Below, piece by piece: positions 1 to 64,000 of a stretch of DNA of 64,000 bases. Where the stretch lies: positions 1 through 64,000 of the IMG/VR virus record IMGVR_UViG_3300026097_000876. One strand, 5' to 3'. The notes under the pieces are model-generated. The model was given only the letters and a program-made list of their open reading frames with translations, ran no database searches and was not told the origin of the DNA. A program made the position numbers and the translations under genes. How positions within the stretch are numbered: position 1 is the first letter of the stretch; each line of letters begins with the position of its first letter.

Positions 1-17
1 TACTAAGAGACCAAAAA

Positions 18-93
<76 letters not shown>

Positions 94-97
94 AATA

Positions 98-172
98 TGG
101 TGGAGGATGGGAGGGTCGAACTCCCGACTTCGCCGTGCAAGGGCAATGTTTTCCCAACTATACTAATCCCCC
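98..172 (-). tRNA. tRNA-Ala(UGC)
   Basis: Anticodon loop CTTGCAC; G3:U70 pair; encoded CCA. Confidence 0.95.
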
Positions 173-176
173 AAAG

Positions 177-260
177 TGGTGGAGAGTGATGGATTCGAAC
201 CACCGCGCAGTTACGACCTGATTTACAGTCAGGTGCTTTCGACCACTCAGCCAACTCTCC
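177..260 (-). tRNA. tRNA-Tyr(GUA)
   Basis: CCTGA-CTGTAAA-TCAGG; long variable arm; CCA. Confidence 0.95.
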
Positions 261-302
261 GCAAACTTGGGACTGTCTTTAAGGCGCAGTCATTCCTTTA
301 AA

Positions 303-379
303 TGGCTCCGGATGAGGGACTCGAACCCCCGCAGACGCGGTTTTGGAGACCGCCGCTCTTCCAACTGAGCTAATCCGGA
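303..379 (-). tRNA. tRNA-Trp(CCA)
   Basis: GCGGT-CTCCAAA-ACCGC; CCA end. Confidence 0.95.
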
Positions 380-385
380 ATAAAA

Positions 386-462
386 TGGTCGGGATTGCTG
401 GATTCGAACCAACGACATCATGCTCCCAAAGCATGCACTCTACCAGACTGAGCTAAACCCCG
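386..462 (-). tRNA. tRNA-Pro(UGG)
   Basis: CATGC-TTTGGGA-GCATG; CCA end. Confidence 0.95.
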
Positions 463-466
463 ATAT

Positions 467-542
467 TGGAGCCACGGACAGGAGTTGCACCTGCATAGTA
501 AGGATTTGCAGTCCTCTGCCTAACTGTTCGAGCCACCGTGGC
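467..542 (-). tRNA. tRNA-Cys(GCA)
   Basis: Anticodon loop CTGCAAA; U73 discriminator; variant T-loop TGCAACT. Confidence 0.9.
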
Positions 543-549
543 GTAAATT

Positions 550-634
550 TGGCGACAGCGTGTAGACGGTGCCTCGCTCCACCGTTTCGTGTCGACCGGG
601 TTACCCCACAGTCCAGATCACTACACTTAACCCA
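550..634 (-). ncRNA. CCA-terminated structured non-tRNA RNA between tRNA-Asn and tRNA-Cys
   Basis: Stems GTGTAG/CTACAC, ACGGTG/CACCGT, GGG-GTAA-CCC; ends GTCGCCA; no T-loop or anticodon arm. Confidence 0.55.
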
Positions 635-640
635 CGAAAG

Positions 641-716
641 TGGCTGCCCGAGCAGGACTCGAACCTGCGACCAAGAGATTAACAGTCTCCTGCTCTACCA
701 ACTGAGCTATCAGGCA
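641..716 (-). tRNA. tRNA-Asn(GUU)
   Basis: GGAGA-CTGTTAA-TCTCT; CCA end. Confidence 0.95.
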
Positions 717-725
717 ATAAACTAA

Positions 726-758
726 TGAGCAGTTTCATCCACACTTGCTCAGGTGTGG
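726..758 (-). ncRNA. Small H-type pseudoknot motif, copy A
   Basis: S1 CCACAC/GTGTGG, S2 TGAGCA/TGCTCA, loop ending AAAC. Confidence 0.6.
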
Positions 759-827
759 CCGGCCGGCATTTGTTAATCGTTAAAAGCCATTAGGTCTTAC
801 AAGCCTGATGCCTAAACAGAGCAGGAA

Positions 828-855
828 CAAGCAGTTTAAAATCATACTCAGGATC
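828..855 (-). ncRNA. Small H-type pseudoknot motif, copy B
   Basis: S1 GATC/GATT, S2 TGAGTA/TGCTTG, loop ending AAAC. Confidence 0.55.
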
Positions 856-901
856 ATCACAATAGGGGAACTCTAAGAGCGCAAACCCTAATGCCTATAC
901 T

Positions 902-1074
902 AAAACACATTAGAAAGTGTGCTTATTTTTATTGCCCGATAGCCTAGGATTTGGCAGGGTCTGTCTAATGCGTCTACAAGGTAGCTAATCCTCTACGACG
1001 AGCTAGGACACTTACAGTTCACGCTGGGGTTACCACACTGAACTCAACCCTAAGCACACTTTCTAATGTATTTT
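902..1074 (-). ncRNA. ~170-nt structured element closed by a 24-bp stem
   Basis: Inverted repeat AAAATACATTAGAAAGTGTGCTTA / TAAGCACACTTTCTAATGTGTTTT (one G.U); internal AGTTCA/TGAACT stem; no ORF; promoter directly upstream. Confidence 0.55.
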
Positions 1075-1075
1075 C

Positions 1076-1120
1076 TCTAACTGTTATACACAGTATAAAG
1101 TCGTGTTATTGTTTTGTCAA
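1076..1120 (-). promoter_or_regulatory. Sigma70-type early promoter
   Basis: TTGACA-17 nt-TATACT followed by GTGTATAACAGTTAG. Confidence 0.8.
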
Positions 1121-1121
1121 C

Positions 1122-1221
1122 CTTATTATAAAGCACACTACGGAATCGAACCGTTTTTTGTGTTGTAACACCTATCGCCACGACCTAGTAGCTACTATAG
1201 GCTAGTGTGCTTTATAATAAG
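1122..1221 (-). ncRNA. tRNA-like element lacking a canonical anticodon arm and CCA
   Basis: 19-bp closing stem, TA-GCCT...AGGT D-like arm, ACGG-TTCGATT-CCGT T-arm. Confidence 0.55.
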
Positions 1222-1321
1222 TGCTGGGCTATCCCCAGCTTGACCTATCTTGTAACATCCAGGCCGCCGCCCATTTATTTTTTATAGTGCTTGTAGGTTC
1301 GCGTTACCATTTGCACTTGCA

Positions 1322-1355
1322 TTAAAAAACCCCGGAGTATTTCTACTTCGGGGTT
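1322..1355 (-). terminator. Intrinsic terminator (part of putative attenuator)
   Basis: AACCCCGAAGTA-GAAA-TACTCCGGGGTT followed by U run. Confidence 0.8.
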
Positions 1356-1381
1356 CCGTATAATCTGTTAACTTAACTAAA

Positions 1382-1480
1382 CTATACGGAACTCCCACGA
1401 TCATAAATCCAACCACAGAACATCCCCGCCGGATTCGACTGGACCTCTGTTGTGTTCTTATGCATCGTTTTGTTCATCAT
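1382..1480 (-). CDS. Putative 32-aa leaderless leader peptide MMNKTMHKNTTEVQSNPAGMFCGWIYDRGSSV
   Basis: ATG 6 nt after the -10 hexamer; stop codon lies in the 5' arm of an antiterminator hairpin. Confidence 0.55.
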   Translation of the reverse strand: MMNKTMHKNTTEVQSNPAGMFCGWIYDRGSSV

Positions 1481-1486
1481 AGTGTT

Positions 1487-1516
1487 ATATTAACCTCGTT
1501 GACTCTGTTTGTCAAC
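1487..1516 (-). promoter_or_regulatory. Sigma70-type promoter with overlapping GTTGAC-N7-GTCAAC palindrome
   Basis: TTGACA-17 nt-TAATAT; dyad at 1498-1516. Confidence 0.65.
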
Positions 1517-1546
1517 CTCTTTTTACCTTTTTATTTATCTTTTTTC

Positions 1547-1621
1547 TGGAGCGGGTAGCGAGAATCGAACTCGCATCTAAGCGTTGGCAACGCTTTGTAA
1601 TAACCATTATACGATACCCGC
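1547..1621 (-). tRNA. tRNA-Gly(GCC)
   Basis: AAGCG-TTGCCAA-CGCTT; U73; CCA. Confidence 0.95.
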
Positions 1622-1628
1622 AATATTT

Positions 1629-1937
1629 TTAAATACGCTGTCCTGGTTCATAAAACTGAAATGTCTTGCCAGCGGCAAACACACAGGCTATGTCATTATC
1701 TTTATTCACAACTATAAAGCTCCAAGACTGTGTTTCTGTGTTTATCCACAGTGACGAATACAGTAAGCTGTCATTTCCCTCAGCAATGCCTTCACTTAGA
1801 AATATTAGTTCTTCGTTGTACTCTTGTTTTATAAAGTCAAGTACTATCTCTGTTTTAGCGCAATCAACTGGAACGTCATATACTTCTGCTTTTGCTGGTG
1901 AGGCGATGAGCAAAAACATCGCCAATAGGTATTTCAT
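1629..1937 (-). CDS. Small secreted hypothetical protein inside the tRNA cluster
   Basis: GGAGAG RBS before ATG 1937; signal peptide MKYLLAMFLLIASPAKA. Confidence 0.7.
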   Translation of the reverse strand: MKYLLAMFLLIASPAKAEVYDVPVDCAKTEIVLDFIKQEYNEELIFLSEGIAEGNDSLLYSSLWINTETQSWSFIVVNKDNDIACVFAAGKTFQFYEPGQRI

Positions 1938-1950
1938 TTTTCTCTCCAAA

Positions 1951-1978
1951 TGAGTAGTTTTAAAACTTACTCAGGTTT
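1951..1978 (-). ncRNA. Small H-type pseudoknot motif, copy C
   Basis: S1 AAAC/GTTT, S2 TGAGTA/TACTCA; ends 3 nt before the RBS of the next gene. Confidence 0.55.
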
Positions 1979-2200
1979 ACCTTTCCTGGGCACCATTTGC
2001 TCAATTGTTTTACAAGGGGAACAAAACCCTTAAAAATTTTTACACAATGCAAAGAGTGAGTGGTTAACCAATGCATCGACCTAGCTACTTGATAAACTAT
2101 GTCTATCTTTCACTACTTTCAGGCGGTTCAGGCCTTTATCGCCGTCTCCCTAAGGAGCTTGTGTCTAGGTCTTTTTATAGTAGTACCGAATCTACATATT

Positions 2201-2277
2201 TGGTGCCGCTGGAGGGAGTCGAACCCCCAACCTTCTGGACCTAAACCAGACGCCTCTGCCAATTGGGCTACAGCGGC
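2201..2277 (-). tRNA. tRNA-Leu(UAG) with short variable loop
   Basis: TCTGG-TTTAGGT-CCAGA; A73; 77 nt; 5-nt variable region. Confidence 0.85.
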
Positions 2278-2291
2278 AAATATCATATTTA

Positions 2292-2382
2292 TGGCGGAGA
2301 TGGAGGGATTCGAACCCTCGATACGCTATTAACGTATACTCCCTTAGCAGGGGAGCGCGATCGACCACTCTGCCACATCTCC
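2292..2382 (-). tRNA. tRNA-Ser(GCU)
   Basis: CTCCC-CTGCTAA-GGGAG; long variable arm; G73; CCA. Confidence 0.95.
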
Positions 2383-2424
2383 ATGTTCCTTTAAATAACG
2401 TTGTAAACTTTTTAGCTTACTTAA

Positions 2425-2456
2425 TTATAATAGCAATTTATTTAGTATTTGTCAAC
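2425..2456 (-). promoter_or_regulatory. Sigma70-type promoter for tRNA-Ser/Leu
   Basis: TTGACA-17 nt-TATTAT. Confidence 0.7.
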
Positions 2457-2481
2457 TACTATTTTTAGTTTTTTCTAAAAA

Positions 2482-3078
2482 CTACCTCATTAAAGTAGAA
2501 ACATCAATATATGATTGGTCTAATGTGTTAAAACTAATAGTGTATCTTTCGTCACTAGAGTTTCTTTGAGTCTCATGATAAAGATAACTAGGCCAAATTA
2601 TTAATTTTCCTGCTTTAGTTGGTATTGCAACATTTTCTATATTATATTCTGTATCATGCTGTTTGGTTTCTGACATCTTAAAAACTGTAGTAGGATTTTC
2701 AATTATTAACGCACAATCATCTGGATCACTAGTTGGATAGTATGCTCCACTTAATACACTCTTTTCATGTCGATGTCTTTTAACTTTGCCGCCTTCTTTG
2801 AGAACATTACACCAACTGTTTACAATAGTGTTTTGTTGTATTCCTGCCTGATCGCAATACACACGCAAACAAGCATCAATTGATTGTCGTAAATCAGCCA
2901 TCGCTAACCTTGTAAGAGCACAATCATATCCTCCAATATAGCTGCTAAGTCCTTTCTCTAAGACTCCGTGCATCTGTAGTCCGCTAATTTGAATTTTCTT
3001 CATAATCACATCGTTATCGACTTGATCAGAAAGATCAAACTCTGCTACAAGAGTAGGAAATAGATTGTGCATTAACAC
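2482..3078 (-). CDS. Putative 2OG-Fe(II) oxygenase (TIGR02466-like)
   Basis: HRHE...SGAYY...IIWPSYLYHET...RYTISFN. Confidence 0.8.
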   Translation of the reverse strand: MLMHNLFPTLVAEFDLSDQVDNDVIMKKIQISGLQMHGVLEKGLSSYIGGYDCALTRLAMADLRQSIDACLRVYCDQAGIQQNTIVNSWCNVLKEGGKVKRHRHEKSVLSGAYYPTSDPDDCALIIENPTTVFKMSETKQHDTEYNIENVAIPTKAGKLIIWPSYLYHETQRNSSDERYTISFNTLDQSYIDVSTLMR

Positions 3079-3437
3079 TATTGCACATCCTCTGGTGATT
3101 TAATTTTTACTTCCTGCACTCGGTCATATCGAAAGCTTCGCCATCCCTTGGCATTAATGTCCCAAACCGAGCATGTTTTATCAGACGTCTTGCGAGTTTT
3201 AGATGATTCTTTATTTTCTACAACAGGCTTAATAGAATCCATTAATGTGCATGTCATTACACGTTTGTCGCCGTCTAATTTTAGAAAAGTAACTTCAACT
3301 AGTTCTTCACGAAGTATCTTTTCTAGATCCTCTTTGGTCGGAATCCCTTTTAGACTTGCTACTGTTTCGCTCACCAAAGATTCGTTCGTAGTTGTCTCTG
3401 TACTTTGCATCGTCTGCACCTTTTCGTTTTCCATCAC
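3078..3437 (-). CDS. DUF2693/WYL_2-like SH3-fold phage protein
   Basis: EVTFLKLDGDKRVMTCTL...VWDINAKGWRSFRYD. Confidence 0.7.
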   Translation of the reverse strand: MMENEKVQTMQSTETTTNESLVSETVASLKGIPTKEDLEKILREELVEVTFLKLDGDKRVMTCTLMDSIKPVVENKESSKTRKTSDKTCSVWDINAKGWRSFRYDRVQEVKIKSPEDVQ

Positions 3438-3461
3438 CTTTACCTCCGTGCCATTCGCTCA

Positions 3462-4079
3462 TTAACGTGCTTCTGCCACTTTATCAGCAAGACCATATTC
3501 TACAGCTTCTTCTGCTGTTAAGAATGTATCAAACTTCATTGTTTCAAATAGCTCTTCGTAGCCTTTGCCTGCTGTGTTGTGTTTTACATACAGTTCGGTT
3601 AGGCGTTTGTTAATCTTTTTACTTTCTTCAAATGCACGTTTTGCATCTTCAAACTCAAGTTCTTGTACATGTACGCTACCGCTTGTGCCACGTGTACCTG
3701 AACTTACACGGTGAATCATTGTGCGGCTTTCTGGCAACACTACACGCTTGCCTGCTGTACCTGCTTGTGCTAGGAAACTACCCATTGAACATGCTTGGCC
3801 CATTACAATAGTTTGCACATCGCATTTGATATACTGCATTGTGTCGTAGATAGCAAGTCCTGCTGTTACAGCACCGCCTGGGCTATTAATATACAGATTA
3901 ATTGTTTTCTCTGGATTTTGTGATTCAAGAAAAAGTAACTGTGCTACAATTACATTGGCCATGTGATCTTCAACTGGACCGTTTAACATCACAATACGAT
4001 CCTTTAGCAACCGACTATAAATGTCGTATGCTCGTTCGCCTTTTGCTTCTTTTTCAACCACCATTGGAATTAGTGCCAT
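3462..4079 (-). CDS. clpP: ATP-dependent Clp protease proteolytic subunit
   Basis: [27 protein letters not shown] (Ser), MIH (His), [15 protein letters not shown]. Confidence 0.95.
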
Positions 4080-4312
4080 TAACGTTGTCTCCCTTGTTTT
4101 ACATCATAATATTTTGGGCCATCGGAAACGAATTCCATGCCTAGTGCTTTACCAAAGTATTCACCTGTTTTATTGTTATACTTCAATACAATTTTATTAC
4201 CAGCAACGCTTACTGTCAACCCGTCTTCTACTCTAAAATTCATAACTTCAGCGTCGACTTCTATATTAGTGTCTACGTTTTTTAATTTGCACGTGTCTTC
4301 GTGTTTAATCAT
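4079..4312 (-). CDS. Hypothetical protein
   Basis: Tightly packed ORF in the operon. Confidence 0.6.
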
Positions 4313-4496
4313 TTTCAGATTCGTCCCATTTAAGAATTTTCATATCTTTTCCTTTGCCTTGAGTTTTAAGATACCCTTTTTCAATCAATGCATCAATAAC
4401 AGCTCCAGCATCGTTAGTAGATTTAATGTACCAGCCAAACGCAGTACCAATAATATATGCAATAAAAATCCAAAATTCGTTTACCCACATTTCCAT
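4305..4496 (-). CDS. Small membrane protein
   Basis: One hydrophobic helix FWIFIAYIIGTAFGWYI. Confidence 0.6.
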   Translation of the reverse strand: MEMWVNEFWIFIAYIIGTAFGWYIKSTNDAGAVIDALIEKGYLKTQGKGKDMKILKWDESEND

Positions 4497-4507
4497 TAGT
4501 TGTTTCC

Positions 4508-4783
4508 TTAATTTTCGTATAAGTCAGATCGATCGTCGCCGTTAAGGTTACGCATCAGTTCTTGGTTTTCCCGCTCGACTTTCTGTTTAGCATCACGCCA
4601 CATGTCGCGAATTAGAAAAGCAAAAAAAGGAAGAATCATAAATATCAGTGCTGTAATAATAGCGCCGCCTTCATAAACGTTTTTTTCAATATAAACTGCT
4701 AATGCTATTACACTCCAAACGTATACAGCAACACCTACTGGGACTGCAAGATTTTTAAGAAAGTGTTTCCATACTCTAGGCAT
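4508..4783 (-). CDS. Two-TM membrane protein
   Basis: Two hydrophobic helices; GGAG RBS. Confidence 0.6.
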   Translation of the reverse strand: MPRVWKHFLKNLAVPVGVAVYVWSVIALAVYIEKNVYEGGAIITALIFMILPFFAFLIRDMWRDAKQKVERENQELMRNLNGDDRSDLYEN

Positions 4784-4793
4784 TTTAATCTCC

Positions 4794-5588
4794 TTATACC
4801 TTGTATAGTTTTACATAGTTAAGACGTGTTTCGTCTGCGCTGAACATACGATTCTTTGTATGCGACTTTACTTTAGCTTTAAGACGCTTGCGAGCACCTA
4901 CAGCGTGTTCGTACTTGTTCATGAAGCTAACTAGGTTGCCGTCAACTACACCTACGTAGTTGTAGCTCTCCCACTGACTGCTGTAACGCTTGTCCAGTAT
5001 TTCAATTACACCTTCTACAGTTGCGCCAACAGGCTCAATGTGACGGCTGTCACGGTACTCAATACGGATAGTTTTTGTAAGACTTGCCTCGTGCTGATCA
5101 CGTGCGATAAACTCCGGAGCAAACGCAATACGGCCCATGCTCTTAACCGCTACTTGGTCTTGCGACAGTTCTTTAACCATATCTACCTTGAAGCTGTCCA
5201 GCTCACCCAAGCCCAGCATCACATAACGCTTCATCCACTTGCGAGCCTCTTCTACACTAGCATAGTCTGCTTCAGTAGGTTCAAACATTTCAAAGTCTGT
5301 AGGAAGATACTTTGCGTCAGCAGTGTCCAACTTCTTAGCCCAGTAGAAACGCACAAGACTCTTATTGTCAAACTGTGTCTTGTTGTCTTCTGAGAAGCGA
5401 CGAGTGTCTTTGGTGTAAGTGTTGCCGTTGATGCGATATACTGCATACGCTACAGCAAGTGCGTCTGCTAGACTTACCGTTTTCAAAGGAACAGTTCTGT
5501 AAGATTTGTTGTGACTGTGCTTTAGAGCTTCGTCTTCGTGACGTAGTTCAAATGCAATTTCATCTTTTTTGAATTGTGAAAGTGCCAT
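4794..5588 (-). CDS. Hypothetical early protein
   Basis: Own TTGACA/TATACT promoter at ~5614-5640 and AGAGG RBS. Confidence 0.7.
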   Translation of the reverse strand: MALSQFKKDEIAFELRHEDEALKHSHNKSYRTVPLKTVSLADALAVAYAVYRINGNTYTKDTRRFSEDNKTQFDNKSLVRFYWAKKLDTADAKYLPTDFEMFEPTEADYASVEEARKWMKRYVMLGLGELDSFKVDMVKELSQDQVAVKSMGRIAFAPEFIARDQHEASLTKTIRIEYRDSRHIEPVGATVEGVIEILDKRYSSQWESYNYVGVVDGNLVSFMNKYEHAVGARKRLKAKVKSHTKNRMFSADETRLNYVKLYKV

Positions 5589-5630
5589 GTGTGCCTCTAT
5601 ATTTGCCTAACTGTTATATAAAGTATAGTG

Positions 5631-6101
5631 TCAGAATACAAGATTGTCAAGTGTTTCTTTTAGAAATTCAATTTCTTCTTTGTTGTGCTTCCAAGCAAAT
5701 CCGCGGCTTTTAAATAGTCCGAGGCTAGTGTCTATATCATAAACCTTGCCAAAGCTATTGGTCATATTTTCGCTACTAGTTGCTAGGATAGTGGTATCGT
5801 TGGCACGATAGAACTGCCACCATTCGTTGCACTCCATCAATGGACCATCTAGCATAGTAGTATAAGTTTTATGTCGATCTACCAAATGACTACGGTTGAT
5901 ACCCATGCGACTTACTTTCTTATAACCATGTTCAGCAAACACACGTAGGGCATCTTCGGTAATTCCTATCACTTGCCAATGGTCAGGACATAGCGACAAT
6001 AGCTCTCCTAGCATACGAGCCCGTTTACTAGTTGGTGCTCGCATATTGCGAATTAGCAAGTAATCGTGATATAAATCTTCTTTGTTCACTTTTGTGTCCA
6101 C
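5631..6101 (-). CDS. Hypothetical protein
   Basis: 156-aa ORF in the operon. Confidence 0.6.
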   Translation of the reverse strand: MDTKVNKEDLYHDYLLIRNMRAPTSKRARMLGELLSLCPDHWQVIGITEDALRVFAEHGYKKVSRMGINRSHLVDRHKTYTTMLDGPLMECNEWWQFYRANDTTILATSSENMTNSFGKVYDIDTSLGLFKSRGFAWKHNKEEIEFLKETLDNLVF

Positions 6102-6496
6102 TTCAAATGGCTAAGACGTTCTTGTTCGCACCAACGTATAAACAAACCTGTTTCACGCCCGTGTGCTTCAATCTCACTTGGCTTATCCCAATAGTCATAT
6201 TCGCTTTCGCTGCCTTGGTCAAGTTCGCCTAGCACGTATTGCTTTACGTGTACCATTTCGTGTGCTAGTGTAGTGAGCATATCACGCATGCCTAGTGTAC
6301 GCTTGAGTTCAACTTCAAACTCGCGATCATCTACGTGACAGCAATAACCGTAGGTTTCATCTTTGCTCATCAGGCGAAGATTGATTTCTACAGTAAGATT
6401 CTTGTGTCGAGGAAGGAATTTGTTAACACAAAAGAGTGCCATGCTTTCTGCATACTTCTTTTGATTGCGTGAACCGCCTGATACAATAATTTCCAT
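6086..6496 (-). CDS. HExxH zinc metallopeptidase-like protein
   Basis: TLAHEMVHVKQY...EIEAHG; own promoter at ~6530-6558. Confidence 0.75.
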   Translation of the reverse strand: MEIIVSGGSRNQKKYAESMALFCVNKFLPRHKNLTVEINLRLMSKDETYGYCCHVDDREFEVELKRTLGMRDMLTTLAHEMVHVKQYVLGELDQGSESEYDYWDKPSEIEAHGRETGLFIRWCEQERLSHLKWTQK

Positions 6497-6554
6497 GTGC
6501 GTCTCTGTGTTTGCCTAACTGTTATATACAGTATAAATTCGTCCGGCAAAAATG

Positions 6555-7712
6555 TCAAGACTTTTTAAATATATAAATGCCTTCACTTTTGTATGCGTTT
6601 TTTAATTTGTTGTTGCCAGTTCCAGGACGGACGTTTAGTAACATATCTATCTGTTCTACATAGTCAAATCCAATTTTTTTACTAACATCCTTCCAGCGAT
6701 CTACAATTTTAAATTCTTCCTTGCCGTCCTTGTAGTCTGCAATATTAACAGCATACAGGCTTTCTTTTGCAAGAGCTGTGTGTAACATCTTAACAGTTGG
6801 CTCTACGTAATTATCAAACCATTCGTCTATTGTGCTACAATTGTTCATACATTGTGTATCTTCATCTGTGTATGTTTCTAAGTTAAAGTAAGGGGGACTA
6901 CTAAATGCGGCATCAAAAGAGCCCGGCTCTGGATCAAAGTCTTCACTAGGCATATGATTCATATCATACCCAGATCCAAGTCCTAATTCTTTCATTAGTT
7001 CGCCTAACGCAACTAACCCGTTGTAAGTTTTTGTATTCGGATCAATTCCTGTATAATGATAACGCATGTTACTAGTAAGAGATCCAATCATTCTTCCACC
7101 GTAGCCAGAGCTAAAATCTAGAACATTACCAAACATTTGAGGACAGATATACTCATACACAGCTCTAGCATTCATAGGTTTAAAGTTTGCAATAGTGCCT
7201 CCGCTTACAAGATCTAATGCTCGACGTATGTTTTGAGGTAATACACTTTTTTCGCCTTCATCTCTATACTTGTAGCAAAAGCTAATAGCACGTTTCAAAC
7301 GAGTGTCATCATAAAATCTTGCTCGCATACTAACCATTTTATCTTTACGAGTGTACGCTTCCTGCATATTAGGAAACCAAAAACGACTGAAAGTTTGTCC
7401 TGCGGTATTTCCTACAGCTATCTTTTTGTCTTTTACTTCGTGTGATTTTTGACTAATTGCTGTTAGTTCTTTTTTACAGCCTTCGAGTGTAAAGTAAGTA
7501 ATAGGAATAACGTTTACGCTTCTGTAAATATTAAAAACATCTTGTACAATTTGATCTCGACCGTTGTCATCTGCTTTGTTCCAGCGATCTTTAGTATAAG
7601 TCTTTAATTGTTCTTCCACACTTTCATAACCAGAATAAGAATCATTAGTCGGTGTCACATTCCATTCTTTACAGATATGATTGTAGTAATTTTCAATTAA
7701 AGTGTTTTGCAT
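6555..7712 (-). CDS. SAM-dependent amino-DNA methyltransferase (SPPY, N4-mC-like)
   Basis: Motif I VLDFSSGYGGR, GIDP, motif IV FSSPPYF. Confidence 0.85.
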   Translation of the reverse strand: MQNTLIENYYNHICKEWNVTPTNDSYSGYESVEEQLKTYTKDRWNKADDNGRDQIVQDVFNIYRSVNVIPITYFTLEGCKKELTAISQKSHEVKDKKIAVGNTAGQTFSRFWFPNMQEAYTRKDKMVSMRARFYDDTRLKRAISFCYKYRDEGEKSVLPQNIRRALDLVSGGTIANFKPMNARAVYEYICPQMFGNVLDFSSGYGGRMIGSLTSNMRYHYTGIDPNTKTYNGLVALGELMKELGLGSGYDMNHMPSEDFDPEPGSFDAAFSSPPYFNLETYTDEDTQCMNNCSTIDEWFDNYVEPTVKMLHTALAKESLYAVNIADYKDGKEEFKIVDRWKDVSKKIGFDYVEQIDMLLNVRPGTGNNKLKNAYKSEGIYIFKKS

Positions 7713-8868
7713 ATATTTCTTTTACCTGTTCCTTGTGCTTGTAATGTGGAATTTTTGACCAAAACCCTGTGCCGTTTGCCGGACTAGTTTCATTTAGACT
7801 TAGCACTAATCTTGTAATTTCTTTGCTATTGTAGTAATTAATTATTTCTTCTGCTTCTTGTTTGTCTTCAACCTGAATCCAAATTGCATTATGTCCAGTT
7901 CCGTATTCTGGACTAGCATATTTTAGTGTGCTCTTAGTATTTCGATTACCATTCTTACTGATAACAACTTTGTGTACACCAACGCCTTCACGGGGTGTAA
8001 TAATGCTTTTGTCTACACCAACTGTTTTCCTAAAGTCAGCGCCTTCAGTTCCTACTTGATAGATTAGTTGCACATCGCCGGGATTGTTAATAATTTTTTT
8101 ATCGTTGATATAATATGATCCATAATTTGCTGTAAATGTTTCAAAATTCTGTTCGAACAGTTCTTTCGCAAACATATAGGTCTTCAAATCAAATGCTGGA
8201 AGATATGTAGGATTATCAACAATAACACTAGTGTCATCCGTAATAAACTCTACACTATTATTTGTTTTTGCTGTGAAATACATAGCACAAATCGGTGTGG
8301 TAGTTTTAGTTACTCCTAAGAATCTATATTTTGTAATTTCTCTTATGTGTTGTTTCTTGGTGTAACGATTTTTATTCGGACGGGTAAGGACCAGTACGTG
8401 GTCGCATGTTTCTTTAAACTTGGATACAAAACTATTTGTTGTTAAAAAGTCTATAGCACTTAATACTACAGTATGTGAAGATTGAACGTCAATATAATCT
8501 TGTTGCAAAACATTCACATTAAATGTTTTATTGTTTAGTGCTTTTTTAAAATTAGTCTTACAAACTAATGTTTGTAAATTATCAATATCACTTGCATATA
8601 ATTGGTTACTAAAAATATGTTCGATACGTTCAATTTCGTCTGGAATAGCTGGCGATAGCGTAGACATTAAACGTTGAGCAAGATACATTAGTAATGTTCC
8701 ACTACCACACTGTGGATCAAAATATGTAGTAGCAGGATCCGAAAGTAAACTATTGTCCAATAAGTCAATTGCATTCTTAGCAAATTGTTCTTCAATAATA
8801 GTTTGTGATCCGCTACTGTCGTATGCTTTTAATTGTGCAAGACGATTGTTTATATTATTGATGGTCAA
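7693..8868 (-). CDS. N6-adenine methyltransferase-like protein with degenerate catalytic motif
   Basis: Motif I FDPQCGSGTLL and YASDID; expected NPPY position reads SAIDF. Confidence 0.65.
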   Translation of the reverse strand: MTINNINNRLAQLKAYDSSGSQTIIEEQFAKNAIDLLDNSLLSDPATTYFDPQCGSGTLLMYLAQRLMSTLSPAIPDEIERIEHIFSNQLYASDIDNLQTLVCKTNFKKALNNKTFNVNVLQQDYIDVQSSHTVVLSAIDFLTTNSFVSKFKETCDHVLVLTRPNKNRYTKKQHIREITKYRFLGVTKTTTPICAMYFTAKTNNSVEFITDDTSVIVDNPTYLPAFDLKTYMFAKELFEQNFETFTANYGSYYINDKKIINNPGDVQLIYQVGTEGADFRKTVGVDKSIITPREGVGVHKVVISKNGNRNTKSTLKYASPEYGTGHNAIWIQVEDKQEAEEIINYYNSKEITRLVLSLNETSPANGTGFWSKIPHYKHKEQVKEIYAKHFN

Positions 8869-11011
8869 AGTATTGTCCTAACGCTCGATTTGCTGAAACA
8901 GTGTTTATAGTATTCATTATACTTGACCATTCGTCAGTTGTCAATCCCGTAACTTGTGCTACAATGCCATTGTCTATATTTGTTACATCTTGTATCTTGT
9001 CAAATTCAAAGTCATTAGCCCAAGCAATGTCTGCTAGTTTATAAATCTGTTTTAAACTATAGCGAATACGTTGCATAGTTACATTTAACTCATCCTCATC
9101 TCTAGCTTCAGGTTGAGCCGAATTTGTCTTAGAACGTGTTTTATTTTTGCCTTCTTCAATATCGTTAGCATTAAATTGTGTTCTGCTACTATTACTATTA
9201 GCGTCTTTGTTTTTATCTTGTAACAGTGCAATAATGTTATCATCAATTTCATTTTGTTTAATACAAGATCCAATGCGATCAATATGGTTGGTAATATCTG
9301 ACAGGAAACGTTTTGAAATTTCTGCACCTGACATAATGTTCCATGCATTACCGTCATAATCATATACATCGCTTACTTCTAACCATTCACTAATTACTGA
9401 TTCAGCGGTACGTCCTGTAGTGTCTGCAACACGCTCGCAATAATCGTACACTACACTAACAAAACGTTCAGGCGCATAATCAAATACTACTACACTTTCT
9501 TTTCCGTCTGCCGGCGACTTACAACGGAAACTACCTTGAAAGTAATCTGCCGCACTCTTGTCGTTATTAATTTGATGTACACTCCACCATTCAGGTACAG
9601 TAGTGCCTTCTAAGAAGCGTCCGCATGTGAGTGTAATAGTGCCGGCGCCACCGTCATGGTCGTTGCGAGAAATTATATCTTTTACTTTTTGTATATTCTT
9701 AACGCCTTTTCCACTTGCATTAATAATCTTACGTTTACAAAAGAACGGATGTGCTTCTAATGCTTGTGCAAATAACCCAATTGCTTCCACGTTATCAGGC
9801 AATACAAATAGTGTATGACGGCTAAGTTTGTCAGCAACATTACTAAATCTTGATGGTGGTTTTTTAAAGTTTTTCATAATAAATGTAATAAACTCATTTA
9901 CACCCATTACATTTTTAAAAGAACCATTTTCAGTTGCAAACAATTTAGAAAATGTAAATCCTTCGTCGCCGAGTAGCTGTTTTACTTTTTCCGGAACATT
10001 AACTAATGCATAGTTGATGTCAGCACGTTTGCGAAACTGATCTGTTAAGAAGTTGTCTTCGTTTGCTTCTAAAAGTTCTTTCCGTATATTTTGTTCGTCG
10101 ATATAATCAAAATTATATGTATCTTCTGAAGCGTATCGTCCACTTAGCATAGTCTTGTACGGAGTTCCGCTTAATTCAACTTTAAGTTTAAATTTTAGAT
10201 TACTCCAAAGACGTTGTGTGTTGTCGGTTGATGTAGCATAATGTTGTTCATCAAAAAATACACTGTCCCATTGTGTGTCAAACATTTGTTTTAAGAACTT
10301 ATTATTACTACCAAAATGTTTATTGATAAACTGTAAACTAACAAACACAACATCAGTGCCTGTAAATTCCAAAGACTTAGTTGTTTTATAGTTGTGGTAT
10401 TTCCAGCCAGCATAGTCAATGTGGTTCTCTTCTCCACCCGGCAATAAACTTGCCCAACTATCATTAACACCTACTTTTGCTGTAACTACTAAAATTTTCT
10501 TAGCACCAAGTGCTCGTGCAATTTCATAGCTAATACGACACTTACCGGCTCGCATAATAGCATTTATAAGCAAGTCACTAGATACCGAACTACGAGTTAC
10601 GGCCCAGTCGATAATGTCTTGTTGATAATCAAAACTATTCCAATCTTCTAGAGCTTCTACGCCATTAATAAGACCGTTGAGTACTTCTCGAACTGTTTTA
10701 CTAGCATCCTTTGCTGTTATGCTGTCAGGAAAATCAAACCATTCACGGTTCTTATCGTCGCGACTTTTAAAATAACCTTTGCGTTGGAGAGTTTTATGTA
10801 ATGCAATATCAGTAATATGCGTAGGAACTTGTCTTGAATAAATTATTTCTAATTTTTCAGAATTCGATGTGCTATCTTGTTGCTCAACCCGTTCTTCTGC
10901 TGTAAGCATAGTCTGTCCAACTTTAAGTTTTACATTGAAAACTTCACCGTCGACTGTTGCTACGCTTTGTTTGCTTTGACTTTTTGTAGTGTAAAGATAG
11001 ATTGTGTTCAT
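8855..11011 (-). CDS. T5orf172/GIY-YIG-like domain fused to SF2 (Res-type) helicase
   Basis: IYLY...KVGQT...REWF N-terminus; MRAGK, FFDEQH, LSGTPY, FLEGTTVPEW. Confidence 0.8.
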   Translation of the reverse strand: MNTIYLYTTKSQSKQSVATVDGEVFNVKLKVGQTMLTAEERVEQQDSTSNSEKLEIIYSRQVPTHITDIALHKTLQRKGYFKSRDDKNREWFDFPDSITAKDASKTVREVLNGLINGVEALEDWNSFDYQQDIIDWAVTRSSVSSDLLINAIMRAGKCRISYEIARALGAKKILVVTAKVGVNDSWASLLPGGEENHIDYAGWKYHNYKTTKSLEFTGTDVVFVSLQFINKHFGSNNKFLKQMFDTQWDSVFFDEQHYATSTDNTQRLWSNLKFKLKVELSGTPYKTMLSGRYASEDTYNFDYIDEQNIRKELLEANEDNFLTDQFRKRADINYALVNVPEKVKQLLGDEGFTFSKLFATENGSFKNVMGVNEFITFIMKNFKKPPSRFSNVADKLSRHTLFVLPDNVEAIGLFAQALEAHPFFCKRKIINASGKGVKNIQKVKDIISRNDHDGGAGTITLTCGRFLEGTTVPEWWSVHQINNDKSAADYFQGSFRCKSPADGKESVVVFDYAPERFVSVVYDYCERVADTTGRTAESVISEWLEVSDVYDYDGNAWNIMSGAEISKRFLSDITNHIDRIGSCIKQNEIDDNIIALLQDKNKDANSNSSRTQFNANDIEEGKNKTRSKTNSAQPEARDEDELNVTMQRIRYSLKQIYKLADIAWANDFEFDKIQDVTNIDNGIVAQVTGLTTDEWSSIMNTINTVSANRALGQYFDHQ

Positions 11012-11031
11012 TTTATTGCCTTACAAATGAA

Positions 11032-11079
11032 TGTGCCTGATTACTCTACTATAATATAATCAGGCACACGGTTTGTCAA
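11032..11079 (-). promoter_or_regulatory. Sigma70 promoter with -10 enclosed by a 12-bp inverted repeat
   Basis: TTGACA-17-TATTAT; arms TGTGCCTGATTA / TAATCAGGCACA. Confidence 0.75.
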
Positions 11080-11101
11080 TCTATTTTTTGTAATTTAAAA
11101 A

Positions 11102-11662
11102 TTAAATGTTTTGCAAATATTTTAATACTTTCTTTGGATCTGTTTCTCCGTAAGGATCGTCATCGTCACCGCAATCATTAATGCCTGGCTCTTCGAACCA
11201 TTTCTCCACTACACCGTCCTTGATTACTGCGGCATATCGCCAAGAGCGATTACCAAAGCCGACATGATCTTTGCATACTAACATGCCCATGCGCTGAGTA
11301 AGTTGACCCGAGCCGTCTGGAATAAATTTAATATGCTGAATACCTTGATCAATCATCCACTTGCGCATAACAAAAGTGTCGTTTACTGAAACAACATATA
11401 TTTCGTCAACGTCACAGTTGCGAATGTCATCGTACAATTCTTCAAATCCGGGTACTTGATACGTACTGCAGGTCGGAGTAAATGCTCCGGGTAGCGAAAA
11501 AACAACGATTCTCTTGTTGTTAAAAATTTCGTCAGTTGTAACTTCTTTCCAGTCAAATGGGTTTTCACTTCCATTGTTATTGTTTACATATGTTATAGGG
11601 TGTCCGTCTGTACGAACACGATAATGAAAAGTAACTGGTGGTACTTTTACGCCTTCTTTCAT
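11102..11662 (-). CDS. Peroxiredoxin (Prx5 family)
   Basis: FSLPGAFTPTCS, VSVNDTFVM, RSWRYA. Confidence 0.9.
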   Translation of the reverse strand: MKEGVKVPPVTFHYRVRTDGHPITYVNNNNGSENPFDWKEVTTDEIFNNKRIVVFSLPGAFTPTCSTYQVPGFEELYDDIRNCDVDEIYVVSVNDTFVMRKWMIDQGIQHIKFIPDGSGQLTQRMGMLVCKDHVGFGNRSWRYAAVIKDGVVEKWFEEPGINDCGDDDDPYGETDPKKVLKYLQNI

Positions 11663-11905
11663 TTATTTCTCCATTTTAAATAGTTTTCGCCCTAATGGCG
11701 ATATTGGTTCTTGTGGAACCGGTTTCTTCCCTGTTTGTTCTTCTACCATCATTAACAGTCTGGTAGCATGCCCGTGCTTTCTATACACGGGATTTACAAA
11801 AATATATTCTATTTCCGCTTGTTCATCGTATCTCACAAACGCAATAGTAGTATTAGTGTTCTTGAAAGTGATGACGCCATCACCATAGATGACGTCCCAC
11901 ATCAT
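11663..11905 (-). CDS. Small GNAT acetyltransferase
   Basis: IEYIFVNPVYRKHGHATRLL acetyl-CoA motif A. Confidence 0.7.
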   Translation of the reverse strand: MMWDVIYGDGVITFKNTNTTIAFVRYDEQAEIEYIFVNPVYRKHGHATRLLMMVEEQTGKKPVPQEPISPLGRKLFKMEK

Positions 11906-12609
11906 GATGCTCGTGCTAACAGCATGTCGCGAATGTGTCCAATTGCTCTAGTAGGATTAAGTCCTTTAGGACACACACTCACACAGTTCATAATACCTCT
12001 GCAACGAAACACCGAGAATGGATCTTCAAGGTTTGTTAATCGTTCTTCGGTGGCATCGTCTCTGGTATCTGCCAAGAAACGATAACTGGTGAGCAGTGCC
12101 TGTGGTCCAAGAAACTTGTCTGGATTCCACCAATAACTGGGACAGCTGGTTGAGCAACATGCACACATGATACACTCGTATAAGCCATCCAGTTTGGCAC
12201 GATCCTCTGGGCTCTGTAGCCTTTCCTGCGTGGGTGCTACAGTGCTGTTGGTAAGAGTGGGCATTACTTTTGCATAGCTCTTGTAGAACTGTGTCATGTC
12301 CACAACCAAGTCGCGAATAACTGGCATACCTGGAAGCGGACGAATAACCAACTTCTTGCCGTTAGGAGCAATCTCCGACACTGGAGTAATGCAAGCCAGT
12401 CCGTTCTTACCGTTCATGTTCACACCGTCACTACCACAAACACCCTCCCTGCAACTCCTACGGAAGGTGAGGGTTTGGTCCTGTTCTTTGGCACGAATCA
12501 TAACATCCAGCACCATTAAGTCCTTGTCTGCAGGGACATCTACTTCGACTTCCTGCATCCACGGTGCTCGATCCGTTTCCGGATTATAACGATAAACACT
12601 AACTTGCAT
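11902..12609 (-). CDS. sdhB: Succinate dehydrogenase iron-sulfur subunit
   Basis: RRSCREGVCGSD, CIMCACCSTSCPSYWW, FRCRGIMNCVSVCPKGL. Confidence 0.95.
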   Translation of the reverse strand: MQVSVYRYNPETDRAPWMQEVEVDVPADKDLMVLDVMIRAKEQDQTLTFRRSCREGVCGSDGVNMNGKNGLACITPVSEIAPNGKKLVIRPLPGMPVIRDLVVDMTQFYKSYAKVMPTLTNSTVAPTQERLQSPEDRAKLDGLYECIMCACCSTSCPSYWWNPDKFLGPQALLTSYRFLADTRDDATEERLTNLEDPFSVFRCRGIMNCVSVCPKGLNPTRAIGHIRDMLLARAS

Positions 12610-12619
12610 TGTGTTCTCC

Positions 12620-13054
12620 TTAGGCGTTTTCTTCTCGGTATGCGTCTAAAGTTTTCTTGAACTTGTTAGCATGCGAGCGTTCTGCTTTGGCTAGGGTTTC
12701 AAACCAATCAGCGATTTCATCATATCCTTCGTCGCGAGCAGTTTTAGCCATTCCCGGGTACATATCTGTGTATTCATGTGTTTCACCAGCAATCGCTGAC
12801 TCCAGTGCTTCTTCCACTGTCTTAGCGGCAAGCCCTGTCTCCGGATCACCTGAACCACCTTCGATTAGATATTCCATATGTCCATGTGCGTGTCCAGTTT
12901 CGCCTTCCGCAGTATTACGGAATACATTGGCTACATCTGGTGCACCTTGAATGTCTGCTTCGTTTGCGAAGTAGAGATAACGACGGTTTGCTTTTGACTC
13001 ACCTGCGAAAGCATCTTGCAATGCTTTTTCTGTTCCTGTTCCTTTCAATGACAT
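12620..13054 (-). CDS. Short-chain rubrerythrin (ferritin-like di-iron)
   Basis: AFAGES...ETGHAHGH...[15 protein letters not shown]...AERSH. Confidence 0.9.
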
Positions 13055-13200
13055 ATTTGTCTCCTTGTATCTTAAAAAGAATGTTGATCCTTCAACTTGT
13101 GAATAATCCTTCATTGTGTTATTGTATAGGTATTTACAATATAAATCAACCTAAAAATAGGTCAAGTCTATGTTATTTTTCAATGGATACAATAGATATT

Positions 13201-13737
13201 TTAAATTGGTGATTCGCGGCGGATGCCTAATGCTTTGTATGCAGGATATAGTTCTACGTTTACTTTGTTGTTTTGATTACCGCCGAGTATTTTATAATAA
13301 GTTATATCGCCTACATTAACAGTACCGAAGTAAAAACCTACATGTCCTTGCCACTGTGAGCCGCCTCTTGGAAATACTATAATATCTCCAGGCTGCGGCT
13401 CACCTGTGACTTTCTCGCCCCAGTCAAGAAAACTGCGAGCCAAGAGAGGATAATCACTTACACTTTCTGATCCTGGGGTATTGCTGTCTCTAAGAACAGC
13501 ATTAACAAATGCTGCGCACCATTCTGTACGTACAGGATCAACACCTGTAAGTTGTTTTAGCTCTGCCCTATGCGTTTGTTCTCCATAGTTTAGATACTGA
13601 AACGCAATCATTGTTGTCATAGCTGCAGGTTTAGGTTTCTCAAACAAACTTTCAATAGCTGGTTTCCTGTCAATACCTTGTACATCAGTACAACCAGCTA
13701 TTGCTGTTAGCAACAACAAAAAAGCTACAAACCGCAT
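13201..13737 (-). CDS. TIGR02594-family NlpC/P60-CHAP amidase, lipoprotein-like
   Basis: EWCAAFVN, GDIIVFPRG...GHVGFY...LGGNQ; IAGC lipobox. Confidence 0.85.
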   Translation of the reverse strand: MRFVAFLLLLTAIAGCTDVQGIDRKPAIESLFEKPKPAAMTTMIAFQYLNYGEQTHRAELKQLTGVDPVRTEWCAAFVNAVLRDSNTPGSESVSDYPLLARSFLDWGEKVTGEPQPGDIIVFPRGGSQWQGHVGFYFGTVNVGDITYYKILGGNQNNKVNVELYPAYKALGIRRESPI

Positions 13738-14339
13738 CAGTTAGCCAACGGATTGTCCAGCGCACGTTGTAGGCGTCTGTTTAAACGATCTTCAAGTTCT
13801 TTTAGATCGCGAGCAACCCCGTCTTCAAGATCAATAATACGATTGTCATTACGCTCTGCTAAACGATTTGCTTTTTCGTCATAGTCGTTTTGTAGTGCGT
13901 CACGCTTGTTTTCAAAACGCTCTTCTGCATTAGAAATAACTGCACGGTTCTCGTCTTCTTGCTCACGCAACTTGTCTTCCATACGGTCAACACTCTTTTC
14001 AATTGATAGAATGTCATCACGTAGTCCGCTCTTGATATCACGAGTATAATCTACTGCTTCTTCGAGTTTTAGTTCAATTACTTCCATACGCTGATCGTAA
14101 TCTGCAATCTTTTGCTCATACTCTTGTTGTTGGTCAACAAACGCAATTGCTTCTTCTATTTTTTGATACATCAAGAAGCCTCCGTATAGTGAACCAATTA
14201 CGGCACCTACTACACTTAACATTGCTGTTGCACTTACGAATGTTACTTTTATTCCAAGGATACGAAACTCTTTGTTTTTGAGATCTTCGATGCCTTGCTC
14301 CATATTTTCTAGGCCTTCACCTAAATCCTTATCACTCAT
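13737..14339 (-). CDS. Single-TM coiled-coil protein
   Basis: TM near the N-terminus followed by long heptad-rich helix. Confidence 0.65.
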   Translation of the reverse strand: MSDKDLGEGLENMEQGIEDLKNKEFRILGIKVTFVSATAMLSVVGAVIGSLYGGFLMYQKIEEAIAFVDQQQEYEQKIADYDQRMEVIELKLEEAVDYTRDIKSGLRDDILSIEKSVDRMEDKLREQEDENRAVISNAEERFENKRDALQNDYDEKANRLAERNDNRIIDLEDGVARDLKELEDRLNRRLQRALDNPLAN

Positions 14340-14492
14340 TGTCCTCTCCTATAACTGTGGTTGATAATACGTCAGTTCTGTCTTCTTCGACTGTTTCTTC
14401 TGCGGTTTCTTGTATTTTGTCATACTGCTTGTGAGCAAACTCACCTATCTCTGTGCCAAAATAAGCAAAAAATCCAAATACTATTGCTTCAA

Positions 14493-17024
14493 TCATTTCA
14501 TTTTCTCATATTGTAAATCTACCATTTCTTGGTGTAATAACTGTTGTGCAAGTCCGTTGCGTAGCCCTCGTTGATTCTCCGGAACTTTCTCGTCTGCGTA
14601 AAATGCTTGATCAGCATATATATCACCGCCCGGTATACCTACCTGTCCGTAAGCATTAAATCCTGGCACAAAGTTAATCAGTGCCGCTATCTGTGCCTGT
14701 AAGGCCTGCTGTGCTTCTAGTGTTGCGGCTGCACCCATTGTCTCTGCAAGTGCCATTGCACGTTTAGTAGCAATTTCTTTCATTTTCTTGCGTTTGGCTT
14801 TTTGTTTTTCTTCGGCCGTCATTTCTTTCTTTTTTCCAGATTCTTGAGATCCTTCTTCTTTTGAATCATCTCCGCTATCCGACTCTCCTGATTTATCATC
14901 CCCTTCGCTATCAGATTTGGAATCTTCTTTGCTTGGTTCTTTTCGTTCGTCGCTAGTTTTGTCCCCTGCTGAATCCATTCGCTCGTCCACATTATCACGG
15001 GACTCTGATACTTCTTTTTCATTGCCGTCTTTCCCTTCTGTTTCTACCAAGGCAACCAGTTCTTGTTCCATTTGCTCTTCTTGGGATTCTTCTTTTGTTG
15101 TTCTTTCTTGTGTTGCTCTGGGTGTGTTCGTCGCCACAGTTCTTTCTGTTTGCGGTGCAGGTATAGATATTGCAGGTCCTCTATCCACCACTTGATTTGT
15201 TGTAGCATTGTTAGTCCCCCTCAATACTTCATCAACCGTGCTATCGCCTGTAGCACTTGGTTGTGTTAGTGCCGCAACAGGATCTTCTGCTGTTTGAGCA
15301 TCTACTGTGGTGTTAGTTGCTGTGCTTGACGCATCATCATTGCTAACTCCTGCTGCCTGTTCTGCCTGTTTGTCTAATCCTGGTTTGATATATTTGTCGT
15401 AGTATGCGGCTTGATACCCCGAGCAACCTGCATCATAAAGTGCGTCTAACCCACATTGCTGATCGTAGTAAGCCACCGCATAGCCTGGGCACTGTGTGTC
15501 GTACAGTGCATCTAAACCACACTGCTGGGCGTAGAATGCGTCTGCGTAGCCATTACAGCCAGTATCATACAGTGGATTTAAACTACACTGATTGTCGTAG
15601 TATGCTTGTTCATAGCCAGGACAGCCTGAATCATATAGTGCATTAACTGAACACTGTTGATCATAATATGCTGATTGATATCCAGGGCAACCACTGTCAT
15701 ATAATGGATCAATACCGCATTGTTGATCATAATATGCTGATTGATATCCAGGGCAACCACTGTCATATAATGGATCAATACCGCATTGTTGATCATAATA
15801 TGCTGACTGATATCCAGGACAACCACTGTCATATAACGGATCGGCACTACACTGCTGATCGTAGTACGCACTAGCATATCCTGGACAATTTGTATCATAG
15901 AAAGGATCTGCACTACACTGTTGGTCATAGTAGGCTTGTTCGTATCCTGGGCAACCTGAATCATATAACGGATCAGCACTACATTGTTGTTCATAATATG
16001 CTTGTTGGTAGCCCGAACAACTCGGTGAGTACAACGGATCGGCATTACATTGCTGTTGTTCGTAGGCTTGTTGATATCCAGGACAACCTGGATCGTACAT
16101 TGGATCAGCTGTACAATTATTATTGTACTCTTGTTCAGCGTATGCTTCGCCATATCCTTCACAACTTGGATCGTATAGAGGATTAGCCGCACAAGGATCA
16201 GCACGATAGATAAACTGTAGATTTACATCTTTAACTTCAGGTCCGTAGTATCCGCCCCAATATCCGCCATCTTGCCCTGTAATACGAATACTAGCACTAC
16301 TAGGGTCAAGATATGATGTCCCAAATGCCTGTAGGAATTCTTCTGTTGTCCATTGGTCTGTTGTGCCGTAGCCTGATCCATCGCTACGATCATATGAATA
16401 TCGTTCTACAACTGCGCCGGAACTGTCTTTTACTTCAACATCAAATTGAAGTATATCACCGTCTCTGCCATTGTTGCCTATGCGTCTCCAAGTCCAGCCA
16501 TAGCTGAGTCCATCTAGTTGTATTCCACTTTGTGCTAGTGCTTGGTTAATAGCAATAGTCTGTGCAAGGATATCTCGACCATATGAGAACATAATGGTAT
16601 CAGTGGACTGATCGTATAGAGCACCATTACCGCTTATACTTGAACAACACCCACCTGGATCGTTACCGTAAGTAGCGCCGTCCCAAGCATTGTTGTCGAT
16701 TACATTCGGTGATAGTGTGTTACTACCGTCGTATTCTAACATAGTATAACCAGGGGCGATTTCATCACAGTCAAGTCCAAACCCAGTAACAGTCATATTA
16801 ACATCGTCACGTAGACAGATGCCACTACCATCAGGTCTGTATGAATAACTTTCTACGCCTGCTCCAGGTAATGACATGTAGAAGTCTTGGACTGCCTGAT
16901 ATTCAGGTTGACTCCACGTTTTGTTGTCGAATCTTTGCTGTGCGTTAGAAGGCGACGCCGCCGGTAGCAACACCAATAATAATAGCACCGAGTATACCCA
17001 GTCCAATACCTTTAATTGTGTCAT
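14493..17024 (-). CDS. Secreted protein with 12 Cys/Tyr-rich 22-aa repeats and a charged C-terminal region
   Basis: Signal peptide; repeat CxxDPLYDSGCPGYQxAYYDQQ. Confidence 0.8.
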   Translation of the reverse strand: MTQLKVLDWVYSVLLLLVLLPAASPSNAQQRFDNKTWSQPEYQAVQDFYMSLPGAGVESYSYRPDGSGICLRDDVNMTVTGFGLDCDEIAPGYTMLEYDGSNTLSPNVIDNNAWDGATYGNDPGGCCSSISGNGALYDQSTDTIMFSYGRDILAQTIAINQALAQSGIQLDGLSYGWTWRRIGNNGRDGDILQFDVEVKDSSGAVVERYSYDRSDGSGYGTTDQWTTEEFLQAFGTSYLDPSSASIRITGQDGGYWGGYYGPEVKDVNLQFIYRADPCAANPLYDPSCEGYGEAYAEQEYNNNCTADPMYDPGCPGYQQAYEQQQCNADPLYSPSCSGYQQAYYEQQCSADPLYDSGCPGYEQAYYDQQCSADPFYDTNCPGYASAYYDQQCSADPLYDSGCPGYQSAYYDQQCGIDPLYDSGCPGYQSAYYDQQCGIDPLYDSGCPGYQSAYYDQQCSVNALYDSGCPGYEQAYYDNQCSLNPLYDTGCNGYADAFYAQQCGLDALYDTQCPGYAVAYYDQQCGLDALYDAGCSGYQAAYYDKYIKPGLDKQAEQAAGVSNDDASSTATNTTVDAQTAEDPVAALTQPSATGDSTVDEVLRGTNNATTNQVVDRGPAISIPAPQTERTVATNTPRATQERTTKEESQEEQMEQELVALVETEGKDGNEKEVSESRDNVDERMDSAGDKTSDERKEPSKEDSKSDSEGDDKSGESDSGDDSKEEGSQESGKKKEMTAEEKQKAKRKKMKEIATKRAMALAETMGAAATLEAQQALQAQIAALINFVPGFNAYGQVGIPGGDIYADQAFYADEKVPENQRGLRNGLAQQLLHQEMVDLQYEKMK
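15405..16200 (-). repeat. 66-nt coding tandem repeat, 12 units
   Basis: Near-identical units at ~15655-15845 indicate recent duplication. Confidence 0.85.
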
Positions 17025-17514
17025 CTGAGCGTTTCTCCATTTCTTGTGCTTGTGGCCACTTGTCTACGTTCTGTGCCCATAGTTCAGCGGCCTCAGCACC
17101 GATCTTGCCGTCAAACGGACAAGGTGTTCCTGCAAACATCATTGCATTGAATACTCTTGAGTCTTGACACATCACACTCACTGCCGCAACTTTCATACCC
17201 ATATCGTACAACACTTTGGCATTCTTTAGTCGCTCACAGTTCATATCACGAACAGTATTGCCTGAACTGATACCCAGTATCTGTGTTTGAACAGCACCTG
17301 ACACACCAACAGTACATAGGTCACTGTTGCTAGAGTTTATGCTTGGACTAATAGCACTAGCAGGTGGCGATTTAACGGTGGTTTCTGTTTTACCAGTAGT
17401 AGTTACTGTTGAATTTGAAGTTGAGTCTGTTACAATCGGGTCCGATGCAGAGGCTTGTGGCACTGCATTTATAGCCAGCACTATGAATAATACTGCTGTA
17501 ATTCGTTTGATCAT
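16945..17514 (-). CDS. Secreted Cys-containing protein with C-terminal membrane anchor
   Basis: Signal peptide; SDLC...MNCERLK...VMCQD...TPCP; hydrophobic tail. Confidence 0.75.
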   Translation of the reverse strand: MIKRITAVLFIVLAINAVPQASASDPIVTDSTSNSTVTTTGKTETTVKSPPASAISPSINSSNSDLCTVGVSGAVQTQILGISSGNTVRDMNCERLKNAKVLYDMGMKVAAVSVMCQDSRVFNAMMFAGTPCPFDGKIGAEAAELWAQNVDKWPQAQEMEKRSDDTIKGIGLGILGAIIIGVATGGVAF

Positions 17515-17613
17515 TTTAATCCCCTCTGTTTGTATAATTAACAAACAATTATTGTAAAGCCCTCACGCTCTACAATACTATTTATCGTGATTTGGGGGAT
17601 TTTATAAGGTCAG

Positions 17614-18975
17614 TTATTTCTTAATATTAGATCTTACTTTTGTAACATCTTTCATCACTGGTCCTTTTTGAATAATATGTCTCAGTGTTTTAGTTGCTGA
17701 GCTACCTTCTATTTTAGGACGAATTGACATAAATGTATTTTGTTTAGATTTCTTTTTGTTAAAAATATGTAGTACTGGCCAACCATTAGATTGTTTCTGC
17801 ACTTTAGCATCAAGATCAAACTCATCTCGATTCATTATTTTAGTTAATTTTTTAAAATCTAATAGATAATATTTGTTTTCTTCGAATTGTAAAAGTTTAA
17901 CATTGTCATCATTGAGGGTAGCATGTCGTTTAATACCGTCAATAAATTTTTTCATAAACTCTGCTTCATTTTCAACATCGGCACCGGATAACTTAGTTTT
18001 AAGATCTTTGGATGCGGCTACAAATGCCTTAGTTAGAGCGGATGCATAGTTTTTACTTTTTAAATAGTCTTGTTGAGTCGAGCTAATATCAACTCCAAAT
18101 ACTTCAAATAACGATGTAGTTTTTTCCCAATTACTCTCGCTAGGTTTTTCTAAACTAGAACCTCCTCCTGATTGACCAAACTGAGGGGTAGTTCCTGATT
18201 TAAGACTTAGATCAAAATGTTTAATTTTACGTTCATTATTTTCATCTAGATAAACCATATAAATGTCAGTTTTTCTGCCTTTGTTATCAGATATTCCGTC
18301 ACTTATAATTTCAACAACATCAGGTCTTTGATTTTGTTCAAAAAACTTTGCATATGCTTCTACAGTTCTAGCATCATTACAAAATGCTACAATCTGATTC
18401 ATTGTTTTAAACATTTTATTGTCTGATTTTAACAACTCAGTATTTAAAAAACTTTCCATAGCTGCTTTATTCAATCTAACAGTTAATTTAAAAACATCTG
18501 TAATGTTTTCTTTGCCTTTTGCTTTAAATTCTACTGTGCCGCCGTCGGCAGGCGTTGAATTAATTAAATTTATAACATTATCTAATGTAATGTCTGCTCC
18601 AGGACGTTGCATTAATCTTGCAACTGTTGCCGCTCCTAGCACACCTTCAGTAACATCACCTCTGTTGGAAATTTTATCTCTTTTTTCTCCTGCTACAGTT
18701 GCTTGGCCGCCGTATTCGCCTGTTTTTGTAAGCTCCTTTAAAGATATATCATTGCCATCAATGTCTTTAATAAAATAATTATTAGGTGCTCGTTTACCAG
18801 AATTTAAATCACTTTCTAATCTATCTGCTTCCTGGGGATCTAAAATAATCGAACCCCCTGTTTCTAAAGTATGGGGTTGTTTGTTGCGAACTTTATTAAC
18901 AAAGATCTCGATATTATCGCGTTTTCTTAGTTCTGAAAATTTTAATTGTCCTTCAATTAAATGTTGATAGCGCAT
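17614..18975 (-). CDS. PD-(D/E)xK-like endonuclease, probable virion protein
   Basis: GDVTEG...KTDI...LSLKS motif; N-terminus MRYQHLIEG. Confidence 0.55.
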   Translation of the reverse strand: MRYQHLIEGQLKFSELRKRDNIEIFVNKVRNKQPHTLETGGSIILDPQEADRLESDLNSGKRAPNNYFIKDIDGNDISLKELTKTGEYGGQATVAGEKRDKISNRGDVTEGVLGAATVARLMQRPGADITLDNVINLINSTPADGGTVEFKAKGKENITDVFKLTVRLNKAAMESFLNTELLKSDNKMFKTMNQIVAFCNDARTVEAYAKFFEQNQRPDVVEIISDGISDNKGRKTDIYMVYLDENNERKIKHFDLSLKSGTTPQFGQSGGGSSLEKPSESNWEKTTSLFEVFGVDISSTQQDYLKSKNYASALTKAFVAASKDLKTKLSGADVENEAEFMKKFIDGIKRHATLNDDNVKLLQFEENKYYLLDFKKLTKIMNRDEFDLDAKVQKQSNGWPVLHIFNKKKSKQNTFMSIRPKIEGSSATKTLRHIIQKGPVMKDVTKVRSNIKK

Positions 18976-19002
18976 TAACGTATTCCTTAAATGTTTAAAT
19001 AT

Positions 19003-19686
19003 TTATGCCAGTTTAGGAAATAACATATCTGTGCAGAACTTATCAACATCGTCTTCGGCAAGACCTAAACTTTTCATAACCCTAGGAGTATGAGGATTTT
19101 GTTGCTGATTATGACAGTAATAATTTTGTCCGGCTGTAACTAATTCTTGAATTCCATATCCATTAAACTCACCAACTTGGTCAAGATACTCGTGTAAGTT
19201 AGAAAGTGCAATGTCAATAATAACACCAGCTTCGTCTTCTTTCACATTGCTTGCTGCAATCATACTAGGCGTAAAGATATTAGTAGCCCATTCAGGTAGT
19301 TGTCGTTTTTTCTCTGGAATAAATTCTTTTACAGTTTCTTCGTACCATTGAACCATAGGATGGTCTAGTTCGCAACTGGGCGAAAAGTCGTGAAATGCAC
19401 CTGTCATTTTAGATTTACCTGAAATTACATCAAATCCATATATTGGTGCTGTGTTGTGAAGTTGTGGGAAGACACAAACATGCATCATCCACAATCCTTT
19501 TGTGTCTCGAGCATCAACTACATCAATGTGAGCTCTTCGAACATCTTCATTTTCCCAAACTCTATTAATCCAACCACCATCGGGTTGATTGAAGTGTGCC
19601 ATTCCTGGTTCTTCAACTTCAACCCCATGATGATCAAACGCTTGAATGATTTGATCTTTACAATCAATAAGTTGATCCCAGATCAT
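19003..19686 (-). CDS. Ferredoxin-dependent bilin reductase (PcyA/PcyX-like)
   Basis: MMHVCVFP, GAFHDFSP, LPEWATNIF, QNYYCHNQQQNPHT; adjacent to heme oxygenase. Confidence 0.85.
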   Translation of the reverse strand: MIWDQLIDCKDQIIQAFDHHGVEVEEPGMAHFNQPDGGWINRVWENEDVRRAHIDVVDARDTKGLWMMHVCVFPQLHNTAPIYGFDVISGKSKMTGAFHDFSPSCELDHPMVQWYEETVKEFIPEKKRQLPEWATNIFTPSMIAASNVKEDEAGVIIDIALSNLHEYLDQVGEFNGYGIQELVTAGQNYYCHNQQQNPHTPRVMKSLGLAEDDVDKFCTDMLFPKLA

Positions 19687-19687
19687 A

Positions 19688-20278
19688 CTAGGAATATTCT
19701 AAATCGTTTAATTGCTCAAAAACTTTAACGGCAAATTCAAATGCTTTATTAGCTTCGTCTGCCATTCCGTCATGTGTGCGTCTGCGGATCATTTCCTTCA
19801 TTTCTTCAACCGAATGAGTCATTTCTTCAAATGCATACATTTTCCCAGAACCTGGAACTTTGCTTCTAATCATCTGTCCGCCTGACAAATCACCCATGTG
19901 TCTTACATAAATGTGTGCAAATAATTTGTCTGGATCATGCTGACACTGTGTGACAATATGTGATCTATACTCATGTACAGCATCAACTTCTGTTGGAGGA
20001 TTTTCTGGATCCCCACCTAACTCTACAAAGTCGGCCATAATATCGTCTGCCTGAATCAACCCGTCTAGTGGAAGATCATCATCTGGCATACTTAAATCTT
20101 GTGGGCCAAAACAACCCATACTTAATGCAACATCTTCTAGAACATCATACATTAACCACATGTTCCATAAGTATGTTTTATATTCTTCAGTGCTCATATT
20201 ACCAGACATCATTTTTCTTGCAAATTCCTGACGTTCTGCGTTCTGATGAGCTACTTGTGTTAAACTTGCTAAACTCAT
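19688..20278 (-). CDS. Heme oxygenase (HemO/Ho1-like)
   Basis: AHQNAE proximal His; HIYVRHMGDLSGGQMI. Confidence 0.9.
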   Translation of the reverse strand: MSLASLTQVAHQNAERQEFARKMMSGNMSTEEYKTYLWNMWLMYDVLEDVALSMGCFGPQDLSMPDDDLPLDGLIQADDIMADFVELGGDPENPPTEVDAVHEYRSHIVTQCQHDPDKLFAHIYVRHMGDLSGGQMIRSKVPGSGKMYAFEEMTHSVEEMKEMIRRRTHDGMADEANKAFEFAVKVFEQLNDLEYS

Positions 20279-20324
20279 TGTTTACTCCTCGTAAAAGTTA
20301 ATCATTCAATACAGTGTATTTATA

Positions 20325-20636
20325 CTATTCTTTTTCAATTGCCACTTGCAACGGAAACCCATTTTCCCTAGATAATTTAGTTGCTTCTAAAGATTTTTGT
20401 TCTGCTAATTCATAATTATAAAGACCAACTACAGAACTTCCGTTTTCATGAATTTCCATAGTAATGTTTCTTGCAACAATTTCCGAGTGTTTGAAAATTT
20501 CTATTAAAATTTCAACTACAAAATCCATCGGCGTAACGTCGTCGTTGAGCATAAGAACCTTGTACTTTCCTGGTTCAAGCATGATTTCTTTAGTAGATTC
20601 GTCTATGTTAATTTGTGTATCTAATTCTACGCTCAT
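20325..20636 (-). CDS. clpS: N-end rule adaptor ClpS
   Basis: YKVLMLNDDVTPMDFVV...MEIHENG. Confidence 0.9.
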   Translation of the reverse strand: MSVELDTQINIDESTKEIMLEPGKYKVLMLNDDVTPMDFVVEILIEIFKHSEIVARNITMEIHENGSSVVGLYNYELAEQKSLEATKLSRENGFPLQVAIEKE

Positions 20637-20653
20637 TTGTTTCTCCTAAAATA

Positions 20654-20682
20654 AAAATGGGGGAGATATCTCACTCCCCCTA
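20654..20682 (-). terminator. Intrinsic terminator after hsp20
   Basis: GGGGGAG-N9-CTCCCCC followed by T run. Confidence 0.65.
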
Positions 20683-20689
20683 GACTGTG

Positions 20690-21154
20690 TTACTCGCTGT
20701 CAATAGCGTCTTGCACATGACCGTTATAGTCTGTGATTTCAATACGCTTAGGCTGTAGTTCTTCTGGAACTTCACGCTTTAGATGTACGTTAAGCATGCC
20801 GTTTTCAAGGCCTGCACTTACTACTTCTACGTGATCAGCAAGTGTAAACTCTCTACGGAAATTGCGTTCGCCAATTCCTTTGTGCAGATAGTTTACGTTT
20901 TCACCCCCTTTAGGAGATGTACCTTCTACACGCAAGATATTCTTGTCCTTAGTAATGTCTAAGTTATCCATACCGAAGCCAGCGACTGCGAGAGTAATCA
21001 TAAACTCATCTTCGTCGATCTGTGCAATGTTGTATGGAGGATATCCTGTGCTCTGACTATTAGCAAATGATCTGTCTAGTTCATCAAATAGTCTGTCAAA
21101 GCCAATAGTAGCTCTGTGTAGGTTAGGTAGGTCTAGAGTTGTTAGTCTTGTCAT
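20690..21154 (-). CDS. Small heat shock protein (IbpA-like Hsp20)
   Basis: GFDRLFD, YPPYNI, YLHKGIGERNFRREFTLA. Confidence 0.95.
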   Translation of the reverse strand: MTRLTTLDLPNLHRATIGFDRLFDELDRSFANSQSTGYPPYNIAQIDEDEFMITLAVAGFGMDNLDITKDKNILRVEGTSPKGGENVNYLHKGIGERNFRREFTLADHVEVVSAGLENGMLNVHLKREVPEELQPKRIEITDYNGHVQDAIDSE

Positions 21155-21209
21155 TTTGTTTCTCCTTTAATAAGCAAGATTTTAATGTACCCATTTAATG
21201 GCGTACATT
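21155..21209 (-). promoter_or_regulatory. ROSE-like RNA thermometer in the hsp20 5' UTR
   Basis: UCUUGCU pairs with SD AGGAGA leaving a bulged G; preceded by an AATGTAC/GTACATT hairpin and a late promoter ATAAATA. Confidence 0.6.
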
Positions 21210-21224
21210 TTTATTTATCATCTG

Positions 21225-22385
21225 TTAGTAACCAACAGTTGATTTTTCGTACACAGCATTATGTGTCTGTGTACATCTAACAAATGTAGTACATTTGCTA
21301 AGATTCTTTAGTTTTACTGCGCCAGCGTAAGTACAAGTACTACGCAACCCACCAAGAATACCTTGAACAGTATTACCCACTGTTCCTCGGTAAGGCACAA
21401 GAACTTCTCTTCCTTCACTGCTTCTATACTCCTTAAGTCCGCCAAAGTGTTTGTCATTGGCTGCTGTTGAGCTCATGCCATAGAACTGTACAAACTTCTT
21501 TTCTTCAATAACACGACGACCTTCATCCCAGTCAGTTCCGCTCATCTTAGGAACAGGACGTAGCTCATCTGTGGCATAGCGTTTGACAATTACTTCTCCA
21601 CCACCTTCATCGTGTCCGGCAAGCATGCCGCCCAGCATTACAAAGTCAGCGCCAGCGGCAAATGCTTTGGCTACGTCACCAGGGCAAGTGCAACCCCCAT
21701 CAGCAATAATATGGCCGCCGAGTCCGTGAGCCGCATCGGCACACTCAATAACAGCCGAGAGTTGAGGATAACCAACACCTGTCTGAATGCGAGTAGTACA
21801 CACACTACCAGGACCAATCCCAACTTTAACAATATCTGCTCCTGCAAGAATTAACTCCTCTGTCATTTCACCAGTAACTACATTACCGGCGATGATTACA
21901 ATATTTGGATACGTCTTACGCATCTCTGACACAAAGTCACGAAAGCGATTTGAATATCCATTTGCTACATCAATGCAAACATATTTTAGATTGCCGTCTG
22001 CACGATCATATACGTCTTTAAACTTGTTCCAGTCACTGTCATTAATACCAATGCTCATTGCTACATGATTAGTGCGTAGATATTCGTCTGTGTCAAAAAA
22101 GTCTACAAGCTCGTCTGCCGTGTATGTTTTTACAAGACAGGTAAACATACCCAAACGTGCAAGTTCATCTGCCATTTCAAACGTACCAACACCGTCCATA
22201 TTGGCCGCCATAATAGGAATTCCTTTATAGTGAGCATTTAAAACATTGTCAGGAAATTCTATTTCGGAGTTACGAAATGTATATTCACGCACCAACTCAA
22301 CTTCTTTACGACTACCAAGTGTGCTACGTTTAGGACGTATCAGCACATCTTTGTAATCTAGTTTGCTTTCGGTTTCGATTCTCAT
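21225..22385 (-). CDS. guaC: GMP reductase
   Basis: [39 protein letters not shown]. Confidence 0.95.
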
Positions 22386-22957
22386 CTTTTTACGCCATAA
22401 TTAAAACTAATTGAAATTCTGTCTTCATTAGTTACATTTGGTTGTACGCTATGTTTCATCCAACCAGGAAAAATATAAATTGCATCAGTCATAGCTTTGT
22501 ATGTTGTAGCTGTGCTAGTGAAATAATTAGGCTGTTCCATTGGAGGCAGAAAATACTCTGCGTTATCACTCCTTTCAAAAAACAAGTTTCCCTGCTCCGG
22601 AGTACTCTTTACGTAATAAACACCACTTAATATTGCACCTGCGTGATTATGTAAATGATTATATGCTCCGGGCTTATTGATATTAATCCAAATATTTTGT
22701 ATTTCCAACTCAGGAAGTTCAGACTGAACAGAACAATTAATCATCTCAGTATTGATAACTTTTACTAACTCATCAAACGCTTTGTTGTCGCCTTCCTTAA
22801 TTGAATTACTTTGCCAGCCAATATAATTAGAGACAGTAACACCGTCATCTGTTAACTGTCTGTCATATGCAAACGTAGACAATGCATCATTATCTACACC
22901 AGACAATAGTCCGGACCAGATTACACTAGGAAACCATTGTTCTGCCTGCAACGCCAT
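22382..22957 (-). CDS. Putative 2OG-Fe(II) oxygenase (TIGR02466-like)
   Basis: HLHNH...SGVYYV...FPGWMKHSV...RISISFN. Confidence 0.85.
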
Positions 22958-22958
22958 A

Positions 22959-23234
22959 TTAATAACCTCGTTCTGCTTGTTTTTTCTCAACAGTTTTGAG
23001 CCAACGTTTACGTCCAGCTGCTTTTGCTCTTGCACGTTTTTCGCTTGGTTTAATATATTCTCGACGTTCTTTTACTTCTTGTAATCTACCGTCTTCTTGA
23101 ACTTTCTTTTTGAACAATCGAAGAGCTTTACCTACATCGTCATTTCTTACTTCTACAGTAAGACCTTGTTTTTCTGTTTCGTTAGGACGAAACTGTTTTT
23201 TATTATTTCGATTGTTGTTATTGTGATATGCCAA
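22959..23234 (-). CDS. rpsU: Ribosomal protein bS21 homolog
   Basis: VEVRNDDVGKALRLFKKKV...REYIKPSEKR. Confidence 0.85.
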   Translation of the reverse strand: MAYHNNNNRNNKKQFRPNETEKQGLTVEVRNDDVGKALRLFKKKVQEDGRLQEVKERREYIKPSEKRARAKAAGRKRWLKTVEKKQAERGY

Positions 23235-23610
23235 AATGATTTACTCCTTCCATAAATTGACTTAACTCGTATATTCTATTAACATTAACTATATTGTACA
23301 CTGGATGTGCTTCTGTTGTCAAGTAAAAAGTCTTGTCAAGACCTAATAAGTAACCTATTATCCATGTATTATTTTTAGTATTGTCAATATCAATTACAAT
23401 ATAATCTACACTCTGTGACACATCAAGTAACCAAGGCAAGTTTAAATCTTCTTCATACAAATAAAGATTAATTGTGTGTTCAAAATATTTTGCATGTTCG
23501 TTGAAACTTGTTTTGATATCATCACTAGGATTTATCAATAATAAACTTGGATTGTTATTAAATAGTTTGTCAGGTGAGGTTATTAAATTAATAATTGTGT
23601 CAGACATCAA
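23218..23610 (-). CDS. Hypothetical protein
   Basis: Tightly packed ORF. Confidence 0.6.
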   Translation of the reverse strand: MMSDTIINLITSPDKLFNNNPSLLLINPSDDIKTSFNEHAKYFEHTINLYLYEEDLNLPWLLDVSQSVDYIVIDIDNTKNNTWIIGYLLGLDKTFYLTTEAHPVYNIVNVNRIYELSQFMEGVNHFGISQ

Positions 23611-23612
23611 TA

Positions 23613-25457
23613 TTACTTATTGTTTTGGTTATGTATTTTTTGCCAAACTGAACTTTCATTTTGTTCACTGTTTTGAACATATCCGTCTGGTTCGATTACT
23701 TGTGTAAGATCGGGCTTAGGACGCACATTCTCAGCCCAAGGTAATTCATCAATGGTTCCTGTAAGGTATGCATGTTTCCAATCTTTAATATTTTGTTCTG
23801 GATTTTCTTTTTTCCATTGGCGTTTTGCATCGACCCAATCTGCATCTCTGTCATAGTCTTCTAATTTTTCAGCTTTTTCTTGTATAGACGTTTTGTTTGA
23901 TTCTTCCGACGATTCTAGTTCTTTTTTTTCGACGGTGGTATAAGTAGAAGCAATTTGTTCTTTTAGTTGATCAACTTCGTTATAATGTAGACCATCGTTA
24001 CCATTTTGACCGATAATGTCCATACGCTCGTCATTTTCTTCGTACCATTGATCTTCTTTGCTTACGGGTGCTTCCTCATTGTAAAAATCATCTACTAGCC
24101 CTTCAGTTTCTTTTTGTGTGGCTTCGTCCCAGTCTTCTATTTCTTTTTGTGTTTGCTGAGGATCTTGGTCTTGTTCCACTGGAACTCCTGCCTCACTTTC
24201 TCTATCCGGTCCATCAGTAGGTCCGTTTGGGTTAGGATCCTCTGGTCCGGGTCCATCATCGTCGGACTCATCTTCTTCCTCGGTGGTAACATAGTCTTTG
24301 CCCTCTCTGCTCCAGTTGAATGTGTATTGACTTGCAATCAATAACAATACAGCCAGTGGATCAAATACCACAATGATAACAATAATAACCCAACGAACTG
24401 CTTCCTCTAGTAAATTCTTGTCGGCTTGATCACCGTAGATAAACTCAGCGATGTATTTGATAGGACCAACTTCTGCTTCCAGTTTGCGATACTCTGCTTC
24501 TAGCGTGAACTTCTCTTCGGTGAGTGTGTCAAGCTCTGTGTTTGCCTGTTTGATTTTGGCTGACTGTTCTGCTATAATAGTGTCAATGTCTTCGCCTGTG
24601 GTTTGTCCTAGTTGTCCTCTCAGTCTTGCGATAAGAGTATTGCTGTCGTCGATTTCACTTTCAGCACGACTGCGTAGTCTAGCAATCTCTTCCTGTGCCG
24701 TGGACTTTAGTTCTTCTACTTTGTTAAAGATATCAGCACGTTCTGCTTCTAGGCTTTCTTTATAAGCCTTTACTGCTCGAGCGGTTCCGCCACCGTATGC
24801 TCCGTCTGGTCTAGCACCTACTAGTGCTTGTAGTCGCTTGACTGCTTCTTCGTTTTCTGTGTTGATGTTTGTGGCAATTGCCAGTTGCTCTAGTCGTTCG
24901 TCAATCTTGGGCAACTGGTCTAGGTAAAACTGTTTGTCTGTTTCAATACGTTCATTAGTTGCGTCAATGGCAGGTTGCACTCGATCGTAGGCGGTATCAA
25001 TGCGTTCTTGTTCGCGATCGATTTGTGCTTGTATGTTTTGATCTGCGCCTGTACCAGATGTCTGTGTCTTTTCAATAGCCTGTTCAGCACGAACAACAAT
25101 TGCCTGTTGTCTAGCAATCTCTGCATCAATCTGTTCTATTTGTGCAACGCCTTCGCCTGCGGCGGCAGTCTGTTCTATATGTGCCTTTGACAGGAAGCCA
25201 AAGATACCCATTGACGTAATGAACATTAGGATAATAACTGCGGCACCTAGATAACTCTTAAGCCACCATGTAGCACGATCCCAATACTTGTGTAGCCATA
25301 CTGCTGTGACTAATTTGCCTACTTCAAGCACACCACCCATGATGATAATGGGAACGGCAGCTGCGGCAAAGATAGCCACAAGTCCTGCTACTGAGTAGTA
25401 AATAGCAACAGCACTGATTGACAGTGCTGTGATAAGTGTTAAGATTCCTAAAAACAA
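23613..25457 (-). CDS. Multi-TM inner-membrane protein with periplasmic coiled coil and peptidoglycan-binding domain
   Basis: Three N-terminal TMs, AVKRLQALVGARPDGAYGGGT PG-binding-like motif, fourth TM, acidic tail. Confidence 0.7.
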   Translation of the reverse strand: MFLGILTLITALSISAVAIYYSVAGLVAIFAAAAVPIIIMGGVLEVGKLVTAVWLHKYWDRATWWLKSYLGAAVIILMFITSMGIFGFLSKAHIEQTAAAGEGVAQIEQIDAEIARQQAIVVRAEQAIEKTQTSGTGADQNIQAQIDREQERIDTAYDRVQPAIDATNERIETDKQFYLDQLPKIDERLEQLAIATNINTENEEAVKRLQALVGARPDGAYGGGTARAVKAYKESLEAERADIFNKVEELKSTAQEEIARLRSRAESEIDDSNTLIARLRGQLGQTTGEDIDTIIAEQSAKIKQANTELDTLTEEKFTLEAEYRKLEAEVGPIKYIAEFIYGDQADKNLLEEAVRWVIIVIIVVFDPLAVLLLIASQYTFNWSREGKDYVTTEEEDESDDDGPGPEDPNPNGPTDGPDRESEAGVPVEQDQDPQQTQKEIEDWDEATQKETEGLVDDFYNEEAPVSKEDQWYEENDERMDIIGQNGNDGLHYNEVDQLKEQIASTYTTVEKKELESSEESNKTSIQEKAEKLEDYDRDADWVDAKRQWKKENPEQNIKDWKHAYLTGTIDELPWAENVRPKPDLTQVIEPDGYVQNSEQNESSVWQKIHNQNNK

Positions 25458-25476
25458 TTTTTTCTCCGCAACATAT

Positions 25477-25917
25477 TTATCTTACAAACCGCCAAGTATT
25501 GTCCACGCTGTTTACACAGGCTGTCTCAGAAAAGTCTCTTTGATTGCCATTGTATACTATTTGGCTCATTAATACTTTGCAGTATCCACTTCCTTGTGGA
25601 TAAGTCATAGCAACTTGTACCGCGCCATGGGCGCCAGTATTTCCGTTGTACCATTTAGTCATTTCGCCCGGAGCAAGGGTGTTTAACGCAAAAAACACAG
25701 CCTGTTCCTGTTGTTTCCTATCGTTTGCATTCATTCTATTAACAGACCACTTTGTGTAGTTTGCTAACAGCCCTAGTGTACTAGAAGGAGACTTATAGTC
25801 TGAGACTGTACTAGCATATGTACTATGGCTGTTATAAGTCATAGTCTTATTGGAAGTGCAACCACTTAAAAGCCCAACACTAATTGTAAGGGTGATTAAT
25901 AACTTCCCAGGTTCCAT
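25477..25917 (-). CDS. Lipoprotein, 17-kDa surface antigen (RT0821/Lpp0805)-like
   Basis: LLSGC lipobox; ALNTLAPGEMTKWYN...YCKVL. Confidence 0.7.
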   Translation of the reverse strand: MEPGKLLITLTISVGLLSGCTSNKTMTYNSHSTYASTVSDYKSPSSTLGLLANYTKWSVNRMNANDRKQQEQAVFFALNTLAPGEMTKWYNGNTGAHGAVQVAMTYPQGSGYCKVLMSQIVYNGNQRDFSETACVNSVDNTWRFVR

Positions 25918-26212
25918 CAAGTTTTTGACAAACGAACCCACGTTGCTTCTGTTTTTTTCCATGATACCATACATCATAATAGTGCTCTCGACACTTTTTA
26001 GCCATACCGCTGAAGGCTAAAAAGTGTTTGTTGTTAGGATTATCTGAACATTCTGTCACGTCTTGACTAGAAATCTCATTACCGTTTTTAGTTTCAATCT
26101 TAGTAGTTTGATAACAATACTGTGGTTGAAACTGTGCCATTACAGGAGTTTGATTATGTGAGGAGCATGCAGTTAAACACGCACATACTCCTAGCAAAGT
26201 TAACACTCGCAT
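25880..26212 (-). CDS. Lipoprotein
   Basis: CLTAC lipobox. Confidence 0.65.
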   Translation of the reverse strand: MRVLTLLGVCACLTACSSHNQTPVMAQFQPQYCYQTTKIETKNGNEISSQDVTECSDNPNNKHFLAFSGMAKKCREHYYDVWYHGKKQKQRGFVCQKLDGTWEVINHPYN

Positions 26213-26213
26213 G

Positions 26214-26729
26214 TCATTGTACCTGTGTAGGTTTTTCTTTTGCTTCAGCTAACAACTGATTAAACACATCTAAAGGCATCTTGATGCGTACATATGTGTG
26301 TACACGGTTTGTAGATGCAAGTTCATATGCGTAACGTTTAACTTCAAGGTGCTCGCGGATTGCTGTGTTGTTTACAGAGTGTTCAACAAATGTTCGTGTC
26401 TCTCGATTTTCGTTGTTACCGTTGCCTGTGATATCAACTACAGTACTAGAGTTGACTTCGCCATTAATACGTTCTGCAAATGCTTTCACAGCAAATGCGT
26501 ATGCTTGTGCTTCGCTTGCTTGTTCAAATCGACTCTCACCCATGCCACATGCGTATGCATAATCTTGTCGATTAAAAAAGATAAAACCTTCTGTTCCGAT
26601 CTGTTCGCAATCTACATACCAATTAGGATGTGCTTTATTATCACGTACTGTAATTTCTTGCATGCTAGAACAGCCTGCGAGGGTTGCAATTGTGGCTCCG
26701 ATAGCCAATGCCTTAAGTGTGCCTTTCAT
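26214..26729 (-). CDS. Lipoprotein (LPP20-like)
   Basis: TLAGC lipobox; own TTGACA/TATACT promoter at ~26763-26791. Confidence 0.65.
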   Translation of the reverse strand: MKGTLKALAIGATIATLAGCSSMQEITVRDNKAHPNWYVDCEQIGTEGFIFFNRQDYAYACGMGESRFEQASEAQAYAFAVKAFAERINGEVNSSTVVDITGNGNNENRETRTFVEHSVNNTAIREHLEVKRYAYELASTNRVHTYVRIKMPLDVFNQLLAEAKEKPTQVQ

Positions 26730-26795
26730 TGTATTGCTCCAGTTGTTTAACAATGTTTATATAGTATAGAATACTTTTATCGTTTTGTCAACCAT

Positions 26796-27287
26796 TTAAT
26801 TCCAGCGATAAAAGATGTGTACGCCAATGCGTCCTACCAGTTGCAAACTGCTGGCCCAACGTGGATTTACATAGTCTGCATGATAGTGTGTAGCACCTTC
26901 GGTGAGTCCACGTCCATTATTATTTTTTAGCATGTTGTATGCGATCATCTGTGCGTTAACCCACGAATCGTCGTCAACTGGCCAATCACTTTTGCCGTCA
27001 CAGTACCATGAGAACTGACAAGCGTTGCGTTTCATACCGCCGTCTGCGTTCTTCTTGCCTTGCTTAACTACCTCGCATACAGTATTAGGGTAACGAGTGT
27101 CTTGCACACGATTGAGCACTACGTCTGCAACAGCAATTTGATCTGCATAATTAGATCCGCGAGCTTCGTAGTAGATGTTCTGCGCTAGGCACCAAGCCAC
27201 AGGTTGTTGTTCTGCTGTGAACAGACCTTTTGCCTGTGCGCTAGACGCAGACACTATCAGCACAAGTGCTGTAATAAACTTTTTCAT
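26796..27287 (-). CDS. SleB-like cell wall hydrolase (Hydrolase_2)
   Basis: CLAQNIYYEARG, VLNRV, CQFSWYCDG, GATHYHA. Confidence 0.9.
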   Translation of the reverse strand: MKKFITALVLIVSASSAQAKGLFTAEQQPVAWCLAQNIYYEARGSNYADQIAVADVVLNRVQDTRYPNTVCEVVKQGKKNADGGMKRNACQFSWYCDGKSDWPVDDDSWVNAQMIAYNMLKNNNGRGLTEGATHYHADYVNPRWASSLQLVGRIGVHIFYRWN

Positions 27288-27306
27288 TAAATTGCCCTCT
27301 ATATAT

Positions 27307-27753
27307 TTAGTTGCGACGCATTTGCGCAATTTCTTTGGCTTGTTCTTTGTTGTCTTCGAAGATTGGAACCATGTTGCTCTTGTGCATTGTGGCTATTCCG
27401 AGGAGTCGTCTTTCTCCTGAGTAGACTTGGGTTTCTCTTTTGGCTGCGACTCCTGGGACTTGATTCGACGTTTCGAGGCTTCGATGCTTCTCTGTGTTGC
27501 GGACATACGATTGGGTTGGCGCATAGGTTTTAAACTCCTTTTCTTCCTTACGCTTTGGTGGGTTGCCTTGTGTATATGCTACGTAATCTTCAAACACATC
27601 GTACTGTAAACTGTGCATATTCTTTTGGCGCATACGTTTGTTGTATTGACGCCATTCAACTCGAAGAGCTTCGAGCTGTTTATTTGTAGGCTTCTTAGCT
27701 TTGCGCTTCTTAGTACTAATTGTAGATAGCCCGCGGGCTAAATGCATAGTCAT
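27307..27753 (-). CDS. Conserved T4-like phage hypothetical protein
   Basis: GIATMHKSNMVPIF C-terminal motif; own promoter at 27788-27816. Confidence 0.7.
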   Translation of the reverse strand: MTMHLARGLSTISTKKRKAKKPTNKQLEALRVEWRQYNKRMRQKNMHSLQYDVFEDYVAYTQGNPPKRKEEKEFKTYAPTQSYVRNTEKHRSLETSNQVPGVAAKRETQVYSGERRLLGIATMHKSNMVPIFEDNKEQAKEIAQMRRN

Positions 27754-27822
27754 AAAAAAACTCCTGCTTGTTTAACTTAATGTAAACACTATAGCAGGAG
27801 TCTAGTAGGTTGTCAAGTATTT

Positions 27823-28029
27823 TTATTCGTCTTTTTTGCTGCCACCGATATAACCAGCAATTACACCAATCATACCAGTAATCGACATCTTCATCAATAC
27901 AATAATTTCACTGTCGATTGGACGATTTTCAGCTAGTGCTATATAATAATCGCCTACAATAATAACTCCGAGCAATATTAGTACACCCGTTGTTATTATT
28001 AAAATTACAGTGTCTTTGAAGTTTCTCAT
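27823..28029 (-). CDS. Small two-TM protein
   Basis: Two hydrophobic helices. Confidence 0.6.
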   Translation of the reverse strand: MRNFKDTVILIITTGVLILLGVIIVGDYYIALAENRPIDSEIIVLMKMSITGMIGVIAGYIGGSKKDE

Positions 28030-28037
28030 AACAGTAT

Positions 28038-28520
28038 TTATTTGTCTGCCATTTTAGCAACTGCGGCATCGTAGTCTTCACGACTTACTACACCTTCAGT
28101 TAGCAAACGCTTGCGGTTTACTTCGTGTGCTGCTTGAGTGTCTTCTTTTGATCCGCCGAAGTATGGAACGCAATGTCCTTCTTCTTCCATGATCTTAGTG
28201 ACTGTTTTCATTTCGCCATTGTATTCTACTTTGAAGTCACCTAGGATACGTCCGAACTTGCCTTTCATGTCTTCGCCGTGTTTGTTTTCTGTGGTGATGA
28301 GCTTTGCTCCGTCTGACATAAGTTCTTTGAGTCTCGCTTTGGCTGCTTCTCCAAAGAGGTCCTCCACTTTGTCTCTAGTTCTGCTCTCTGGAGTGTCAAT
28401 GCCCATAATTCTAACTCGTTCATCTTTTAGTGTTACTCCAAATCCTAGATCAATATCTACGTCTACTGTGTCGCCGTCAACTACTTTAACGACAGTTACG
28501 TCGTATTCATTTGTATTCAT
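28038..28520 (-). CDS. Thermonuclease (SNase-like)
   Basis: KVVDGDTV, RVRIMGIDTPE, KFGRILG. Confidence 0.9.
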   Translation of the reverse strand: MNTNEYDVTVVKVVDGDTVDVDIDLGFGVTLKDERVRIMGIDTPESRTRDKVEDLFGEAAKARLKELMSDGAKLITTENKHGEDMKGKFGRILGDFKVEYNGEMKTVTKIMEEEGHCVPYFGGSKEDTQAAHEVNRKRLLTEGVVSREDYDAAVAKMADK

Positions 28521-28552
28521 ATTAAAGCCCTCTATTAATATGAATATTTATC

Positions 28553-28804
28553 TTAAATATCTGTTCCTTCTTGATACGGACGAACACCGTGTTCTTCGAG
28601 TTTGTCTTCACGGATACACACAGAGTCATGTATCTCCCATCCCGCAGGATAGATGTAGTTCAGTGTTTGAATGATTCTCACAGGATTGTTCTCTGCCCAC
28701 GAAACACACTGTTGTTCTGTTTCGAACACAGGATCATACCATAAGAACCCTTCGTGCATGCCTTGGCTAATCTGTGTGACGAGAATCATCACATACCAAG
28801 GCAT
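28553..28804 (-). CDS. Hypothetical protein
   Basis: ORF in operon with CxxW motif. Confidence 0.55.
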   Translation of the reverse strand: MPWYVMILVTQISQGMHEGFLWYDPVFETEQQCVSWAENNPVRIIQTLNYIYPAGWEIHDSVCIREDKLEEHGVRPYQEGTDI

Positions 28805-28941
28805 TAACCTTGTCCTCTATATGTTTTCTTTTTGGCGTGTTTGCCTTTGTAAGAACTATTGTGTGATTTGCCTATTGACGTTCTTTTTGGTGTCCGTCTT
28901 TCTTGAATAAGATTAGATAATGCTGAAGAGTTTCCTGCCAT
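28804..28941 (-). CDS. 45-aa basic peptide ending KKKTYRGQG (missing from ORF track)
   Basis: AGGAG RBS; KRTSIG...YRGQG motif seen in T4-like phage small proteins. Confidence 0.6.
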   Translation of the reverse strand: MAGNSSALSNLIQERRTPKRTSIGKSHNSSYKGKHAKKKTYRGQG

Positions 28942-28994
28942 GTGATGCTCCTTTAAGTGCGTACTTTTTATTTATCTTATTCAATATTTATAGC

Positions 28995-29576
28995 TCAATC
29001 CCATAAATTTTCGTAGTATTTTCCAAAAAGTCTAAAACCGTTTGATATGCGTTCTTGTTCTGCGTTCATTGCGTCTCTTTCTTCGACATCAAAACGCATG
29101 TACACATCGTCTTTGTTTGCCTTACAATCAAATGCATAAATCATTTCGTCCAACACCCAATCCCAGCGTTCAAAGAACTTAGGATCTGTGTCACCAGTTT
29201 TAGTATATTCTAATAATTCTTTTTTAGATGGCCATAGTTTTTTAGGAACATCTTCTAGATCCACTTGCGGTGCTCCGTGTTTAGTTTTCTTTAGTTGTTT
29301 AAGCATGGGCAAGATAATTGGAGCAAGAGTATGATCCATACTCCAAGTGTCCCACGGATCGATGTGTATCCTTTGCTTTTGTCCTGTGCGTCTATCAAAC
29401 CACAGCCAGTTGAACACATTGTAAAAGTCTTGCACACGATCTTCTAGCCATTCAAGACTGTGTTCGAATCGTGTTTGTTCGTCAGGCCAGCTTATGCAGC
29501 CATGCTTACTATCCATATAACGTGTATGTACTCTACACATCAATCTGTTTCTGTAGTTTGATATTTTAATCTTCAT
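28995..29576 (-). CDS. Conserved phage hypothetical protein
   Basis: IHIDPWDTWSMDHTLAPIILPMLKQLK motif. Confidence 0.7.
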   Translation of the reverse strand: MKIKISNYRNRLMCRVHTRYMDSKHGCISWPDEQTRFEHSLEWLEDRVQDFYNVFNWLWFDRRTGQKQRIHIDPWDTWSMDHTLAPIILPMLKQLKKTKHGAPQVDLEDVPKKLWPSKKELLEYTKTGDTDPKFFERWDWVLDEMIYAFDCKANKDDVYMRFDVEERDAMNAEQERISNGFRLFGKYYENLWD

Positions 29577-30557
29577 AATAATCTACCACCATTACATTTT
29601 CAGGCTTGTCAGGATGTTGAAACGTTTGTGCAAACGTCATTGCTTCTTGTGCATCATTGAAAGTCTGTACTTTAAGATTCCACATATCACACTTGTCTGT
29701 GTTTTCTGTAACATAAATCCAATCGTCTTTGCCATCTAGACAAACCATTACAGCATATTTCATGTGTTATCTCCTTCTCTATCTAATGTTTCACAAAAAA
29801 TTCTAGGAAAGTTACCCCAATGACGTTCGGTAATCTCTTCGCCAATATAGGTATCTTTTTCTATGCATACCCATCCCAGATTGTTTAGTTTTTTTTCAAT
29901 TATAGGATGAACATATCCTTCGTAGCCCGAGCAATACCAGTCAATATAATCTCCTTCATTACGTAGATCTGCAATAATACTGCCTACAGCTCTCCAAGTA
30001 GCACTCCACGTTTCATTTTTGAGAACGTTTATTATATCGATAGGTTGCCATACTGTATTACATAATGCTGAATACAACTTATGTGCATACTCAGGATTCT
30101 TTACTTGTTCTAGTATTTCAGCATCACTTTTTATGTCTTGATACAAATCGCGATCATTCATCCTTTAAACCAGCAATAAGTCGTTCAGCGTCTGGATATC
30201 TTTCCATATGTTTTAACGCAACTTCGATAGCCTCTAACATATCTGGACTATCGTAAACTGTTTGTTTTGGATGCAATCCCCAACTGTATGTAGGATAGTC
30301 TGTGCATGACCATTTACGTTTATTATTGTCCCATTGCCAATTTGCTTTACTCATTTAATAAACCTCAGTGTACAATCATCCATAATAGGTTGTATTTGTT
30401 GTACTGTTTTTATTTTAGTCCATGTATCAAACTCAGTTTTATATTTTTCAAAAAAATTAAATAATAATCTTTTTGCTACTTCAAACTGTTGATAGTTTTC
30501 ACAACTTTTAAAAACAGTTTTTACTTTTTCAAAATCGTGTAACATTGATGCATTCAT
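29566..30557 (-). CDS. Four small overlapping hypothetical ORFs (29566-29763, 29760-30161, 30154-30354, 30351-30557)
   Basis: Overlapping start/stop junctions downstream of a TTGACT/TACAAT promoter at ~30592-30620. Confidence 0.6.
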
Positions 30558-30626
30558 GATAATTAATCACCATACTTTAATGTACTTATATTGTAATGTC
30601 TAAAATTTAGAAAGTCAACTAGTGTT

Positions 30627-30842
30627 TTAAGGAGTGTGTATGACAGAGATATTAGTTGCTACTGGTTTTCCGTTATGGTCTTCAATAGTATACTCTACAG
30701 TCATACCTTCAATTACTTTTTTGATTCCGTTTTTTCGAAATTCTGAAATATGTACAAATAGGTCCGGTTGATCATTTTCTCTAGATATAAATCCATAACC
30801 TTTTACATGATTATAAAATTTTACGTTGCCCTGATATGTCAT
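30627..30842 (-). CDS. cspA: Cold-shock domain protein
   Basis: GNVKFYNHVKGYGFI, LFVHISEF. Confidence 0.9.
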   Translation of the reverse strand: MTYQGNVKFYNHVKGYGFISRENDQPDLFVHISEFRKNGIKKVIEGMTVEYTIEDHNGKPVATNISVIHTP

Positions 30843-30893
30843 ACTCTTGTCCTAAAAAAACTGCAGAGTATTTAAACTCTGCAGTATTATTTA

Positions 30894-31070
30894 TTACATA
30901 TTGTTTTTCTTGTCTTGAATTTCAGCTCGGCGTGCCTTGCCTAGCTTACCAATTTCACCAAGTGCTTTACGAGCTCGAGCTGCTGATGCCTTTACTCCTT
31001 TTGATTCAAACGCTTCGTGCTCTTTTAGATATGTTTCGTATTGTGCAATAATTTCTTCATGTAGTGTCAT
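30894..31070 (-). CDS. 58-aa histone-H1/Hc1-like small protein (missing from ORF track)
   Basis: AAGG RBS; KGVKASAARARKALGEIGKLGKARRAEIQ. Confidence 0.65.
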   Translation of the reverse strand: MTLHEEIIAQYETYLKEHEAFESKGVKASAARARKALGEIGKLGKARRAEIQDKKNNM

Positions 31071-31085
31071 TGTTTTTTTTCCTTG

Positions 31086-31358
31086 TTATGGTCCTACAAA
31101 GACCGTGTTTAATCCTGCGGCTCTAGGATGTCCGCAAGAGTCTGCATCACCTTTACTGTTTATCGGTATACCTTCAGCATAAACTGTTGTATCACCATTT
31201 GCTGTAACAGGCGATGCATGTTCGCCTACACCGTGTCCTGCTACCGGACTTCCGTCTACCGCAACTAATTCTCCTCCAGCGTAAACTGTTGATTGTAGAG
31301 AGCTAGTAACTGGAGCGTCGGCTGTGTTCGGATCTGTAACACGATGTATTTCTGTCAT
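31086..31358 (-). CDS. PAAR-like spike tip protein (gp5.4-like)
   Basis: GSPVAGH...H...TVYAEGIP...GDADSCGH. Confidence 0.8.
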   Translation of the reverse strand: MTEIHRVTDPNTADAPVTSSLQSTVYAGGELVAVDGSPVAGHGVGEHASPVTANGDTTVYAEGIPINSKGDADSCGHPRAAGLNTVFVGP

Positions 31359-31645
31359 TACAGTGCTATTCCGCTTGTTTGTGATGTGTATTGCTTACTA
31401 ATTTCATTTTCAGTTTTAGCAACACAACTCACTGCGTGTGATTGAAGTACAAATTTGGCTTCTGGAGATACCCCAAACATAAATGGTGCTAGTCCTAATC
31501 CTTGCTGTTGCGCAATTAGTACCATTGGTTTATGTAATGTATAGCCTTTAGCATCTTCTGCATCTAATCTTCCGATTAGTTCTTCTCCTGAGTTTAATTT
31601 AAAGCTAACGTTGTCGCCAACTTTATATGGTGCTTCTATTAACAT
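31358..31645 (-). CDS. Small beta-rich (Sm-like) hypothetical protein
   Basis: VSFKLNSGEELIGRL...LHKPMVL. Confidence 0.55.
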   Translation of the reverse strand: MLIEAPYKVGDNVSFKLNSGEELIGRLDAEDAKGYTLHKPMVLIAQQQGLGLAPFMFGVSPEAKFVLQSHAVSCVAKTENEISKQYTSQTSGIAL

Positions 31646-31917
31646 TATAATGTGTGTCCTGTTCCGTTGTATCCTGTTTCTTCTAAATATGCTGTCAGCT
31701 GATCATAGCCTCCAATATATGTACCTTGTAAGAAAATTTGAGGAGCCGTTCTAGGCTGTGGTAGCCCTTTTGCTTCAAATAAATCAAACAATTCTTGTGG
31801 TTGAATGTCTTCACCAAGTTCTTTAACTACATAAGTCAATTCGCGATCGTCTAATAGTTTTTTTGCTTTTACACAATTAGGACACGAAGGCTTACTGTAT
31901 ACAATATTCTCACTCAT
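31645..31917 (-). CDS. Glutaredoxin
   Basis: CPNC active site; TAPQIF; YIGGY. Confidence 0.9.
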   Translation of the reverse strand: MSENIVYSKPSCPNCVKAKKLLDDRELTYVVKELGEDIQPQELFDLFEAKGLPQPRTAPQIFLQGTYIGGYDQLTAYLEETGYNGTGHTL

Positions 31918-33017
31918 AGTGAGAATCCCTTCAAACTGTTTTCGTCTACATCCTGTTTAATACCGCCAATGATATATGATTCAACTTCTGTTTCTTGAGG
32001 AGCAACCTGCAAGCCTGAACTCGACAACCAGTGCTGTGTCCACGGTAGCGGATTAGTGTTGATTGGACGATCGTAAATAGTGTTGTATCCTAGCGCCTTG
32101 AGTCGTTTGTTAGCAATAAATTCTACGTAATGATGCAAAAGTTCTTCATTAAGTCCGATAATCGCACCATCTTTGAATAGATAGTTAGCCCAAGATTTTT
32201 CTTCGTTGACACAAGTCTTCCACATTTCGTATACTTCGTCTTCGCATTCTTTGGCAATCTCGGCCATTTCTGCATCGTCTTTGTTCTTAATCCAATTTTT
32301 AAGAATTTGTGTACTTAGGTTCAAGTGTGTTGCTTCGTCACGGGCAATAAGGCTAATAATCTTAGCAGACCCTTCCATCATCTTAGATTCGGCAAAAGAA
32401 AACGTACAAGCAAAACTAACATAAAATCTTAGTCCTTCTAAGATATTAACATTCATCATTGCAAGGAATAATTTTTTCTTTACGTCTCTTAAACTACCTT
32501 CTTTCCTATGGAACCAACCGTCAGCTGCCTGCGTAAATGCATCGTAATTTTTAGTTACACTTACCGCACGTTCAATAATCTTTTCATCGTCTAGGATAGT
32601 ATCGAATACTTCTGCAGGGTCAGCATACACGTTCTTCATAATGTGTGTGTAGCTGCGTGAGTGAATTGTTTCAAAGAAGTCCCAAGTAACAATACAGCCT
32701 TCTAACTCAGGTAAACTTACATAAGGAAGGAACGCTAAACTAGGGCCGCGACCTTGTACTGAGTCTAACAGTGTTTGATACTTTAGGTTAGCGGTAAAGA
32801 TATGCTTCTGCTCTGGACGGAAGTTGGCAAAATCTGATCGATCCTTTTGCAGACTTACTTCTTCCGGGCGCCAAAAATAGCCCAGCATAGTTTGATTAAG
32901 TTTATCAAACTCCGGAAATTTAAACGTGTCATAACGCTGTGTATTTTGATCTGCTCCGAAGAACATGTTCTGTTTAGTAAAGTCTACTTTATCTTGATTG
33001 AATACGGTTTTTGCCAT
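31914..33017 (-). CDS. nrdB: Ribonucleotide reductase class Ia beta subunit
   Basis: FWRPEEV, ETIHSRSY, LEGLRFYVSF, RDEATH; internal TTGACA/TATAAT promoter at ~33039-33067. Confidence 0.97.
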   Translation of the reverse strand: MAKTVFNQDKVDFTKQNMFFGADQNTQRYDTFKFPEFDKLNQTMLGYFWRPEEVSLQKDRSDFANFRPEQKHIFTANLKYQTLLDSVQGRGPSLAFLPYVSLPELEGCIVTWDFFETIHSRSYTHIMKNVYADPAEVFDTILDDEKIIERAVSVTKNYDAFTQAADGWFHRKEGSLRDVKKKLFLAMMNVNILEGLRFYVSFACTFSFAESKMMEGSAKIISLIARDEATHLNLSTQILKNWIKNKDDAEMAEIAKECEDEVYEMWKTCVNEEKSWANYLFKDGAIIGLNEELLHHYVEFIANKRLKALGYNTIYDRPINTNPLPWTQHWLSSSGLQVAPQETEVESYIIGGIKQDVDENSLKGFSL

Positions 33018-33068
33018 TATATTTTCCTTATGTCCTATATTATATCTTACTTTGTATTATTTGTCAAG

Positions 33069-35375
33069 TCAGATTGCACAACTATCGCAAACTTCATCAT
33101 CGTCTGTATCAATTGTTTCTGTTACAGCAAGAGGTTCTTGTGTTGGTTCTTCGGCTATTTCACCGTCTGTCTTATAATCATATGTGTTTTGATAGTAACT
33201 TGTCTTCCAACCAAACTTGTAAGTATTCAGTAAGTCTTTTATCATAACACTCATTGGCACTTCGTTGTTTTCAAAGTGCGTTGGATTATAACTCCAGTTG
33301 CCTGAAATTGCTTGGTCAAAGAACTTTTGCATTACAGCTACAATATTAATGTAACCTTCGTTACTAGGCATATCCCATAGTAAAGTGTAATGTTGCTTGA
33401 GGCTTTGATATTGCGGGACAACTTGTTTCAAAGGACCTTTCTTTGATTTCTTAACACTTAGATATCCCCTAGGCGGCTCAATTCCATTTGTTGCGTTAGA
33501 TACAACACTTGAACTTTCTGACGGCATCTGTGCAGACAACGTGCTGTGTCTAAGACCGTGCGTTTTAATATCATTTCGCAAACTTTCCCAGTCATAGTTT
33601 AACTTGTTTTCTACGATAGTATCAACATCTTTTTTATAAGTATCAATTGGTAAAATACCGTCTGAATACTTTGTGCGATCAAAATATTCGCAAGCGCCTC
33701 GCTCTTGCGCTAACTTATTTGACGCTTTTAGCAAGTAATACTGGAATGCTTCTGTAAGATCGTGTACTAACTTCCATGACTGTTTATCGCTATACTGTAC
33801 TTGATTTTTAGCTAGATAATGAGCAAGTCCGATATACCCTACACCAAGTGAACGTCTTGCTTTAGTCGACTTTTCAGCCGCTAAGATTGGATATCTTTGA
33901 TAATCAATAATTTCTTCTAGAGCACGAACAGCAAGTTCACACAGCTCGTCTAAGTCATTCAAATCTTTAATTATGCCTACATTAATGGCACTTAGAATGC
34001 ACAGTGCAATCTCGCCCTCTGGATCATCAATATGATTTAATGGTTTAGTAGGCAATGTAATTTCTTGACACAAGTTACTCATGTACACTGTGTCTTTGAA
34101 CGAACTGTGTGTGTTAGCGTGGTCTACGTTCATGATGTAGATACGTCCTGTCTCTGCACGTTCTTTGACCAATGCGGAAAACAACTCCATCGCTGGTATA
34201 CGTCTCTTTTTAATACTTGTAGCACGTTCATACTTTTCGTATAGTTCTTGGAATTTGTCTGCATCGCCAAAGTATGCTTCATACAAACCAGGAACATCAT
34301 GTGGCGAGAAAAGAGTAATATCTCCCCCAGATAACAATCTTTCATACATTGTTTTGTTAAGTTGGATTGAATAGTCTAGCTTGCGCACACGGTTGTCTTC
34401 TGTGCCTTTGTTGTTCTTTAGCACAAGGATGTCTTCAATCTCTTGATGCCAAAACGGGAAGTGTGTTGTAGCTGATCCGCCACGTACACCGTTTTGTGTA
34501 CAGCAACGTACTGTACTTTCGAATTTTTTAAGGAACGGAATGATTCCTGTGTGCGCTACTTCTCCGCCTCTGATTTTTGAGTTGACGCCTCTGATGCGGC
34601 CTGCATTGATGCCGATACCCGCTCGCTGTGCAGTGTATCTACCAATCGACATATCGCTAGCGAAGATACTATCAAGGGTGTCGTCACTGTCAACAAGGAC
34701 GCAACTAGCAAACTGTCGCACAGGCGTTCTGACCCCGGCCATGACTGGTGTCGGGATATTGATTTTAAAAAGTGAGGTCGCATCATAGTATCTCCTTACA
34801 TAATGCATACGTGTTTCTGCAGGATAGTTTGCAAACAACGTAGCTGCGATCATCATGTACATGTGCTGAGGAGTTTCAAATATTTCGCCTGAGGAACGAT
34901 CTTGACATAGGTACTTGTCTACTACTTGGCGAAGTCCAGCATAGGTAAAGTTTTCATCACGCTTGTGACGAATATAACCATCAAGTGTTGCAAGTTCTTC
35001 TGCGGTGTACTTCTCGAGAATTTCTGCATCATACACGCCGCGTTCGATATTTCTAGAAATCATTTCAGCTAGAGATAGCTTTTCAAACCCGCCAAACACT
35101 TCCTTGTACACTCCGTACAGCAACAATCTTGAAGCGGCATATTGATAATTAGGAGTTTCTAAACTGATTAGATCATTTGCTGACCTAACTAATAAATCTT
35201 GAATTTCCTTAGTTGTCATTCCGTCCGAAAATTGAATTCCAGCATTCATTTGGATCAAACTACTACTAACGTTAGCTAGTCCCTCACATGCAAAATTAAC
35301 TACTTTATGGATTTTTTGGATATCTAGGCGTACCCTATCGCCATGACGTTTTACAATGCTAAGGTCTTGTTTCAT
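33069..35375 (-). CDS. nrdA: Ribonucleotide reductase class Ia alpha subunit with ATP cone
   Basis: PTPVMAG, FASCVL, SNLCQEI, ALCILSA; uninterrupted. Confidence 0.97.
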   Translation of the reverse strand: MKQDLSIVKRHGDRVRLDIQKIHKVVNFACEGLANVSSSLIQMNAGIQFSDGMTTKEIQDLLVRSANDLISLETPNYQYAASRLLLYGVYKEVFGGFEKLSLAEMISRNIERGVYDAEILEKYTAEELATLDGYIRHKRDENFTYAGLRQVVDKYLCQDRSSGEIFETPQHMYMMIAATLFANYPAETRMHYVRRYYDATSLFKINIPTPVMAGVRTPVRQFASCVLVDSDDTLDSIFASDMSIGRYTAQRAGIGINAGRIRGVNSKIRGGEVAHTGIIPFLKKFESTVRCCTQNGVRGGSATTHFPFWHQEIEDILVLKNNKGTEDNRVRKLDYSIQLNKTMYERLLSGGDITLFSPHDVPGLYEAYFGDADKFQELYEKYERATSIKKRRIPAMELFSALVKERAETGRIYIMNVDHANTHSSFKDTVYMSNLCQEITLPTKPLNHIDDPEGEIALCILSAINVGIIKDLNDLDELCELAVRALEEIIDYQRYPILAAEKSTKARRSLGVGYIGLAHYLAKNQVQYSDKQSWKLVHDLTEAFQYYLLKASNKLAQERGACEYFDRTKYSDGILPIDTYKKDVDTIVENKLNYDWESLRNDIKTHGLRHSTLSAQMPSESSSVVSNATNGIEPPRGYLSVKKSKKGPLKQVVPQYQSLKQHYTLLWDMPSNEGYINIVAVMQKFFDQAISGNWSYNPTHFENNEVPMSVMIKDLLNTYKFGWKTSYYQNTYDYKTDGEIAEEPTQEPLAVTETIDTDDDEVCDSCAI

Positions 35376-35406
35376 TCTTTTCTTTTTCCTTTTTATCAAA
35401 AAATAT

Positions 35407-35832
35407 TTAGTGAAGCGGCGGCATGTGATATATCTTTTGTGATATTACACTTTGTGGAAGTTCGTCGATGGAAACTGCTTCTGTATCGTATCCCAAGACC
35501 ATACTCCTGTCCAAATATACTAGGTACATTACTTGTTCTTTTTCAATGTCCTTACTGATATGTATCTCTACCTGTGACTCACTAAACCTATCGGTTAATT
35601 GTAACGTATACGCACAAAGTTGTGCGATTTCATACTCAGTAAATGAACTGTTTTCAATTAGATTCCAAGGTCCTAATTGTGTATTTGGATCAAACGGATT
35701 GCATTTGCGACTACTAATCGGCAAGTCGTTTAAAAATTTTTGTAACAAAGAAAATGGCCGCGGATGTGTTTCTAATGTGTTCCGAAGATCTCTCCATACT
35801 TTGACTTTATCTTCAAATTTTAATTTGTACAT
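35407..35832 (-). CDS. Hypothetical protein
   Basis: 141-aa ORF abutting its neighbours. Confidence 0.6.
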   Translation of the reverse strand: MYKLKFEDKVKVWRDLRNTLETHPRPFSLLQKFLNDLPISSRKCNPFDPNTQLGPWNLIENSSFTEYEIAQLCAYTLQLTDRFSESQVEIHISKDIEKEQVMYLVYLDRSMVLGYDTEAVSIDELPQSVISQKIYHMPPLH

Positions 35833-37454
35833 TAACTTATGACTTTGATTTTAAAATTAAATTCGCCCTGATCATTTGTTGTAGAGTTTAACATGCTGAT
35901 AATAAGTGTGTCAACCCCTGATGCACCATCGGTGTCTACCATAGCAGCTTGGAACTGTAGATTGCTTTCGTATGCAACATCACCTTGGTAACTATGATCG
36001 TCTATAAAATTAATTGCATTACTGTTAGACTTGTCTAACTGAAATGTCATTACACCTGTTCTTTGTGCATTTACAATAGCACTATAATAAGAATATTCAA
36101 CTTCATAGGTTCTATTATAATCGCCTGGCAATCTAAACAAATAGGTATAAGAACTTGCTTCGGACATTTCTAGACTATGCCAGCCTCCGATAGTCGAAAT
36201 TACTTTACCTTTGATTTCTGAAACATATTTGCTGTTTGTAATGTATGTTTGGTTGTAGGACAAGTCAGCTGTTCTAGCAAAGTAATCTTCAACACTACTG
36301 TTTCCTGATTGTACAAAGTCAATCACACTGTATTGTGCGTTGCCTTCGTTGCCGCCGACGTTACCGACTCCTTCATAATTGTTGTGAGAACTAATATTAT
36401 TAGTTCCGTTTGTAATTGCAATTGCTTCTCTATCAATGTTTGTAAAGGCAGATTGACTGATCGTGTTCTTGCACGGTCCTGTGCTTTGTCCAGCTGAACC
36501 AATTGCTGTGTTTTCGCCAAACACAACTCCTTGGCCAATATCTTGGAAATAACAACAATGCCAGTGATTATTGTACACATCATCATCACTTGAAATAGCA
36601 ACACTTAATCCGCTAACCATAACATGATCAAACTTGTTTTTTTGAGTGCCTACTAGCGAACTTAGCGAGTTTAATTTAAACCCTGCGTTAGTTGAAGTAA
36701 TAGTATCTCCAGTTGTCCAAGGACCTGTGATTTTAATTTCTTTAAAATGACTATTCTTACAACTATCTAATACAATAGCCGGCTGTGTTGTACTTACGGT
36801 ACTAACAGTTATTCCTTCTATATGAATATTAGTTGGTTGATTATCTGCTGTATTACTACTTCCGTCAGTATATGCTCCCGGAGTACTTGATCCATTTACT
36901 GTTGAAAATGCTAAATTATCCCCAGTCATAGTAAACTTTGTCTTGTCCATTCCTGCTCCGATAATACTAGCGTATGGAGGAATTTTAATAGTGTCACTGA
37001 TTGTATACACACCTGCAGGAAAATAAAGTTTAACTCTGCTTTGTTCTGTGCCTTTGGTTGAGTTATTAATAAACAGTTGGTCAATGGCTCGTTGAATTGC
37101 CACAGTTTGATCTGTTCCGTCGCCGTTACCGCCAAAGGATCTAATGCTTACGATTTCGTCTAGTCTAGATTGTAATGTTCTTTTGATAGGGGATGTTGCA
37201 CTAGCACCTGTCTGTACTGTGACTCCGTTTAGATAGGCATACGTGTTTGCAAGAGTAAAAAGATCGTCGTGCTCAGTAATTACTTTAGTGTTACCAACTG
37301 CCGGAGCACCTTCAGCAACACTACCGTTACCAATGTACAGTTCTCTCGAATCAACAGCCCAACCAAGTTCGCCGCCTGCAAGTTGTGGTATTCCCGAACC
37401 TTGATTTTTTTGTCCTCTACGTACCTGTATCCTGGAGATCTGCACCACGGCCAT
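35832..37454 (-). CDS. Virion tail/baseplate protein with pectate-lyase-3 beta-helix
   Basis: IQVRRG...QLAGGELGW N-terminus; GDGTDQT..AIQRAID..LYFPAGVY. Confidence 0.75.
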   Translation of the reverse strand: MAVVQISRIQVRRGQKNQGSGIPQLAGGELGWAVDSRELYIGNGSVAEGAPAVGNTKVITEHDDLFTLANTYAYLNGVTVQTGASATSPIKRTLQSRLDEIVSIRSFGGNGDGTDQTVAIQRAIDQLFINNSTKGTEQSRVKLYFPAGVYTISDTIKIPPYASIIGAGMDKTKFTMTGDNLAFSTVNGSSTPGAYTDGSSNTADNQPTNIHIEGITVSTVSTTQPAIVLDSCKNSHFKEIKITGPWTTGDTITSTNAGFKLNSLSSLVGTQKNKFDHVMVSGLSVAISSDDDVYNNHWHCCYFQDIGQGVVFGENTAIGSAGQSTGPCKNTISQSAFTNIDREAIAITNGTNNISSHNNYEGVGNVGGNEGNAQYSVIDFVQSGNSSVEDYFARTADLSYNQTYITNSKYVSEIKGKVISTIGGWHSLEMSEASSYTYLFRLPGDYNRTYEVEYSYYSAIVNAQRTGVMTFQLDKSNSNAINFIDDHSYQGDVAYESNLQFQAAMVDTDGASGVDTLIISMLNSTTNDQGEFNFKIKVIS

Positions 37455-37484
37455 ATCTCATCCTCCTAAATTTATTACTAGTAT

Positions 37485-38189
37485 TTATGCGTGTTGCTCG
37501 TAGAATTGATAGACCCTGTTGTACCACTCGTTGCGCCATTCGTCATATTCGTGTGGCCAAAGATCAAATTGTAGATATTGTTCGCCGCCTAGCGCCATTG
37601 AATCATCGCCACGAGTACACATAAACACGTGTCCTTCTCGAATATCTGTACCATATATTTCGTTGTGTGCTTCTGCATATGCAACCATTTGTAGGTAATA
37701 GTCCACTACCCACTCTGGTTTCTTAACTTTGTTTGATTGCTTAAAATCCATGATAGCAGGATTGCCTTTGTATTGACCAACTAAATCTGTTGTGCCAGCA
37801 TACATTTGCGGCATGTATAAGTTAATTTCACTACCCCAAATTTCATCTACATCAATCATAGCACAGTCACGAATTTGTTCCGCCATACGATGTGCTTTGA
37901 TTGCAAAAGGATTACTTCCAGGAGTAGGCCATTCACCAAACTCAATATAATCTTCAAGATACTTGTGCATGCGTGTACCAACGCCTGCGGCTTCTGTAGT
38001 AATTTCTTGTGCTTTCTTTTCGCCTACACGCTTGCGCCATGCAATAAGATGTGTTTTATCTTTAGTGGCATCAAGAATAGTTGTTACGCTTGCAACTGCT
38101 CCGCCGTCTGGAGTAGCATACAATCTCTTGCCGTTTATTTCTTTACGTGATATTGGTTGGTAATCAAACTTTTCTGTAATTAAACTCAT
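37485..38189 (-). CDS. PD-(D/E)xK exonuclease (MGME1/Cas4-like phage exonuclease)
   Basis: SVTTIL, GTRMH, YAGTTDL, IMDFKQS, LQMVAYA. Confidence 0.85.
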   Translation of the reverse strand: MSLITEKFDYQPISRKEINGKRLYATPDGGAVASVTTILDATKDKTHLIAWRKRVGEKKAQEITTEAAGVGTRMHKYLEDYIEFGEWPTPGSNPFAIKAHRMAEQIRDCAMIDVDEIWGSEINLYMPQMYAGTTDLVGQYKGNPAIMDFKQSNKVKKPEWVVDYYLQMVAYAEAHNEIYGTDIREGHVFMCTRGDDSMALGGEQYLQFDLWPHEYDEWRNEWYNRVYQFYEQHA

Positions 38190-38193
38190 ATTC

Positions 38194-38793
38194 TCACTTT
38201 ATGTTAAAGTCCCAAACTAGGGCTCGTCTGTTATCTTCTGTTGGGTATGCACCGTGCCATACCCTATCATCCATTATAACCACTCTGCCGGGTGCAGGAT
38301 GGAACTTGTGATCGTATGTATATCCATTTTGATCTTGCAAAACAGTATACAAGCATCCGTTGAAGCGATTATCTTTGGTAGGAACAATGTTATCAAAGAA
38401 CATTACACTAGATGCAAATCTTTTATTTGTCTGTCCTACTTTATCTGTTGAATGAAAATGACCAGCTTGCCAGCCTCCTGGAAAATAATTAAGTGTCCAG
38501 GCTTTGTGAGCTTGCTCGTCTGTTCTTTCTTCTAGTTGTGTTATAGGCATATTCAACTGAGAAAAGATGTCCAACAACCATTCTTTGTATTCTTTTCTTT
38601 CTCTAGACCATTCTTCATTTTGCAAAGGTTTTTGTATGCCATTGACCGTACAAGATCCAGTAGAGATATCTGCTGACGTAAAATCAAATAATTTTTCCAT
38701 ATCTTTGTAATAAGGATAAATTGCAGATACTACCCAGTGCTGATTTGGAACAGCATAGAATTCGATGTCATTTATTTGTTTTAATAGACTCAA
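38194..38793 (-). CDS. Putative 2OG-Fe(II) oxygenase
   Basis: AWTLNY...GHFH...VWHGAYP...RRALVWD. Confidence 0.65.
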   Translation of the reverse strand: MSLLKQINDIEFYAVPNQHWVVSAIYPYYKDMEKLFDFTSADISTGSCTVNGIQKPLQNEEWSRERKEYKEWLLDIFSQLNMPITQLEERTDEQAHKAWTLNYFPGGWQAGHFHSTDKVGQTNKRFASSVMFFDNIVPTKDNRFNGCLYTVLQDQNGYTYDHKFHPAPGRVVIMDDRVWHGAYPTEDNRRALVWDFNIK

Positions 38794-38845
38794 TGGAAAC
38801 TCCTATTCTTTAAGTATATAACAAAAGTCTTAGGAAGTCAACAGT

Positions 38846-39109
38846 TTATTTGAGTGCGGCTTTGGTTGCTCTGTCAGCCATTTGGTCAACGGTCTTGTCG
38901 TCGTCTGGTTCTCTAGGAGTTTCTGCGCCAGCGAGAACAACACCGTCTTGATCAAAGTTATTAACAAGATCTTTTACTCTTGTGTCGTTGTTATATGCCT
39001 GAACAAAACTGTCTTTGTCGAAGTGTTCGCTGCCTACATTTGAAAGAATGTCGTTGAGTTTTTCCCAACTAATTTTTGTTGAGCCTTGTTCTAACTCTAG
39101 ATAGAGCAC
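38846..39109 (-). CDS. Hypothetical late protein
   Basis: ORF in the late cluster; start may lie slightly upstream. Confidence 0.5.
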   Translation of the reverse strand: MLYLELEQGSTKISWEKLNDILSNVGSEHFDKDSFVQAYNNDTRVKDLVNNFDQDGVVLAGAETPREPDDDKTVDQMADRATKAALK

Positions 39110-39141
39110 TTGTGATAGTTTATCGTAACTTTCAGACTCGT

Positions 39142-40062
39142 TTACTTTTTTTTTGAATCTGATAGCATCTTGCCTAGACGTCTACTTAGATCGATACTTT
39201 CTCTTTTCTCTCTATCTGCTGGCTCGTCTCCTCCAGCGGATGCATCTGCTGTTGCAAATTCATCTTCGTCGTCTTCAGGGGCGTCATCTTCTGCATCGAC
39301 TGGCTCCATTTCTAGATCCATTTCGTCGTCTACTTCATCGCCCATTGTTTGAGGTGCACCTTCGCCTGTTAAAGTAGCTACGCCACCTGTCAAAGCATCT
39401 CTAGTACTTTCCAATGATGTAAACAGTTCTTCTAGCGCAGGTTTAACTGCGGCAATAAACTGTTCAGATTTTTCAATACCTAGTTCGTCTTTAATTTTAT
39501 CGCCTAGTTCTAACATTGATTCGGTTTGCATTTCTGCTGTGTCTTCCATCCAACTAGTAACACGATCAACCATATCTTTAGCTGCCATTACTAGTGTTGC
39601 CTCTTGTTCAGCACCTTCACGTACAACAGATTCTTTCTTGGCTCCTACGTTAGGGTCCTCGTCGTCTTTGTCTGCCCACGGTGGAACTCCGTCGCCATCT
39701 CCGTCTGGCATACTACCTTTGCCTGACTTAGCTTTTTTATCTTCTGGCTTCTTGCTTTTATTCTTTTCTTGATATGCTTTAAGACCTGCTGGAACTTCAC
39801 CTTCTGCCATCTCACGCTCTGCAATCTCTGCATTTACAACATCAAGGAACATTTTACTTTTTTGATACGTATCACTTGTAGAAACGCTGTCAAAACTTTC
39901 ATTAGTTTCAACTTGAAAAAGTTTTGTTCTCAATTTGTTACGAACGTCTTCTAACTGTTCTGTAGTAAATGCATCTACATTAACTGTTTGTCCGAATCTC
40001 TTAGCCAAACTTTCATTTAGTGTCTTGACCGTAATAGGTTTTGAAAATTCTGAAATAAGCAT
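39142..40062 (-). CDS. Acidic head core/scaffold-like protein
   Basis: Very acidic; several L/I-x-E sites; MLISEF N-terminus. Confidence 0.55.
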   Translation of the reverse strand: MLISEFSKPITVKTLNESLAKRFGQTVNVDAFTTEQLEDVRNKLRTKLFQVETNESFDSVSTSDTYQKSKMFLDVVNAEIAEREMAEGEVPAGLKAYQEKNKSKKPEDKKAKSGKGSMPDGDGDGVPPWADKDDEDPNVGAKKESVVREGAEQEATLVMAAKDMVDRVTSWMEDTAEMQTESMLELGDKIKDELGIEKSEQFIAAVKPALEELFTSLESTRDALTGGVATLTGEGAPQTMGDEVDDEMDLEMEPVDAEDDAPEDDEDEFATADASAGGDEPADREKRESIDLSRRLGKMLSDSKKK

Positions 40063-40089
40063 TACTGTATGTTCCTTGTCATTATAGTT

Positions 40090-41094
40090 TTATTTATCAA
40101 ATATAAATGTTTCTATTGCTTCTAAAGCGGTCCAACACTTCTCCATAGCAATATCAAACTGTATTTCTGCGGTGTCTTTTTTAATATTGTTTTTTGAATT
40201 CTCGTATGATCTTTTGGCAAATACAGCATCCATGTAGTATTTACTCGCTCGGTCGTCAAAATTCATTACACTATTAATGTGTTCTTGTTTTTGTTCTATT
40301 GTTAGTTTTGCTATAGCAAGAGCTGCCGCTTTAGTAAATGTTGTAACTATGTGGGAGTTTGTTTTACAATCAAAAAGTTTATAACCTTTTTTGTGTTTTC
40401 GAATTGCAATATGCTTTAGACGAATGCTGTTGCCTTTTTCGTAAGGAATCGCCACTCGATCTAAACCAGTAGTTATTACACGATCTAATTCTTCTGCTAA
40501 TTGTTCATTGAAGATCATTTGCTACAACCAATACAGTCCCGTTATTCACTATTTTACTTAATAAACATTTACGAATCAAAGATTCAATTATGAATCTGTC
40601 TCGTTCTGAAAAACTATGTATTGGTCGTACCGAACTACATTTTTTCAACACTTGTTTCTCCTCATTGGAAGTTTGAATGTCGAAACTTGATAGTAGTTCG
40701 TTTAATTTCATTTTTGGATTAGCTGTTGCACAGCGCCTTTAATTTGGTCTGAGTCCTTTTGATAAACTATCTTTGGTCCTTTTTTGTTTTTAGGATCAGC
40801 TATTGTGATTTCGTTTCCTGCTACTTTATCAACTACAGTTTCTTGATCACCTATGTTGAGTTTTGCACCTGGCTTTAACAATTTATTAGCTGCCATAGTG
40901 TTTGTTTTTTGTGCTACTTTTTGTGCGGCTTTCTCCTGTGCTGTTTTAGGAGGATTAGCTGCGTTAGTTGCTGATTTTACGGCATTTCCCATTGCCTTTC
41001 CAACTCTGCCAACAGCCGAAGAAACTACTTTGCCAACTTGACCCACTGTAGGAATCGCTTCATTAGTATTTTGGCTAAACTCATAAAACCTCAT
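40090..41094 (-). CDS. Three late hypothetical ORFs (40090-40518, 40505-40711, 40708-41094)
   Basis: Overlapping junctions; capsid-targeting-like N-termini. Confidence 0.6.
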
Positions 41095-41683
41095 TTCATT
41101 CTCCTACGTTTTGTACTACGCTTGGTTGGTTTCATTCTAGTTTTATTTAACTTTGAAACTAACTTTGAACTTGGATTGGTCCTTTTAGTAAATCTCGACT
41201 TGATCTTAATTAAAGGTGACTTCTTTGCCTTTGTTTTTTTAAGAGCTTGTTTACTAGCAACGTTAACCGGAGTCGAGCACGTTTGTGCTTTGGCAACAAT
41301 ACGACCTTTCTTTTGTCCTGAGTTACAGCGATACTTGCGAACAAGTTTACCACCTTGGCGACTAAAGATTTGCGTTGCGCCTTCTGTGATGTCGGTAATA
41401 TTCATCTAGCACTCTTGTTTAATCTTGCAAGTGCAACTGATGCTGGATTAGTTCTTTTGGTTTTGCGAGCTTTCCTAGCAATTCTCGGCCCTAGTCTTGC
41501 ACGAGTTTTCTTGAGGGTCATGCGGGCTTTTAAATTAGGCGATGCAAAACACTGTGCCATGTTAGACACAATACGGCCTTTTCTCTGACCCATAGAACAT
41601 TTGTATTTGCGGACGAGTTTTTTACCTTTGCGGCCCCAAACTTGTTTTTCTTGTATTTTTGATGTTATTTCTGTGATCTGCAT
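41091..41683 (-). CDS. Tandem paralogous basic proteins (41091-41405 and 41402-41683)
   Basis: Both carry KLVRKY(R/K)C..GQ(K/R)KGRIV...C. Confidence 0.75.
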
Positions 41684-41702
41684 ATGGTATTTATGCAGGA
41701 TG

Positions 41703-41939
41703 TTATTGAAAGGATATTAATAGAACTACGATAGTAGATAATAGGCCTGCAACAATAGTACCGGTTGCACCAATCAAGACTTTCATCATAGACTTGTTGC
41801 CTTCTTGAATATCATTGTGTATATCTTCAACTTTAAGCTCAATCTTGTTAAGACGTGACTCAAGATTTTGATATCTCTGCTCGCACAAATCAACATGTGC
41901 TTCTAAACTTTCTCTTTCTAGTTTGGTGGCTCTTGCCAT
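41703..41939 (-). CDS. Coiled-coil plus C-terminal TM protein (holin/XhlA-like)
   Basis: LEAHVDLCEQRY...; single TM. Confidence 0.55.
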   Translation of the reverse strand: MARATKLERESLEAHVDLCEQRYQNLESRLNKIELKVEDIHNDIQEGNKSMMKVLIGATGTIVAGLLSTIVVLLISFQ

Positions 41940-42010
41940 AACCGAATCTCCGTTCCTATTTTCTCTGGAAGGGGCCTTACTTTGTACCTAAATGATTATG
42001 TGATGTTTGC

Positions 42011-42403
42011 CTATTCTATTACTATGTTTTGTTGTTTGCCTTGTGCTCTAAACACATTATTATTTATCTTAATGGTTTCATTTAGACCCGAAACAACCGG
42101 AACTAGGTCGAAATCTTTTAATAAGTCAATAGGATTAGGAAATTCTTGACCTTCATCTATCTTGCATTCCAGTGTCCAAACATGATGGCTTCCTTTGTAG
42201 TCTTCGCCAAAGCCTAGCTTTTTTAATTTTGCTGTTGATATTTTTTCAACAGTAGGAGACTGATCAAAATAAATGTTAGTCCTTAGAGTTAAGGTTTGTA
42301 CAAAAGTCATAAAGTTTGCTTGTTGATTGATCGCAATATTATCCATGCTATTACTTTTATGTTGTTTAGTTTCTGTGATATCAATCAAGGTATAGACTTT
42401 CAT
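42011..42403 (-). CDS. Hypothetical protein
   Basis: ORF after a terminator. Confidence 0.55.
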   Translation of the reverse strand: MKVYTLIDITETKQHKSNSMDNIAINQQANFMTFVQTLTLRTNIYFDQSPTVEKISTAKLKKLGFGEDYKGSHHVWTLECKIDEGQEFPNPIDLLKDFDLVPVVSGLNETIKINNNVFRAQGKQQNIVIE

Positions 42404-42420
42404 AAACTTACTTATTGCTG

Positions 42421-42452
42421 ATAAAAAAAGAGCCACTTAAAAAGTGGCTCTT
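42421..42452 (-). terminator. Intrinsic terminator
   Basis: AAAGAGCCACT-TTTTA-AGTGGCTCTTT followed by T run. Confidence 0.75.
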
Positions 42453-42498
42453 TAGTGTGACGCCTTCCGTTGTCACGGTTCCTAAGGTAGTAGGAATC

Positions 42499-42894
42499 TT
42501 ATGCTGCGTTAAGACCGATGAATGTGCCTGGCTCAGTTACTGTTACAACTGCGTTTCCGCCTGCTGCATCTTTCCAAATACCTGCACCTTCAATAAGACC
42601 TGTGTCTTCGATGATGTGGCCTAGACGTGCTGCAATTGAAGTAATGTCATTTGCATGACCGTCCATTACAACTACTAGTTCTTCACCGTCTGCTGCAAAC
42701 TCAGCTAATAGTGGGCTTAGTGCTCTTAGCATTCCACGTGCTGTACCTTCGGTGATTGCTGTGCCTGCGCCGCCTGCTTGTGTGTCAGCTGTTGCTGCTG
42801 TTTCTAGTACGATTTTAAAAACTTTTAGTTGAGCTGTGCTTACTAAATCTTCTAGTGCGATTAAATCGCTGTTTACTCTTGTTACTCCTGCCAT
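42499..42894 (-). CDS. Probable abundant late structural protein
   Basis: CTAAATA late promoter, 5' hairpin, AAGGAG RBS, own terminator; Ala/Gly/Thr-rich. Confidence 0.6.
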   Translation of the reverse strand: MAGVTRVNSDLIALEDLVSTAQLKVFKIVLETAATADTQAGGAGTAITEGTARGMLRALSPLLAEFAADGEELVVVMDGHANDITSIAARLGHIIEDTGLIEGAGIWKDAAGGNAVVTVTEPGTFIGLNAA

Positions 42895-42972
42895 TTTCTT
42901 TCTCCTTTTCTTGAAATGACACTTCGTTACTCTACGAAGTTGTTATAAGTATTTAGCTTAGAAGAAAAAAAA

Positions 42973-44236
42973 CTACTTTTTAGGTTCTTTTTTGGCTCGA
43001 TTTTCTAAATTTCTTAACTGTTGGGCAAATCCTGGTCCAGCTTTAACTATGTTGTCTATAACTTGTATTGCAGGCAAGTATCCCTGAACTACACTTGAAG
43101 GGATGCTCTTGCCGTCCTTAGCTAATTCTAAAAACTTTTTAGTCATCATTAAGTTTTTGGTTCCTACAAGATATCTATACGACAACATATCTTGTCCTGT
43201 TACAGCAATGTCCGGAACACTAACTTTTGGTTCTGAATCACTTACTGTGCTAGTTTCTAAATTTTTATCAGCGGCTAACTTTTCTAAGTTGTCAATAATA
43301 TCACTTGAACGTAGTTTTGCTCGTGATGCGAATAATAACCTGGTTACTATTGCTTTACGATTTACTCGGTTTAGACTTGCCCAATTGAATACAGACCTGC
43401 GGATTGCCTTGTAGTCTGAATTAGTAATACTCAGTGCGGCTTCTATTTTAATAAAAGTTTCTGCATCAGATCTATCAACAGCACTTCCGTTTGATAGTTT
43501 AGACATATAACCGTTAAATCGCATTGTAGGAAAGTTTGTGCGTTGTCTTAGAGTCATTGCAGCGCCAGGATCTTTTAGTTTATTTAGAGCAACTTCGTCA
43601 CCATTTACAAAATAAACAAAATTATGCAGGTCAGTCCCGTTCATTTTAAACTGGGAATAATCACTATCTTTAGTTTTCTTTGCATAGTTTACAGCCGAAA
43701 CACTGTGTGTAGGATATTTTCTTAGCAATTCAAGAACCAGCATCGTGAGATACAGACGCTGACCACAATCGGTATAGGTCAGCGATCTTACATTGTTTTG
43801 ATCACGGGTCAATCTCGCTTCGTGTAGTTCCTGTAAAAACTTCATCTTATTTCATATATTTTTGAACAAAGTTTTGTACAATTTGTTTTGGATTGTCTGA
43901 AAGAACATCTTCTAATCCTACTGAACTTTGAATATCTTTTTGGAACTGAGCGCGGATAGTGCTTTTAACATTGTCTGTTCTTGCTAGCATACCTAAAGTT
44001 TTAGCTTGTTCTGGACTTATGTTAAATGTTTTGCCGTCGTCAGTCTTGACCGAACGAACAGGATCTTTAATATCATCTCCCTGACTTTGAACAATTTTTT
44101 CTAACTGGTCTGTCATAGGATCTTCATCGTATCCTTTACCCATAGTTGCATCATCATCTTGATCTAGTTCTGACCCTACTCCGCCTAGTTCTAAATCATC
44201 AAATTCACTTTCATTAAGCAAATCAATTAATTTCAT
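42973..44236 (-). CDS. Two late hypothetical proteins (42973-43845, 43847-44236)
   Basis: N-termini MKFLQELHEA and MKLIDLLNES. Confidence 0.65.
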
Positions 44237-44245
44237 TTGTTTCTC

Positions 44246-46627
44246 CTATCGTTCTATAGCTCTGTTCGCAGCACTAAATCCTGCTCTGTTAACTAATTTA
44301 ATATCGCCTTCGGGATGTGCTAGTACATAGCCTTCGCCGCCTGACTTTCCAGCTGTTTTTGCTTTAACGGTTCCTGGTCTGCTGTCTAAATCAGAAATAA
44401 TACTATCTTTAACTTTCATTATTCCTGATATAACTTCAAACAACGATGTCCATGCACTCATGTTCTGTTTAATATATTCGATAATCTTTTGTTTCTTACC
44501 TTGGCTGATGTCTTTTTTAGTATCTAACCATTTAATAAAGTCGCGCCCAAGATTATCAAGACCTGTGTCTACTTTGCTGTTCATATACTTATAAATGATT
44601 TTAGGAAAGTCTTTCATTTTCATTTGTGTAAGTTTGTTTACATCTAATAAACTATCAATATCAGCAGAGTCTTTTTTAATAATTTGTGCAAGTCTATTAA
44701 TTTCTGAATTATCAACTTGTGCAGGCTCTTCAATAGTCACAGGCGGTACCACTAATAAATCATTGCCTTGGAATATGTCTAAGTCTTTTAATGGCTGTTC
44801 ACTGCCGTCTGCATTTACCATTCTGTGTACAACTACACCGGCGGTTGATCTAGCAATCTTTTTACCTAGATCGCTTTCAACATCTATAGCATATTCAACA
44901 ATATTTGGTTTGAACACAAAGTTTTTATCTTGTACTGGCGGAGTATCATAGTATAACAGATCACCTTTGAAGTATCCTCTATACTCTTCAGGAACTGCCT
45001 TTTCAAACACACCGAATGCTTGTGCCATGTTGTTCGCAAATGCAATACGTTTAGGATCGTCTTTGTTTTTACCACCGCTTCGATTGAGAAGTTCTTGTTT
45101 AAGTGCTTCTGGATCAGTTGTTCTGCCAACTCCGCCTGACTTAATAAACCCTCCTTTGTCTGTGAATACAAATTCGCCATTATCATTTCGTCCAAAAACA
45201 ACCGCTGGTGATCCATCCCATTTTAGTGTTACATTGTTTTTGCCTTCTTGTGCCATATTACGTAAACTTTTTAAAGCTCTAAGTGCTCCTTGTGACCCTT
45301 GTAGATACACTAGGTCTTCTGCATGATCAATGCGAGCACCTTCTGTAAGTTGTATGCTTTCTGTAAATTTATTGTAAAATTTTAGACCGCGTTTTTTATC
45401 TATTGTTTTTATCTTGTCATTTTGAACGCTAGTCCAAATTTTTCTTTTGTCGTCATAGGTCCAAATGTTTTTTTGCTTGTCAACAAAAGAACTTCCTGAT
45501 TTAATATCTTTAGTGTCTTTGCTGTCGCTAGCTTTTCCTACTACTGGATCACTGGTAATGCCAGCTGTCTTTTTAACAGCATCAACTCCTTTTGATATTT
45601 TATCGCCAACTTGGCCCGGGATTGTTTTTGCTCCGCCTGCTTTTTTATATTCTCCTGGCATATCTTTTAATTCACCGCCTGGAGAAAATGTTGATCGGCC
45701 TGCTTTGTATCCTGCATATCCCGATTTTGCCGCGTCTCGCCCTATCATGTACGCCTTGCCAGCTGTTTTAGCGGCAAGTTTTCCTGCTCCTTTGATTGCT
45801 TTCCCTACAAACTCGTCTGTGCGTTTTCTCTCAGCTATTCTAATTCCTGCCCTAAGAGCATTAGTATGTTCGGGTACCAATTTACCCTGCTTTTCCATAT
45901 TCTCTTTCCAAGGAGCAATTAGTTCATCGTAGTTAGGATCACCTTTTAACTTTGCCAACATACTTTCAACAGTATGGGTATCTGGTTCTTTAGCACCTTT
46001 GCCCAATAGTATCTCTGCAATCTCATCCCAGTTGTCTGCAACAACAGCATCACCGTTGTTAGGATCAACTATGCCCTTTGTAGGACTAAACTTGTAACCT
46101 CTGCCTCTTGCGAGACTAGACAGTAGTACAGCTCTGTCTGCTCCAGTATAGTTTTCTGTGCCGCCACGCTTTGCACCTTTTTGTAGTGCAGGATTGTCTG
46201 TCAGCATAAAGTCTGTTTGTACAAAACCGTTTTTAGGATTGCCTTTTATAGGTGTGCGGAAGTGTACTTGATTTCCAGCATCTTTGATCCATCCTGCTTC
46301 GAAGGTCCTGCCCTTATTCATAATCTCTAAATCAGGGATGCCTTGCTTTTGACACCACGCACTAAGTTTTGCTATTATTTCTTCTTTAGGCAATTCCCTA
46401 GTATCTGTGTTTAGATCTAAATCACCAGATGAGTTCTTTTTAAATGTTCCATCTGGATCTGTTTTTGTACCTGTAGTTCCTAGAAATTCTTTTTTAGTAA
46501 ACTTAAATCCGAATGTACTATTAAGCCAATCTATTGTTGGTTGTACATCAGCTGTAGCAATTCTTGATGCAATTAATTCCTTTTCAGGTTCTGTCTTAAA
46601 AACATTGCCGCTTTCTTTAAGAATCAT
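44246..46627 (-). CDS. Pol-beta-like nucleotidyltransferase fused to an ATP-dependent ligase-like (KxDG) domain
   Basis: SSGDLD...VQTDF; TLKWDGSP...FKGDLLY...GEGYVL...KLV. Confidence 0.65.
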   Translation of the reverse strand: MILKESGNVFKTEPEKELIASRIATADVQPTIDWLNSTFGFKFTKKEFLGTTGTKTDPDGTFKKNSSGDLDLNTDTRELPKEEIIAKLSAWCQKQGIPDLEIMNKGRTFEAGWIKDAGNQVHFRTPIKGNPKNGFVQTDFMLTDNPALQKGAKRGGTENYTGADRAVLLSSLARGRGYKFSPTKGIVDPNNGDAVVADNWDEIAEILLGKGAKEPDTHTVESMLAKLKGDPNYDELIAPWKENMEKQGKLVPEHTNALRAGIRIAERKRTDEFVGKAIKGAGKLAAKTAGKAYMIGRDAAKSGYAGYKAGRSTFSPGGELKDMPGEYKKAGGAKTIPGQVGDKISKGVDAVKKTAGITSDPVVGKASDSKDTKDIKSGSSFVDKQKNIWTYDDKRKIWTSVQNDKIKTIDKKRGLKFYNKFTESIQLTEGARIDHAEDLVYLQGSQGALRALKSLRNMAQEGKNNVTLKWDGSPAVVFGRNDNGEFVFTDKGGFIKSGGVGRTTDPEALKQELLNRSGGKNKDDPKRIAFANNMAQAFGVFEKAVPEEYRGYFKGDLLYYDTPPVQDKNFVFKPNIVEYAIDVESDLGKKIARSTAGVVVHRMVNADGSEQPLKDLDIFQGNDLLVVPPVTIEEPAQVDNSEINRLAQIIKKDSADIDSLLDVNKLTQMKMKDFPKIIYKYMNSKVDTGLDNLGRDFIKWLDTKKDISQGKKQKIIEYIKQNMSAWTSLFEVISGIMKVKDSIISDLDSRPGTVKAKTAGKSGGEGYVLAHPEGDIKLVNRAGFSAANRAIER

Positions 46628-46877
46628 TTTTCTTTGCCTCGTTTATTTTATTAATGCCACGCTTAAACTTGCGAGGATCGGAACTTTTAACACTATTAAT
46701 AAACCGTCTTTCTAATTCTAGTGCTTCCTCCGGATCATAATGGTCGGAAATCTTTTCAAATAGATTGATAACACTTTCAATTAAATTTTGACCAGTTGTC
46801 TCGATAAGATGTGCATTATCGCGATTCAAATTTAAATTGTTTAGCTCTTCTAATATCGATCGAGTATGTTTTTTCAT
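46617..46877 (-). CDS. Hypothetical protein
   Basis: Downstream of a CTAAATA late promoter. Confidence 0.6.
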   Translation of the reverse strand: MKKHTRSILEELNNLNLNRDNAHLIETTGQNLIESVINLFEKISDHYDPEEALELERRFINSVKSSDPRKFKRGINKINEAKKNDS

Positions 46878-46946
46878 TTATTACGGCTCCGTAATGTATT
46901 TAGCGTAGTGTTACGGTAAATATGCATATAGATGAAGGAGGGCATC

Positions 46947-47708
46947 ATGTCTATTATTAACCTTACTCTCGCTCAGAGAGGACTGTTGTTTGCTAAACTT
47001 GCTAGTATTGCGTATTTTAATGCTAAAGAAGCAAAAAGTCAAGCAAAAAAATTAGGATTTACTACAGTAGAGTTTTATGATAAAGCAGGGGCACAGGCTT
47101 ATCGCTTTATGAACAAAGTCGATCTTGTTATTATTTGTCGCGGTACGGAGCCAACAGAATGGAATGACATCAAAGCAGACCTAGACGCTGTACCTGTAAT
47201 GGCAGAGACTGTTAGTCGTGTACACAGAGGTTTCAAAGCAGAAGTTGACGAGCTATGGCCAATGGTTATGGAAGATGTTCAAAGAGAAGGTGACGAACGA
47301 GATGTTTGGTTCTGTGGGCACAGTCTAGGAGCAGCAATGACTACTATTATGGCAAGTCGTTGTTTCCACGATCCAGACTTACCAAATCCTGTGGAAGTAC
47401 ACACCTATGGTTCGCCTCGTGTAGGATGGCCAGGATATGTTAAGGGGTTAGGCATGACACATCATCGTTGGGTAAACAACAATGATATCGTAACCAAAGT
47501 TCCAATGGCTATCATGGGTTATCGTCATCACGGTATCGAACATTACATTGATTCAGAAGGTGATGTTGATCAAGAAAAGGGCTTTGCTCGCTTCTGGGAT
47601 GGCTTCCAAGGGTTCTGGAGAGGACTTGTTTCAGGTAAGGTTGATCAAATCGACGATCACAATATGAGTAACTATATTGCTCACTTGGAGCGTTTTGCTA
47701 ACAAGTAA
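46947..47708 (+). CDS. Class 3 lipase (alpha/beta hydrolase)
   Basis: CRGTE, VHRGF, GHSLGAA, YGSPRVG, DIVTKVP, DDHNM. Confidence 0.9.
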   Translation: MSIINLTLAQRGLLFAKLASIAYFNAKEAKSQAKKLGFTTVEFYDKAGAQAYRFMNKVDLVIICRGTEPTEWNDIKADLDAVPVMAETVSRVHRGFKAEVDELWPMVMEDVQREGDERDVWFCGHSLGAAMTTIMASRCFHDPDLPNPVEVHTYGSPRVGWPGYVKGLGMTHHRWVNNNDIVTKVPMAIMGYRHHGIEHYIDSEGDVDQEKGFARFWDGFQGFWRGLVSGKVDQIDDHNMSNYIAHLERFANK

Positions 47709-47883
47709 CGAATGACCGTTGCCACTGACAGTATGCCTGCCCAACACAGATATACTGTCAGTCCACTTCCGCCTGTGAGTTCTAAGAGCTCAGTTCTACT
47801 AAAAAACGATCCTGCTACACCTAGGCTTACCAGCATAAAAGCAAATGCCACAGCCCAACAAATTAATAAGTTCAATAACAGTT

Positions 47884-48258
47884 TCAATCCAGTATCCCCT
47901 TAATAACAAAACTCGGACGCTCGTCGTATTCCTCTCTGAAGTATGGAGGTATCTTGATGTCACTGGAGAAATACCAATGACTGCCATTTGCAGGATCTCC
48001 CACACTCTTGTTGCTTATTCTGCACACACAGGGCAAATGAGTCCAACCCATTAGAGGCATCATATACACACGATGATTGCCACTGTCTAATCTTATGGTT
48101 CGTTCAATAATGTTTACCCAGATAATGATAGGATCCTTCACACCATTGCGATCCACGTCTCTACCCAGCTCAACCATGTCCAGTGCATCTACAGGTGTAG
48201 GAGGCATCGCGGCCCATTGTAATAGTTTTTTGATTGATATCTGCTCAATTACATCCAT
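47884..48258 (-). CDS. ParB/Srx N-terminal-like domain protein
   Basis: NGVKDPII...LDSGNHRV. Confidence 0.6.
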   Translation of the reverse strand: MDVIEQISIKKLLQWAAMPPTPVDALDMVELGRDVDRNGVKDPIIIWVNIIERTIRLDSGNHRVYMMPLMGWTHLPCVCRISNKSVGDPANGSHWYFSSDIKIPPYFREEYDERPSFVIKGILD

Positions 48259-48259
48259 G

Positions 48260-48973
48260 TCAGTCCCAGTATTTGTCTCCGTCTATGTTGTCCCAGTATT
48301 CTTCGTTGTTGCGATTCCAAAAGTTCTTTATCAAATACCATGCCATGCCAAAGTATCCCATCTTCTGAAAACGTCTGCTGTCCTGTCCGAAGTGATGATT
48401 AATTAACTTGAACTTTTCTGGCTTGTACTGCTTGCTTAGGAAGAAATCTTCGGAAGTAACATAACGGCAAGGAAAGCCTCCCAGTTCTTCAAAGCGGTCT
48501 CTGCGTGTGAGCATGAACGCACCCACCGCAAACGGCACTGAATACTGCATGAAGCTGTTGACGATGTTGAACAGGGTAAATCCTATTCTTGCTCGAATGT
48601 CTCCGTCATAGCATTTGATATACATGCCCAGCAAATCCAAGTCGTGCGACTCAAAGATGCACACACTGTCTGCTATTTCTGTGTGGGTAAAGAAACGCAC
48701 GTCAGCATCTATGAACAGGATGTATGGTGTTGTCGCATGCTTTGCACCATTGTTCTTGGCTTCTGAAACAGGTCCGCCTTCAACCACTTTGATGTTGAGT
48801 TTGTGCTGTTTCTGTTTGCGTTCGATAACCTTGCGAGTGTCATCGTCACTGGCATCTGCTATAATGATTTGAGTGTCGGCTACCTGCTTTGCTAGATCGT
48901 CAAGTAGATGTCCAATATAGTCCTCCTCGTTCTTAGAGGGTATGACTATGGTTATCTTGTTCTTCAATGTCAT
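48260..48973 (-). CDS. Glycosyltransferase family 2
   Basis: IVIPSKNEE, IIIADASDD, YILFIDAD, SEDF. Confidence 0.9.
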   Translation of the reverse strand: MTLKNKITIVIPSKNEEDYIGHLLDDLAKQVADTQIIIADASDDDTRKVIERKQKQHKLNIKVVEGGPVSEAKNNGAKHATTPYILFIDADVRFFTHTEIADSVCIFESHDLDLLGMYIKCYDGDIRARIGFTLFNIVNSFMQYSVPFAVGAFMLTRRDRFEELGGFPCRYVTSEDFFLSKQYKPEKFKLINHHFGQDSRRFQKMGYFGMAWYLIKNFWNRNNEEYWDNIDGDKYWD

Positions 48974-49730
48974 CCGGTTTTCCATCGTTGTTGTATTCGT
49001 AAAACAGTATTTCCCAGCGTCCGTCGGTGTGTTCTAACAGAGCTGAACAGCTCTCGACCCAGTCGCCATCGTTCATGTATTCTATGCCGTTTATTTCTTT
49101 TATCTCTGCTGTGTGAATATGTCCACAGATAGCACCATCGTAGCCTTTCTTATAACAATAGTCTGCGACGTGCTCTTCGAATGAGTTGATGTAGTTCACA
49201 GCACCCTTAGTTTTTGATTTGAGAAACTTGCTTAGGCTCCAGTAAGGCATGCCAATCCAGCCGCGAACTGTGTTGAAGTGTGTGTTAAACCATATCAGTG
49301 TGTTGTATGCCGCATCGCCCAAATGCATTATCCACTTCTTGTTTGGCATCATCAAGCCATCAAACATGTCGCCATGAACAACCAAATACTTCTTGCCGTT
49401 CACCGCACGATAATCATAACGGTTTAGTATTCGAATGCGTCCTATGTCGATGTCGTATGACAGGAACTTGCGGATAACTTCATCGTGATTGCCCAGTATG
49501 TAATACACTTTGGTATCACGCTTGGCTGCTGTGAATATGCGTCTAATAACATTGGCGTGGCTTTGTGGGAAATACCAGCGTTTCCTCAGTCGCCAGCCGT
49601 CTATGATATCGCCAACTAGGAATAAGTTATCACAGGTGTTTTCTTTTAGAAAGGCACAAAGAGCATCGGCTTGGCAACCACGAGTGCCTAAATGTATGTC
49701 TGAGATGAAGATGCTCTTATAATGAGCCAT
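48933..49730 (-). CDS. PlcP/LpxH2-type metallophosphoesterase (putative phospholipase C)
   Basis: FISDIHLG, LVGDIIDGWRL..RWYFPQSH, GNHDE, HGDMFD, CGHIH, NDGDWVESCSAL. Confidence 0.8.
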   Translation of the reverse strand: MAHYKSIFISDIHLGTRGCQADALCAFLKENTCDNLFLVGDIIDGWRLRKRWYFPQSHANVIRRIFTAAKRDTKVYYILGNHDEVIRKFLSYDIDIGRIRILNRYDYRAVNGKKYLVVHGDMFDGLMMPNKKWIMHLGDAAYNTLIWFNTHFNTVRGWIGMPYWSLSKFLKSKTKGAVNYINSFEEHVADYCYKKGYDGAICGHIHTAEIKEINGIEYMNDGDWVESCSALLEHTDGRWEILFYEYNNDGKPDDIEEQDNHSHTL

Positions 49731-50122
49731 AGCGTGTGTCCTTCTGCTTACGTATTTATAAGCAGAAAGACTACACCTTTGTTACAATGATTAGAAACCG
49801 TCGGCTAATGTCCACTTGGGATTAAAAGACTTGCCTTTCGCTTTACGGTCTAAGATTTTGGCTAGTTCTAGCTCACGCAGTTTGCGTATCATCTTGCCGT
49901 CGTGGGAAAGAGAAGCCGAATACATTTCTTTTAATAGTTTTGATTGTTTCATGTGCTTTCTCCTTTCTTACTACATATATAGTATATATGCAAATTGTAC
50001 GACTTTTAAATGGTTAGTTTATTCTTTGTATAAATACCGAGGCAAGATACGTTCTCGACCTGACAACTTGGTAAGACAAGTCGCGCTCGCGATAAAAAGC
50101 ATCATTACGATAGGAGACTAAA

Positions 50123-50293
50123 ATGATCAAGATGGCAGAAATGCTTGGTCGTGTAATGATGACTGCGGTCAATCAGCCACGCACCAAGAACAAAGAAGAA
50201 GACCTTTGGAGATACGCAGAAATAGAATATAAGAAAGATGCACTCTTTGCTTATAACAGTTTGATGTCAAGTCGAAAGCCAACAAAACATTAA
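50123..50293 (+). CDS. 56-aa small protein (missing from ORF track)
   Basis: TATAAATA late promoter at ~50029, AGGAG RBS, followed by a terminator. Confidence 0.6.
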   Translation: MIKMAEMLGRVMMTAVNQPRTKNKEEDLWRYAEIEYKKDALFAYNSLMSSRKPTKH

Positions 50294-50299
50294 ACAAGA

Positions 50300-50325
50300 A
50301 AGCATCCCTTAGGGGGTGCTTTTTT
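50300..50325 (+). terminator. Intrinsic terminator
   Basis: AAGCATCCC-TTAG-GGGGTGCTT followed by T run. Confidence 0.75.
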
Positions 50326-50565
50326 ATGCCTTAGAAATTCTAATGACACCCATGCAAAAATAACATGTACGGTATGCACAAATAACAGTTGATTTTTGTC
50401 AACCTTTAAACTATAGTAGTATAAATAAACATGTTGCACAGCAACAAAGCGTCTTCAGCTTGTAAAAAATGAAGGGCATGTCCTATGCCATAAAAAGGTG
50501 ACGCCGGAAGAGACCGGGGTACGTGACGAACCTTAGAAGCACACACACATACAAAGGAAAATAAA

Positions 50566-50814
50566 ATGACTAATATAACAATGGCGGCTGACACAATCGG
50601 CTTACCAGTTATTGCAAACTGGTTCAAAAAACTAAACGCAAAAATGGCTCAGAGAGCAAAAATCCAAACTACAATCAATCAACTATCAGCACTAACCGAT
50701 CGCGAACTACGTGATTTAGGTATTAGCCGCGGTGACATCTATTCAGTTGCACACGGTACAGCCGATATCAAAGAAATTCGTGATGCGAATGCAAATTTGA
50801 AGGGGTGGGTGTAA
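50566..50814 (+). CDS. DUF1127 (YjiS-like) small protein
   Basis: QLSALTDRELRDLGISRGDI. Confidence 0.85.
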   Translation: MTNITMAADTIGLPVIANWFKKLNAKMAQRAKIQTTINQLSALTDRELRDLGISRGDIYSVAHGTADIKEIRDANANLKGWV

Positions 50815-51172
50815 TGGAAGTATCACTAGACGCAAAACGCAATGGTGTTGCATTCAGACGTGCAACTTTTAAAAACCCACTACCAAGTATCCTAAGAGGC
50901 ACAGGCAAAGTATTGCTTAGTGTGCTTATGGGCATTGTCGCATTTGGTGAGTCAGCAGGTAGAGCAAGAGCGGCGGCGGAATTGTCACGTCAGGGCTATC
51001 ACGAAGAAGCAAGAAACTTGATGCTGCGCAAGGATGAAGTATAATGTGGGAACGTTTTATCAAAGCAATGGAATATCGTGCCTACTGTAAAACTATTCTG
51101 CAACTACGTGCGCTTGGACACTACAAAGAAGCACAGCGTATAGCAGATTATAAACACGCATTATATTCTTAA
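50814..51172 (+). CDS. Two DUF1127-like peptides (50814-51044 and 51044-51172)
   Basis: RAAAELSRQGYHEEA and QLRALGHYKEA motifs; TAATG-coupled junctions. Confidence 0.6.
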
Positions 51173-51284
51173 AAACAAAAAAGCGCCAAAAATATAATAG
51201 GCGCTTTTTTCTTGACATAAATAAAAGACTACGTTATATTAATAATGTAGTACACACTACACACAGACACATAGGAGAAATACA

Positions 51285-51611
51285 ATGTCAAAAGTAGAAA
51301 CAACCTACGGGGAAACTATCCTCAAGCAAACGCAAGAACTTGCAGACATGTTCAAGCAGGCAATGCCAAAAGTAAGCACAAATAAAAACGGTTACGAAAT
51401 CCGCACACAAGTATTAGAAATGGCCAAGGACAATGTCTGGAGCGATTATCATGCTAAGTTTGCAGGATGGGAACAGACTGTAACACGTGATCCAGAAACT
51501 GGAGAAGTAGTACAAACTGTTACACTTCCAGAGATTCCTGGAGTGGATCAAGTACTAGAAGCCGCGGACAAGTTCTACGACTTCGTTAACGGTACTACCA
51601 ATAAGAAATAA
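51285..51611 (+). CDS. Conserved phage hypothetical protein
   Basis: KNGYEIRTQVLEMAK; TTGACA/TATATT promoter at ~51212-51240; terminator at ~51686-51722. Confidence 0.65.
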   Translation: MSKVETTYGETILKQTQELADMFKQAMPKVSTNKNGYEIRTQVLEMAKDNVWSDYHAKFAGWEQTVTRDPETGEVVQTVTLPEIPGVDQVLEAADKFYDFVNGTTNKK

Positions 51612-51726
51612 ATAATATTACAAAGAAGTTAATATAACAATTTCACGGACATAGTCCATACAATAATAAGTACATTACACCAAGCAAGCCCTCGTTCTAG
51701 TATCACTAGTTCGGGGGCTTAATCTT

Positions 51727-53805
51727 TTATAGTGCTGTTTGATTGATGTCGACTGCTACAGCCGATGTTGATGGACCAAATCCTGTTGCATCTTCTGCTT
51801 CAAATCTCAATCCTGTGTCAGTGAATGCATAGGCAACTTCTACATAATCGTCTGCGTCAAGAGTCAATGTAAATGCATAACTCAATGTAGTATAGATAAA
51901 GTTGTCAGTGGTTGATGTGCGTTTCATTGAACGAGGCACGTCTGTGCCATTCTTTCTTAGCCACACATGGAAAGTTTCGTCGCCTGTTTCGCCTGCTGAA
52001 TAACACTGGCATTGCACATTAATCGCATACAATCCACTTTGATCCACTACCATTCTACTTGCGGGTGTGCCTAGGCTGATACCACTTGTTTCTACGTAGG
52101 TGTCGTCTAATGCAACTACGTAGGCTGTGTTGGTGCTGTCGGCTGTGACGTTTGTAGTTCTTGCAAAGCGGCCATAGTTCATCTTCTGCTCAATGGTAGG
52201 ACGAACAAATATCTCACCTTCTGTGGCATCTACGTGTAGCACTGCCGCAACTGGAACAACATTGTTAGGTGCTGTGGGTTTGACATTAGTCAACGCACCT
52301 GCTGTTGTAGGGCTTACATACAGTATGTTGCCCACTGCCCAACTCTCGCCACCGCCTGTAGTGTCGATTCCACGAACTTTACCAAACACTGTGATGCGTC
52401 CGCTTTCGCCATCGCTTAATGTGTGAGTGGCAATGCCCAAACCGTATAGGCTTGGAAATGCTCCATCTGCTTCAAACGGTGCTACTTCTAGTCTGTAGCC
52501 ATCAGTGTCGTCTGCACCGTCAAATCTAACCACAGCACCGTTGGCTATTTCACTGCCTGTGTTGTTGATTACATAAGCATACTGTTCTTGTCCAACCTGC
52601 TGAACAACGCCGTCTGCGTGATGTATGTTCAGTGTGCCATCTTCTGCACTCCAGCATACTGTGCCTTCATCAGTGTGATCGTCAACGTGTGAGGTATCAA
52701 AGGTAATAAAGGTTGCGTTAGATACGCCTGCGTCTGTTCTATTTAGAGTAATACCCGTTTCGTCTACGGTAACAACAGTGTCAGTGGCAATCGTCCCATT
52801 AGGCACTGTGTAAAACTCTAGTCTACTGCCTCGTGCTGTGGCTGTATAGTTTTCGTTGGCGACGATTCTTAGTCCGCCTACGCCTAGTCCGCCGAAGCCA
52901 TTGCTGGCCCAACCTGCGGCTGTGACATTGCCCAGTATGTCATCGTCTTGAACTGCGGTAGTAGAAGCATTGGTTCCTCTACCTGTTCTAAATACCAGTT
53001 CACCACCTGTGATGCTTCTGTCTGTGTCTATGCCATAGGTGTCTATCACCAATATGGCTGTTCTGTCATCTCTGCCTGTGAACTGTGCCACACTGCCAGT
53101 GACTACTGCTGGGGTTTTAGTTAGTCCTGCACCGTTGATAGTGACATTTAACGGTGCTGATAATCCCAGGTCCTCTGAGTTTGATATGTTCAGTGTAGTA
53201 GTCGAAGTGTCTCCATCTGCGTTGACGGCAAACACTGGATCTCTATCACCTATGCTACCGTTGGTAGGAAATACATTAAACTCGCCTACAACACTCACAC
53301 TGCCTGTGCCGTTGGCACGAATGACAATAGGCTCGTTTACATTAGTGCTTGATAGTACTGCGGAGGTAGTTGAGTCTACACCTGGCTCTATTGTGGCACT
53401 GAAGTTGCCGAATGTAAAGTCTAGTCCTTCTGAATCAATAACCAGTTGGTTGTTTGCGTTTAGTGTAACGCCGGGACCTAATCTAATACCACCTAAGGCA
53501 TCGGTTGTGGCAGGGTCAAGTGTGAGATTGTTGCTTCCGTCAAATGTGATTCCGTCACCGTCTTTTACTGCGAGAATGCCTAAACTATCAACTTCTAAAC
53601 CTTGTCCTGGCTGAACTCGTCCTGGGCTAGATGCTGTTGCTAGTGCTGTGGAACTGAATGGTGTGCCTCCTGGAGTAACGCCATCTGATATTCTTAAACC
53701 TGTGATACCAGCATCGTCATAAAACAATCTACCAGCGTGACCTACATAGTCATTAACTGTAACTGCTGCTGAGTTTCTACTTAGGAAGAAGTCATAGACT
53801 GCCAT
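51727..53805 (-). CDS. Tail fibre/spike-like virion protein with C1q/BclA-like C-terminus
   Basis: LRISDGVTPGG N-terminal motif; Gly/Thr-rich beta repeats; GLYAINVQ...WLRKNGTDV. Confidence 0.7.
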   Translation of the reverse strand: MAVYDFFLSRNSAAVTVNDYVGHAGRLFYDDAGITGLRISDGVTPGGTPFSSTALATASSPGRVQPGQGLEVDSLGILAVKDGDGITFDGSNNLTLDPATTDALGGIRLGPGVTLNANNQLVIDSEGLDFTFGNFSATIEPGVDSTTSAVLSSTNVNEPIVIRANGTGSVSVVGEFNVFPTNGSIGDRDPVFAVNADGDTSTTTLNISNSEDLGLSAPLNVTINGAGLTKTPAVVTGSVAQFTGRDDRTAILVIDTYGIDTDRSITGGELVFRTGRGTNASTTAVQDDDILGNVTAAGWASNGFGGLGVGGLRIVANENYTATARGSRLEFYTVPNGTIATDTVVTVDETGITLNRTDAGVSNATFITFDTSHVDDHTDEGTVCWSAEDGTLNIHHADGVVQQVGQEQYAYVINNTGSEIANGAVVRFDGADDTDGYRLEVAPFEADGAFPSLYGLGIATHTLSDGESGRITVFGKVRGIDTTGGGESWAVGNILYVSPTTAGALTNVKPTAPNNVVPVAAVLHVDATEGEIFVRPTIEQKMNYGRFARTTNVTADSTNTAYVVALDDTYVETSGISLGTPASRMVVDQSGLYAINVQCQCYSAGETGDETFHVWLRKNGTDVPRSMKRTSTTDNFIYTTLSYAFTLTLDADDYVEVAYAFTDTGLRFEAEDATGFGPSTSAVAVDINQTAL

Positions 53806-53808
53806 TGA

Positions 53809-54371
53809 TTATTCCAGTGGGTCGTCGTCGCTGGCAATGTGAACCACCGCTGGGTTTACACCTGCCATTTTTCTAATATCGTTAAGCTCATTGTCGTCAG
53901 AACCACATGCTGACTCGTCATCGTATTGTGAATCGACACCAACACCTTTTTTCAATAGTTCTAGTTTCTGTTGATTAGGTGTCATCATTGTGGGTTCGTC
54001 GCTTGGTTCTGCATTGTTTGGTGATAAGACAGCAGCATCTGGACTATCAATTGTGTCTAATTTATCTGCTAATTGTCTTAATAATTCTGCTACTGTCATA
54101 ATATAAAGATCCTTTTGAATATTTAGTCGTCTGCGTAGTCTATTTCGCCATTGTCCGGAAACTCTGGCGGCACTGAGCTATCTTCTAGTCCTTGCCTGTA
54201 ATCTTGAACATAGTTTGCCCAAGCTAGTTTAGCGGCGGCTCTTGCTGCTTTTGTTGCCACGCCATTGCCTGTGTCAGTACTGTCTGTGGCGTGAGCAATA
54301 CCGTTAGGATCGTGTGGATCTGTAGGACGGGTTAGTGCTAGTTGATTTGCACCTAGTGTGTCTAATGCCAT
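53809..54371 (-). CDS. Two small late hypothetical proteins (53809-54099, 54123-54371)
   Basis: TAAATA-type late promoters upstream of each. Confidence 0.55.
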
Positions 54372-54410
54372 GATAAAAACTCCTGTAATGTATTTATAAT
54401 AAGTATACAC

Positions 54411-55613
54411 ATGCTAGATATAAAACCGTTTCAAGATATTATAGATCAACTAAAGGGTCAAGGCAACTATCGTGTTTTCAACGACATTGTTAGAGAACGT
54501 GGTAGTTTTCCAGAAGCTATTTGGTATGGTCCATACAATATCAAGAACATAGTTAATTGGTGTTCAAATGATTATCTAGGAATGGGACAACACAAGGTTG
54601 TTATTGACAGTATGTATACAGCCCTTGATCAAACAGGAAGCGGATCAGGCGGCACACGTAACATTGGCGGCACTAGTCATTACCACGTAGCTCTAGAACA
54701 CGAATTAGCAAAGTTACACGCTAAATCAGGTGCTCTATTGTATACCAGTGCCTACGTTGCCAATGAGTGGACACTCATCGCTCTAAGCAAGATCATTCCC
54801 GACATTGTGTTCCTTTCAGACTCAAAGAATCATGCTTCTTTGATACAAGGGATCAAACACAGTGGTGCTGACAAGATGATTTGGCAGCACAATGATATGA
54901 ACGATTTAGAAAAGAAATTACAGGAAGTTTCCGCACAGAACAAAGTCGCCTGCATTGTGTTCGAGTCCGTGTATAGCATGGACGGCGATGTCTCTCCTAT
55001 TTCTTGTGTCTGCGACCTAGCTCAACAATATGGAGCAATGACCTACATTGATGAAGTCCACGCAGTAGGCTTGTACGGGAGTACTGGTGCAGGATATTTA
55101 GAGAAACTGGGTATACAGGATCGGGTAGACATCATCAATGGAACGTTGGGCAAGGCTTTTGGAGTACAAGGCGGCTACATTGCAGGTGAAAGGACTGTCA
55201 TAGACGCAATCCGAAGTGTAGCCAGTGGATTTATATTCACTACCAGTATGAGTCCTGTGATTTGTGCTGGTGCTTTGGCCTCTATAAAGTATCTAAAAGA
55301 TCACAACGAACTAAGAGAGCAACAACAAACGCAGGTACAAAAACTTAAAAACAATTTAATACACGAAGGTATTGAAATACATGCAAGCGCCTGTACTCAT
55401 ATTGTGCCTGTTATGGTACGTGACCCTGTGCGTTGTAAAACTATCAGCGACGAACTATTAAACGAATATGGAATTTATTTACAACCGATTGGCTGGCCTA
55501 CGGTTGCAAAAGGAGAGGAGAGATTGCGCATTGCTCCTACACCCTTTCACACAGACGCTATGATAAGCGATCTAGTAGATGCGCTAGTAAAGGTTTTTAA
55601 AAATGTCAATTAA
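54411..55613 (+). CDS. hemA: 5-aminolevulinate synthase (Shemin/C4 pathway)
   Basis: [39 protein letters not shown] (PLP Lys). Confidence 0.93.
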
Positions 55614-56019
55614 AAAAATGTTATGGTATGTATTGGGCATGGGCTCGTTAGGTATGGCCTATGTAGGATTTGTAGTTCCAGGCATACCATTTTCGATCTT
55701 CCTTGTGTTTGCAGCCTATTGTTTTGCAAAGTCGAGCAAGAAGATGCACGATTGGATATACAATCACAAACACTTTGGTCCGTTCCTTACTAATTGGACA
55801 GAGAAGAAAGTATTTCCTACCAAGATGAAATACATGATGGTTGCTGTAATGAGTTCAAGTGCAGCCTTCCTATGGTTTAGCACCGGCAATATCAAAGCAA
55901 CACTGTGGAGCGCAGGCTTTATGGCGCTGGTCGCTCTATGGGCTTGGAAATTTCCCGGAAGTGTTGCTGAATATGAAAAGCGCAAGAAACTAGGCAAGCG
56001 CATCGGTTGGATACGCTAG
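55603..56019 (+). CDS. ybaN: YbaN/DUF454 membrane protein
   Basis: [24 protein letters not shown]...HKHFGP. Confidence 0.85.
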
Positions 56020-56525
56020 AGGTAAGCTGTCCAGCTAGGATGTGCTATCTGCATAGACAACTGTTTGCGTTTGTTTACTAGATCATAGTAGTCAGGCGCA
56101 TAAGGAGCACGTCTTGGTTTCATATTGGTTTTGTTGCCTTTGCGACTGTTGCACGGTCCGCATGCCGCTACAATATTAGTCCACGACGTCTTGCCGCCTT
56201 TGCTTACAGGAGTCACGTGATCAAGTGTTAGATTACTCCTACCATAGGGTGTCCCGCAATACTGACAGGTATATATATCACGTATAAAAAGATTTTGTTT
56301 AGAAAAACGTGGCCTTGCACGGCGCTTCATCATTTCTTTAAGCATGATTACCGCTGGTACACGAGTCTCCCAGGATGGTGAACTTACTATCCAATCGTCA
56401 TACCATTCAAGCACAGTGCACTTGTCTAACCACATATAGGTGACCGCTTCCTTCCACTGTACAGCACTTAGCGGAAGATACGATACTGGTTGGGCATCAG
56501 CGTTCAAAACTAAAACGTCAGACAC
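56016..56525 (-). CDS. HNH endonuclease
   Basis: RDIYTCQYCG, TLDHVTPVSKGG, NIVAACGPCNSRKG. Confidence 0.9.
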   Translation of the reverse strand: MSDVLVLNADAQPVSYLPLSAVQWKEAVTYMWLDKCTVLEWYDDWIVSSPSWETRVPAVIMLKEMMKRRARPRFSKQNLFIRDIYTCQYCGTPYGRSNLTLDHVTPVSKGGKTSWTNIVAACGPCNSRKGNKTNMKPRRAPYAPDYYDLVNKRKQLSMQIAHPSWTAYL

Positions 56526-56614
56526 TTTTTACTTCTCCAATGTGTCAAAAACTCTTGTTTACTAGTATATTTATAGATTTTTTTGACTGTTAATAATATT
56601 GTAATACTTTACAG

Positions 56615-57181
56615 TCACACCACAGTGTTGTCAATTAACAACTGATCCATCATTTGATCACTGGCCAACTGAATACCCATCTTCCACTGATCTTCTTCAT
56701 CTTCGTTGTAAAAAATTTCGTGATTGGGCTCTACCAACAACCAAGCCTTGTGTTGATACAGTTCTTCCTGAAGCTGTTTGACTCCCCAAGTGCTCATTCC
56801 GGCTATCAGTCTCCAACAGGCAGGTAAGTTGCCATCTACCATCTTGTCCAGCATTAGTTCGTCTGAACTAATACAATTGCCGTGGGTCACAGGAATAGTG
56901 TTTGTGCTGTTCCATTCATCAGTGTGCAGGAGTATTAGGCTCTGTTCACCCACTGGACCGCCTCTGTACACACTGCCAGTGGCACCTGTGTTGTAGATGC
57001 CACGTAGGCCCTGAAGCCTGTCAATGGTGAGATAACTGGGCTTGTTGAGAATCAATCCAAACACTATGAGATCTGTTTGTTCATAAAGATAAACCACAGT
57101 CTGTGCAAAAGTTGGATCTCGCATGGTGCCAGGGCGAGCAATTAATAGCTTGCCTTTGAACTTGGTTTCAACCTTGGTCAT
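56615..57181 (-). CDS. YqgE/AlgH (DUF179) family protein
   Basis: GKLLIARP..RDPTFAQTVVYL, GLILNKP, VYRGGPV, QLQEEL...AWL. Confidence 0.85.
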   Translation of the reverse strand: MTKVETKFKGKLLIARPGTMRDPTFAQTVVYLYEQTDLIVFGLILNKPSYLTIDRLQGLRGIYNTGATGSVYRGGPVGEQSLILLHTDEWNSTNTIPVTHGNCISSDELMLDKMVDGNLPACWRLIAGMSTWGVKQLQEELYQHKAWLLVEPNHEIFYNEDEEDQWKMGIQLASDQMMDQLLIDNTVV

Positions 57182-57426
57182 TAGCTGTAGTCCGGAAGAG
57201 GTCCACCATAGGGTTTACCTTTGATGTGTTTGCCTCCCACAGATACTCTGCGTTTGCCGATCTTGTGGCTCTTTTTGCCCGAACGCTTGCGCAGGCCTTG
57301 ACTTCTACAACTGGCCAAAGCACTAGCACCTAGTTTTGAATTAGGTTTACTGCTCTTGCACAGTTTTTTAGAAGCCTGCCATTCTTCAAGATCATCTGCC
57401 GAGGTTAAAAGTTCATCTATTCGCAT
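57181..57426 (-). CDS. Small basic late protein
   Basis: MRIDELL N-terminus; ATAAATA promoter; Lys/Arg-rich with two Cys. Confidence 0.65.
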   Translation of the reverse strand: MRIDELLTSADDLEEWQASKKLCKSSKPNSKLGASALASCRSQGLRKRSGKKSHKIGKRRVSVGGKHIKGKPYGGPLPDYS

Positions 57427-57427
57427 A

Positions 57428-57646
57428 CTAACGATATTTATCCGCGGCACAGCTTTGATCACTGTGAACAGGTCGAGGACTAAGACTGAACGTAAGCGCA
57501 CTGCGTGTGCCTTCCGTCGTACCGATCACAATTTCGCCTGACTTTTCAAAGAATTCAATCTTGGTGATTTTGGCTGGCTTCTTTGATTTGCCCACAAGAA
57601 TTTCTTGTCCTAATTCTAAACTTACGTCAATTGCTCTTAGTGTCAT
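57428..57646 (-). CDS. Hypothetical protein
   Basis: GGAGAG RBS. Confidence 0.55.
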   Translation of the reverse strand: MTLRAIDVSLELGQEILVGKSKKPAKITKIEFFEKSGEIVIGTTEGTRSALTFSLSPRPVHSDQSCAADKYR

Positions 57647-57710
57647 AGTATTCTCTCCTGTATAAAGTGAACTAGTTCACACAAGTATTTAACTCTGTGC
57701 GTGTCAACGG

Positions 57711-59004
57711 TTGGTAAATATTAGTATGAGATATCAATTACTAGACGACCAAATAGGAAATTTTTTGATTGTGGACACCTGGAAACAACAGGTGATAGGC
57801 AAAGGAACCAAACTGAAGGTGAGTGCTCGCATGTGTCAAAAGCTCAATCGCAGGTTGGGCCACGACAGAGCACGTGAACAATTTTGCCAATACTGGTTGA
57901 CAACTTGATCAATCACGTGTAGTATTAACAGTGTAGAAATTAGAACAGGCACTGACTATGATCAAAATACTAGCGTTAGCCATCACACTCACAGGCTGTG
58001 CAAACACAGCTGAATGGGCGCGAGGCACTAGCTCACACGATCCTCACACAGGTGATTGGATCTTTATTCAGAATGAGCCATTAGCAGCTCAACGACAGGC
58101 TTATCGCGAACAAGGTTGGCGTTGGGGCGATGAAAAACCACCACAGTACTAGGAACACACATGCAGATACAAGATCTAACACCAGGCAACAGCTATGCTT
58201 GCCGCTTTCGAACACAAACCACCTTGGACGATCAAGGACAACCCGCTCCCAATCTCCGCAGGCCCACACAAGGCACAGGTGAATACACAGGCTTGGGTGT
58301 GATCATGCAGAGAGACACAGCACAACAGTTGGTTAGGTTAAGAGATGTAGCCAGCGACGAAGTTTTTGTGGTTGCATGGCAAGACTGTTGGGACGTGGAC
58401 ACTGTGGAATGGAAGGAGCCGTTTGATGCGGGAACTGATTGAATTTTTAGAAGATCTCCACAGCCTGCCACACAGCGAAGCACTGGAAGATCTCATAAAC
58501 AAATATACACAACAACTGGAACACATGGAGACAGCATATGAACAAGAGTTTTTTGCGAGCACATCCCCTCACGACCACACTGAGTGATCAAGACCGTGAG
58601 CGCATAATTCAAAAGCTGCGCACGGACACCGTCCCCACCACAGAAGAATTGGCTGTGTTGGAAGACCTCGTGTTTGACGGTATAGCAGAAAAACTCAGCA
58701 CCCATCCTCCCGCGGACGAGCTACAATGAGCAAGTACACACTGGACGATGACACACGAGAGCTGTTAGAGATCATACTCAACTGGAGTGCACACTACACC
58801 GAACTTCAAGCACACGAAGAAACACAACAGGACATGGCCGCACTGATCCAAGAAACAGCACAAGCATTTGGCATTCCCTACAAAACTGTGCATGTGGAAG
58901 AAATAGAAAACCCAGACGGCACTGTAAAACTGGACGTGACTATCTCTGACAGCGACACAGAGGAAGAAGATTTCCCAGATCCCCCAGAGGATACCCTACA
59001 CTAG
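57711..59004 (+). CDS. Run of small plus-strand ORFs (57711-57908, 57958-58152 lipoprotein, 58161-58442, ~58429-58587, 58538-58729, 58726-59004)
   Basis: TTGACA/TAGTAT promoter at ~57898-57926; overlapping junctions; LTGC lipobox. Confidence 0.55.
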
Positions 59005-59071
59005 TCTTTTGTACAACTGTTAACAAAACTTAAAATATAAATACGTTTAATAAAGTTTAGGAGAGTGCAAA

Positions 59072-60382
59072 ATGGCCTACGGTGGTGTAAAAGGATCTGC
59101 TAATCTACAATCAGATGTTGTTAAAACAGTTGGACAAGTTTTTGCCCTTGGGTCTGCTGTTGTCGAAGTAAGCGTATGCAATAGAAACAGTGACACAACT
59201 GCTCGTATAAAAATGGCGGTTACAAACGCTACAGATCAATTTGACGACGATGCACATTTCATAGAATACGATGCAGAGCTAGGCCCTAGAGGAGTTCTGC
59301 AAAGAACAGGAATTAATATATCTGAAGAACAGTATGTGACTGTGTCAAGTGACACAGACAATGTAACGGCAATGGTATATGGGTTTGAACACGGAGTAGC
59401 AGGTGAGCCTACATATAATACCTTTGCGCTGGATGCAGACAGTTACGACGAAGGCGATACTGTAACAGTAAGCCTAACAACATCCAAGATAGCACCAGGT
59501 ACCACAGTGACCTACAACATAACCGCACCAGACGCAGCTGATGCTTCCGTTACAAGTGGAACTATCACAGTGGGTACGGATCGTGCAGGTTCGGACTCAT
59601 TTACACTAACAAACGACAACACCACCGAAGGCTCAGAAACACTTACGGTTAGACTAGCTTCTACAGACAGTGCCGGTAATGCCACAGGATCTCTGTCGGA
59701 TTCAGCAACTATCAATGATACTAGTTTAGATCCAAGCTATGATACATTCGAGTTAGATGAGACTAGTTACGACGAAGGGGATACTGTAACAGTTGATCTA
59801 ACAACAACTAGTATAGCAGAAAACACAACAGTAACCTATGATATAACCGGAGTCCAATCAAACGATGTAAGCAAGACAAGTGGTACTATTACAATAGGTG
59901 CTGACGGCACAGGCACAGATACATTTACAACTACTACCGGCGGCGGATTAGAAGGCACAGAAACAATCACAGTTACATTAAGAGCTACGGATTCTAGTGG
60001 CAATGCTACAGGATCACTATCTGATTCAGCAACACTTGTTGAACCAGTAACTGCTAGTGTTACAGCAGATAGTGATACTGTTACCGCGGGCAATAGTCTA
60101 GACTTTAGAATAAATCCCAACAACTATCCAACTGGATATCAAGCCACATACAGAGTAGTAAATGGAACCACTAACAGCTCGGACTTCAGTGGCGGCAGTG
60201 GTTTCTATAATACTGGAACTCAATCTGGCATATTCAACACAGGCTTCGGTGGATCTCTCGACATAACAATTAACATAGCAGATGACGCAGATGCTACTAA
60301 CGAAACATTCCAAGTAGAAGTGTTAAAACCAGACAACACTCGTGCAGGTATATCTGGCATAGTTACTATCGTACCATCATAA
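59072..60382 (+). CDS. Virion protein with tandem Ig-like/Calx-beta-like domains
   Basis: TATAAATA late promoter at ~59035; two ~107-aa repeats SYDEGDTVTV...GSLSDSAT. Confidence 0.7.
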   Translation: MAYGGVKGSANLQSDVVKTVGQVFALGSAVVEVSVCNRNSDTTARIKMAVTNATDQFDDDAHFIEYDAELGPRGVLQRTGINISEEQYVTVSSDTDNVTAMVYGFEHGVAGEPTYNTFALDADSYDEGDTVTVSLTTSKIAPGTTVTYNITAPDAADASVTSGTITVGTDRAGSDSFTLTNDNTTEGSETLTVRLASTDSAGNATGSLSDSATINDTSLDPSYDTFELDETSYDEGDTVTVDLTTTSIAENTTVTYDITGVQSNDVSKTSGTITIGADGTGTDTFTTTTGGGLEGTETITVTLRATDSSGNATGSLSDSATLVEPVTASVTADSDTVTAGNSLDFRINPNNYPTGYQATYRVVNGTTNSSDFSGGSGFYNTGTQSGIFNTGFGGSLDITINIADDADATNETFQVEVLKPDNTRAGISGIVTIVPS

Positions 60383-60439
60383 CAGTCCAACAAGCGCGAA
60401 GCGTCCAAAAAAAATTTCACACTCAGTGTAAATATCTAT

Positions 60440-60661
60440 ATGTACATAGAGTTCACACAAGTTAAAAACGCTGGCTTTCATCGACACACACTGCGCAATG
60501 ATATCTTCGACAAGCTGACTAGCATACATACTCCCTATAGTGTAGACAGTGACATTCCTGATGAGCTGGTTGTGTACATGGCAGATCGATACTATACTAT
60601 ATTCTGTATACAATGGAATCCCCACAGTAAGATCTACTATGCATACACAGCACACAAGTAA
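60440..60661 (+). CDS. Small hypothetical protein
   Basis: 73-aa ORF after a GTAAATA motif. Confidence 0.4.
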   Translation: MYIEFTQVKNAGFHRHTLRNDIFDKLTSIHTPYSVDSDIPDELVVYMADRYYTIFCIQWNPHSKIYYAYTAHK

Positions 60662-60664
60662 GAG

Positions 60665-60949
60665 CGCATATACAAAGGCCCCGCACAAGAGAGCTTTATA
60701 TATACTCGCAAGCTCGCATATACAAAGGCCCCGCTGCTAGCTATACACAAAACAAAATTTCCTTGAGGCCCCGCTGCTAGTATCACGGTATCACACACAC
60801 TCTATACAGTGTAGATGCTTGCCGTAGAAAGACTGTGTGTCTAGGTTGATTTTATAGTGTGACTAGGTTGAATCTAGCGTGGGAAGAACCGTAAAAAGCG
60901 TTTGAAAGAAAGGTAAAAAGTATTTGAGAGAAAGGTAAAAAGTATTTGA
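60665..60949. repeat. Direct repeats: CGCATATACAAAGGCCCCGC x2, AGGCCCCGCTGCTAG x2, GAAAGGTAAAAAGTATTTGA x2
   Basis: Positions 60665/60715, 60726/60766, 60908/60930. Confidence 0.85.
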
Positions 60950-61355
60950 ACTATGCCTCTCGTCACCACGGTCAAGAAATTTTTTTTTGGCTATAGATCG
61001 TGCCAGAACCGTAATGCGAATAATTCTTATTTAACATTAGGCCTACAGTATTGGCACCGTAAACCCACCATTAAACTGTCTGAGAACTCGGCCTCTGTGG
61101 GGATAGATCTCTTACTAGCTATACAGTATACAGAGTGTGTGTATAGTATAGTGTAGCATGTTATACAATGTGACCGTTAGCGTAGTGTACGGTGTGTAGT
61201 GTATGGTATAGTGTGTATAGCTACTATAGTGCATAGTGACTTATTGCATACTGTGTGTTTGGCTGTGTGATCTAAATGCGAATTATTTGCATTTAGGCCT
61301 CTGCACTTTTTGTGTATAACTTGTGTATAAGTGTGTGCGAGAATATTGTGTGTAA

Positions 61356-61712
61356 AATCAAACACTTAGCAAATCTTGTGTAAAATCAAGCACTTAGCTC
61401 TGTGCATAAGTCCGCCGTTCGCCGCCTCGTTTGCGTTCGTCCCGTGTAAGTTATTGTTTTTGTTGAGGATTTTGTGTTCGTTTTGTTCTTTCTAAACAAG
61501 CACTTATGTGTTGTGGATAAGCTGTGGATAACTTTTGCGAGGGGTGCGCATAATGTGTATTATGTTAAATGAGAATTGGATGAGGAACGTGCGCTAAGTG
61601 TTTGATATTGTTGAGGTGGGGCCGTGCGCATTTAACATAATACCGGCCGTGTGCGCATATAATATATTATGTTAAATGAAGGTGGGGCGACTTGTGGACA
61701 AGCTGTGGATAA
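61356..61712. promoter_or_regulatory. Cluster of DnaA boxes and IHF consensus sites
   Basis: TGTGGATAA at 61512, 61523 and 61704, TGTGGACAA at 61693; WATCAANNNNTTR at 61356, 61384 and 61595 (minus strand). Confidence 0.75.
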
Positions 61713-61782
61713 CTTTCGGTTCGCGCACCCTCCCTCCTTGTACTCCGGTCTCTTCGTTCCCGCTTGTATGTTTTGTGCCTTT

Positions 61783-61828
61783 GCCCTAACTGTTATATAC
61801 AGTATACGGCCTCGCCGCCAAAAAGTCA
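61783..61828 (-). promoter_or_regulatory. Leftward sigma70 promoter pointing into the DnaA-box cluster
   Basis: TTGACT-17-TATACT-GTATATAACAGTTAGG; no convincing downstream ORF. Confidence 0.7.
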
Positions 61829-62002
61829 ACCTTCTGAGGTCTTGTAAGTCATTGTTTCGTAAGGGAAAAATAAATTAAAAAAAGTTTTTTTCCTCTGTGT
61901 TTTCAATAGCTTACAAAAAAAATAATGCTTGCTTTTTTGCGCAAACGAGGCTATACTGCTTATACAGTAAAAAATTAACTTAAACTATATAGAGGGCTAT
62001 AT

Positions 62003-62368
62003 ATGCAAAACTTTACACAAGCAGCACTTGCAGACGTGCAAGCACTAGTTAACACTTACGCTAATATTGCGGGCGATTACGAAGCAACGCTGTTATGCGG
62101 CGTATGGCACTACATGTGCGACAGCGGCATATACACAGACGCATTTAGCGAAGCAGATGCGGAGTATGTAGAAGCGCACTACGACAACAATGTGCAATAC
62201 TACAACGACGACGATTGCGGCTACACAGACGCATTTTATGCTGTAATATTTGACGACGATAAATTGCAATGCAATGCAGTGTTACAAGCACAAGATGCAA
62301 TTGCAAACAAGCATAATTTGCATAACGAAGATGTTGCACGTATGTGTATGCAACTAGAAGCAAGTTAA
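62003..62368 (+). CDS. Acidic early protein
   Basis: TTGCTT/TATACT promoter, AGAGGG RBS; 21 D/E versus 3 K/R. Confidence 0.75.
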   Translation: MQNFTQAALADVQALVNTYANIAGDYEATLLCGVWHYMCDSGIYTDAFSEADAEYVEAHYDNNVQYYNDDDCGYTDAFYAVIFDDDKLQCNAVLQAQDAIANKHNLHNEDVARMCMQLEAS

Positions 62369-62448
62369 TTGTAAAAAACACTTGACAGCAGCATGCTTTT
62401 GTAGTATGCTGCTGCATATACACTAAAAAATTGCAAAGAGGGCAAACT

Positions 62449-62901
62449 ATGCAATACAACAAGATTTTTACAAACTGCGCTGTAGTAAGCGACGAGAATT
62501 TTGACTTGCTTACAGCAGAACAGCTAGAAGCATTTACACAAGCGGAACGTGCTTTTGTGCTTGTGTTTTTAGCAGACACACTTGCAAACTTGACACAGGT
62601 TAACGCAGACTGTGCAGTAGAAAACGACAACTACTTTGTGCGACTAGCGGATGCGCAGGAGGTTATGCAAAATTTGCAAATGCTGTACGACACACTAGAC
62701 GACAGCGACGACTGTACAAATATACAGTTTACGCTAGCGGATGCGGGTGCTGCGCTGTGTAGTTACGACACAGAATACAGGGAATGCATAGCGGAGCAAT
62801 TTGAAGACGCATGCGACAACGCTGCTAAACTTGCAAAGCAAACTGGCAACACAAACGCAGACTACAGCACACTTGCTGTGCGTGTGCTGTGTAGTTATTA
62901 A
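62449..62901 (+). CDS. Acidic early protein
   Basis: TTGACA/TATGCT promoter 62382-62410, AGAGGG RBS; 26 D/E versus 7 K/R. Confidence 0.75.
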   Translation: MQYNKIFTNCAVVSDENFDLLTAEQLEAFTQAERAFVLVFLADTLANLTQVNADCAVENDNYFVRLADAQEVMQNLQMLYDTLDDSDDCTNIQFTLADAGAALCSYDTEYRECIAEQFEDACDNAAKLAKQTGNTNADYSTLAVRVLCSY

Positions 62902-62973
62902 AAAGGGGTTGACAAATGTGTTTATGTGTGCTACTATGTACACATAAACAATTAATTGCAAAGAGGGCACGCT

Positions 62974-63177
62974 ATGCAAAAACTAAACGAAAAAGCACTA
63001 CAGCAGTGGAACGCAACACGGCGTTTTATGCGTACACTAGACGAAGCGCAGCTGCATTTATTAATAGCGGCGCTAGACGGCGACAACAAGTTGCAAGTTA
63101 CGCAAACGCTAGTAGACAGCGCATATGACGCAATAGACGACAACATGCGCAAACAATATGCACAACACTTAAAATAG
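62974..63177 (+). CDS. Small early protein
   Basis: TTGACA/TACTAT promoter 62909-62937, AGAGGG RBS. Confidence 0.75.
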   Translation: MQKLNEKALQQWNATRRFMRTLDEAQLHLLIAALDGDNKLQVTQTLVDSAYDAIDDNMRKQYAQHLK

Positions 63178-63241
63178 GGGTTGACAACTGTGCATATTGT
63201 GTTATACTGTATGCACAGTTAAACAATATAGAGGGCACTAT

Positions 63242-63502
63242 ATGCAAAACACTACATACTATCCTGCCGCAGTCGCAAACGTTATAACACATTACGCACA
63301 AGCAATTGCACGTGCTAGTTATGACAGCGTAGTGGAAGCAGGCGACTACAGCATAACAGACAACTGTGCAAAAATACAGTACCTGTTGTCTGCTAGTGCG
63401 CAACACACCTCAGTTAAAAGTCTAGCAGTTGCCGCACTAAACAGCGCAGAGGATACAGTGCTGCGCGAATGCATGTACACACAATTAATGCAACACGCAT
63501 AA
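63242..63502 (+). CDS. Small early protein
   Basis: TTGACA/TG-TATACT promoter 63181-63208, AGAGGG RBS. Confidence 0.75.
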   Translation: MQNTTYYPAAVANVITHYAQAIARASYDSVVEAGDYSITDNCAKIQYLLSASAQHTSVKSLAVAALNSAEDTVLRECMYTQLMQHA

Positions 63503-63635
63503 TCTAAATAAGAATCATTTGCATTTAGGAGGCTGTAAATAATTACAGTCTTCTTTTTGCAAATTAGGGGTTGACAGGCGCAACCTTTGAGACTATACTG
63601 TATAAACAATGAAGCATTAGAGAGAGGGTTTTGAA

Positions 63636-63920
63636 ATGCGAGTAGTTGAGCAATATGGCATGTTTACCGACGCTGGTGACAAGATGGTAGACCGCATAGT
63701 ACGTGCCGCACTCCAGTTGGGGCAAGAGCAGGCAGCTACCAATGCCGATGTGTGGGGATTTGCATATCGCGAGTTGGAGAAGCTCCAGACCAGCTTAGAG
63801 TTCTCGGAAGCAACAGACACCGTAGTACGTGAGGAAGTGTTCTCAGCACTGTGGGACAACCTTCCAGGATTTAATCTAACAGAAGAAGAGTACTGGTTCT
63901 TTGTTGAGGAGACAGCGTAA
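63636..63920 (+). CDS. Small early protein
   Basis: TTGACA-17-TATACT promoter at ~63571-63599, AGAGGG RBS. Confidence 0.75.
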   Translation: MRVVEQYGMFTDAGDKMVDRIVRAALQLGQEQAATNADVWGFAYRELEKLQTSLEFSEATDTVVREEVFSALWDNLPGFNLTEEEYWFFVEETA

Positions 63921-64000
63921 TGATGAATCAATATTTCGTTTACTATGATGGTCGGTTCCAAGGAACTGTGATGGCACTGAGTGAACAGAGTGCAAAGCAA

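What the first reader, a model, noticed from the sequence alone, without database searches (positions are those of the whole stretch)
550..634. CCA-ended non-tRNA RNA with a pseudoknotted 3' end inside the tRNA array
Seen: the spacer between tRNA-Asn and tRNA-Cys is ~90 nt, against 4-7 nt for most other spacers, and it ends in GCCA exactly as the neighbouring tRNAs do. It forms GTGTAG/CTACAC, a GTAA-tetraloop hairpin and ACGGTG/CACCGT. The terminal TGTCGCC can pair with internal GG(T)CGACA, crossing the first stem. There is no TTCG T-loop or anticodon arm. Known: T4 encodes two stable RNAs of unknown function in its tRNA cluster, and plant virus tRNA-like structures use pseudoknotted acceptors. 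Inference: a processed tRNA-mimic, decoy or ribozyme.
Basis: partly seen in the sequence, partly recalled or inferred. Interest (0 to 1): 0.6.

Follow-up and report, generated by a model that had tools for sequence, protein, structure and literature searches.

The report
Orphan GC-rich spacer in phage tRNA array
A 98-base, unusually G+C-rich stretch sits between two tRNA genes of an uncultured aquatic jumbo phage; it may yield a small non-tRNA RNA, but it matches no known RNA family, has no relatives anywhere searched, and its proposed fold is no better than chance by energy.

Summary
The described sequence is real. On the minus strand, a 98-nt spacer (window 543-640) lies between tRNA-Asn and tRNA-Cys.

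Evidence that it is more than junk:
- G+C is 55%, like the tRNAs, and in the top 0.8% of 98-nt windows.
- It has four perfect stems of at least 6 bp (P=0.005 against shuffles).
- It is laid out like an array unit.

Evidence against:
- Folding energy, with or without crossing stems, is ordinary (z -0.2 to -0.8).
- No Rfam family matches on either strand, even at E<=10.
- Strict HDV-like/theta descriptors fail, and the hammerhead core is incomplete.
- There is no similarity to 349 tRNAs.
- No homolog was found. All other copies are 100% identical, so covariation cannot be tested.

Most likely it is a lineage-specific structured spacer RNA, co-transcribed with the tRNAs and released by their processing, comparable to T4 RNAC/RNAD. 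A neutral relic is nearly as likely, and a ribozyme is unlikely.

Related phages carry GOLLD, a manA-like RNA and two unnamed covarying RNA families in their tRNA arrays.

The parts
543..640 (-). The whole 98-nt Asn-to-Cys spacer, which is the element. RNA position i = window 641-i.
   Evidence: G+C is 55%. No promoter or terminator lies inside it.
550..634 (-).
   Evidence: Sequence.
633..639 (-). S1 5' arm UUUCGUG (RNA 2-8). It pairs with 585-591 (CACGAAA, RNA 50-56).
   Evidence: (pair I6).
585..591 (-). S1 3' arm CACGAAA (RNA 50-56).
621..626 (-). S3 5' arm GUGUAG (RNA 15-20). It pairs with 560-565 (CUACAC, RNA 76-81).
560..565 (-). S3 3' arm CUACAC (RNA 76-81).
598..607 (-). GGG-GUAA-CCC hairpin (RNA 34-43, 3 bp). 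Its 3' half can instead pair with GGGUUA at RNA 8-13 (window 628-633), forming S2.
566..585 (-). S4 hairpin ACGGUG-GAGCGAGG-CACCGU (RNA 56-75).
590..597 (-). S5 5' arm GG(U)CGACA (RNA 44-51). It pairs with 551-557 (UGUCGCC, RNA 84-90), which includes both C residues of the CCA.
551..557 (-). S5 3' arm UGUCGCC (RNA 84-90).
543..549 (-). A/U-rich trailer AAUUUAC between the GCCA and tRNA-Cys. It has the same format as the 4-7-nt spacers after the other tRNAs. In the MFE fold it pairs weakly with RNA 6-12.
641..716 (-). tRNA-Asn(GUU), upstream neighbour.
467..542 (-). tRNA-Cys(GCA), downstream neighbour. It is atypical: T-loop UGCAACU and the lowest Rfam score in the array (43.7 bits).
1092..1120 (-). 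Sigma-70-like promoter TTGACA-17-TATACT (11 of 12 matches). It is the nearest promoter upstream of tRNA-Asn and the element on the sense strand.

Best explanation
The element is a lineage-specific, G+C-rich structured spacer RNA that occupies one 'slot' of a phage tRNA array. It is not a tRNA and not a member of any described ribozyme or RNA family.

Proposed mechanism:
1. It is transcribed on the minus strand with tRNA-Asn, tRNA-Cys and the downstream tRNAs, probably from the promoter at 1120-1092. The promoter match is shown; its use is inferred.
2. It is freed by ordinary tRNA maturation. RNase P cuts at the 5' end of tRNA-Cys, and an endonuclease followed by 3' trimming acts after the tRNA-Asn CCA. 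This is inferred from established bacterial tRNA processing.
3. The AAUUUAC tail is trimmed back to the GCCA that abuts the 3' hairpin domain (RNA 44-90), as at tRNA 3' ends (inferred).
4. The result would be an RNA of roughly 85-98 nt, comparable to RNAC and RNAD of the T4 tRNA region. Any function is unproven. The 3' domain is two 6-bp helices around an internal loop, followed by GCCA, so it loosely resembles an acceptor/T-arm minihelix. That makes tRNA-enzyme mimicry the least unlikely specific role.
For: - G+C is 55%, matching the tRNAs (49-62%). The other non-coding parts of the array are 36-43% and the window mean is 40%. The element is in the top 0.8% of 98-nt windows and is the most G+C-rich of 124 spacers from related phages.
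- It has four perfect stems of at least 6 bp, against 0.8 expected (P=0.005).
- It has the format of an array unit: a short C/U-rich leader after the upstream CCA, then GCCA plus a 7-nt A/U-rich trailer.
- It contains no promoter or terminator, and a strong sense-strand promoter lies upstream.
- Related phages carry several genuine non-tRNA RNAs inside their tRNA arrays: GOLLD at 201 bits, a manA-like RNA after an identical tRNA-Asn, Family A with 10 of 20 pairs compensatory, and Family C, a CCA-ended cloverleaf with 9 of 28 pairs compensatory.
- T4 encodes RNAC and RNAD in its tRNA region, of unknown role (PMC3014915, PMC9697503).
Against: - Folding energy is ordinary for its composition (z -0.2 to -0.8). 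tRNAs of the same array average z -1.56.
- No homolog exists in 80 related phage loci, in IMG/VR, in JGI metagenomes, in GTDB genomes or in GenBank phages. Neighbouring non-coding blocks of the same array are conserved at 74-98% identity.
- There is therefore no covariation and no evidence of purifying selection.
- No expression data are available.
Confidence: 0.42

Rival explanations
1. The element is a neutral relic with no function of its own. It could be a scrambled or decayed former array unit, a recombination scar, or a captured G+C-richer fragment. The stems and the CCA would then be coincidental.
For: - It is an orphan sequence, identical in all three samples.
- It is absent from every relative, although other non-coding blocks of the array are conserved.
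- Energy statistics are indistinguishable from shuffles.
- Contigs L108 and L110 have tRNA-Asn directly followed by tRNA-Pro, so the element plus tRNA-Cys looks like a local gain.
- Weak repeats link it to tRNA-Cys: a 13/17 direct repeat and a 10/11 inverted repeat.
- A decayed tRNA-like gene already exists in the same array at 1133-1210.
Against: - There is no significant similarity to any of 349 tRNAs (P=0.92), nor to tRNA-Cys when long gaps are allowed (z 0.2).
- A sequence old enough to have lost all tRNA signal should also have drifted towards the 36-43% G+C of the surrounding non-coding DNA.
- The excess of perfect stems has P=0.005.
- An 18-mer search found no bacterial source.
Confidence: 0.33
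2. The element is a cis-acting part of the tRNA precursor. Alternative pairings would control folding or processing of the neighbouring tRNAs. S1 sequesters the trailer directly after the tRNA-Asn CCA. RNA 65-75 can pair with positions 4-14 of the atypical tRNA-Cys.
For: - S1 starts 1 nt after the tRNA-Asn CCA.
- There is a 10/11 complementarity between the element and the 5' part of tRNA-Cys (pair I2).
- tRNA-Cys has a non-canonical elbow and the lowest tRNA score in the array.
Against: - About 0.3 such 10/11 matches are expected by chance in a 281-nt region (my estimate).
- The 250-nt precursor does not fold better than shuffles (z -0.53).
- There is no comparative support.
Confidence: 0.1
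3. The element is a self-cleaving ribozyme. One version is an aberrant HDV-like fold on the plus (antisense) strand: P1 GGCGACA/UGUCG(A)CC, P2 GUGUAG/CUACAC, P3 ACGGUG/CACCGU with L3 CCUCGCUC, and GG after P1. The other is a hammerhead-like core on the sense strand: UGA...GAAA-stem III-GUC, cutting after RNA C76.
For: - The plus strand has the order P1-P2-P3-P1'-P4-P2'. Its loop matches 7 nt of the genomic HDV L3 as I recall it from memory, and CC/GG is available for P1.1 (relaxed descriptor).
- The sense strand has U4, G5, A6, G12, A13, A14, the A15.1-U16.1 pair and C17 in register (sequence).
- Theta ribozymes sit next to phage tRNAs (PMC10879173).
Against: - No Rfam HDV, hammerhead, twister, pistol or hatchet model hits either strand at E<=10.
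- The strict descriptor gives 0 hits.
- The plus-strand fold needs a 6-bp P3, a 4-nt J3/1 and a bulged P1 that closes with G-C rather than G.U.
- That fold is antisense to the tRNAs, and no plus-strand promoter is predicted upstream of it within the window (1-550).
- The relaxed topology is common: about 170 bins in 128 kb, and tRNA regions also reach 17 bp or more.
- The hammerhead core differs at C3, G8 and A9, and there is no stem II next to the core.
Confidence: 0.05

Closest known systems
RNAC and RNAD (species 2 and 1 RNAs) of the bacteriophage T4 tRNA region
   Same: Both are small non-tRNA RNAs encoded among phage tRNA genes on the same strand, with unknown function (PMC3014915, PMC9697503).
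   Different: There is no detectable sequence similarity to any GenBank phage. Expression and stability of the present element are untested. T4 RNAC has been seen on Northern blots.
Theta (minimal HDV-like) ribozymes next to phage tRNAs
   Same: Both are short structured elements starting within about 1 nt of a phage tRNA 3' end, with crossing helices (PMC10879173).
   Different: Theta ribozymes have G1 closing a G.U pair, a 3-bp P3, L3 of the form U-CC-NCGY, GG directly after P1, and J4/2 CUAA (supplement read). None of these is met on the sense strand. On the antisense strand only the CC/GG feature and part of L3 are met. Only 4.5% of the tRNAs next to theta ribozymes encode CCA; here the tRNAs I checked do.
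   Same: Both are G+C-rich non-tRNA units in tRNA arrays ending in G-CCA plus an A/U-rich trailer. In both, a tetraloop hairpin is followed directly by a long interrupted hairpin that begins GGU and has an 8-nt loop.
   Different: Family C has a covarying 7-bp acceptor stem joining its 5' and 3' ends. The element has none before its GCCA. The Family C covariance model does not hit the element at E<=10.
GOLLD and manA RNAs in phage tRNA islands
   Same: Both are structured RNAs of unknown function placed among phage tRNAs. GOLLD occurs in relatives, and a manA-like RNA follows an identical tRNA-Asn in L114. See also 10.1101/2024.12.08.627333.
   Different: They are much larger (about 180-800 nt), conserved and covarying. 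The element matches neither model.
Pseudoknotted tRNA-like structures of plant viruses (TYMV type), recalled from memory
   Same: Both have a 3' CCA and a proposed pseudoknot involving the 3' end.
   Different: The plant-virus structures have T-arm and anticodon-arm mimics, with an H-type pseudoknot forming the acceptor and a free ACCA. Here the pairing would bury the two C residues of the CCA, and no T-loop or anticodon-arm mimic exists.

Membership tests
tRNA (RF00005) | Cloverleaf with a 7-nt anticodon loop, a T-loop and an acceptor stem joining the 5' and 3' ends | tested here: not met
   ARAGORN finds nothing. Rfam finds nothing at E<=10. There is no similarity to 349 tRNAs or to tRNAs of the same array.
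HDV-like / theta ribozyme | Nested double pseudoknot in the order P1-P2-P3-P1'-(P4)-P2' | tested here: inconclusive
   The order can be drawn on the plus strand, but only with a relaxed descriptor. That relaxed topology is frequent in the window.
HDV-like / theta ribozyme | G1 at the cleavage site closing P1 with a G.U wobble | tested here: not met
   On the plus strand the pair is G551-C597, and A595 is bulged. On the sense strand P1 would start with U.
HDV-like / theta ribozyme | 3-bp P3 with a 7-8-nt L3, joined directly to the P1 3' strand | tested here: not met
   On the plus strand P3 is 6 bp and J3/1 is UUCG. On the sense strand 29 nt lie between P2 and P1'.
HDV-like / theta ribozyme | P1.1: CC in L3 pairing with GG immediately after P1 | tested here: met
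   Met on the plus strand only: C572 and C573 with G598 and G599. The same G residues are needed for the P4 hairpin.
HDV-like / theta ribozyme | Catalytic C opening a 3-5-nt J4/2 (CUAA in theta ribozymes) | tested here: not met
   The strict descriptor, which requires this feature, gives 0 hits on both strands. The plus-strand J4/2 would be 14 nt.
HDV-like / theta ribozyme | Same strand as the tRNA, with the cleavage site at its 3' end | tested here: not met
   The only acceptable fold is antisense to the tRNAs, and no plus-strand promoter is predicted upstream of it within the window (1-550).
Hammerhead ribozyme | Core C3-U4-G5-A6-N7-G8-A9 ... G12-A13-A14 ... H17, with stems I-III | tested here: not met
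   C3, G8 and A9 are replaced by G, C and U, and no stem II adjoins the core (sequence). No Rfam hammerhead hit at E<=10.
Any Rfam 15 family (twister, twister-sister, pistol, hatchet, riboswitches, sRNAs and others) | Covariance-model match | tested here: not met
   The only hit in 535-650 is a 13-bit CRISPR-DR64 chance match at E=5.7.
   No hit in the element at E<=10 with filters off.
   No hit in the element at E<=10 with filters off. nhmmer gives no hit at E<=1.
T4 RNAC/RNAD-type stable RNA in a tRNA cluster | Encoded among tRNA genes on the same strand | tested here: met
T4 RNAC/RNAD-type stable RNA in a tRNA cluster | Accumulates as a discrete stable RNA during infection | not testable with these tools
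   There are no expression data and no cultured host.

The most novel reading that the evidence does not exclude
The element is a new, lineage-specific small RNA. It would be cut out of the tRNA precursor and end in GCCA. Its compact multi-pseudoknot fold would combine S1 and S2 with S3, S4 and a trimmed S5, all of which can coexist. It would present an acceptor-like 3' domain that mimics or titrates a tRNA-handling enzyme such as RNase P, the CCA-adding enzyme or a host tRNA-targeting defence nuclease. Alternatively it would be a previously undescribed self-cleaving motif.
Probability: 0.1. Interest if true: 0.6.

Novelty: new member of a known kind. Interest (0 to 1): 0.25.

Why it matters
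If the element gives a stable RNA, it adds to the poorly understood set of non-tRNA RNAs that phages place inside tRNA clusters, such as T4 RNAC/RNAD, GOLLD, ROOL and theta ribozymes. It would be a small and tractable case for asking whether such RNAs exploit the tRNA-processing machinery.

As it stands it is a single orphan sequence without comparative or expression support, so it does not yet justify a claim. The wider observation may be more useful. This group of aquatic phages packs its tRNA arrays with diverse structured RNAs, including two covarying families that match no Rfam model.

Tried and rejected
**Homolog searches (all negative)**
- Exact 28-, 19- and 19-mers of the element in IMG/VR found only the source phage.
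- A tRNA-Cys anchor found only the source contig in IMG/VR and in JGI metagenomes.
- An 18-mer in GTDB genomes gave 22 chance hits that do not extend.
- blastn against GenBank phages gave only E=3 matches in Clostridium phage coding regions.
- Protein-anchored searches used the 2OG oxygenase, the 106-aa protein encoded within the array and ClpP. They gave about 100 related loci. None contains the element by blastn or nhmmer.
- The other copies found are 99.97-100% identical.
- A tRNA-Asn anchor found eight contigs in which other sequences follow tRNA-Asn.

**Family tests (all negative)**
- Rfam at gathering and at E-value thresholds.
- A strict HDV-like/theta descriptor.
- Covariance models of Family A and Family C.

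**Ideas rejected**
- tRNA relic or tRNA-Cys paralog: no significant alignment.
- Hidden tRNA-His or tRNA-Met, both missing from the array: CUGUGGG looks like a His anticodon loop but has no flanking stem, and there is no CAU.
- Promoter or terminator inside the spacer: none.
- Small ORF: only a 6-codon GUG frame, with no ribosome-binding site I could see by eye.
- A precursor-level structure spanning Asn, the element and Cys: z -0.53.

**Not attempted**
- A covariance model built from the single sequence. It would add little beyond nhmmer.

Full report
**Setting**

The window is the first 64 kb of a 261.8-kb IMG/VR contig. Nearly all long ORFs from 2.4 to about 46.6 kb lie on the minus strand. 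They include ClpP, ribonucleotide reductase and a 2OG-Fe(II) oxygenase. tblastn found no cultured relative for two of its proteins.

Its ClpP is 80-91% identical to those of hundreds of uncultured phage contigs, some carrying Tara labels. All ten tRNAs in the window are on the minus strand. An identical contig (L001) shows the full array: 20 tRNAs for 18 amino acids, with His and Met missing. Of its 19 spacers, 13 are 4-7 nt.

**The observation**

The Asn-to-Cys spacer is window 543-640, 98 nt. It also carries GCCA at RNA 88-91, followed by AAUUUAC and then tRNA-Cys.

Both offer alternatives to the tetraloop hairpin and overlap the terminal pairing.
- The MFE of the full spacer is a cloverleaf-shaped four-way junction closed by a weak G.U/A-U stem (6-12/92-98).

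**Is it more than chance?**

Two measures stand out.

- G+C is 55%. The tRNAs are 49-62%, the other non-coding parts of the array 36-43%, and the window mean 40%. The element is in the top 0.8% of 98-nt windows and is the highest of 124 spacers from related arrays.
- There are four perfect stems of at least 6 bp, against 0.8 in dinucleotide shuffles (P=0.005).

The energy measures are unremarkable.

| Measure | Result |
|---|---|
| MFE z-score | -0.3 to -0.8 |
| Two-step pseudoknot energy z | -0.2 |
| Crossing-allowed stem packing | z -0.6, P=0.28 |
| tRNAs of the same array, mean MFE z | -1.56 |
| Validated neighbour families, MFE z | -0.2 to -5 |

**Known families**

- Rfam 15 gives nothing in the spacer on either strand, even for a 116-nt query at E<=10.
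- I took the theta-ribozyme layout from the supplement of PMC10879173 and wrote a strict HDV-like descriptor. It gives no hit on either strand.
- A relaxed descriptor does fit the plus strand: P1 GGCGACA/UGUCG(A)CC, P2 GUGUAG/CUACAC, P3 ACGGUG/CACCGU and L3 CCUCGCUC. That loop resembles the genomic HDV L3 as I remember it, and GG follows P1.
  - The fit needs a 6-bp P3, a 4-nt J3/1, a bulged P1 closing with G-C, and a 14-nt J4/2.
  - It lies antisense to the tRNAs, and no plus-strand promoter is predicted upstream of it within the window (1-550).
  - Such relaxed topologies are common in the window.
- On the sense strand a hammerhead-like register exists (UGA...GAAA-stem-GUC). However, C3, G8 and A9 differ and stem II is missing.
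- The element has no significant similarity to 349 tRNAs or to tRNA-Cys.

**Relatives**

Every other copy found is 99.97-100% identical, from three samples in all. About 100 related loci were reached through ClpP and other proteins, and none contains it. DNA searches of IMG/VR, JGI metagenomes, GTDB genomes and GenBank phages also found nothing.

Other non-coding blocks of the same array are conserved in relatives at 74-98% identity. The same tRNA-Asn 3' end occurs in eight other contigs with different neighbours. In L108 and L110, tRNA-Pro follows directly. In L114, an identical tRNA-Asn is followed by a manA-like RNA. The element, possibly together with tRNA-Cys, is therefore a lineage-specific occupant of a variable slot. 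Covariation cannot be tested.

**Context that bears on plausibility**

The tRNA arrays of this phage group contain many non-tRNA structured RNAs.

- GOLLD is present at 201 bits.
- A manA-like RNA scores 44 bits, E=4e-10.
- Family A is a 60-70-nt motif upstream of tRNA-Ser with 10 of 20 pairs compensatory.
- Family C is a tRNA-shaped RNA ending in G-CCA. Its 'anticodon arm' is capped by a tetraloop or by a large insert, and 9 of 28 pairs are compensatory.

The element matches neither the Family A nor the Family C model. It does share with Family C a tetraloop hairpin followed directly by a long interrupted hairpin that starts GGU.

**Verdict**

| Explanation | Probability |
|---|---|
| Selected, lineage-specific structured spacer RNA, co-transcribed with the tRNAs, released by their processing, possibly stabilised by its 3' hairpin and GCCA | about 0.4 |
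| Neutral relic or captured fragment | about 0.33 |
| Cis-acting element of the tRNA precursor | about 0.1 |
| Ribozyme | about 0.05 |

All processing steps are inferred from general bacterial tRNA maturation. Only the sequence features and the promoter match are shown.

Noticed in passing
window 1133-1210 (-): A tRNA-like gene that neither ARAGORN nor Rfam calls. It has acceptor GCACACU/AGUGUGC, D-stem CCUA/UAGG and T-arm ACGG-UUCGAUU-CCGU. Its anticodon-like loop is GAUAGGU, with A at position 33. It has an A-rich variable region and no CCA. It is probably a decayed or aberrant tRNA-Leu(UAG)-like copy.
   Followed up: partly
window 907-925 and 1051-1069 (-): A perfect 19-bp inverted repeat (TAAGCACACTTTCTAATGT / ACATTAGAAAGTGTGCTTA) encloses 125 nt. 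It lies just downstream of the promoter at 1120-1092 and upstream of tRNA-Asn. This is a candidate structured RNA with no Rfam match. The motif AAGCACAC recurs in closing stems of inter-tRNA elements in relatives.
   Followed up: partly
window 2042-2168 (-) and L076 13150-13276: A non-coding block after tRNA-Leu is 86% identical to a block in a related phage, where it precedes a Family C RNA. It is likely a conserved ncRNA.
   Followed up: partly
window 1984-2034 (-): A block of about 50 nt (AAGGGTTTTGTTCCCCTT hairpin plus GTAAAACAATTGAGCAAATGGTG) is 94-98% identical in at least four relatives (L030, L034, L063, L066), while its flanks diverge. It lies upstream of a 106-aa protein that, by eye, has a hydrophobic N-terminal signal-like segment.
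   Followed up: partly
window 261-302 (-) and L114 1106-1133: The 42-nt Trp-to-Tyr spacer holds a hairpin (GG-AAU-GACUG...CAGUC-CC) that is 96% identical over 28 nt in another phage, again just upstream of a tRNA. The CCA-like end seen in the window is not conserved there.
   Followed up: partly
window 467-542 (-): tRNA-Cys(GCA) is atypical. Its T-loop is UGCAACU, with G at position 55. Its D-loop has no GG. Its discriminator is U73. It has the lowest Rfam score of the array (43.7 bits).
   Followed up: no
L001 2751-6148: The complete array has 20 tRNAs for 18 amino acids. tRNA-His and every CAU-anticodon tRNA (Met, fMet, Ile2) are absent.
   Followed up: no
L044 12237-12701; L045 13346-13810: GOLLD RNA (RF02032, 201 bits) with an embedded tRNA lies inside the tRNA arrays of related phages.
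   Followed up: partly
L114 918-1097: A manA-like RNA (RF01745; 44.1 bits, below the gathering score of 55.2; E=3.9e-10) directly follows a tRNA-Asn identical to the window's. A tRNA-like gene at 1142-1213 is not called by ARAGORN.
   Followed up: partly
L033 12640-12710, L043 2251-2321, L046 9618-9687, L047 3743-3812, L056 10913-10972, L062 12162-12222, L072 2958-3024, L074 11930-11998: Family A is a 60-70-nt motif between a tRNA and tRNA-Ser with an invariant CUGAUAA. Ten of 20 predicted pairs show compensatory changes, and MFE z is -2.4 to -4.2. Rfam gave no hit at gathering threshold for the one member scanned (L033), and the motif is absent from the window.
   Followed up: partly
L084 16553-16641, L044 16239-16331, L076 13301-13444: Family C is a tRNA-shaped RNA with a covarying 7-bp acceptor stem, a G discriminator and an encoded CCA. 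It has no anticodon loop: that arm ends in a tetraloop or, in L076, a 53-nt insert. Rfam gives no hit at gathering threshold. L059 11832-11927 is another CCA-ended non-tRNA (MFE z -5.1).
   Followed up: partly

Follow-up and report, generated by a model that had tools for sequence, protein, structure and literature searches.

The window analysed here was the stretch of 64,000 nucleotides at positions 1 to 64,000 of the IMG/VR virus record IMGVR_UViG_3300026097_000876, a jumbo-phage record of 261,806 bases. In the region concerned, all genes, tRNAs and sigma-70 promoters are on the minus strand, and the three repeated elements described below are read from that transcribed strand. The features, with positions in the window, were as follows.

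641 to 716, minus strand: tRNA-Asn(GUU), identified by ARAGORN and Rfam; its 5' end, the RNase P cleavage site, lies 9 nt downstream of copy A.
726 to 758, minus strand: pseudoknot copy A, ending 9 nt upstream of tRNA-Asn.
828 to 855, minus strand: pseudoknot copy B, 69 nt upstream of copy A.
864 to 889, minus strand: hairpin AGGGUUU...GUUCCCCU, 8 nt upstream of copy B.
1092 to 1120, minus strand: sigma-70-type promoter (TTGACA-17-TATACT; 11 of 12 matches in a consensus scan), driving the transcript that carries a 177-nt structured RNA, copies B and A, and the run of tRNAs that starts with tRNA-Asn.
1629 to 1937, minus strand: ORF of 102 aa with an N-terminal signal-peptide-like stretch (phrog_25396, unknown function); its ribosome-binding site abuts copy C.
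1951 to 1978, minus strand: pseudoknot copy C, followed by UUU, GGAG (1947-1944) and the ATG at 1937.
2014 to 2031, minus strand: hairpin AAGGG-loop-CCCCUU, 35 nt upstream of copy C.
2427 to 2455, minus strand: sigma-70-type promoter (TTGACA-17-TATTAT, with TG; same scan), upstream of tRNA-Ser, tRNA-Leu, copy C and the 102-aa ORF.

Each copy comprised a first stem (S1), a one-base loop (L1), the 5' strand of a second stem (S2), a one-base loop (L2), the 3' strand of S1, a third loop (L3) and the 3' strand of S2. In copy A, these were S1 758-753 CCACAC, L1 C752, S2 751-746 UGAGCA, L2 A745, S1' 744-739 GUGUGG (six pairs in S1), L3 738-732 AUGAAAC and S2' 731-726 UGCUCA. In copy B, they were S1 855-852 GAUC, C851, S2 850-845 UGAGUA, U844, S1' 843-840 GAUU, L3 839-834 UUAAAC and S2' 833-828 UGCUUG, with one G-U pair in S1 and three in S2. 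In copy C, they were S1 1978-1975 AAAC, C1974, S2 1973-1968 UGAGUA, A1967, S1' 1966-1963 GUUU, L3 1962-1957 UAAAAC and S2' 1956-1951 UACUCA.

A preliminary description, made from sequence alone, had reported three copies of an H-type pseudoknot here with covarying stems; this observation was confirmed, although the functional strand is minus. The pattern CTGAGYA-N(4-25)-AAACTRCT gave three matches in the window, against 0.01 expected, and no further match in the whole record. The construction of a covariance model and a search for relatives had been proposed beforehand as a test of the repeats; when this was carried out, the family model scored copies A, B and C at 39.7 bits (E = 1.5e-11), 39.2 bits and 42.7 bits respectively (E about 1e-11), although these copies made up 3 of the 134 training rows, while the next best hit in the window scored 8 bits. 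All three carried every invariant letter of the family (C-C-U-G-R-G-Y-A ... G ... A-A-A-C-U-R-C, with S1 pairing on either side of the first block). A possible fourth copy at 2003-1987 (UGAGCA...UGCCCA) was not recognised by the model and lacked CUGAG and AAAC.

Pattern scans of IMG/VR and of GTDB genomes gave at least 378 distinct instances, from tailed phages, prophages and some bacterial chromosomes. These defined a family of 27–30 nt H-type pseudoknots in which S1 has 3–6 freely covarying pairs, closed by an invariant C-G; a single C (L1) crosses the deep groove of S2; S2 is six nearly invariant pairs, UGRGYA/URCYYA; one junction base follows; and L3 is 6–7 nt, ends in AAAC and is placed to lie in the minor groove of S1. 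It had been stated in advance that the structure would be in doubt if homologues did not keep both stems, and both were found to covary. Among 134 aligned instances, 95% of cells paired, compared with 22–48% when the partner columns were slid; three S1 pairs showed 53–69 double changes each, all four Watson-Crick pair types occurred in S1, and none of 500 shuffles reached the observed values. In S2, forcing position 13 to G gave C at its partner in 101 and U in 5 of 106 cases, and never A or G; further compensated S2 variants were found with the covariance model. The three copies alone were thin evidence, but the 378 relatives settle the point. G-U pairs were frequent, and would be mismatches on the other strand or in DNA; furthermore, 151 of 163 phage instances lay on the coding strand and only three lay inside long same-strand ORFs. 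This showed that the element acts as RNA.

The interpretation in the preliminary description was therefore partly supported. A selected H-type pseudoknot with two covarying stems was upheld, while the choice that had been left between RNA and ssDNA is refined in favour of RNA. The AGGG...CCCU hairpins, said to precede both clusters, do exist, folding at -8.3 kcal/mol (z = -0.8; 864-889) and -6.2 kcal/mol (z = -2.3; 2014-2031), but their inclusion in the element was not supported; there was no upstream sequence conservation in the family and only a modest enrichment of upstream hairpins (24% against 11% with z below -1.5), so they are local companions in this phage. Comparison with Rfam families such as STAXI, which had also been named as a check, gave no support for kinship; no Rfam 15 family reached E<=10, and permissive cmscan runs on window positions 1–3000 and 715–900, and on positions 2400–2520 of a further sequence (L010), returned only tRNAs and noise. 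Models without a match included STAXI, preQ1-I/II/III, pistol, hatchet, twister, twister-sister, hammerhead and HDV-like. Of the functions suggested (nuclease block, processing signal or protein-binding decoy), genomic context favours a boundary or nuclease-block role, but nothing was tested experimentally.

Other routes to relatives yielded little. BLAST of the region against GenBank phages matched only the tRNAs, and relatives sought through the downstream ORF comprised only one identical contig. The motif was absent from PA5oct, whose ClpP is 69% identical to that of the window, and from Syn30, Syn9, S-PM2, P-SSM2, T4 and KVP40. Literature searches by sequence string and by topic found no description of the element; a paper on permuted hammerheads, two 2026 genome-language-model surveys and the IMG/VR structured-RNA catalogue were considered and rejected.

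Copies sat at gene boundaries. The distance from the end of the stop codon to the loop C peaked sharply at 9–10 nt and was never below 8, and therefore S1 starts about 5 nt after the stop; the median distance from the stop to the nominal 5' edge of the motif was 9–14 nt. Cleavage sites lay just downstream in some instances: tRNA 5' ends were 3–10 nt after the knot in nine phage cases, including this window; type III hammerheads started 1–5 nt after it in six cases, leaving tails of 5–12 nt; and DUF2800 RNA started about 2 nt after it in four loci. Elsewhere, copies lay just before ribosome-binding sites; copy C ends 3 nt before its GGAG. In a group of related IMG/VR contigs with several different S1 sequences, an extended -10 promoter (TGnTATAAT) followed within 8–10 nt; there the knot ends the preceding transcription unit, as the stem-loop does in PeSL terminator/promoter composites (PMC4122927). 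A convergent gene followed 19 phage and 21 bacterial instances. Several copies can sit in one intergenic region, as in this window and in another sequence (L030). In prophages of Lacticaseibacillus chiayiensis NCYUAS, Latilactobacillus fragifolii AMBP162 and Ligilactobacillus salitolerans YK43, the copy lies between the minor-head and scaffold genes. At least one CRISPR spacer targets the element.

While the fold and its formation by the sense transcript are demonstrated by these data, its mechanism is inferred, and only tentatively. In the preferred view, the element works as punctuation in polycistronic transcripts, being a mechanically stable knot that becomes the 3' terminus of the upstream RNA once the transcript is cut a few bases downstream, whether by RNase P at a tRNA 5' end, by a hammerhead, or by RNase E/Y in the AU-rich spacer before a ribosome-binding site. 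That exonucleases need a single-stranded 3' tail of roughly 7–10 nt is established knowledge and was not tested here; with a tail of only 3–12 nt, the knot would deny 3'-to-5' exonucleases a foothold, and would also keep neighbouring RNAs from misfolding into each other. In this window, copy A, with copy B as a second barrier, would cap the roughly 360-nt leader RNA that RNase P releases at tRNA-Asn, while copy C would separate the spacer RNA downstream of tRNA-Leu from the mRNA of the 102-aa, putatively secreted protein. Several points count against this view. No experimental data exist. A simple roadblock does not explain why S2, L1 and AAAC are almost invariant across phyla, since ordinary GC-rich hairpins do that job elsewhere. 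Nested-fold energies were weak (-1.1 to -9.6 kcal/mol, z about 0; -1.1 kcal/mol for copy B), and an alternative bulged long hairpin is possible for copy C; stability must come from tertiary contacts, which were not computed, and RNA ends were not examined. In addition, 15 phage and nine bacterial instances had a divergent gene upstream, which points to a 5'-UTR role, and none of the three copies in this window follows a protein-coding gene.

Among the alternatives, the best placed, although unlikely, is that the element is a recognition site (or a decoy) for a universally conserved machine or protein, such as the ribosome at termination or re-initiation, RNase P, NusB/E-type factors or a tRNA-binding enzyme. 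The near-invariant sequence of a helix (S2), and of L1 and L3, across hosts from Cyanobacteria to Saccharibacteria and Lactobacillaceae implies base-specific readout by something common to all of them, and the fixed spacing to the stop codon, peaking at 9–10 nt, places S2 at the leading edge of a terminating ribosome, the size of the ribosome footprint being established knowledge. S2 with its flanking A residues has the same letters as the commonest tRNA D-stem (GCUCA...GAGCA) in permuted order, and the tRNA-Asn downstream of copy A carries exactly that D-arm, although the resemblance is 5–6 nt and may be chance. Multi-copy arrangements would suit a sponge. Against this, about 7% of copies precede tRNAs or ribozymes rather than genes, and no candidate factor was tested. 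Recoding is excluded, because there was no frame preference relative to the upstream stop (54/51/49) and read-through extensions were short (median 7 codons).

Somewhat less likely still is a new, very small class of self-cleaving ribozyme, or the core of one, that cuts polycistronic phage transcripts at gene boundaries. An invariant core plus one freely covarying stem is typical of small ribozymes, and the niche matches that of hammerhead, twister, pistol and hatchet, being intergenic, on the sense strand, in phage or prophage, next to tRNAs and with several copies per genome; the element lies directly beside hammerheads in six loci, and different ribozyme classes are known to cluster. The junction base N17 is variable and is G least often. 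However, at 27–30 nt with two helices it is smaller than any known natural self-cleaving ribozyme; a hammerhead placed 1–5 nt downstream would be redundant; and in about 14 bacterial loci a conserved micro-ORF stops at the UGA inside S2, such that cleavage there would give non-stop mRNA. Hammerheads have CUGAnGA and GAAA cores in a three-helix junction, with a cleavage site after H17; hammerhead kinship was rejected, because the block is CUGAGYA rather than CUGAnGA, with a pyrimidine where G8 should be, is base-paired, and has no conserved base before AAAC.

A ligand-binding aptamer of the preQ1-I size class, sensing a ubiquitous metabolite or ion, is improbable; architecture and size do match the smallest riboswitch aptamers (an H-type knot with an A-rich L3 and conserved S2 and loops), but the flanking genes are highly diverse (nuclease, Zn-ribbon protein, sHSP, scaffold protein, integrase and tRNAs), which also rejects a pathway riboswitch, no Shine-Dalgarno sequence or terminator is built into the fold, the element usually sits directly after a stop codon, and no preQ1 or other riboswitch model matched. 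The weakest alternative is action at the DNA level, as a PeSL-like recombination or shuffling module or an ssDNA structure, with conservation through horizontal spread; its position at gene-cassette boundaries and next to promoters in T4-like cyanophage-type contigs (compare PMC4122927), and its patchy distribution among related phages (present in Synechococcus phage S-SM2, with a copy at 57789-57810, but not in those listed above), are outweighed by an S1 that covaries while its sequence diverges completely around invariant loops, which is selection on a fold and not identity by descent, by strand-specific G-U pairs and by the strong sense-strand bias.

An RNA motif of 28 nt whose loops and second stem are almost letter-perfect from cyanophages to Lactobacillus prophages and Saccharibacteria chromosomes must do something basic. 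If it is an end-cap or insulator, it explains how phages set independent stabilities for neighbouring cistrons and for the leaders of tRNA clusters, and it would be a ready-made, host-independent part for synthetic operons. If it is a ribozyme or a universal factor-binding site, it is a new RNA class; the boldest such reading, considered unlikely but not excluded, is that phages use as portable gene punctuation either the smallest natural self-cleaving ribozyme or a universal, D-stem-like mimic of the tRNA core that engages a machine common to all bacteria. In practice, the element is also an annotation mark for gene boundaries in uncultured phage genomes.

Comparison with known systems identified partial resemblances. 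Small self-cleaving ribozymes of phages (hammerhead, twister, pistol, hatchet and HDV-like theta; PMC10879173, PMC4604425) share the genomic niche and style of conservation, but the element is half their size, matches no ribozyme model and lacks equivalents of the hammerhead catalytic G8 and G12. Pistol also has an H-type knot followed by AAA. STAXI and type III antitoxin (ToxI-like) RNAs are likewise repeated small pseudoknots associated with mobile elements; ToxI-like RNAs are tandem direct repeats next to an endoribonuclease toxin gene; here, the copies are not tandem direct repeats, because S1 differs in each, and neighbouring ORFs in the window had other or no annotations, with no gene association typical of either system, although no dedicated toxin-model search was run and the ToxI-like assignment was left undecided. 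The 3' stabilising stem-loops and retroregulators of bacterial and phage mRNAs (REP hairpins, RNase III-processed T7 3' hairpins), and the PeSL composites of T4-like phages (PMC4122927), are intergenic, on the sense strand, at the 3' end of a cistron and sometimes immediately followed by a promoter, which is the mode of action proposed here; those are simple, lineage-specific hairpins, whereas this is a sequence-invariant pseudoknot shared across phyla. For PeSLs in particular the comparison settled neither way, since the element-plus-promoter arrangement was seen in the group of related contigs but not for the three window copies, and the pseudoknot is not one of the published stem-loops. Unlike an intrinsic terminator, a GC-rich hairpin immediately followed by a U tract, the element had no conserved U tract after S2 where the scan pattern left those positions free, and a terminator scan did not call the window copies. 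Luteovirus (BWYV-type) frameshift and MuLV read-through pseudoknots are very compact knots stabilised by tertiary contacts, and their spacer of about 5–8 nt from the decoding site resembles the spacing from the stop codon seen here, but the element has no frame preference or meaningful extension ORF, and many copies precede tRNAs, ribozymes or promoters. The preQ1-I aptamer, the smallest known riboswitch, is also a classical H-type fold of about 30 nt, with a short L1, an A-rich L3 in the minor groove of stem 1 and a conserved second stem; however, the conserved letters differ, and whereas preQ1-I lies in the 5' UTR of queuosine or transport genes with the Shine-Dalgarno sequence sequestered in P2, the element is not tied to queuosine genes, and the ribosome-binding site lies a few nt downstream of S2. 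Finally, the T2/T4 gene 32 mRNA pseudoknot is a phage H-type knot with a one-nucleotide L1 spanning a 6–7 bp stem 2, but its sequence differs, and the present element is not linked to an ssDNA-binding-protein gene and is absent from T4.

The window comprises the first 64 kb of a 261,806-base IMG/VR record that is classed as linear and about 73% complete. The record represents a jumbo phage; its ClpP-like protease is 69% identical to that of Pseudomonas phage PA5oct and its relatives, and it also encodes ribonucleotide reductase and many proteins without known families. The protease gene and a gene for a 2OG-Fe(II) oxygenase lie directly upstream of the tRNA region, although synteny with PA5oct is not kept there. 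Nearly all ORFs of 150 aa or more in the first 46 kb lie on the minus strand, as do ten tRNA genes within bases 18-2382 and three near-consensus sigma-70 promoters; therefore, the repeated element must be read on the minus strand. An identical contig (L004), which extends past the window start, showed that the tRNA cluster continues beyond base 1 with Asp, Glu, Ser, Gly, Phe, Lys, Ile, Val, Gln and Arg (L004 4926-5953), for 20 tRNAs in all. A second small cluster (Arg, Leu, Met) lies on the plus strand just beyond the window, at 66842-67093 (66.8-67.1 kb). The features of this region were as follows:

2455-2427, 1515-1487 and 1120-1092, minus strand: near-consensus sigma-70 promoters.
2482-3078 and 3462-4079, minus strand: the 2OG-Fe(II) oxygenase and the ClpP-like protease.
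1322-1353, minus strand: a strong intrinsic terminator (CCCCG..GAAA..CGGGG followed by UUUUUU), after a short ORF of about 32 aa downstream of the 1515-1487 promoter; a simple terminator scan missed it.
1122-1221, minus strand: a perfect 19-nt inverted repeat (1122-1140 / 1203-1221) enclosing 62 nt that carry a T-arm-like GGUUCGAUUCC hairpin (-36.2 kcal/mol, z -5.7). It may be a tRNA-like or degenerate tRNA element with an extended stem, but is called by neither ARAGORN nor Rfam.
900-1076, minus strand: a 24-nt inverted repeat (902-925 / 1051-1074, 96% complementary) closing a 177-nt RNA directly downstream of the 1120-1092 promoter (-64.4 kcal/mol, z -6.6). The long perfect stem resembles an RNase III substrate or a stable phage ncRNA; there was no Rfam match.
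598-609 and 1027-1038: two copies of the 12-mer GGGTTACCMCAC, of unknown meaning, one in the 98-nt spacer between tRNA-Asn and tRNA-Cys and the other inside the 177-nt structured RNA.

The preliminary description reported three copies of a compact H-type pseudoknot, and this observation was confirmed. Read as RNA from the minus strand, each copy has the order: 5' strand of stem 1 (S1), C, 5' strand of stem 2 (S2), one base, 3' strand of S1, a loop ending in AAAC, and 3' strand of S2. The stems of the three copies were:

Copy A, minus strand, ending 9 nt before tRNA-Asn: S1 CCACAC/GUGUGG, S2 UGAGCA/UGCUCA.
Copy B, minus strand: S1 GAUC/GAUU, S2 UGAGUA/UGCUUG.
Copy C, minus strand, ending 3 nt before GGAG and 13 nt before the ATG of a 102-aa ORF with a signal-peptide-like N-terminus: S1 AAAC/GUUU, S2 UGAGUA/UACUCA.

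The shared pattern occurred 3 times in the window, against 0.01 expected, and nowhere else in the 262-kb record. The two AGGG...CCCU hairpins that had been noted beside the copies are also present and fold.

The element belongs to a large family. A scan of IMG/VR with a pattern built from the conserved letters identified at least 118 contigs, and 81 of 122 matches had exactly the same internal spacing. A scan of one genome per GTDB species, using a stricter pattern for which about 17 chance hits were estimated, identified at least 119 stretches of DNA; these included many Saccharibacteria, several Lactobacillaceae, Anaerolineae, Deltaproteobacteria, Bacteroidota, Actinomycetes and cyanobacteria. 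A third scan, for an S2 variant, identified at least 116 contigs. Together the loci retrieved hold 378 distinct instances, and the true number is larger. Copy number was 1-7 per retrieved stretch, and several copies can share one intergenic region. Among named phages, the element was found only in Synechococcus phage S-SM2, between SSM2_084 and SSM2_085; it was absent from Syn30, Syn9, S-PM2, P-SSM2, T4, KVP40 and PA5oct. In one Cloacimonadota MAG (locus L199, about 5045-5190), and possibly in a second locus (L198, about 6000-6090), the element is associated with a CRISPR array; in L199 the whole pseudoknot lies inside a 37-nt spacer of an array whose repeat is 37 nt with a period of 75. A host has therefore acquired immunity against a phage at this conserved element.

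It had been proposed at the outset that the structure should be discarded if homologues did not keep both stems, and the family was examined for this. On 134 aligned phage instances the specified pseudoknot paired in 95% of cells, whereas the figure fell to 22-48% when the partner columns were slid; none of 500 shuffles reached the observed values. In S1, three pairs each showed all four Watson-Crick types, with 53-69 double changes per pair. The pair at the helical junction was C-G in 122 of 134 rows, most of the exceptions being misaligned rows, while the next pair was almost always A-U or U-A. S2 had been fixed by the search patterns, and was therefore tested separately. A covariance model carrying only S1 found lower-scoring copies with compensated S2 changes, A-U to G-C at pair 13-36 and G-C to A-U at pair 12-37. 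A scan that forced G at position 13 and left its partner free returned C in 101 and U in 5 of 106 instances, and never A or G. The patterns bias which positions look invariant, and this was corrected only at S2 pair 13-36 and through the model search. Pair 15-34 runs C-G, U-G, U-A, and the three window copies show exactly this series. Typical dimensions were S1 of 4 bp, a first loop (L1) of 1 nt, S2 of 6 bp, a second loop of 1 nt and a third of 6-7 nt; this is the classical geometry in which a single base can span the deep groove of a 6-bp stem. Nested-fold energies were unremarkable, and the case therefore rests on covariation. The preliminary description had allowed for either RNA or single-stranded DNA; frequent G-U pairs, together with the sense orientation (151 of 163 phage instances, only 3 inside long same-strand ORFs), show that the fold belongs to the RNA.

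Flanking genes were diverse on both sides. Downstream examples included a thermonuclease, Zn-ribbon proteins and an sHSP reached through a promoter. In four Lactobacillaceae prophages the element lies between the minor head protein and scaffold genes, in two Weissella loci it lies in front of an integrase, and in Saccharibacteria the surroundings look chromosomal. The position, in contrast, was stereotyped, with the qualification that gene calls in these loci are ORF-based proxies. The end of the upstream stop codon lay 9-10 nt before the loop C in 60 of 154 clear cases and never closer than 8 nt, without frame preference. The element was closer to the upstream stop (median 9-14 nt) than to the downstream start codon (median 34-47 nt). 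Convergent downstream genes occurred in 19 phage and 21 bacterial cases, while divergent upstream genes occurred in 15 and 9, respectively. In a group of related IMG/VR contigs with several different S1 sequences, TGnTATAAT followed after 8-10 nt, which is the layout of PeSL terminator/promoter composites in T4-like phages.

Where the next feature was a structured RNA, it followed at once. tRNAs began 3-10 nt later in 9 phage cases, and type III hammerheads began 1-5 nt later in 6 cases. The DUF2800 RNA motif (RF02960) began about 2 nt later in four Firmicutes-type loci (L246 912-1071, L167 5432-5592, L195 5051-5208 and L249 1598-1754); these two elements may form one functional unit that the Rfam model truncates. 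In 14 bacterial loci (L152, L162, L165, L173, L179, L207, L216, L230, L231, L236, L153, L193, L211 and L241), a conserved micro-ORF of about 20-22 codons (M-K-R-Y/F-x-I/V-P-R-x-A-H-C-S/D-E-G-C-x-x-x-S) ends at the UGA that is part of S2. It occurs in metagenome-assembled genomes of several phyla, in ordinary chromosomal surroundings and often with a convergent gene downstream. No Pfam or NCBIfam family matched it; it could encode a small metal-binding or arrest peptide.

The preliminary interpretation, a selected structure acting as a nuclease block, processing signal or protein-binding decoy, was supported only in part. A selected RNA fold at cistron and RNA boundaries is what the data demonstrate; they do not show what it does, expression was not examined, and the mechanism is inferred. 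An end-cap or insulator role is tentatively favoured. In this view, wherever a known cleavage event lies downstream (RNase P, hammerhead), it would leave the knot as the 3' end of the upstream RNA, with a tail too short for 3' exonucleases; where a promoter or a convergent gene follows, the knot ends the transcription unit. In the window, RNase P cleavage at tRNA-Asn would release a leader of about 360 nt that starts at the 1120-1092 promoter, contains the very stable 177-nt structured RNA and ends in copy A plus 9 nt. The weak point of this model is the near-invariance of S2, L1 and AAAC, which a passive roadblock does not need, and this feature keeps three rivals alive. A site read by a universal machine, such as the terminating ribosome or RNase P, or a tRNA D-stem-like decoy, is possible but unlikely; a very small self-cleaving ribozyme is more doubtful still, and a ligand-binding aptamer is improbable. 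A DNA-level shuffling module is the least likely. Readings as a recoding signal, a terminator and a pathway riboswitch were tested and rejected.

Comparison with Rfam had been suggested beforehand as a check on kinship with repeated-pseudoknot families; no Rfam 15 model matched the element under permissive settings, although neighbouring known RNAs were detected normally. Full-text searches by sequence string and by topic found no description, within a limited view of the literature, and it is possible, though less likely than not, that the element has been named somewhere. As a family it appears to be new. In kind it is a compact H-type pseudoknot, nearest in build to preQ1-I aptamers and luteoviral frameshift knots, while in proposed function it is nearest to 3' stabilising hairpins and PeSLs.

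What the first reader, a model, noticed from the sequence alone, without database searches (positions are those of the whole stretch)
1122..1221. tRNA elbow mimic: acceptor, D and T arms without anticodon arm or CCA
Seen: AGCACAC/GTGTGCT acceptor-like stem extended to a perfect 19 bp, then TA-GCCT...AGGT in the D position and a canonical GGTTCGATTCC T-arm. The anticodon region does not form a 5-bp/7-nt arm. It is the first element downstream of the putative attenuator. Inference: a decoy for tRNA-binding host factors (anticodon nucleases, RNase P, EF-Tu), comparable to tRNA-like Y RNAs.
Basis: partly seen in the sequence, partly recalled or inferred. Interest (0 to 1): 0.6.

Follow-up and report, generated by a model that had tools for sequence, protein, structure and literature searches.

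The report
Phage tRNA-like minihelix RNA cassette
The flagged 100 bases are not a dead tRNA gene: they belong to a conserved, apparently uncatalogued family of tRNA-derived small RNA modules (long closing stem plus T arm, no anticodon, no CCA) found once per tRNA array in many phages and inside phage two-piece tmRNA genes.

Summary
On the minus strand, the strand of the phage's tRNAs, window 1221→1122 forms a perfect 19-bp stem around a canonical T loop. It has no usable anticodon arm and no CCA.

It is not a chance match or a lone pseudogene. A related phage contig (L095) carries the same 80-nt core at 99% identity, while its genes are about 74% identical to the window's. There the outer stem has a different sequence but still pairs.

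A covariance model finds exactly one such element in each of 30 phage contigs. Their 17-bp closing helix covaries: 96% of cells paired, 10 pairs changed on both sides, 0 of 500 shuffles as good. The elements sit inside tRNA arrays or form the intervening sequence of phage permuted tmRNA genes.

Many arrays also hold sibling cassettes with the same stem but no T arm. Window 902-1074 is one.

No Rfam 15 family matches, including tRNA, YrlA and tmRNA. The closest known analogue is T4 species 1 RNA (rnaC).

The likely mechanism is inferred, not shown: the element is co-transcribed with the tRNAs, cut out at the long helix, and released as a mimic of the tRNA top half. Expression could not be checked.

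The parts
1122..1221 (-). El1: the whole stem-closed tRNA-like element (RNA reads 1221 to 1122)
   Evidence: Perfect 19-bp inverted repeat. Fold z = -5.7. Family model R2 scores 76 bits on 1124-1219 (-); note that the model was built with this sequence included.
1203..1221 (-). 5' strand of the closing helix, CUUAUUAUAAAGCACACUA. The inner 10 nt, AAGCACACUA (1212-1203), are the family-conserved acceptor-like strand.
1122..1140 (-). 3' strand of the closing helix, UAGUGUGCUUUAUAAUAAG. The inner 10 nt, UAGUGUGCUU (1140-1131), are family-conserved. No CCA follows.
1140..1154 (-). T arm: stem (A)CGG/CCG(U) with the canonical 7-nt T loop UUCGAUU, directly abutting the 3' strand of the closing helix
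   Evidence: motif at 1142-1152. GGTTC.A.TCC is invariant in 19 family members, partly by construction of the search patterns.
1170..1202 (-). Variable inner arm, GCCUAU..AUAGGU, enclosing the hairpin GCUAC-UAGGUC-GUGGC (1192-1177). Its GG-containing loop is the only candidate D-loop analogue.
   Evidence: MFE structure. Not conserved outside the El1/L095 pair. ARAGORN at relaxed thresholds reads it as a 5-bp stem with a 6-nt loop.
1155..1169 (-). A/C-rich single-stranded linker GUUACAACACAAAAA. CACAAAAAACGG also occurs in the L079 tmRNA intervening sequence.
902..1074 (-). El2: sibling cassette. Its 24-nt arms carry the family-type stem (AAAAUACAUUA.../...UAAUGUGUUUU) and the same AAGCACAC/GUGUGCUU core, enclosing 125 nt with no T arm.
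   Evidence: The one imperfect pair is U.G on the minus strand and C.A on the plus strand.
1092..1120 (-). Sigma-70-type promoter-like site (TTGACA-17-TATACT) between El1 and El2. Its -35 hexamer starts 1 nt after El1.
   Evidence: 11 of 12 matches. Consensus match only.
1223..1239 (-). Small G+C-rich hairpin GCUGGGGAUAGCCCAGC immediately upstream of El1
1322..1357 (-). Intrinsic terminator-like hairpin (CCCCGAAGUA-GAAA-UACUCCGGGG followed by U6) upstream of El1.

Best explanation
El1 is a gene, or gene module, for a small non-decoding RNA derived from a tRNA. It belongs to a phage-specific family that I call EL here.

Shown:
- The family shares a 10-bp acceptor-like helix (AARCACACUA/UAGUGUGYUU) stacked on a 3-4-bp T stem with a canonical T loop.
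- Covarying flank pairing extends the helix to 17-24 bp.
- The inner hairpins vary between members. There is no anticodon arm and no CCA.
- There is one copy per phage tRNA array, on the tRNA strand, or the element forms the intervening sequence of a phage permuted (two-piece) tmRNA gene.

Inferred:
- The element is transcribed with the tRNA operon.
- The long helix brings the 3' end of the upstream RNA and the 5' end of the downstream RNA together, and serves as the excision and protection signal. Candidates are double-strand cleavage by RNase III, and/or RNase P and 3'-end enzymes measuring the roughly 12-bp acceptor/T stack.
- The released RNA of about 80-100 nt presents a tRNA 'top half' (acceptor/T minihelix, possibly an elbow) to a factor that recognises that half of a tRNA.
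- Conservation of the inner helix sequence, not only its pairing, points to a specific partner rather than generic processing alone.
For: - Real and non-random.
- Homologues: L095 core is 99% identical over 80 nt with a different but still pairing outer stem, while the RNR genes are 74% identical at nucleotide level and the genomic location differs.
- Family size: 30 loci, each with exactly one R2 hit at E <= 1e-9. None of the 21 bacterial or archaeal genome loci fetched with the same pattern has a hit.
- Closing helix: 95-96% of cells paired, 8-10 of 17 pairs changed on both sides, 0 of 500 shuffles as good, and slid controls only 31-52% paired.
- Orientation and copy number in arrays.
- tmRNA context: ARAGORN and Rfam call permuted tmRNAs in L079 and L061. 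The element is the inserted intervening sequence there. R2 scores the L079 intervening sequence at 56 bits. In L095 and L079 the helix continues into the tmRNA acceptor stem.
- Sibling cassettes with the same stem and 25-226 nt of other cargo.
- RNA-level selection: the helix is longer on the tRNA-sense strand in 28 of 44 cassettes, on the antisense strand in 7, equal in 9.
- Precedent: T4 rnaC is a stable RNA in the T4 tRNA cluster, with a canonical T arm next to its 3' closing strand and no CCA.
- Literature: permuted tmRNA transcripts are cleaved by tRNA-processing enzymes and the intervening sequence is absent from mature tmRNA (PMC11915505).
Against: - No expression or end-mapping data; no RNA run was listed.
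- In the window El1 lies after a terminator-like hairpin and before a promoter-like site, so it may be poorly transcribed.
- Family members were retrieved with patterns that fix the T loop and UAGUGUG, so the invariance of those letters is partly by construction.
- The inner domain is not conserved and not thermodynamically unusual (z = -0.45). An elbow-forming D-loop analogue is unproven.
- A recurrent A.C mismatch in the helix would be G.U on the other strand.
- No member was found in cultured phages of INPHARED, and no partner protein was identified.
- The closer 2OG-gene relatives of the window phage lack it, apart from the rearranged L038 element.
Confidence: 0.55

Rival explanations
1. 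Pure processing spacer. The element only helps mature its neighbours, by offering an RNase P/RNase III site right after an upstream CCA end and before a downstream 5' end. It is then degraded and has no function of its own.
For: It occupies the slot between an upstream ...CCA and a downstream GG... in arrays and in permuted tmRNA genes, and the helix includes those ends. The intervening sequence is absent from mature tmRNA (PMC11915505). Sibling cassettes use the same stem.
Against: - There is only one T-arm element per array, while most tRNA junctions have none.
- Some phage permuted tmRNAs manage with a short intervening sequence that lacks it.
- In the window it is flanked by neither a CCA end nor a tRNA start, yet it keeps a perfect 19-bp helix.
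- Sequence conservation of the inner helix is not needed by generic tRNA enzymes.
Confidence: 0.2
2. The excised RNA is a decoy or sponge for host factors or defence enzymes that target tRNAs by recognising the acceptor/T half or the elbow.
For: Acceptor/T features are retained while decoding and aminoacylation features are lost. The element is restricted to phages and present once per tRNA array. From my own knowledge, phage tRNA arrays are thought to counter tRNA-targeting defences.
Against: No defence or counter-defence gene is linked to it. Anticodon nucleases need the anticodon loop, which is missing. There is no experimental or comparative link to any target.
Confidence: 0.12
3. Mobile DNA. 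The cassettes are miniature inverted-repeat elements whose conserved termini are transposase or recombinase sites, and the T arm is passenger sequence.
For: - Several copies per array share termini but carry unrelated cargo.
- The core is 99% identical in two phages whose genes are 74% identical, and it sits at different loci.
- Flanks are often TATA-like palindromes, which could hide a target duplication.
Against: - The outer, non-conserved part of the stem still pairs through compensatory changes, which target sequence would not provide.
- The helix is better on the tRNA-sense strand (28 versus 7).
- The T arm always has the tRNA orientation.
- No transposase is nearby, and El1 has no target duplication (flanks CAAC and TGCT).
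Confidence: 0.08
4. A decaying tRNA or tmRNA remnant with no function.
For: There is tRNA-like sequence inside a tRNA cluster. Its nearest homologue sits in a tmRNA-like gene. His and Met tRNAs are missing from the 20-tRNA cluster.
Against: - The helix is a perfect 19 bp and the core is 99% conserved, against 74% for genes.
- The family shows covariation.
- Arrays with the element also have His and Met tRNAs.
- No tRNA in the data set is a close parent.
- The window flanks are not significantly similar to tmRNA pieces.
Confidence: 0.03
5. A bacterial-type Y RNA that binds a Ro60/Rsr protein.
For: It has a long terminal stem plus a T arm. D. radiodurans Yrn1 is described with a 5-bp 'anticodon' stem and a 6-nt loop (PMC4201824), which is what ARAGORN draws here.
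Against: There is no YrlA hit, no GNCGAA motif in the stem, and no TROVE protein among the large ORFs tested. The rest of the 262-kb genome was not seen.
Confidence: 0.02

Closest known systems
Phage T4 species 1 RNA (rnaC), a small stable RNA in the T4 tRNA cluster
   Same: It is encoded inside a phage tRNA cluster on the tRNA strand. It is non-decoding. It has a canonical T arm (CCGGG-UUCGAAU-CCCGG) directly next to the 3' strand of a terminal stem, internal hairpins instead of an anticodon arm, and no encoded CCA. Its function is unknown.
   Different: There is no sequence homology: R2 scores only 17.8 bits. Its terminal stem is short and imperfect. It lacks the AARCACACUA/UAGUGUGYUU helix. 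It is 139 nt long.
Intervening sequence of permuted (two-piece) tmRNA genes (Rfam RF04321, RF01849)
   Same: In L079 and L095 (R2 56 and 67 bits), and in a rearranged form in L061 (no R2 hit), the element is the intervening sequence between ...ACCA and GGGG..., and is expected to be removed during maturation (PMC11915505).
   Different: The Rfam consensus intervening sequence is about 25 nt, A/U-rich and has no T arm. The window copy has no flanking tmRNA acceptor stem, CCA or RF04321 hit. Most family members sit in tRNA arrays, not tmRNA genes.
Bacterial Y RNAs (YrlA, D. radiodurans Yrn1)
   Same: A long stem formed by the 5' and 3' ends plus a tRNA-like module with a canonical T arm. Yrn1 is drawn with a 5-bp stem and a 6-nt loop in the anticodon position (PMC4201824).
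   Different: YrlA has the permuted order T arm, acceptor hairpin, D arm. It carries a Ro60-binding motif and is encoded next to rsr. None of these is met here.
Allo-tRNAs and tRNAs with an 8/4 or 9/3 acceptor/T branch (Mukai et al., PMC5389517)
   Same: A long acceptor stem with a short T stem. El1 can be drawn as 9/3 and other members as 8/4, each giving a 12-bp branch. Such tRNAs occur in phage tRNA clusters.
   Different: Allo-tRNAs keep a 7-nt anticodon loop, a long variable arm and a tRNA-Sec-like D arm, and are chargeable. El1 has none of these and no CCA.
tRNA-like processing signals such as mascRNA/MALAT1 and tRNA punctuation
   Same: A tRNA-like fold without decoding function that recruits tRNA-end enzymes to define the ends of neighbouring RNAs (own knowledge).
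   Different: Those signals are eukaryotic or mitochondrial. There is no homology.

Membership tests
Canonical tRNA (RF00005) | Cloverleaf detected by tRNA finders or the covariance model | tested here: not met
   ARAGORN at default settings calls none here. Rfam gives no hit at E <= 10 in 2 kb or in 136 nt. Only at 70-80% ARAGORN thresholds is a 'tRNA-?' called.
Canonical tRNA (RF00005) | 7-nt anticodon loop with U33 on a 5-bp stem | tested here: not met
   Best drawings have a 6-nt loop UAGGUC, or a 7-nt loop GAUAGGU with A33 and two G.U pairs (read).
Canonical tRNA (RF00005) | Acceptor stem, T arm with GTTCRANYC loop, and 3' CCA as in its neighbours | tested here: inconclusive
   Acceptor-like helix and T loop are met. 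The T stem is only 3-4 bp. CCA is absent, although the neighbouring tRNAs encode it.
YrlA / bacterial Y RNA | Match to the Rfam YrlA model | tested here: not met
   No hit at E <= 10. None at E <= 1 on four other family members.
YrlA / bacterial Y RNA | Module order T arm, acceptor hairpin, D arm inside a Ro60-binding stem with a GNCGAA motif (PMC4201824) | tested here: not met
   The T arm is 3'-most and abuts the closing helix. The stem sequence CUUAUUAUAAAGCACACUA has no such motif.
YrlA / bacterial Y RNA | Adjacent Ro60/Rsr (TROVE) gene | tested here: not met
   No TROVE domain among the 14 window ORFs of 385 aa or more that were scanned, nor among 13 shorter ones. About 200 kb of the genome was not available.
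Permuted tmRNA gene (RF04321/RF01849) | Flanking T arm, acceptor 3' strand and ACCA upstream; GGGG acceptor 5' strand downstream; model hit | tested here: not met
   Met in L079, L061 and, below the gathering score, L095. In the window there is no hit, no CCA, and the flanks are not similar to tmRNA pieces.
EL family (defined here) | Inner helix AARCACACUA/UAGUGUGYUU extended to 15 bp or more by flank pairing | tested here: met
   19 bp, perfect. Family covariation.
EL family (defined here) | T arm with a canonical loop directly 5' of the 3' strand; no CCA; tRNA-strand orientation in a phage tRNA region | tested here: met
   R2 scores 76 bits, but the model includes this sequence. L079, which was not in the seed, scores 56 bits.
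T4 rnaC-type stable RNA | Accumulates as a discrete stable RNA processed from the tRNA transcript | not testable with these tools
   No RNA run was listed. The architecture is analogous.
Miniature inverted-repeat mobile element | Terminal inverted repeats, target-site duplication, multiple copies, empty sites in relatives | tested here: inconclusive
   Inverted repeats and multiple copies are present. El1 has no target duplication. The outer stem covaries and the sense strand is favoured. Empty sites were not examined.

The most novel reading that the evidence does not exclude
Phage tRNA arrays carry a modular cassette system. A conserved helix of about 18-24 bp (CCAUAUnAAARCACAYU.../...ARUGUGYUUnAUAUGG) acts as a universal excision signal, possibly read by a dedicated nuclease. 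It releases a set of different small RNAs. One of them, the EL tRNA top-half mimic (also built into phage two-piece tmRNA genes), binds or titrates a host factor that recognises tRNA or tmRNA, such as a tRNA-targeting defence enzyme or the trans-translation machinery.
Probability: 0.15. Interest if true: 0.85.

Novelty: new variant of a known kind. Interest (0 to 1): 0.62.

Why it matters
Phage tRNA arrays are usually read as codon-supply or anti-defence tRNA sets. This finding shows that many arrays also carry a conserved single-copy tRNA-derived RNA that cannot decode, plus sibling cassettes closed by the same helix.

The same module is the intervening sequence of some phage two-piece tmRNA genes. 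That links tRNA-array biology and tmRNA maturation.

The function of non-tRNA stable RNAs in phage tRNA clusters has been open since T4 species 1 and 2 RNAs were described. A family with dozens of covarying members gives a defined, short and easily synthesised RNA with which to test processing (RNase III, RNase P) and to fish for partners.

It also matters for annotation. These elements are missed by ARAGORN and Rfam 15, and could be mistaken for pseudogenes.

Tried and rejected
- Nucleotide searches of INPHARED with the 861-nt region, a type-A element, the L079 tmRNA gene and a 48-nt 3' end found no family member.
- I fetched relatives through the neighbouring 2OG-Fe(II) oxygenase gene: 46 loci, 416 kb. 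The single-sequence model R1 found nothing. These relatives have smaller, differently arranged tRNA clusters. Only L038 has a related but rearranged element.
- Three other assemblies of the same phage are identical over the 2.5 kb around the element, and differ elsewhere by at most 4 in 10,651 bases. They give no covariation.
- I tested whether El1 replaces the missing tRNA-His or tRNA-Met. Rejected: EL-bearing arrays elsewhere have His and Met tRNAs, and no tRNA is a close parent.
- I tested whether the window's 830-nt non-coding island is a decayed permuted tmRNA gene. Rejected: the flanks are not significantly similar to the tmRNA pieces of L095, L079 or L061 (z < 2.3), and there is no RF04321 hit.
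- My second collection pattern had one T too many (GGTTCRANTCCNNTAGTGTG). It missed the El1 subtype but, by luck, retrieved the members with 4-bp T stems. The genome-contig scan therefore says only that this subtype was not found in species-representative genomes.
- A first G.U versus A.C count was biased by its perfect-seed requirement and is discarded. The strand comparison replaces it.
- A promoter reading of the 3' arm was considered and dropped. It contains TATAAT-like hexamers, but there is no -35 partner and position 2 is not conserved.
- The upstream unit as a classical attenuator: in the MFE the long hairpin and the terminator coexist, so a switch is not evident.
- The look-up of sequencing runs listed no RNA run.

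Full report
**Setting.** The window is the first 64 kb of a 261.8-kb IMG/VR jumbo-phage contig. Three other assemblies carry the same phage. They are identical over the 2.5 kb around the element and differ elsewhere by at most 4 bases in 10,651. Its helicase is only about 24-27% identical to anything in INPHARED. Bases 18-2382 hold ten tRNA genes, all on the minus strand. The cluster continues beyond the window start to 20 tRNAs for 18 amino acids; His and Met are missing. Between tRNA-Gly (1547-1621) and tRNA-Asn (641-716) lie about 830 nt with no ORF of 50 codons or more. On the minus strand, in order of transcription, this stretch holds:
- a sigma-70-like promoter site (1515-1487);
- a short unit ending in a terminator-like hairpin with a U6 run (about 1357-1322);
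- a small G+C-rich hairpin (1239-1223);
- the flagged element El1 (1221-1122);
- a second promoter-like site (1120-1092);
- a second long-stem element, El2 (1074-902).

**The observation.** It is correct.
- Arms 1122-1140 and 1203-1221 are a perfect 19-bp inverted repeat. It is one of only three repeats of that class in 64 kb.
- The T-loop motif at 1142-1152 is one of eight in the window. The other seven are in real tRNAs, against 0.13 expected by chance.
- The element folds at -36 kcal/mol (z = -5.7). All of that signal comes from the closing helix; the inner 62 nt score z = -0.45.
- Standard tools do not see a tRNA, YrlA, tmRNA or any other Rfam family here, even when only 136 nt are searched.
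- With thresholds lowered to 70-80%, ARAGORN draws an 8-bp acceptor stem, a vestigial D arm, a 5-bp stem with a 6-nt loop, a long variable stretch and the T arm.
- There is no CCA, although the cluster's real tRNAs encode it.
- No tRNA from this phage or its relatives is a close parent.

**Finding relatives.** Searching through the neighbouring 2OG-Fe(II) oxygenase gene gave 46 loci of phages at 53-75% protein identity. Their tRNA clusters are smaller and differently arranged, and a single-sequence model found nothing in them. Searching IMG/VR for the T arm plus the start of the 3' strand worked. A second pattern, which I mistyped with one extra T, also worked. Together they gave many hits that ARAGORN does not call and that share one plan:
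- a long closing helix whose inner 10 bp are AARCACACUA/UAGUGUGYUU;
- a purine after the 5' strand;
- variable inner hairpins;
- a T arm with a canonical loop directly before the 3' strand;
- no CCA.

**Covariation.** On a MAFFT alignment of 19 members, the 17-bp closing helix is 95% paired. Eight pairs change on both sides, no shuffle out of 500 reaches the observed values, and slid controls are only 31-52% paired. A covariance model built from that alignment (R2) finds exactly one element per locus in 30 loci at E <= 1e-9. The resulting alignment gives 96% pairing and 10 doubly changed pairs. That alignment is fitted to the model, so it leans toward the structure. None of the 21 loci fetched from bacterial and archaeal genomes with the same pattern is a member. 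Rfam 15 has no match at E <= 1 for four further members. One caveat applies: the T loop and UAGUGUG were fixed by my search patterns. The independent evidence is the complementary 5' strand, the covarying outer helix, and the copy number and orientation.

**The closest homologue.** L095 is an 8-kb contig from a sample that also holds the window phage, and it comes from a related phage. Its RNR genes are 74% identical to the window's at nucleotide level. Its element matches El1 over 80 nt with one inserted G and one C-to-U change that leaves a G.U pair. Identity collapses exactly at the ends of the inner helix. The outer helix has an unrelated sequence (AGCUCCACCAU / UGAUGGGGCU versus CUUAUUAUA / UAUAAUAAG) yet still pairs. 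The element also lies at a different genomic position, next to the RNR cluster rather than in the tRNA cluster. This means either very strong selection or recent transfer of the module. In both cases the flanks have been selected to pair.

**Genomic context.**
- In tRNA arrays of 6-28 genes the element occurs once, always in tRNA orientation. It fills a slot between the CCA of one tRNA and the first G of the next, and the helix includes those ends. Neighbours vary; Lys(UUU) upstream and Met(CAU) downstream are common. Arrays with the element do have His and Met tRNAs.
- In L079, and in a rearranged form in L061, ARAGORN and Rfam call permuted two-piece tmRNA genes. The element is the insertion in the intervening sequence between ...ACCA and GGGG/GGGC. 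R2 scores the L079 intervening sequence at 56 bits, although it was not in the seed; L061 gave no R2 hit.
- L095 has the same layout, with a correct G3.U70, A73 and CCA, but scores below the Rfam threshold.
- The literature says that permuted tmRNA transcripts are cut by tRNA-processing enzymes and that the intervening sequence is absent from the mature RNA. A tRNA inside an intervening sequence was noted once and described as unique (PMC11915505). Two-piece tmRNAs are common in marine phages (PMC9004378).
- A Brevundimonas jumbo phage has an unannotated permuted tmRNA with a short intervening sequence and no element, so the module is optional.
- The window copy has neither tmRNA flanks nor tRNA neighbours. 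My idea of a decayed tmRNA gene failed a similarity test.

**A wider class.** The same closing helix, extended to CCAUAUnAAARCACAYU.../...ARUGUGYUUnAUAUGG, closes many other cassettes in these arrays. Their cargo is 25-226 nt, unrelated between cassettes, and lacks a T arm. One array has up to eight entries (regions found on both strands can be listed twice), and that array also holds a GOLLD RNA. Window El2 (902-1074) is such a cassette, and its one imperfect pair is U.G on the minus strand. Across 44 distinct cassettes, the helix (counting G.U pairs) is longer on the tRNA-sense strand in 28, on the antisense strand in 7, and equal in 9. The sequences are related, so that p-value is only indicative. 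This favours an RNA helix over a purely DNA-level repeat.

**Interpretation.**
- Shown: El1 is a conserved, phage-specific RNA module derived from a tRNA. It keeps the acceptor/T half of a tRNA, has lost the decoding and aminoacylation features, and is always closed by a long helix.
- Inferred: it is co-transcribed with the tRNAs. The helix is the excision and protection signal; at 17-24 bp plus the stacked T stem it has the size of an RNase III substrate. RNase P could instead measure the roughly 12-bp stack, drawn as 9/3 in El1 and 8/4 in the other subtype. The released RNA then acts through its tRNA top half.
- The sequence conservation of the inner helix and the single copy per array argue for a specific partner. 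This is why I rank 'functional small RNA' above 'mere spacer'.
It remains open and has no direct support.
- The Y RNA comparison is an analogy, not membership.
- The nearest known thing is T4 species 1 RNA (rnaC). It also sits in a phage tRNA cluster, has a canonical T arm beside its 3' closing strand, lacks CCA, and still has no known function.

**Limits.**
- No RNA data could be obtained.
- The host is unknown.
- Retrieval was pattern-biased.
- The inner domain could not be analysed comparatively beyond subtypes.
- Only a quarter of the genome was visible.

Noticed in passing
window 902-1074 (-): El2: the second long inverted repeat. Its 24-nt arms are 96% complementary and enclose 125 nt. 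It shares the AAGCACAC/GUGUGCUU core with El1 and the family-type outer stem, but has no T arm. Its cargo holds a possible pseudoknot (GGGUU..AACCC with AGUUCA..UGAACU). A 16-nt stretch (GCUAUCGGGCAAUAAA) is complementary to the leader and 5' end of tRNA-Asn.
   Followed up: partly
window 543-640 (-): A 98-nt spacer between tRNA-Asn and tRNA-Cys has a GGGUUA..UAACCC motif resembling the start of the El2 cargo and possible long-range pairings. Its fold is not unusually stable (z = -0.34).
   Followed up: partly
A promoter-like TTGACA-17-TAATAT site is followed almost at once by a 32-codon ORF (MMNKTMHKNTTEVQSNPAGMFCGWIYDRGSSV, 19 of the 20 amino acids) with no Shine-Dalgarno room. A 16-bp hairpin and a terminator-like hairpin with U6 follow. 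In the MFE both hairpins coexist, so a switch is not evident.
   Followed up: partly
window 2201-2277 (-): tRNA with Leu anticodon UAG is only 77 nt and has a short variable loop. Bacterial tRNA-Leu normally has a long variable arm.
   Followed up: no
window 60700-62000: A 1.4-kb non-coding region holds two exact DnaA boxes (TTATCCACA, each followed by a second similar box), repeated CATTTAACATAATA units in both orientations, and other direct repeats. It looks like a replication origin.
   Followed up: no
window 2482-23035: Auxiliary metabolic genes beside the tRNA cluster: 2OG-Fe(II) oxygenase, ClpP, AhpC/redoxin, an Fe-S subunit-like protein, a ferredoxin-dependent bilin reductase and a GMP reductase/IMPDH-like protein. 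Class I RNR lies at 31.9-35.4 kb.
   Followed up: partly
L038 1937-2100 (+): A relative at 75% 2OG identity has a perfect 24-bp stem upstream of tRNA-Asn. It encloses three T-arm-like hairpins. The first of these, plus the next 9 nt, is 22 of 24 identical to the 3' part of El1. R2 scores it at 40.7 bits.
   Followed up: partly
L065 ~4205-4335 (-), L066 ~5839-5969 (+), L075 ~8699-8781 (+), L064 ~2722-2815 (-): Jumbo-phage contigs (138-394 kb) carry orphan units with two T-arm hairpins in tandem that tRNA finders do not call. R2 hits are weak (19-23 bits).
   Followed up: no
L007 ~10075-10170, L011 ~9570-9665, L017, L044, L047; L010 9138-9239: In 2OG relatives, an uncalled or oddly called class II tRNA-like gene lies directly downstream of a 273-280-aa tRNA-synt_2 family protein. 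It has a 7-nt loop UUGUUUC, acceptor UCUGGGG/CCCCAGA and G-CCA.
   Followed up: no
L087 2987-3452 (+): A GOLLD RNA (RF02032, 188.6 bits) sits inside a phage tRNA array of 23 genes, surrounded by several stem-closed cassettes and about 480 nt upstream of that array's EL element.
   Followed up: no
L163 578-833 (+) = Brevundimonas phage Kabachok ON529852.1, about 194.4-194.7 kb: An unannotated permuted tmRNA gene (RF04321, 57 bits) lies next to tRNA-Cys in a cultured 356-kb jumbo phage. Six sister phages have the same match.
   Followed up: partly
L095 7330-7620 and 8020-8099 (+): Two promoter-driven tmRNA acceptor-piece-like units (T arm UGCGAAU, ...CCACCA) occur in one 8-kb contig. The first has only about 115 nt of 'coding piece' before a terminator and no obvious alanine-rich tag.
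   Followed up: partly

Follow-up and report, generated by a model that had tools for sequence, protein, structure and literature searches.

A small unit consisting of a predicted promoter, a short open reading frame, a hairpin and an intrinsic terminator lies at the head of the tRNA gene arrays of a few uncultured phages. It is conserved as a sequence feature and is built like a translation-sensing switch which could set how much of the array is transcribed, although this function is inferred from sequence alone; we regard it as a plausible, but unproven, leader-peptide attenuator. The unit was examined in a window of 64,000 nucleotides (positions 1 to 64,000 of the 261.8-kb IMG/VR contig IMGVR_UViG_3300026097_000876) and in six further distinct versions from other uncultured-phage contigs, which are 69–80% identical to the window. 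An earlier note, made from the sequence alone, had described the promoter, ORF, hairpin and terminator, and had proposed that ribosome stalling upon tRNA depletion would switch on the phage tRNAs. Its observation is confirmed, all elements being present on the minus strand, while its interpretation is only partly supported by the comparison of the seven versions.

Anatomy of the leader unit

The promoter (1535–1487, minus strand) comprises an A-rich upstream stretch, a -35 hexamer TTGACA (1515–1510), a 17-nt spacer and a -10 hexamer TAATAT (1492–1487). It is of the sigma-70 type and belongs to a class, TTGACA-17-TANNNT, found 17 times in the window against 1.4 expected, and nearly always co-oriented with the genes. 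Six bases downstream of the -10 hexamer comes ATGATG at 1480, preceded by T, with the A sitting where a sigma-70 polymerase would normally start. No Shine-Dalgarno sequence is present, whereas the other promoters of this class are followed by 20–35-nt leaders with GGAG-like motifs or by RNA genes; this is the only one of the class with an AUG at the predicted +1. Leaderless initiation is only a prediction. The ORF (1480–1382) has 32 codons followed by TAG (1384–1382). The last codons and the stop lie in the 5' arm (1392–1379) of a hairpin, here called hairpin 2 (1392–1353), whose 3' arm (1366–1353) abuts a strong intrinsic terminator (1353–1324). The latter, CCCCG-A-AGUA-GAAA-UACU-C-CGGGG plus six U, has its stem at 1353–1330 with a GAAA loop and its T tract at 1329–1324, folds at -15 kcal/mol and occurs once in the window. 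The whole transcript folds far better than shuffled sequences (z = -4.9).

Several details of the earlier description required correction. The hairpin core is 13–14 bp rather than 11 bp, and it then extends through a bulged A by GGG:CCC, the GGG being that of codon 29. The note had the hairpin sequestering AACCCC at the start of the terminator; there are only four C's, the first of which (1353) is shared by both structures, and in the minimum-energy fold the hairpin core and the terminator coexist. Only the extension of the hairpin by the G-run at 1396–1392 (GGGAG) competes with the terminator, at -27.0 against -29.9 kcal/mol, and this extended state is the fold of the nascent RNA before the 3' arm of the terminator exists. 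Finally, the argument that the peptide uses all seven amino acids of the downstream tRNAs is a window-edge artefact. The window starts at a contig end inside the array, with the first seven tRNA genes at 716–18 (minus strand); a 100%-identical 40-kb contig, L004, continues (5133–9501) with ten more (Asp, Glu, Ser, Gly, Phe, Lys, Ile, Val, Gln and Arg), a 62-residue ORF between tRNA-Gln and tRNA-Arg, and a serine hydroxymethyltransferase-like gene. There are thus 20 tRNAs in all, three upstream of the element and 17 downstream.

Search for homologs

GenBank phages contained no record resembling the region apart from tRNAs. The neighbouring ORF of 106 residues, which carries a signal peptide, gave only identical copies plus a 63% relative in another context; about 250 nt between tRNA-Leu and this ORF (1950–2200, minus strand) have no called gene and no Rfam match. 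The nearby 2OG-Fe(II) oxygenase led to phages at 65–75% protein identity which share the ClpP, WYL and oxygenase gene order but have only 4–5 tRNAs and no element. Three of these (contigs L013, at 9024–9113, L014 and L017) carry a tRNA called by ARAGORN as tRNA-Ser with anticodon ACT, which is unusual. The 32-residue peptide had no exact match on record, and the ESM Atlas gave noise only. A scan of the genome collection with the hairpin pattern returned only chance inverted repeats, and two viral scans with the start of the ORF returned chance hits (contigs L090 and L091).

The first lead came from aligning contigs of public sequencing runs with the window. In two of these, X1 and X2, a relative keeps 1214–1531 at about 97% identity (with two substitutions in 1410–1531 and three gaps in 1214–1435), yet lacks 498–1213, has adjacent tRNAs (191–497) that are only about 87% alike, and is unlike the window upstream. 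Its terminator has the inner 3' arm GCAA, as in contig L101 (below). This points to recombination or transfer of the unit as a cassette. A scan with a block of the spacer downstream of the terminator then found L043, a 155-kb phage contig from the same sample as the window and about 80% identical to it. The 90-residue gene upstream of the element in L043 led to contigs L092/L093, L098/L099 and L101, and a further scan led to L103. Together with the window this makes seven distinct sequences, of which only about five are independent and which come from a few samples. The single sequence alone is weak evidence that the arrangement is more than chance; the six homologs make it strong.

Conservation of the unit

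Both promoter hexamers (one version has TACTAT), the 17-nt spacing, the A-rich stretch and the 6-nt gap to ATGATG are kept in all seven versions, while the spacer sequence is replaced. The ORF is open in every version (32, 34, 33, 33, 33, 34 and 33 codons), whereas the other two frames hold one to four stops. There are at least three length changes, and every length difference between conserved anchors is three bases; a 2-nt indel does occur, but in the non-coding loop of the hairpin. The peptide is only weakly constrained, with pN/pS about 0.5 between the window and the rest and about 1 within the close group, as expected if translation matters more than the product. Its consensus is MMNKTM.IIKP.NQPTVAGSFCGW[YN][NY]DR[HD]GGSV. 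The body of the ORF has no convincing conserved fold (89.9% paired against 87.3% in shuffles), and the frame is therefore best explained by translation. No tRNA model hit the ORF region, which does not support its being a decayed tRNA. A small hairpin inside the ORF (CC.GUCG-AAUC-CGGC.GG, 1442–1425) is nonetheless conserved, with six pairs, 97.6% paired and one compensatory pair, and is followed by the invariant block GUUCUGUGG (1421–1413); we infer that this might be a polymerase pause signal. The sequence TGGTATAAT, found inside the ORF of some homologs and considered as a possible promoter, is not conserved in the window, L098 or L103.

Conservation of the ORF-plus-hairpin geometry in related phages had been set beforehand as a test of the proposal, and it was found. 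The UAG is always at the same place in hairpin 2, which has 13 pairs, is 100% paired in the seven sequences and shows four compensatory pairs and three wobble changes; none of 500 shuffles reached the observed values. In L103, three consecutive pairs next to the stop were replaced on both sides while the UAG stayed. The five G-C pairs at the base of the terminator and its T tract are invariant, and it occurs once per locus, so it is not a generic repeat. The G-run, which is the candidate antiterminator strand, reads GGGAG in the window and GGAGG in the other versions, and in both forms one A bulges and four G's pair with the four C's of the terminator, although this is the only informative substitution pair. 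Across the versions the extended state lies at -25 to -27 kcal/mol against -28.3 to -29.9 for the terminator state, a difference of 2.5–3.4 kcal/mol, and the nascent RNA always folds to the extended state. In the full-length L043 transcript the two states are about equally populated at equilibrium.

The region between the terminator and the tRNA genes

Every version lies directly upstream of a tRNA array, of 6 to 18 genes as far as the contigs reach. In L092 (1858–2418), L093 (1791–2351) and the contig of a related phage, L094 (3579–4112) (opposite strand), an HNH endonuclease gene sits inside or beside the array, in L092/L093 between tRNA-Trp and tRNA-Asp, which suggests homing-endonuclease traffic that may explain the mosaic make-up of these arrays.

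Downstream of the terminator is a structured spacer (1323–1223) with hairpins A (1265–1242) and B (1239–1223), comprising 11 pairs, 100% paired, four of which have changes on both sides. Variants in a further public run, X3, also compensate. This shows that the region is a functional RNA on the same strand. Related copies occur on their own, at about 86% identity, in other contigs of runs X3 and X4, and it may therefore be an independent RNA module; there is no Rfam match. Next comes an 18–19-bp A/U-rich helix closing a variable insert (window 1221–1121, minus strand, with the helix formed by 1221–1204 and 1139–1122; L043 8665–8745; L101 690–735; L103 60–125). In the window and L092/L093 the insert is a tRNA-like domain with a perfect 7-bp acceptor-like stem and a canonical T arm, which ARAGORN and Rfam do not call a tRNA. 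In L043 and L098 the domain is shorter, and in L101 and L103 it is only a loop. Perhaps this is a processing site or a decoy RNA.

The earlier note had cautioned that a second promoter downstream might express the tRNAs independently. Such a promoter, TTGACA-17-TATACT (1120–1092, minus strand), is present 181–204 nt after the T tract in the window, L092/L093 and L098/L099, and L103 has a weaker promoter-like site, CTGACA-17-TATAAT, inside the helix. No consensus promoter was recognized between the terminator and the tRNAs in L043 and L101, and the relative in runs X1/X2 lacks the stretch that holds the second promoter of the window. In those lineages the spacer RNA and the tRNAs have no recognizable promoter other than that of the leader, so polymerase would have to pass the terminator. 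Three promoters of the TTGACA-17-TATACT class (window 1085, 5615 and 6523, minus strand) share the same first transcribed bases (AACAGTTAG), two of them leading into protein genes and one into the non-coding RNA region. The motifs CACTTATTATAAAG and CACTWTAAAAAATAAATG, examined as possible markers of a phage promoter class, are not enriched in the window, and the second lies within a stretch deleted in L101 and L103. After the second promoter of the window (1085–720, minus strand) comes a roughly 170-nt RNA domain closed by a 24-bp helix (about 1074–1051 with 925–902), and then further structured sequence before tRNA-Asn. Parts of it (930–1074) recur at about 95% identity in contigs of runs X3 and X4.

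Composition of the peptide

The window peptide holds 19 of the 20 amino-acid kinds, all except Leu, so that containing any seven of them is nearly automatic. The chance of 19 or more kinds in 32 residues is 0.008, and 8 of 1582 real 32-residue windows of this phage reach it; the chance of holding all 17 kinds of the downstream tRNAs, as it does, is about 0.002, and that of holding no Leu is about 0.1. The homologs hold 17–19 kinds and never Leu, and no tRNA-Leu was found in the arrays as far as they were seen; in the window it lies upstream of the element. Since the sequences are related this amounts to about two observations, not seven. There is no run of repeated codons, the conserved F-C-G-W block having one codon each. 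At the codon level, no significant preference was found for codons read by the phage tRNAs (22 of 28 against 65% expected, P = 0.09).

Functional interpretation

We propose, with a probability of roughly 0.45, that the unit is a translation-coupled transcription attenuator at the head of the main tRNA array of the phage. In this view, host RNA polymerase would start at the A of the AUG, giving a leaderless mRNA which is translated while it is being made. As the RNA emerges, hairpin 2 would form and its G-run extension would pair with the four C's that the terminator needs. A ribosome that has reached the last codons or the UAG would cover the G-run and the 5' arm, leaving the C-run free, so that the terminator forms and the transcript ends at 1324. 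If the ribosome is absent, late or stalled before about codon 24–26, the extended hairpin would persist and compete with the terminator, and more polymerases would read on into the structured spacer, the helix-enclosed tRNA-like RNA and the tRNA genes. The small hairpin at 1442–1425 and the block GUUCUGUGG might be a pause that lets the ribosome catch up. The output would be more tRNA transcription when translation is slow. Our analysis establishes the promoter footprint, the maintained frame, the stop inside a covarying hairpin, the invariant terminator, the conserved two-state energetics, the functional RNA downstream and the position before tRNA arrays, whereas the start site, translation itself, termination, the geometry of the ribosome footprint, any regulated read-through and the physiological signal are inferred.

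Against this model, there is no Shine-Dalgarno sequence in a phage whose other genes have one, and there are no tandem regulatory codons. The competing structures share only the four C's plus AAC, and the terminator state, being about 3 kcal/mol more stable, could displace the extension quickly. No clear anti-antiterminator sequesters the G-run, so an untranslated leader would read through by default. The second promoter in the window and in two other lineages can express the tRNAs independently, the amino-acid variety drops to 17–18 kinds in some homologs, and the case rests on few independent sequences and no RNA data.

A bolder reading, which we consider doubtful but not excluded, is that the ORF is a general sensor of tRNA sufficiency, a leaderless leader peptide which samples nearly every amino acid once and never contains Leu; no tRNA-Leu gene was found in the arrays it heads, as far as they were seen. 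Any shortage of charged tRNA, whether from codon mismatch with the host, host shut-off or anticodon nucleases, would slow the ribosome, keep the antiterminator and switch on the phage's own tRNA array. This would be the first ribosome-mediated attenuator known to control tRNA genes, and a phage feedback loop on translational capacity. The link to tRNA-cleaving host defences, which the earlier note had also drawn, is speculation.

Alternative explanations

The best surviving alternative, though unlikely, is an autonomous small gene whose 32–34-residue micro-protein has its own role, with the position before the tRNA arrays being linkage only and the tRNAs being made from the second promoter, from unrecognized promoters or from constitutive leak through the terminator. 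In its favour are the maintained frame, the conserved C-terminal half (AG.FCGW..DR.G.S.) and N-terminal MMN.T, the unit's own promoter and strong terminator, and the second promoter or promoter-like site that follows in the window, L092/L093, L098/L099 and L103. However, pN/pS is 0.5–1, the middle of the peptide is freely replaced, and no protein look-alike was found. This reading does not explain why the stop is locked inside a covarying hairpin, why the G-run keeps its pairing to the C's of the terminator, or how L043 and L101 express the covarying spacer RNA and the tRNAs without another promoter. The promoter-less lineages argue against full termination.

Less likely still is a constitutive partial terminator, ending transcription from upstream genes and letting a fixed fraction through, with hairpin 2 and the 18-bp helix as double-strand RNase sites or 3'-end protectors that release the tRNA precursor, and with translation of the ORF having no regulatory effect. 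In the window the terminator also lies downstream of the unit which starts at the promoter at 2455–2427 and holds tRNA-Ser, tRNA-Leu, the 106-residue ORF and tRNA-Gly, and in the other phages it follows protein-coding genes; moreover, the long helices are conserved and the terminator state is thermodynamically favoured. This does not explain the dedicated conserved promoter 25–60 nt after the upstream gene, the AUG at the predicted +1, or the in-frame-only length changes. Least likely is a trans-acting small RNA of about 157 nt with a conserved single-stranded 5' seed and an incidental ORF, or with two functions as in attenuator-derived rnTrpL (PMC6614838), since, although the first 18 nt are nearly identical, the terminator with its U tail is invariant, the middle is variable and the transcript folds well, all length changes are in frame, no stop has arisen in seven versions and the body has no well-supported conserved fold.

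Comparison with known systems

As in the leader-peptide attenuators of amino-acid operons (trpL, hisL, pheL, thrL, leuL), there is a promoter-proximal short ORF, a stop codon placed so that a terminating ribosome would cover the 5' strand of an alternative helix, an intrinsic terminator before the putatively regulated genes, and an alternative pairing that takes the 5' arm of the terminator. It differs in that those genes are tRNAs and the element is in a phage; clustered codons for one amino acid, a defining feature of that family, are absent, nearly every amino acid occurring once or twice instead; the AUG is predicted to be leaderless rather than preceded by a Shine-Dalgarno sequence; and the switch has two states with a short overlap and no clear 1:2 helix. 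No Rfam family, leader families and T-box included, had a hit in the element at E ≤ 1 in the window, apart from chance microRNA-like matches to the hairpin, or at E ≤ 0.1 in three homologs.

Leaderless polycysteine short ORFs attenuate operon expression in mycobacteria (bioRxiv 10.1101/834739), where a leaderless short ORF at the 5' end of a polycistronic transcript acts as the ribosome-based sensor for downstream genes. [quoted passage not shown] T-box riboswitches likewise have a leader with terminator and antiterminator alternatives that ties gene expression to tRNA status, but they bind uncharged tRNA directly and need no translation, while the present element carries a maintained ORF. Phage tRNA arrays that replace tRNAs destroyed by host defences (PMC11555353) supply the context, namely large phage-encoded tRNA sets whose expression matters when host tRNAs are depleted; that work concerns which tRNAs phages carry and how they evade defence. 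Our literature searches found no leader-peptide control of phage or bacterial tRNA genes.

Significance

Little is known of how phages time and dose the expression of their tRNA sets. A leader of only about 200 nt, with a sigma-70-type promoter, that reads translation speed and gates a tRNA array would be a simple homeostat for translational capacity. It would link phage tRNA expression to tRNA loss, including loss caused by host defences, and would extend leader-peptide attenuation from amino-acid operons to RNA genes. Even if read-through proves constitutive, the conserved module of promoter, predicted leaderless ORF, terminator, covarying spacer and helix-enclosed tRNA-like RNA is an undescribed organizing element of these tRNA arrays.
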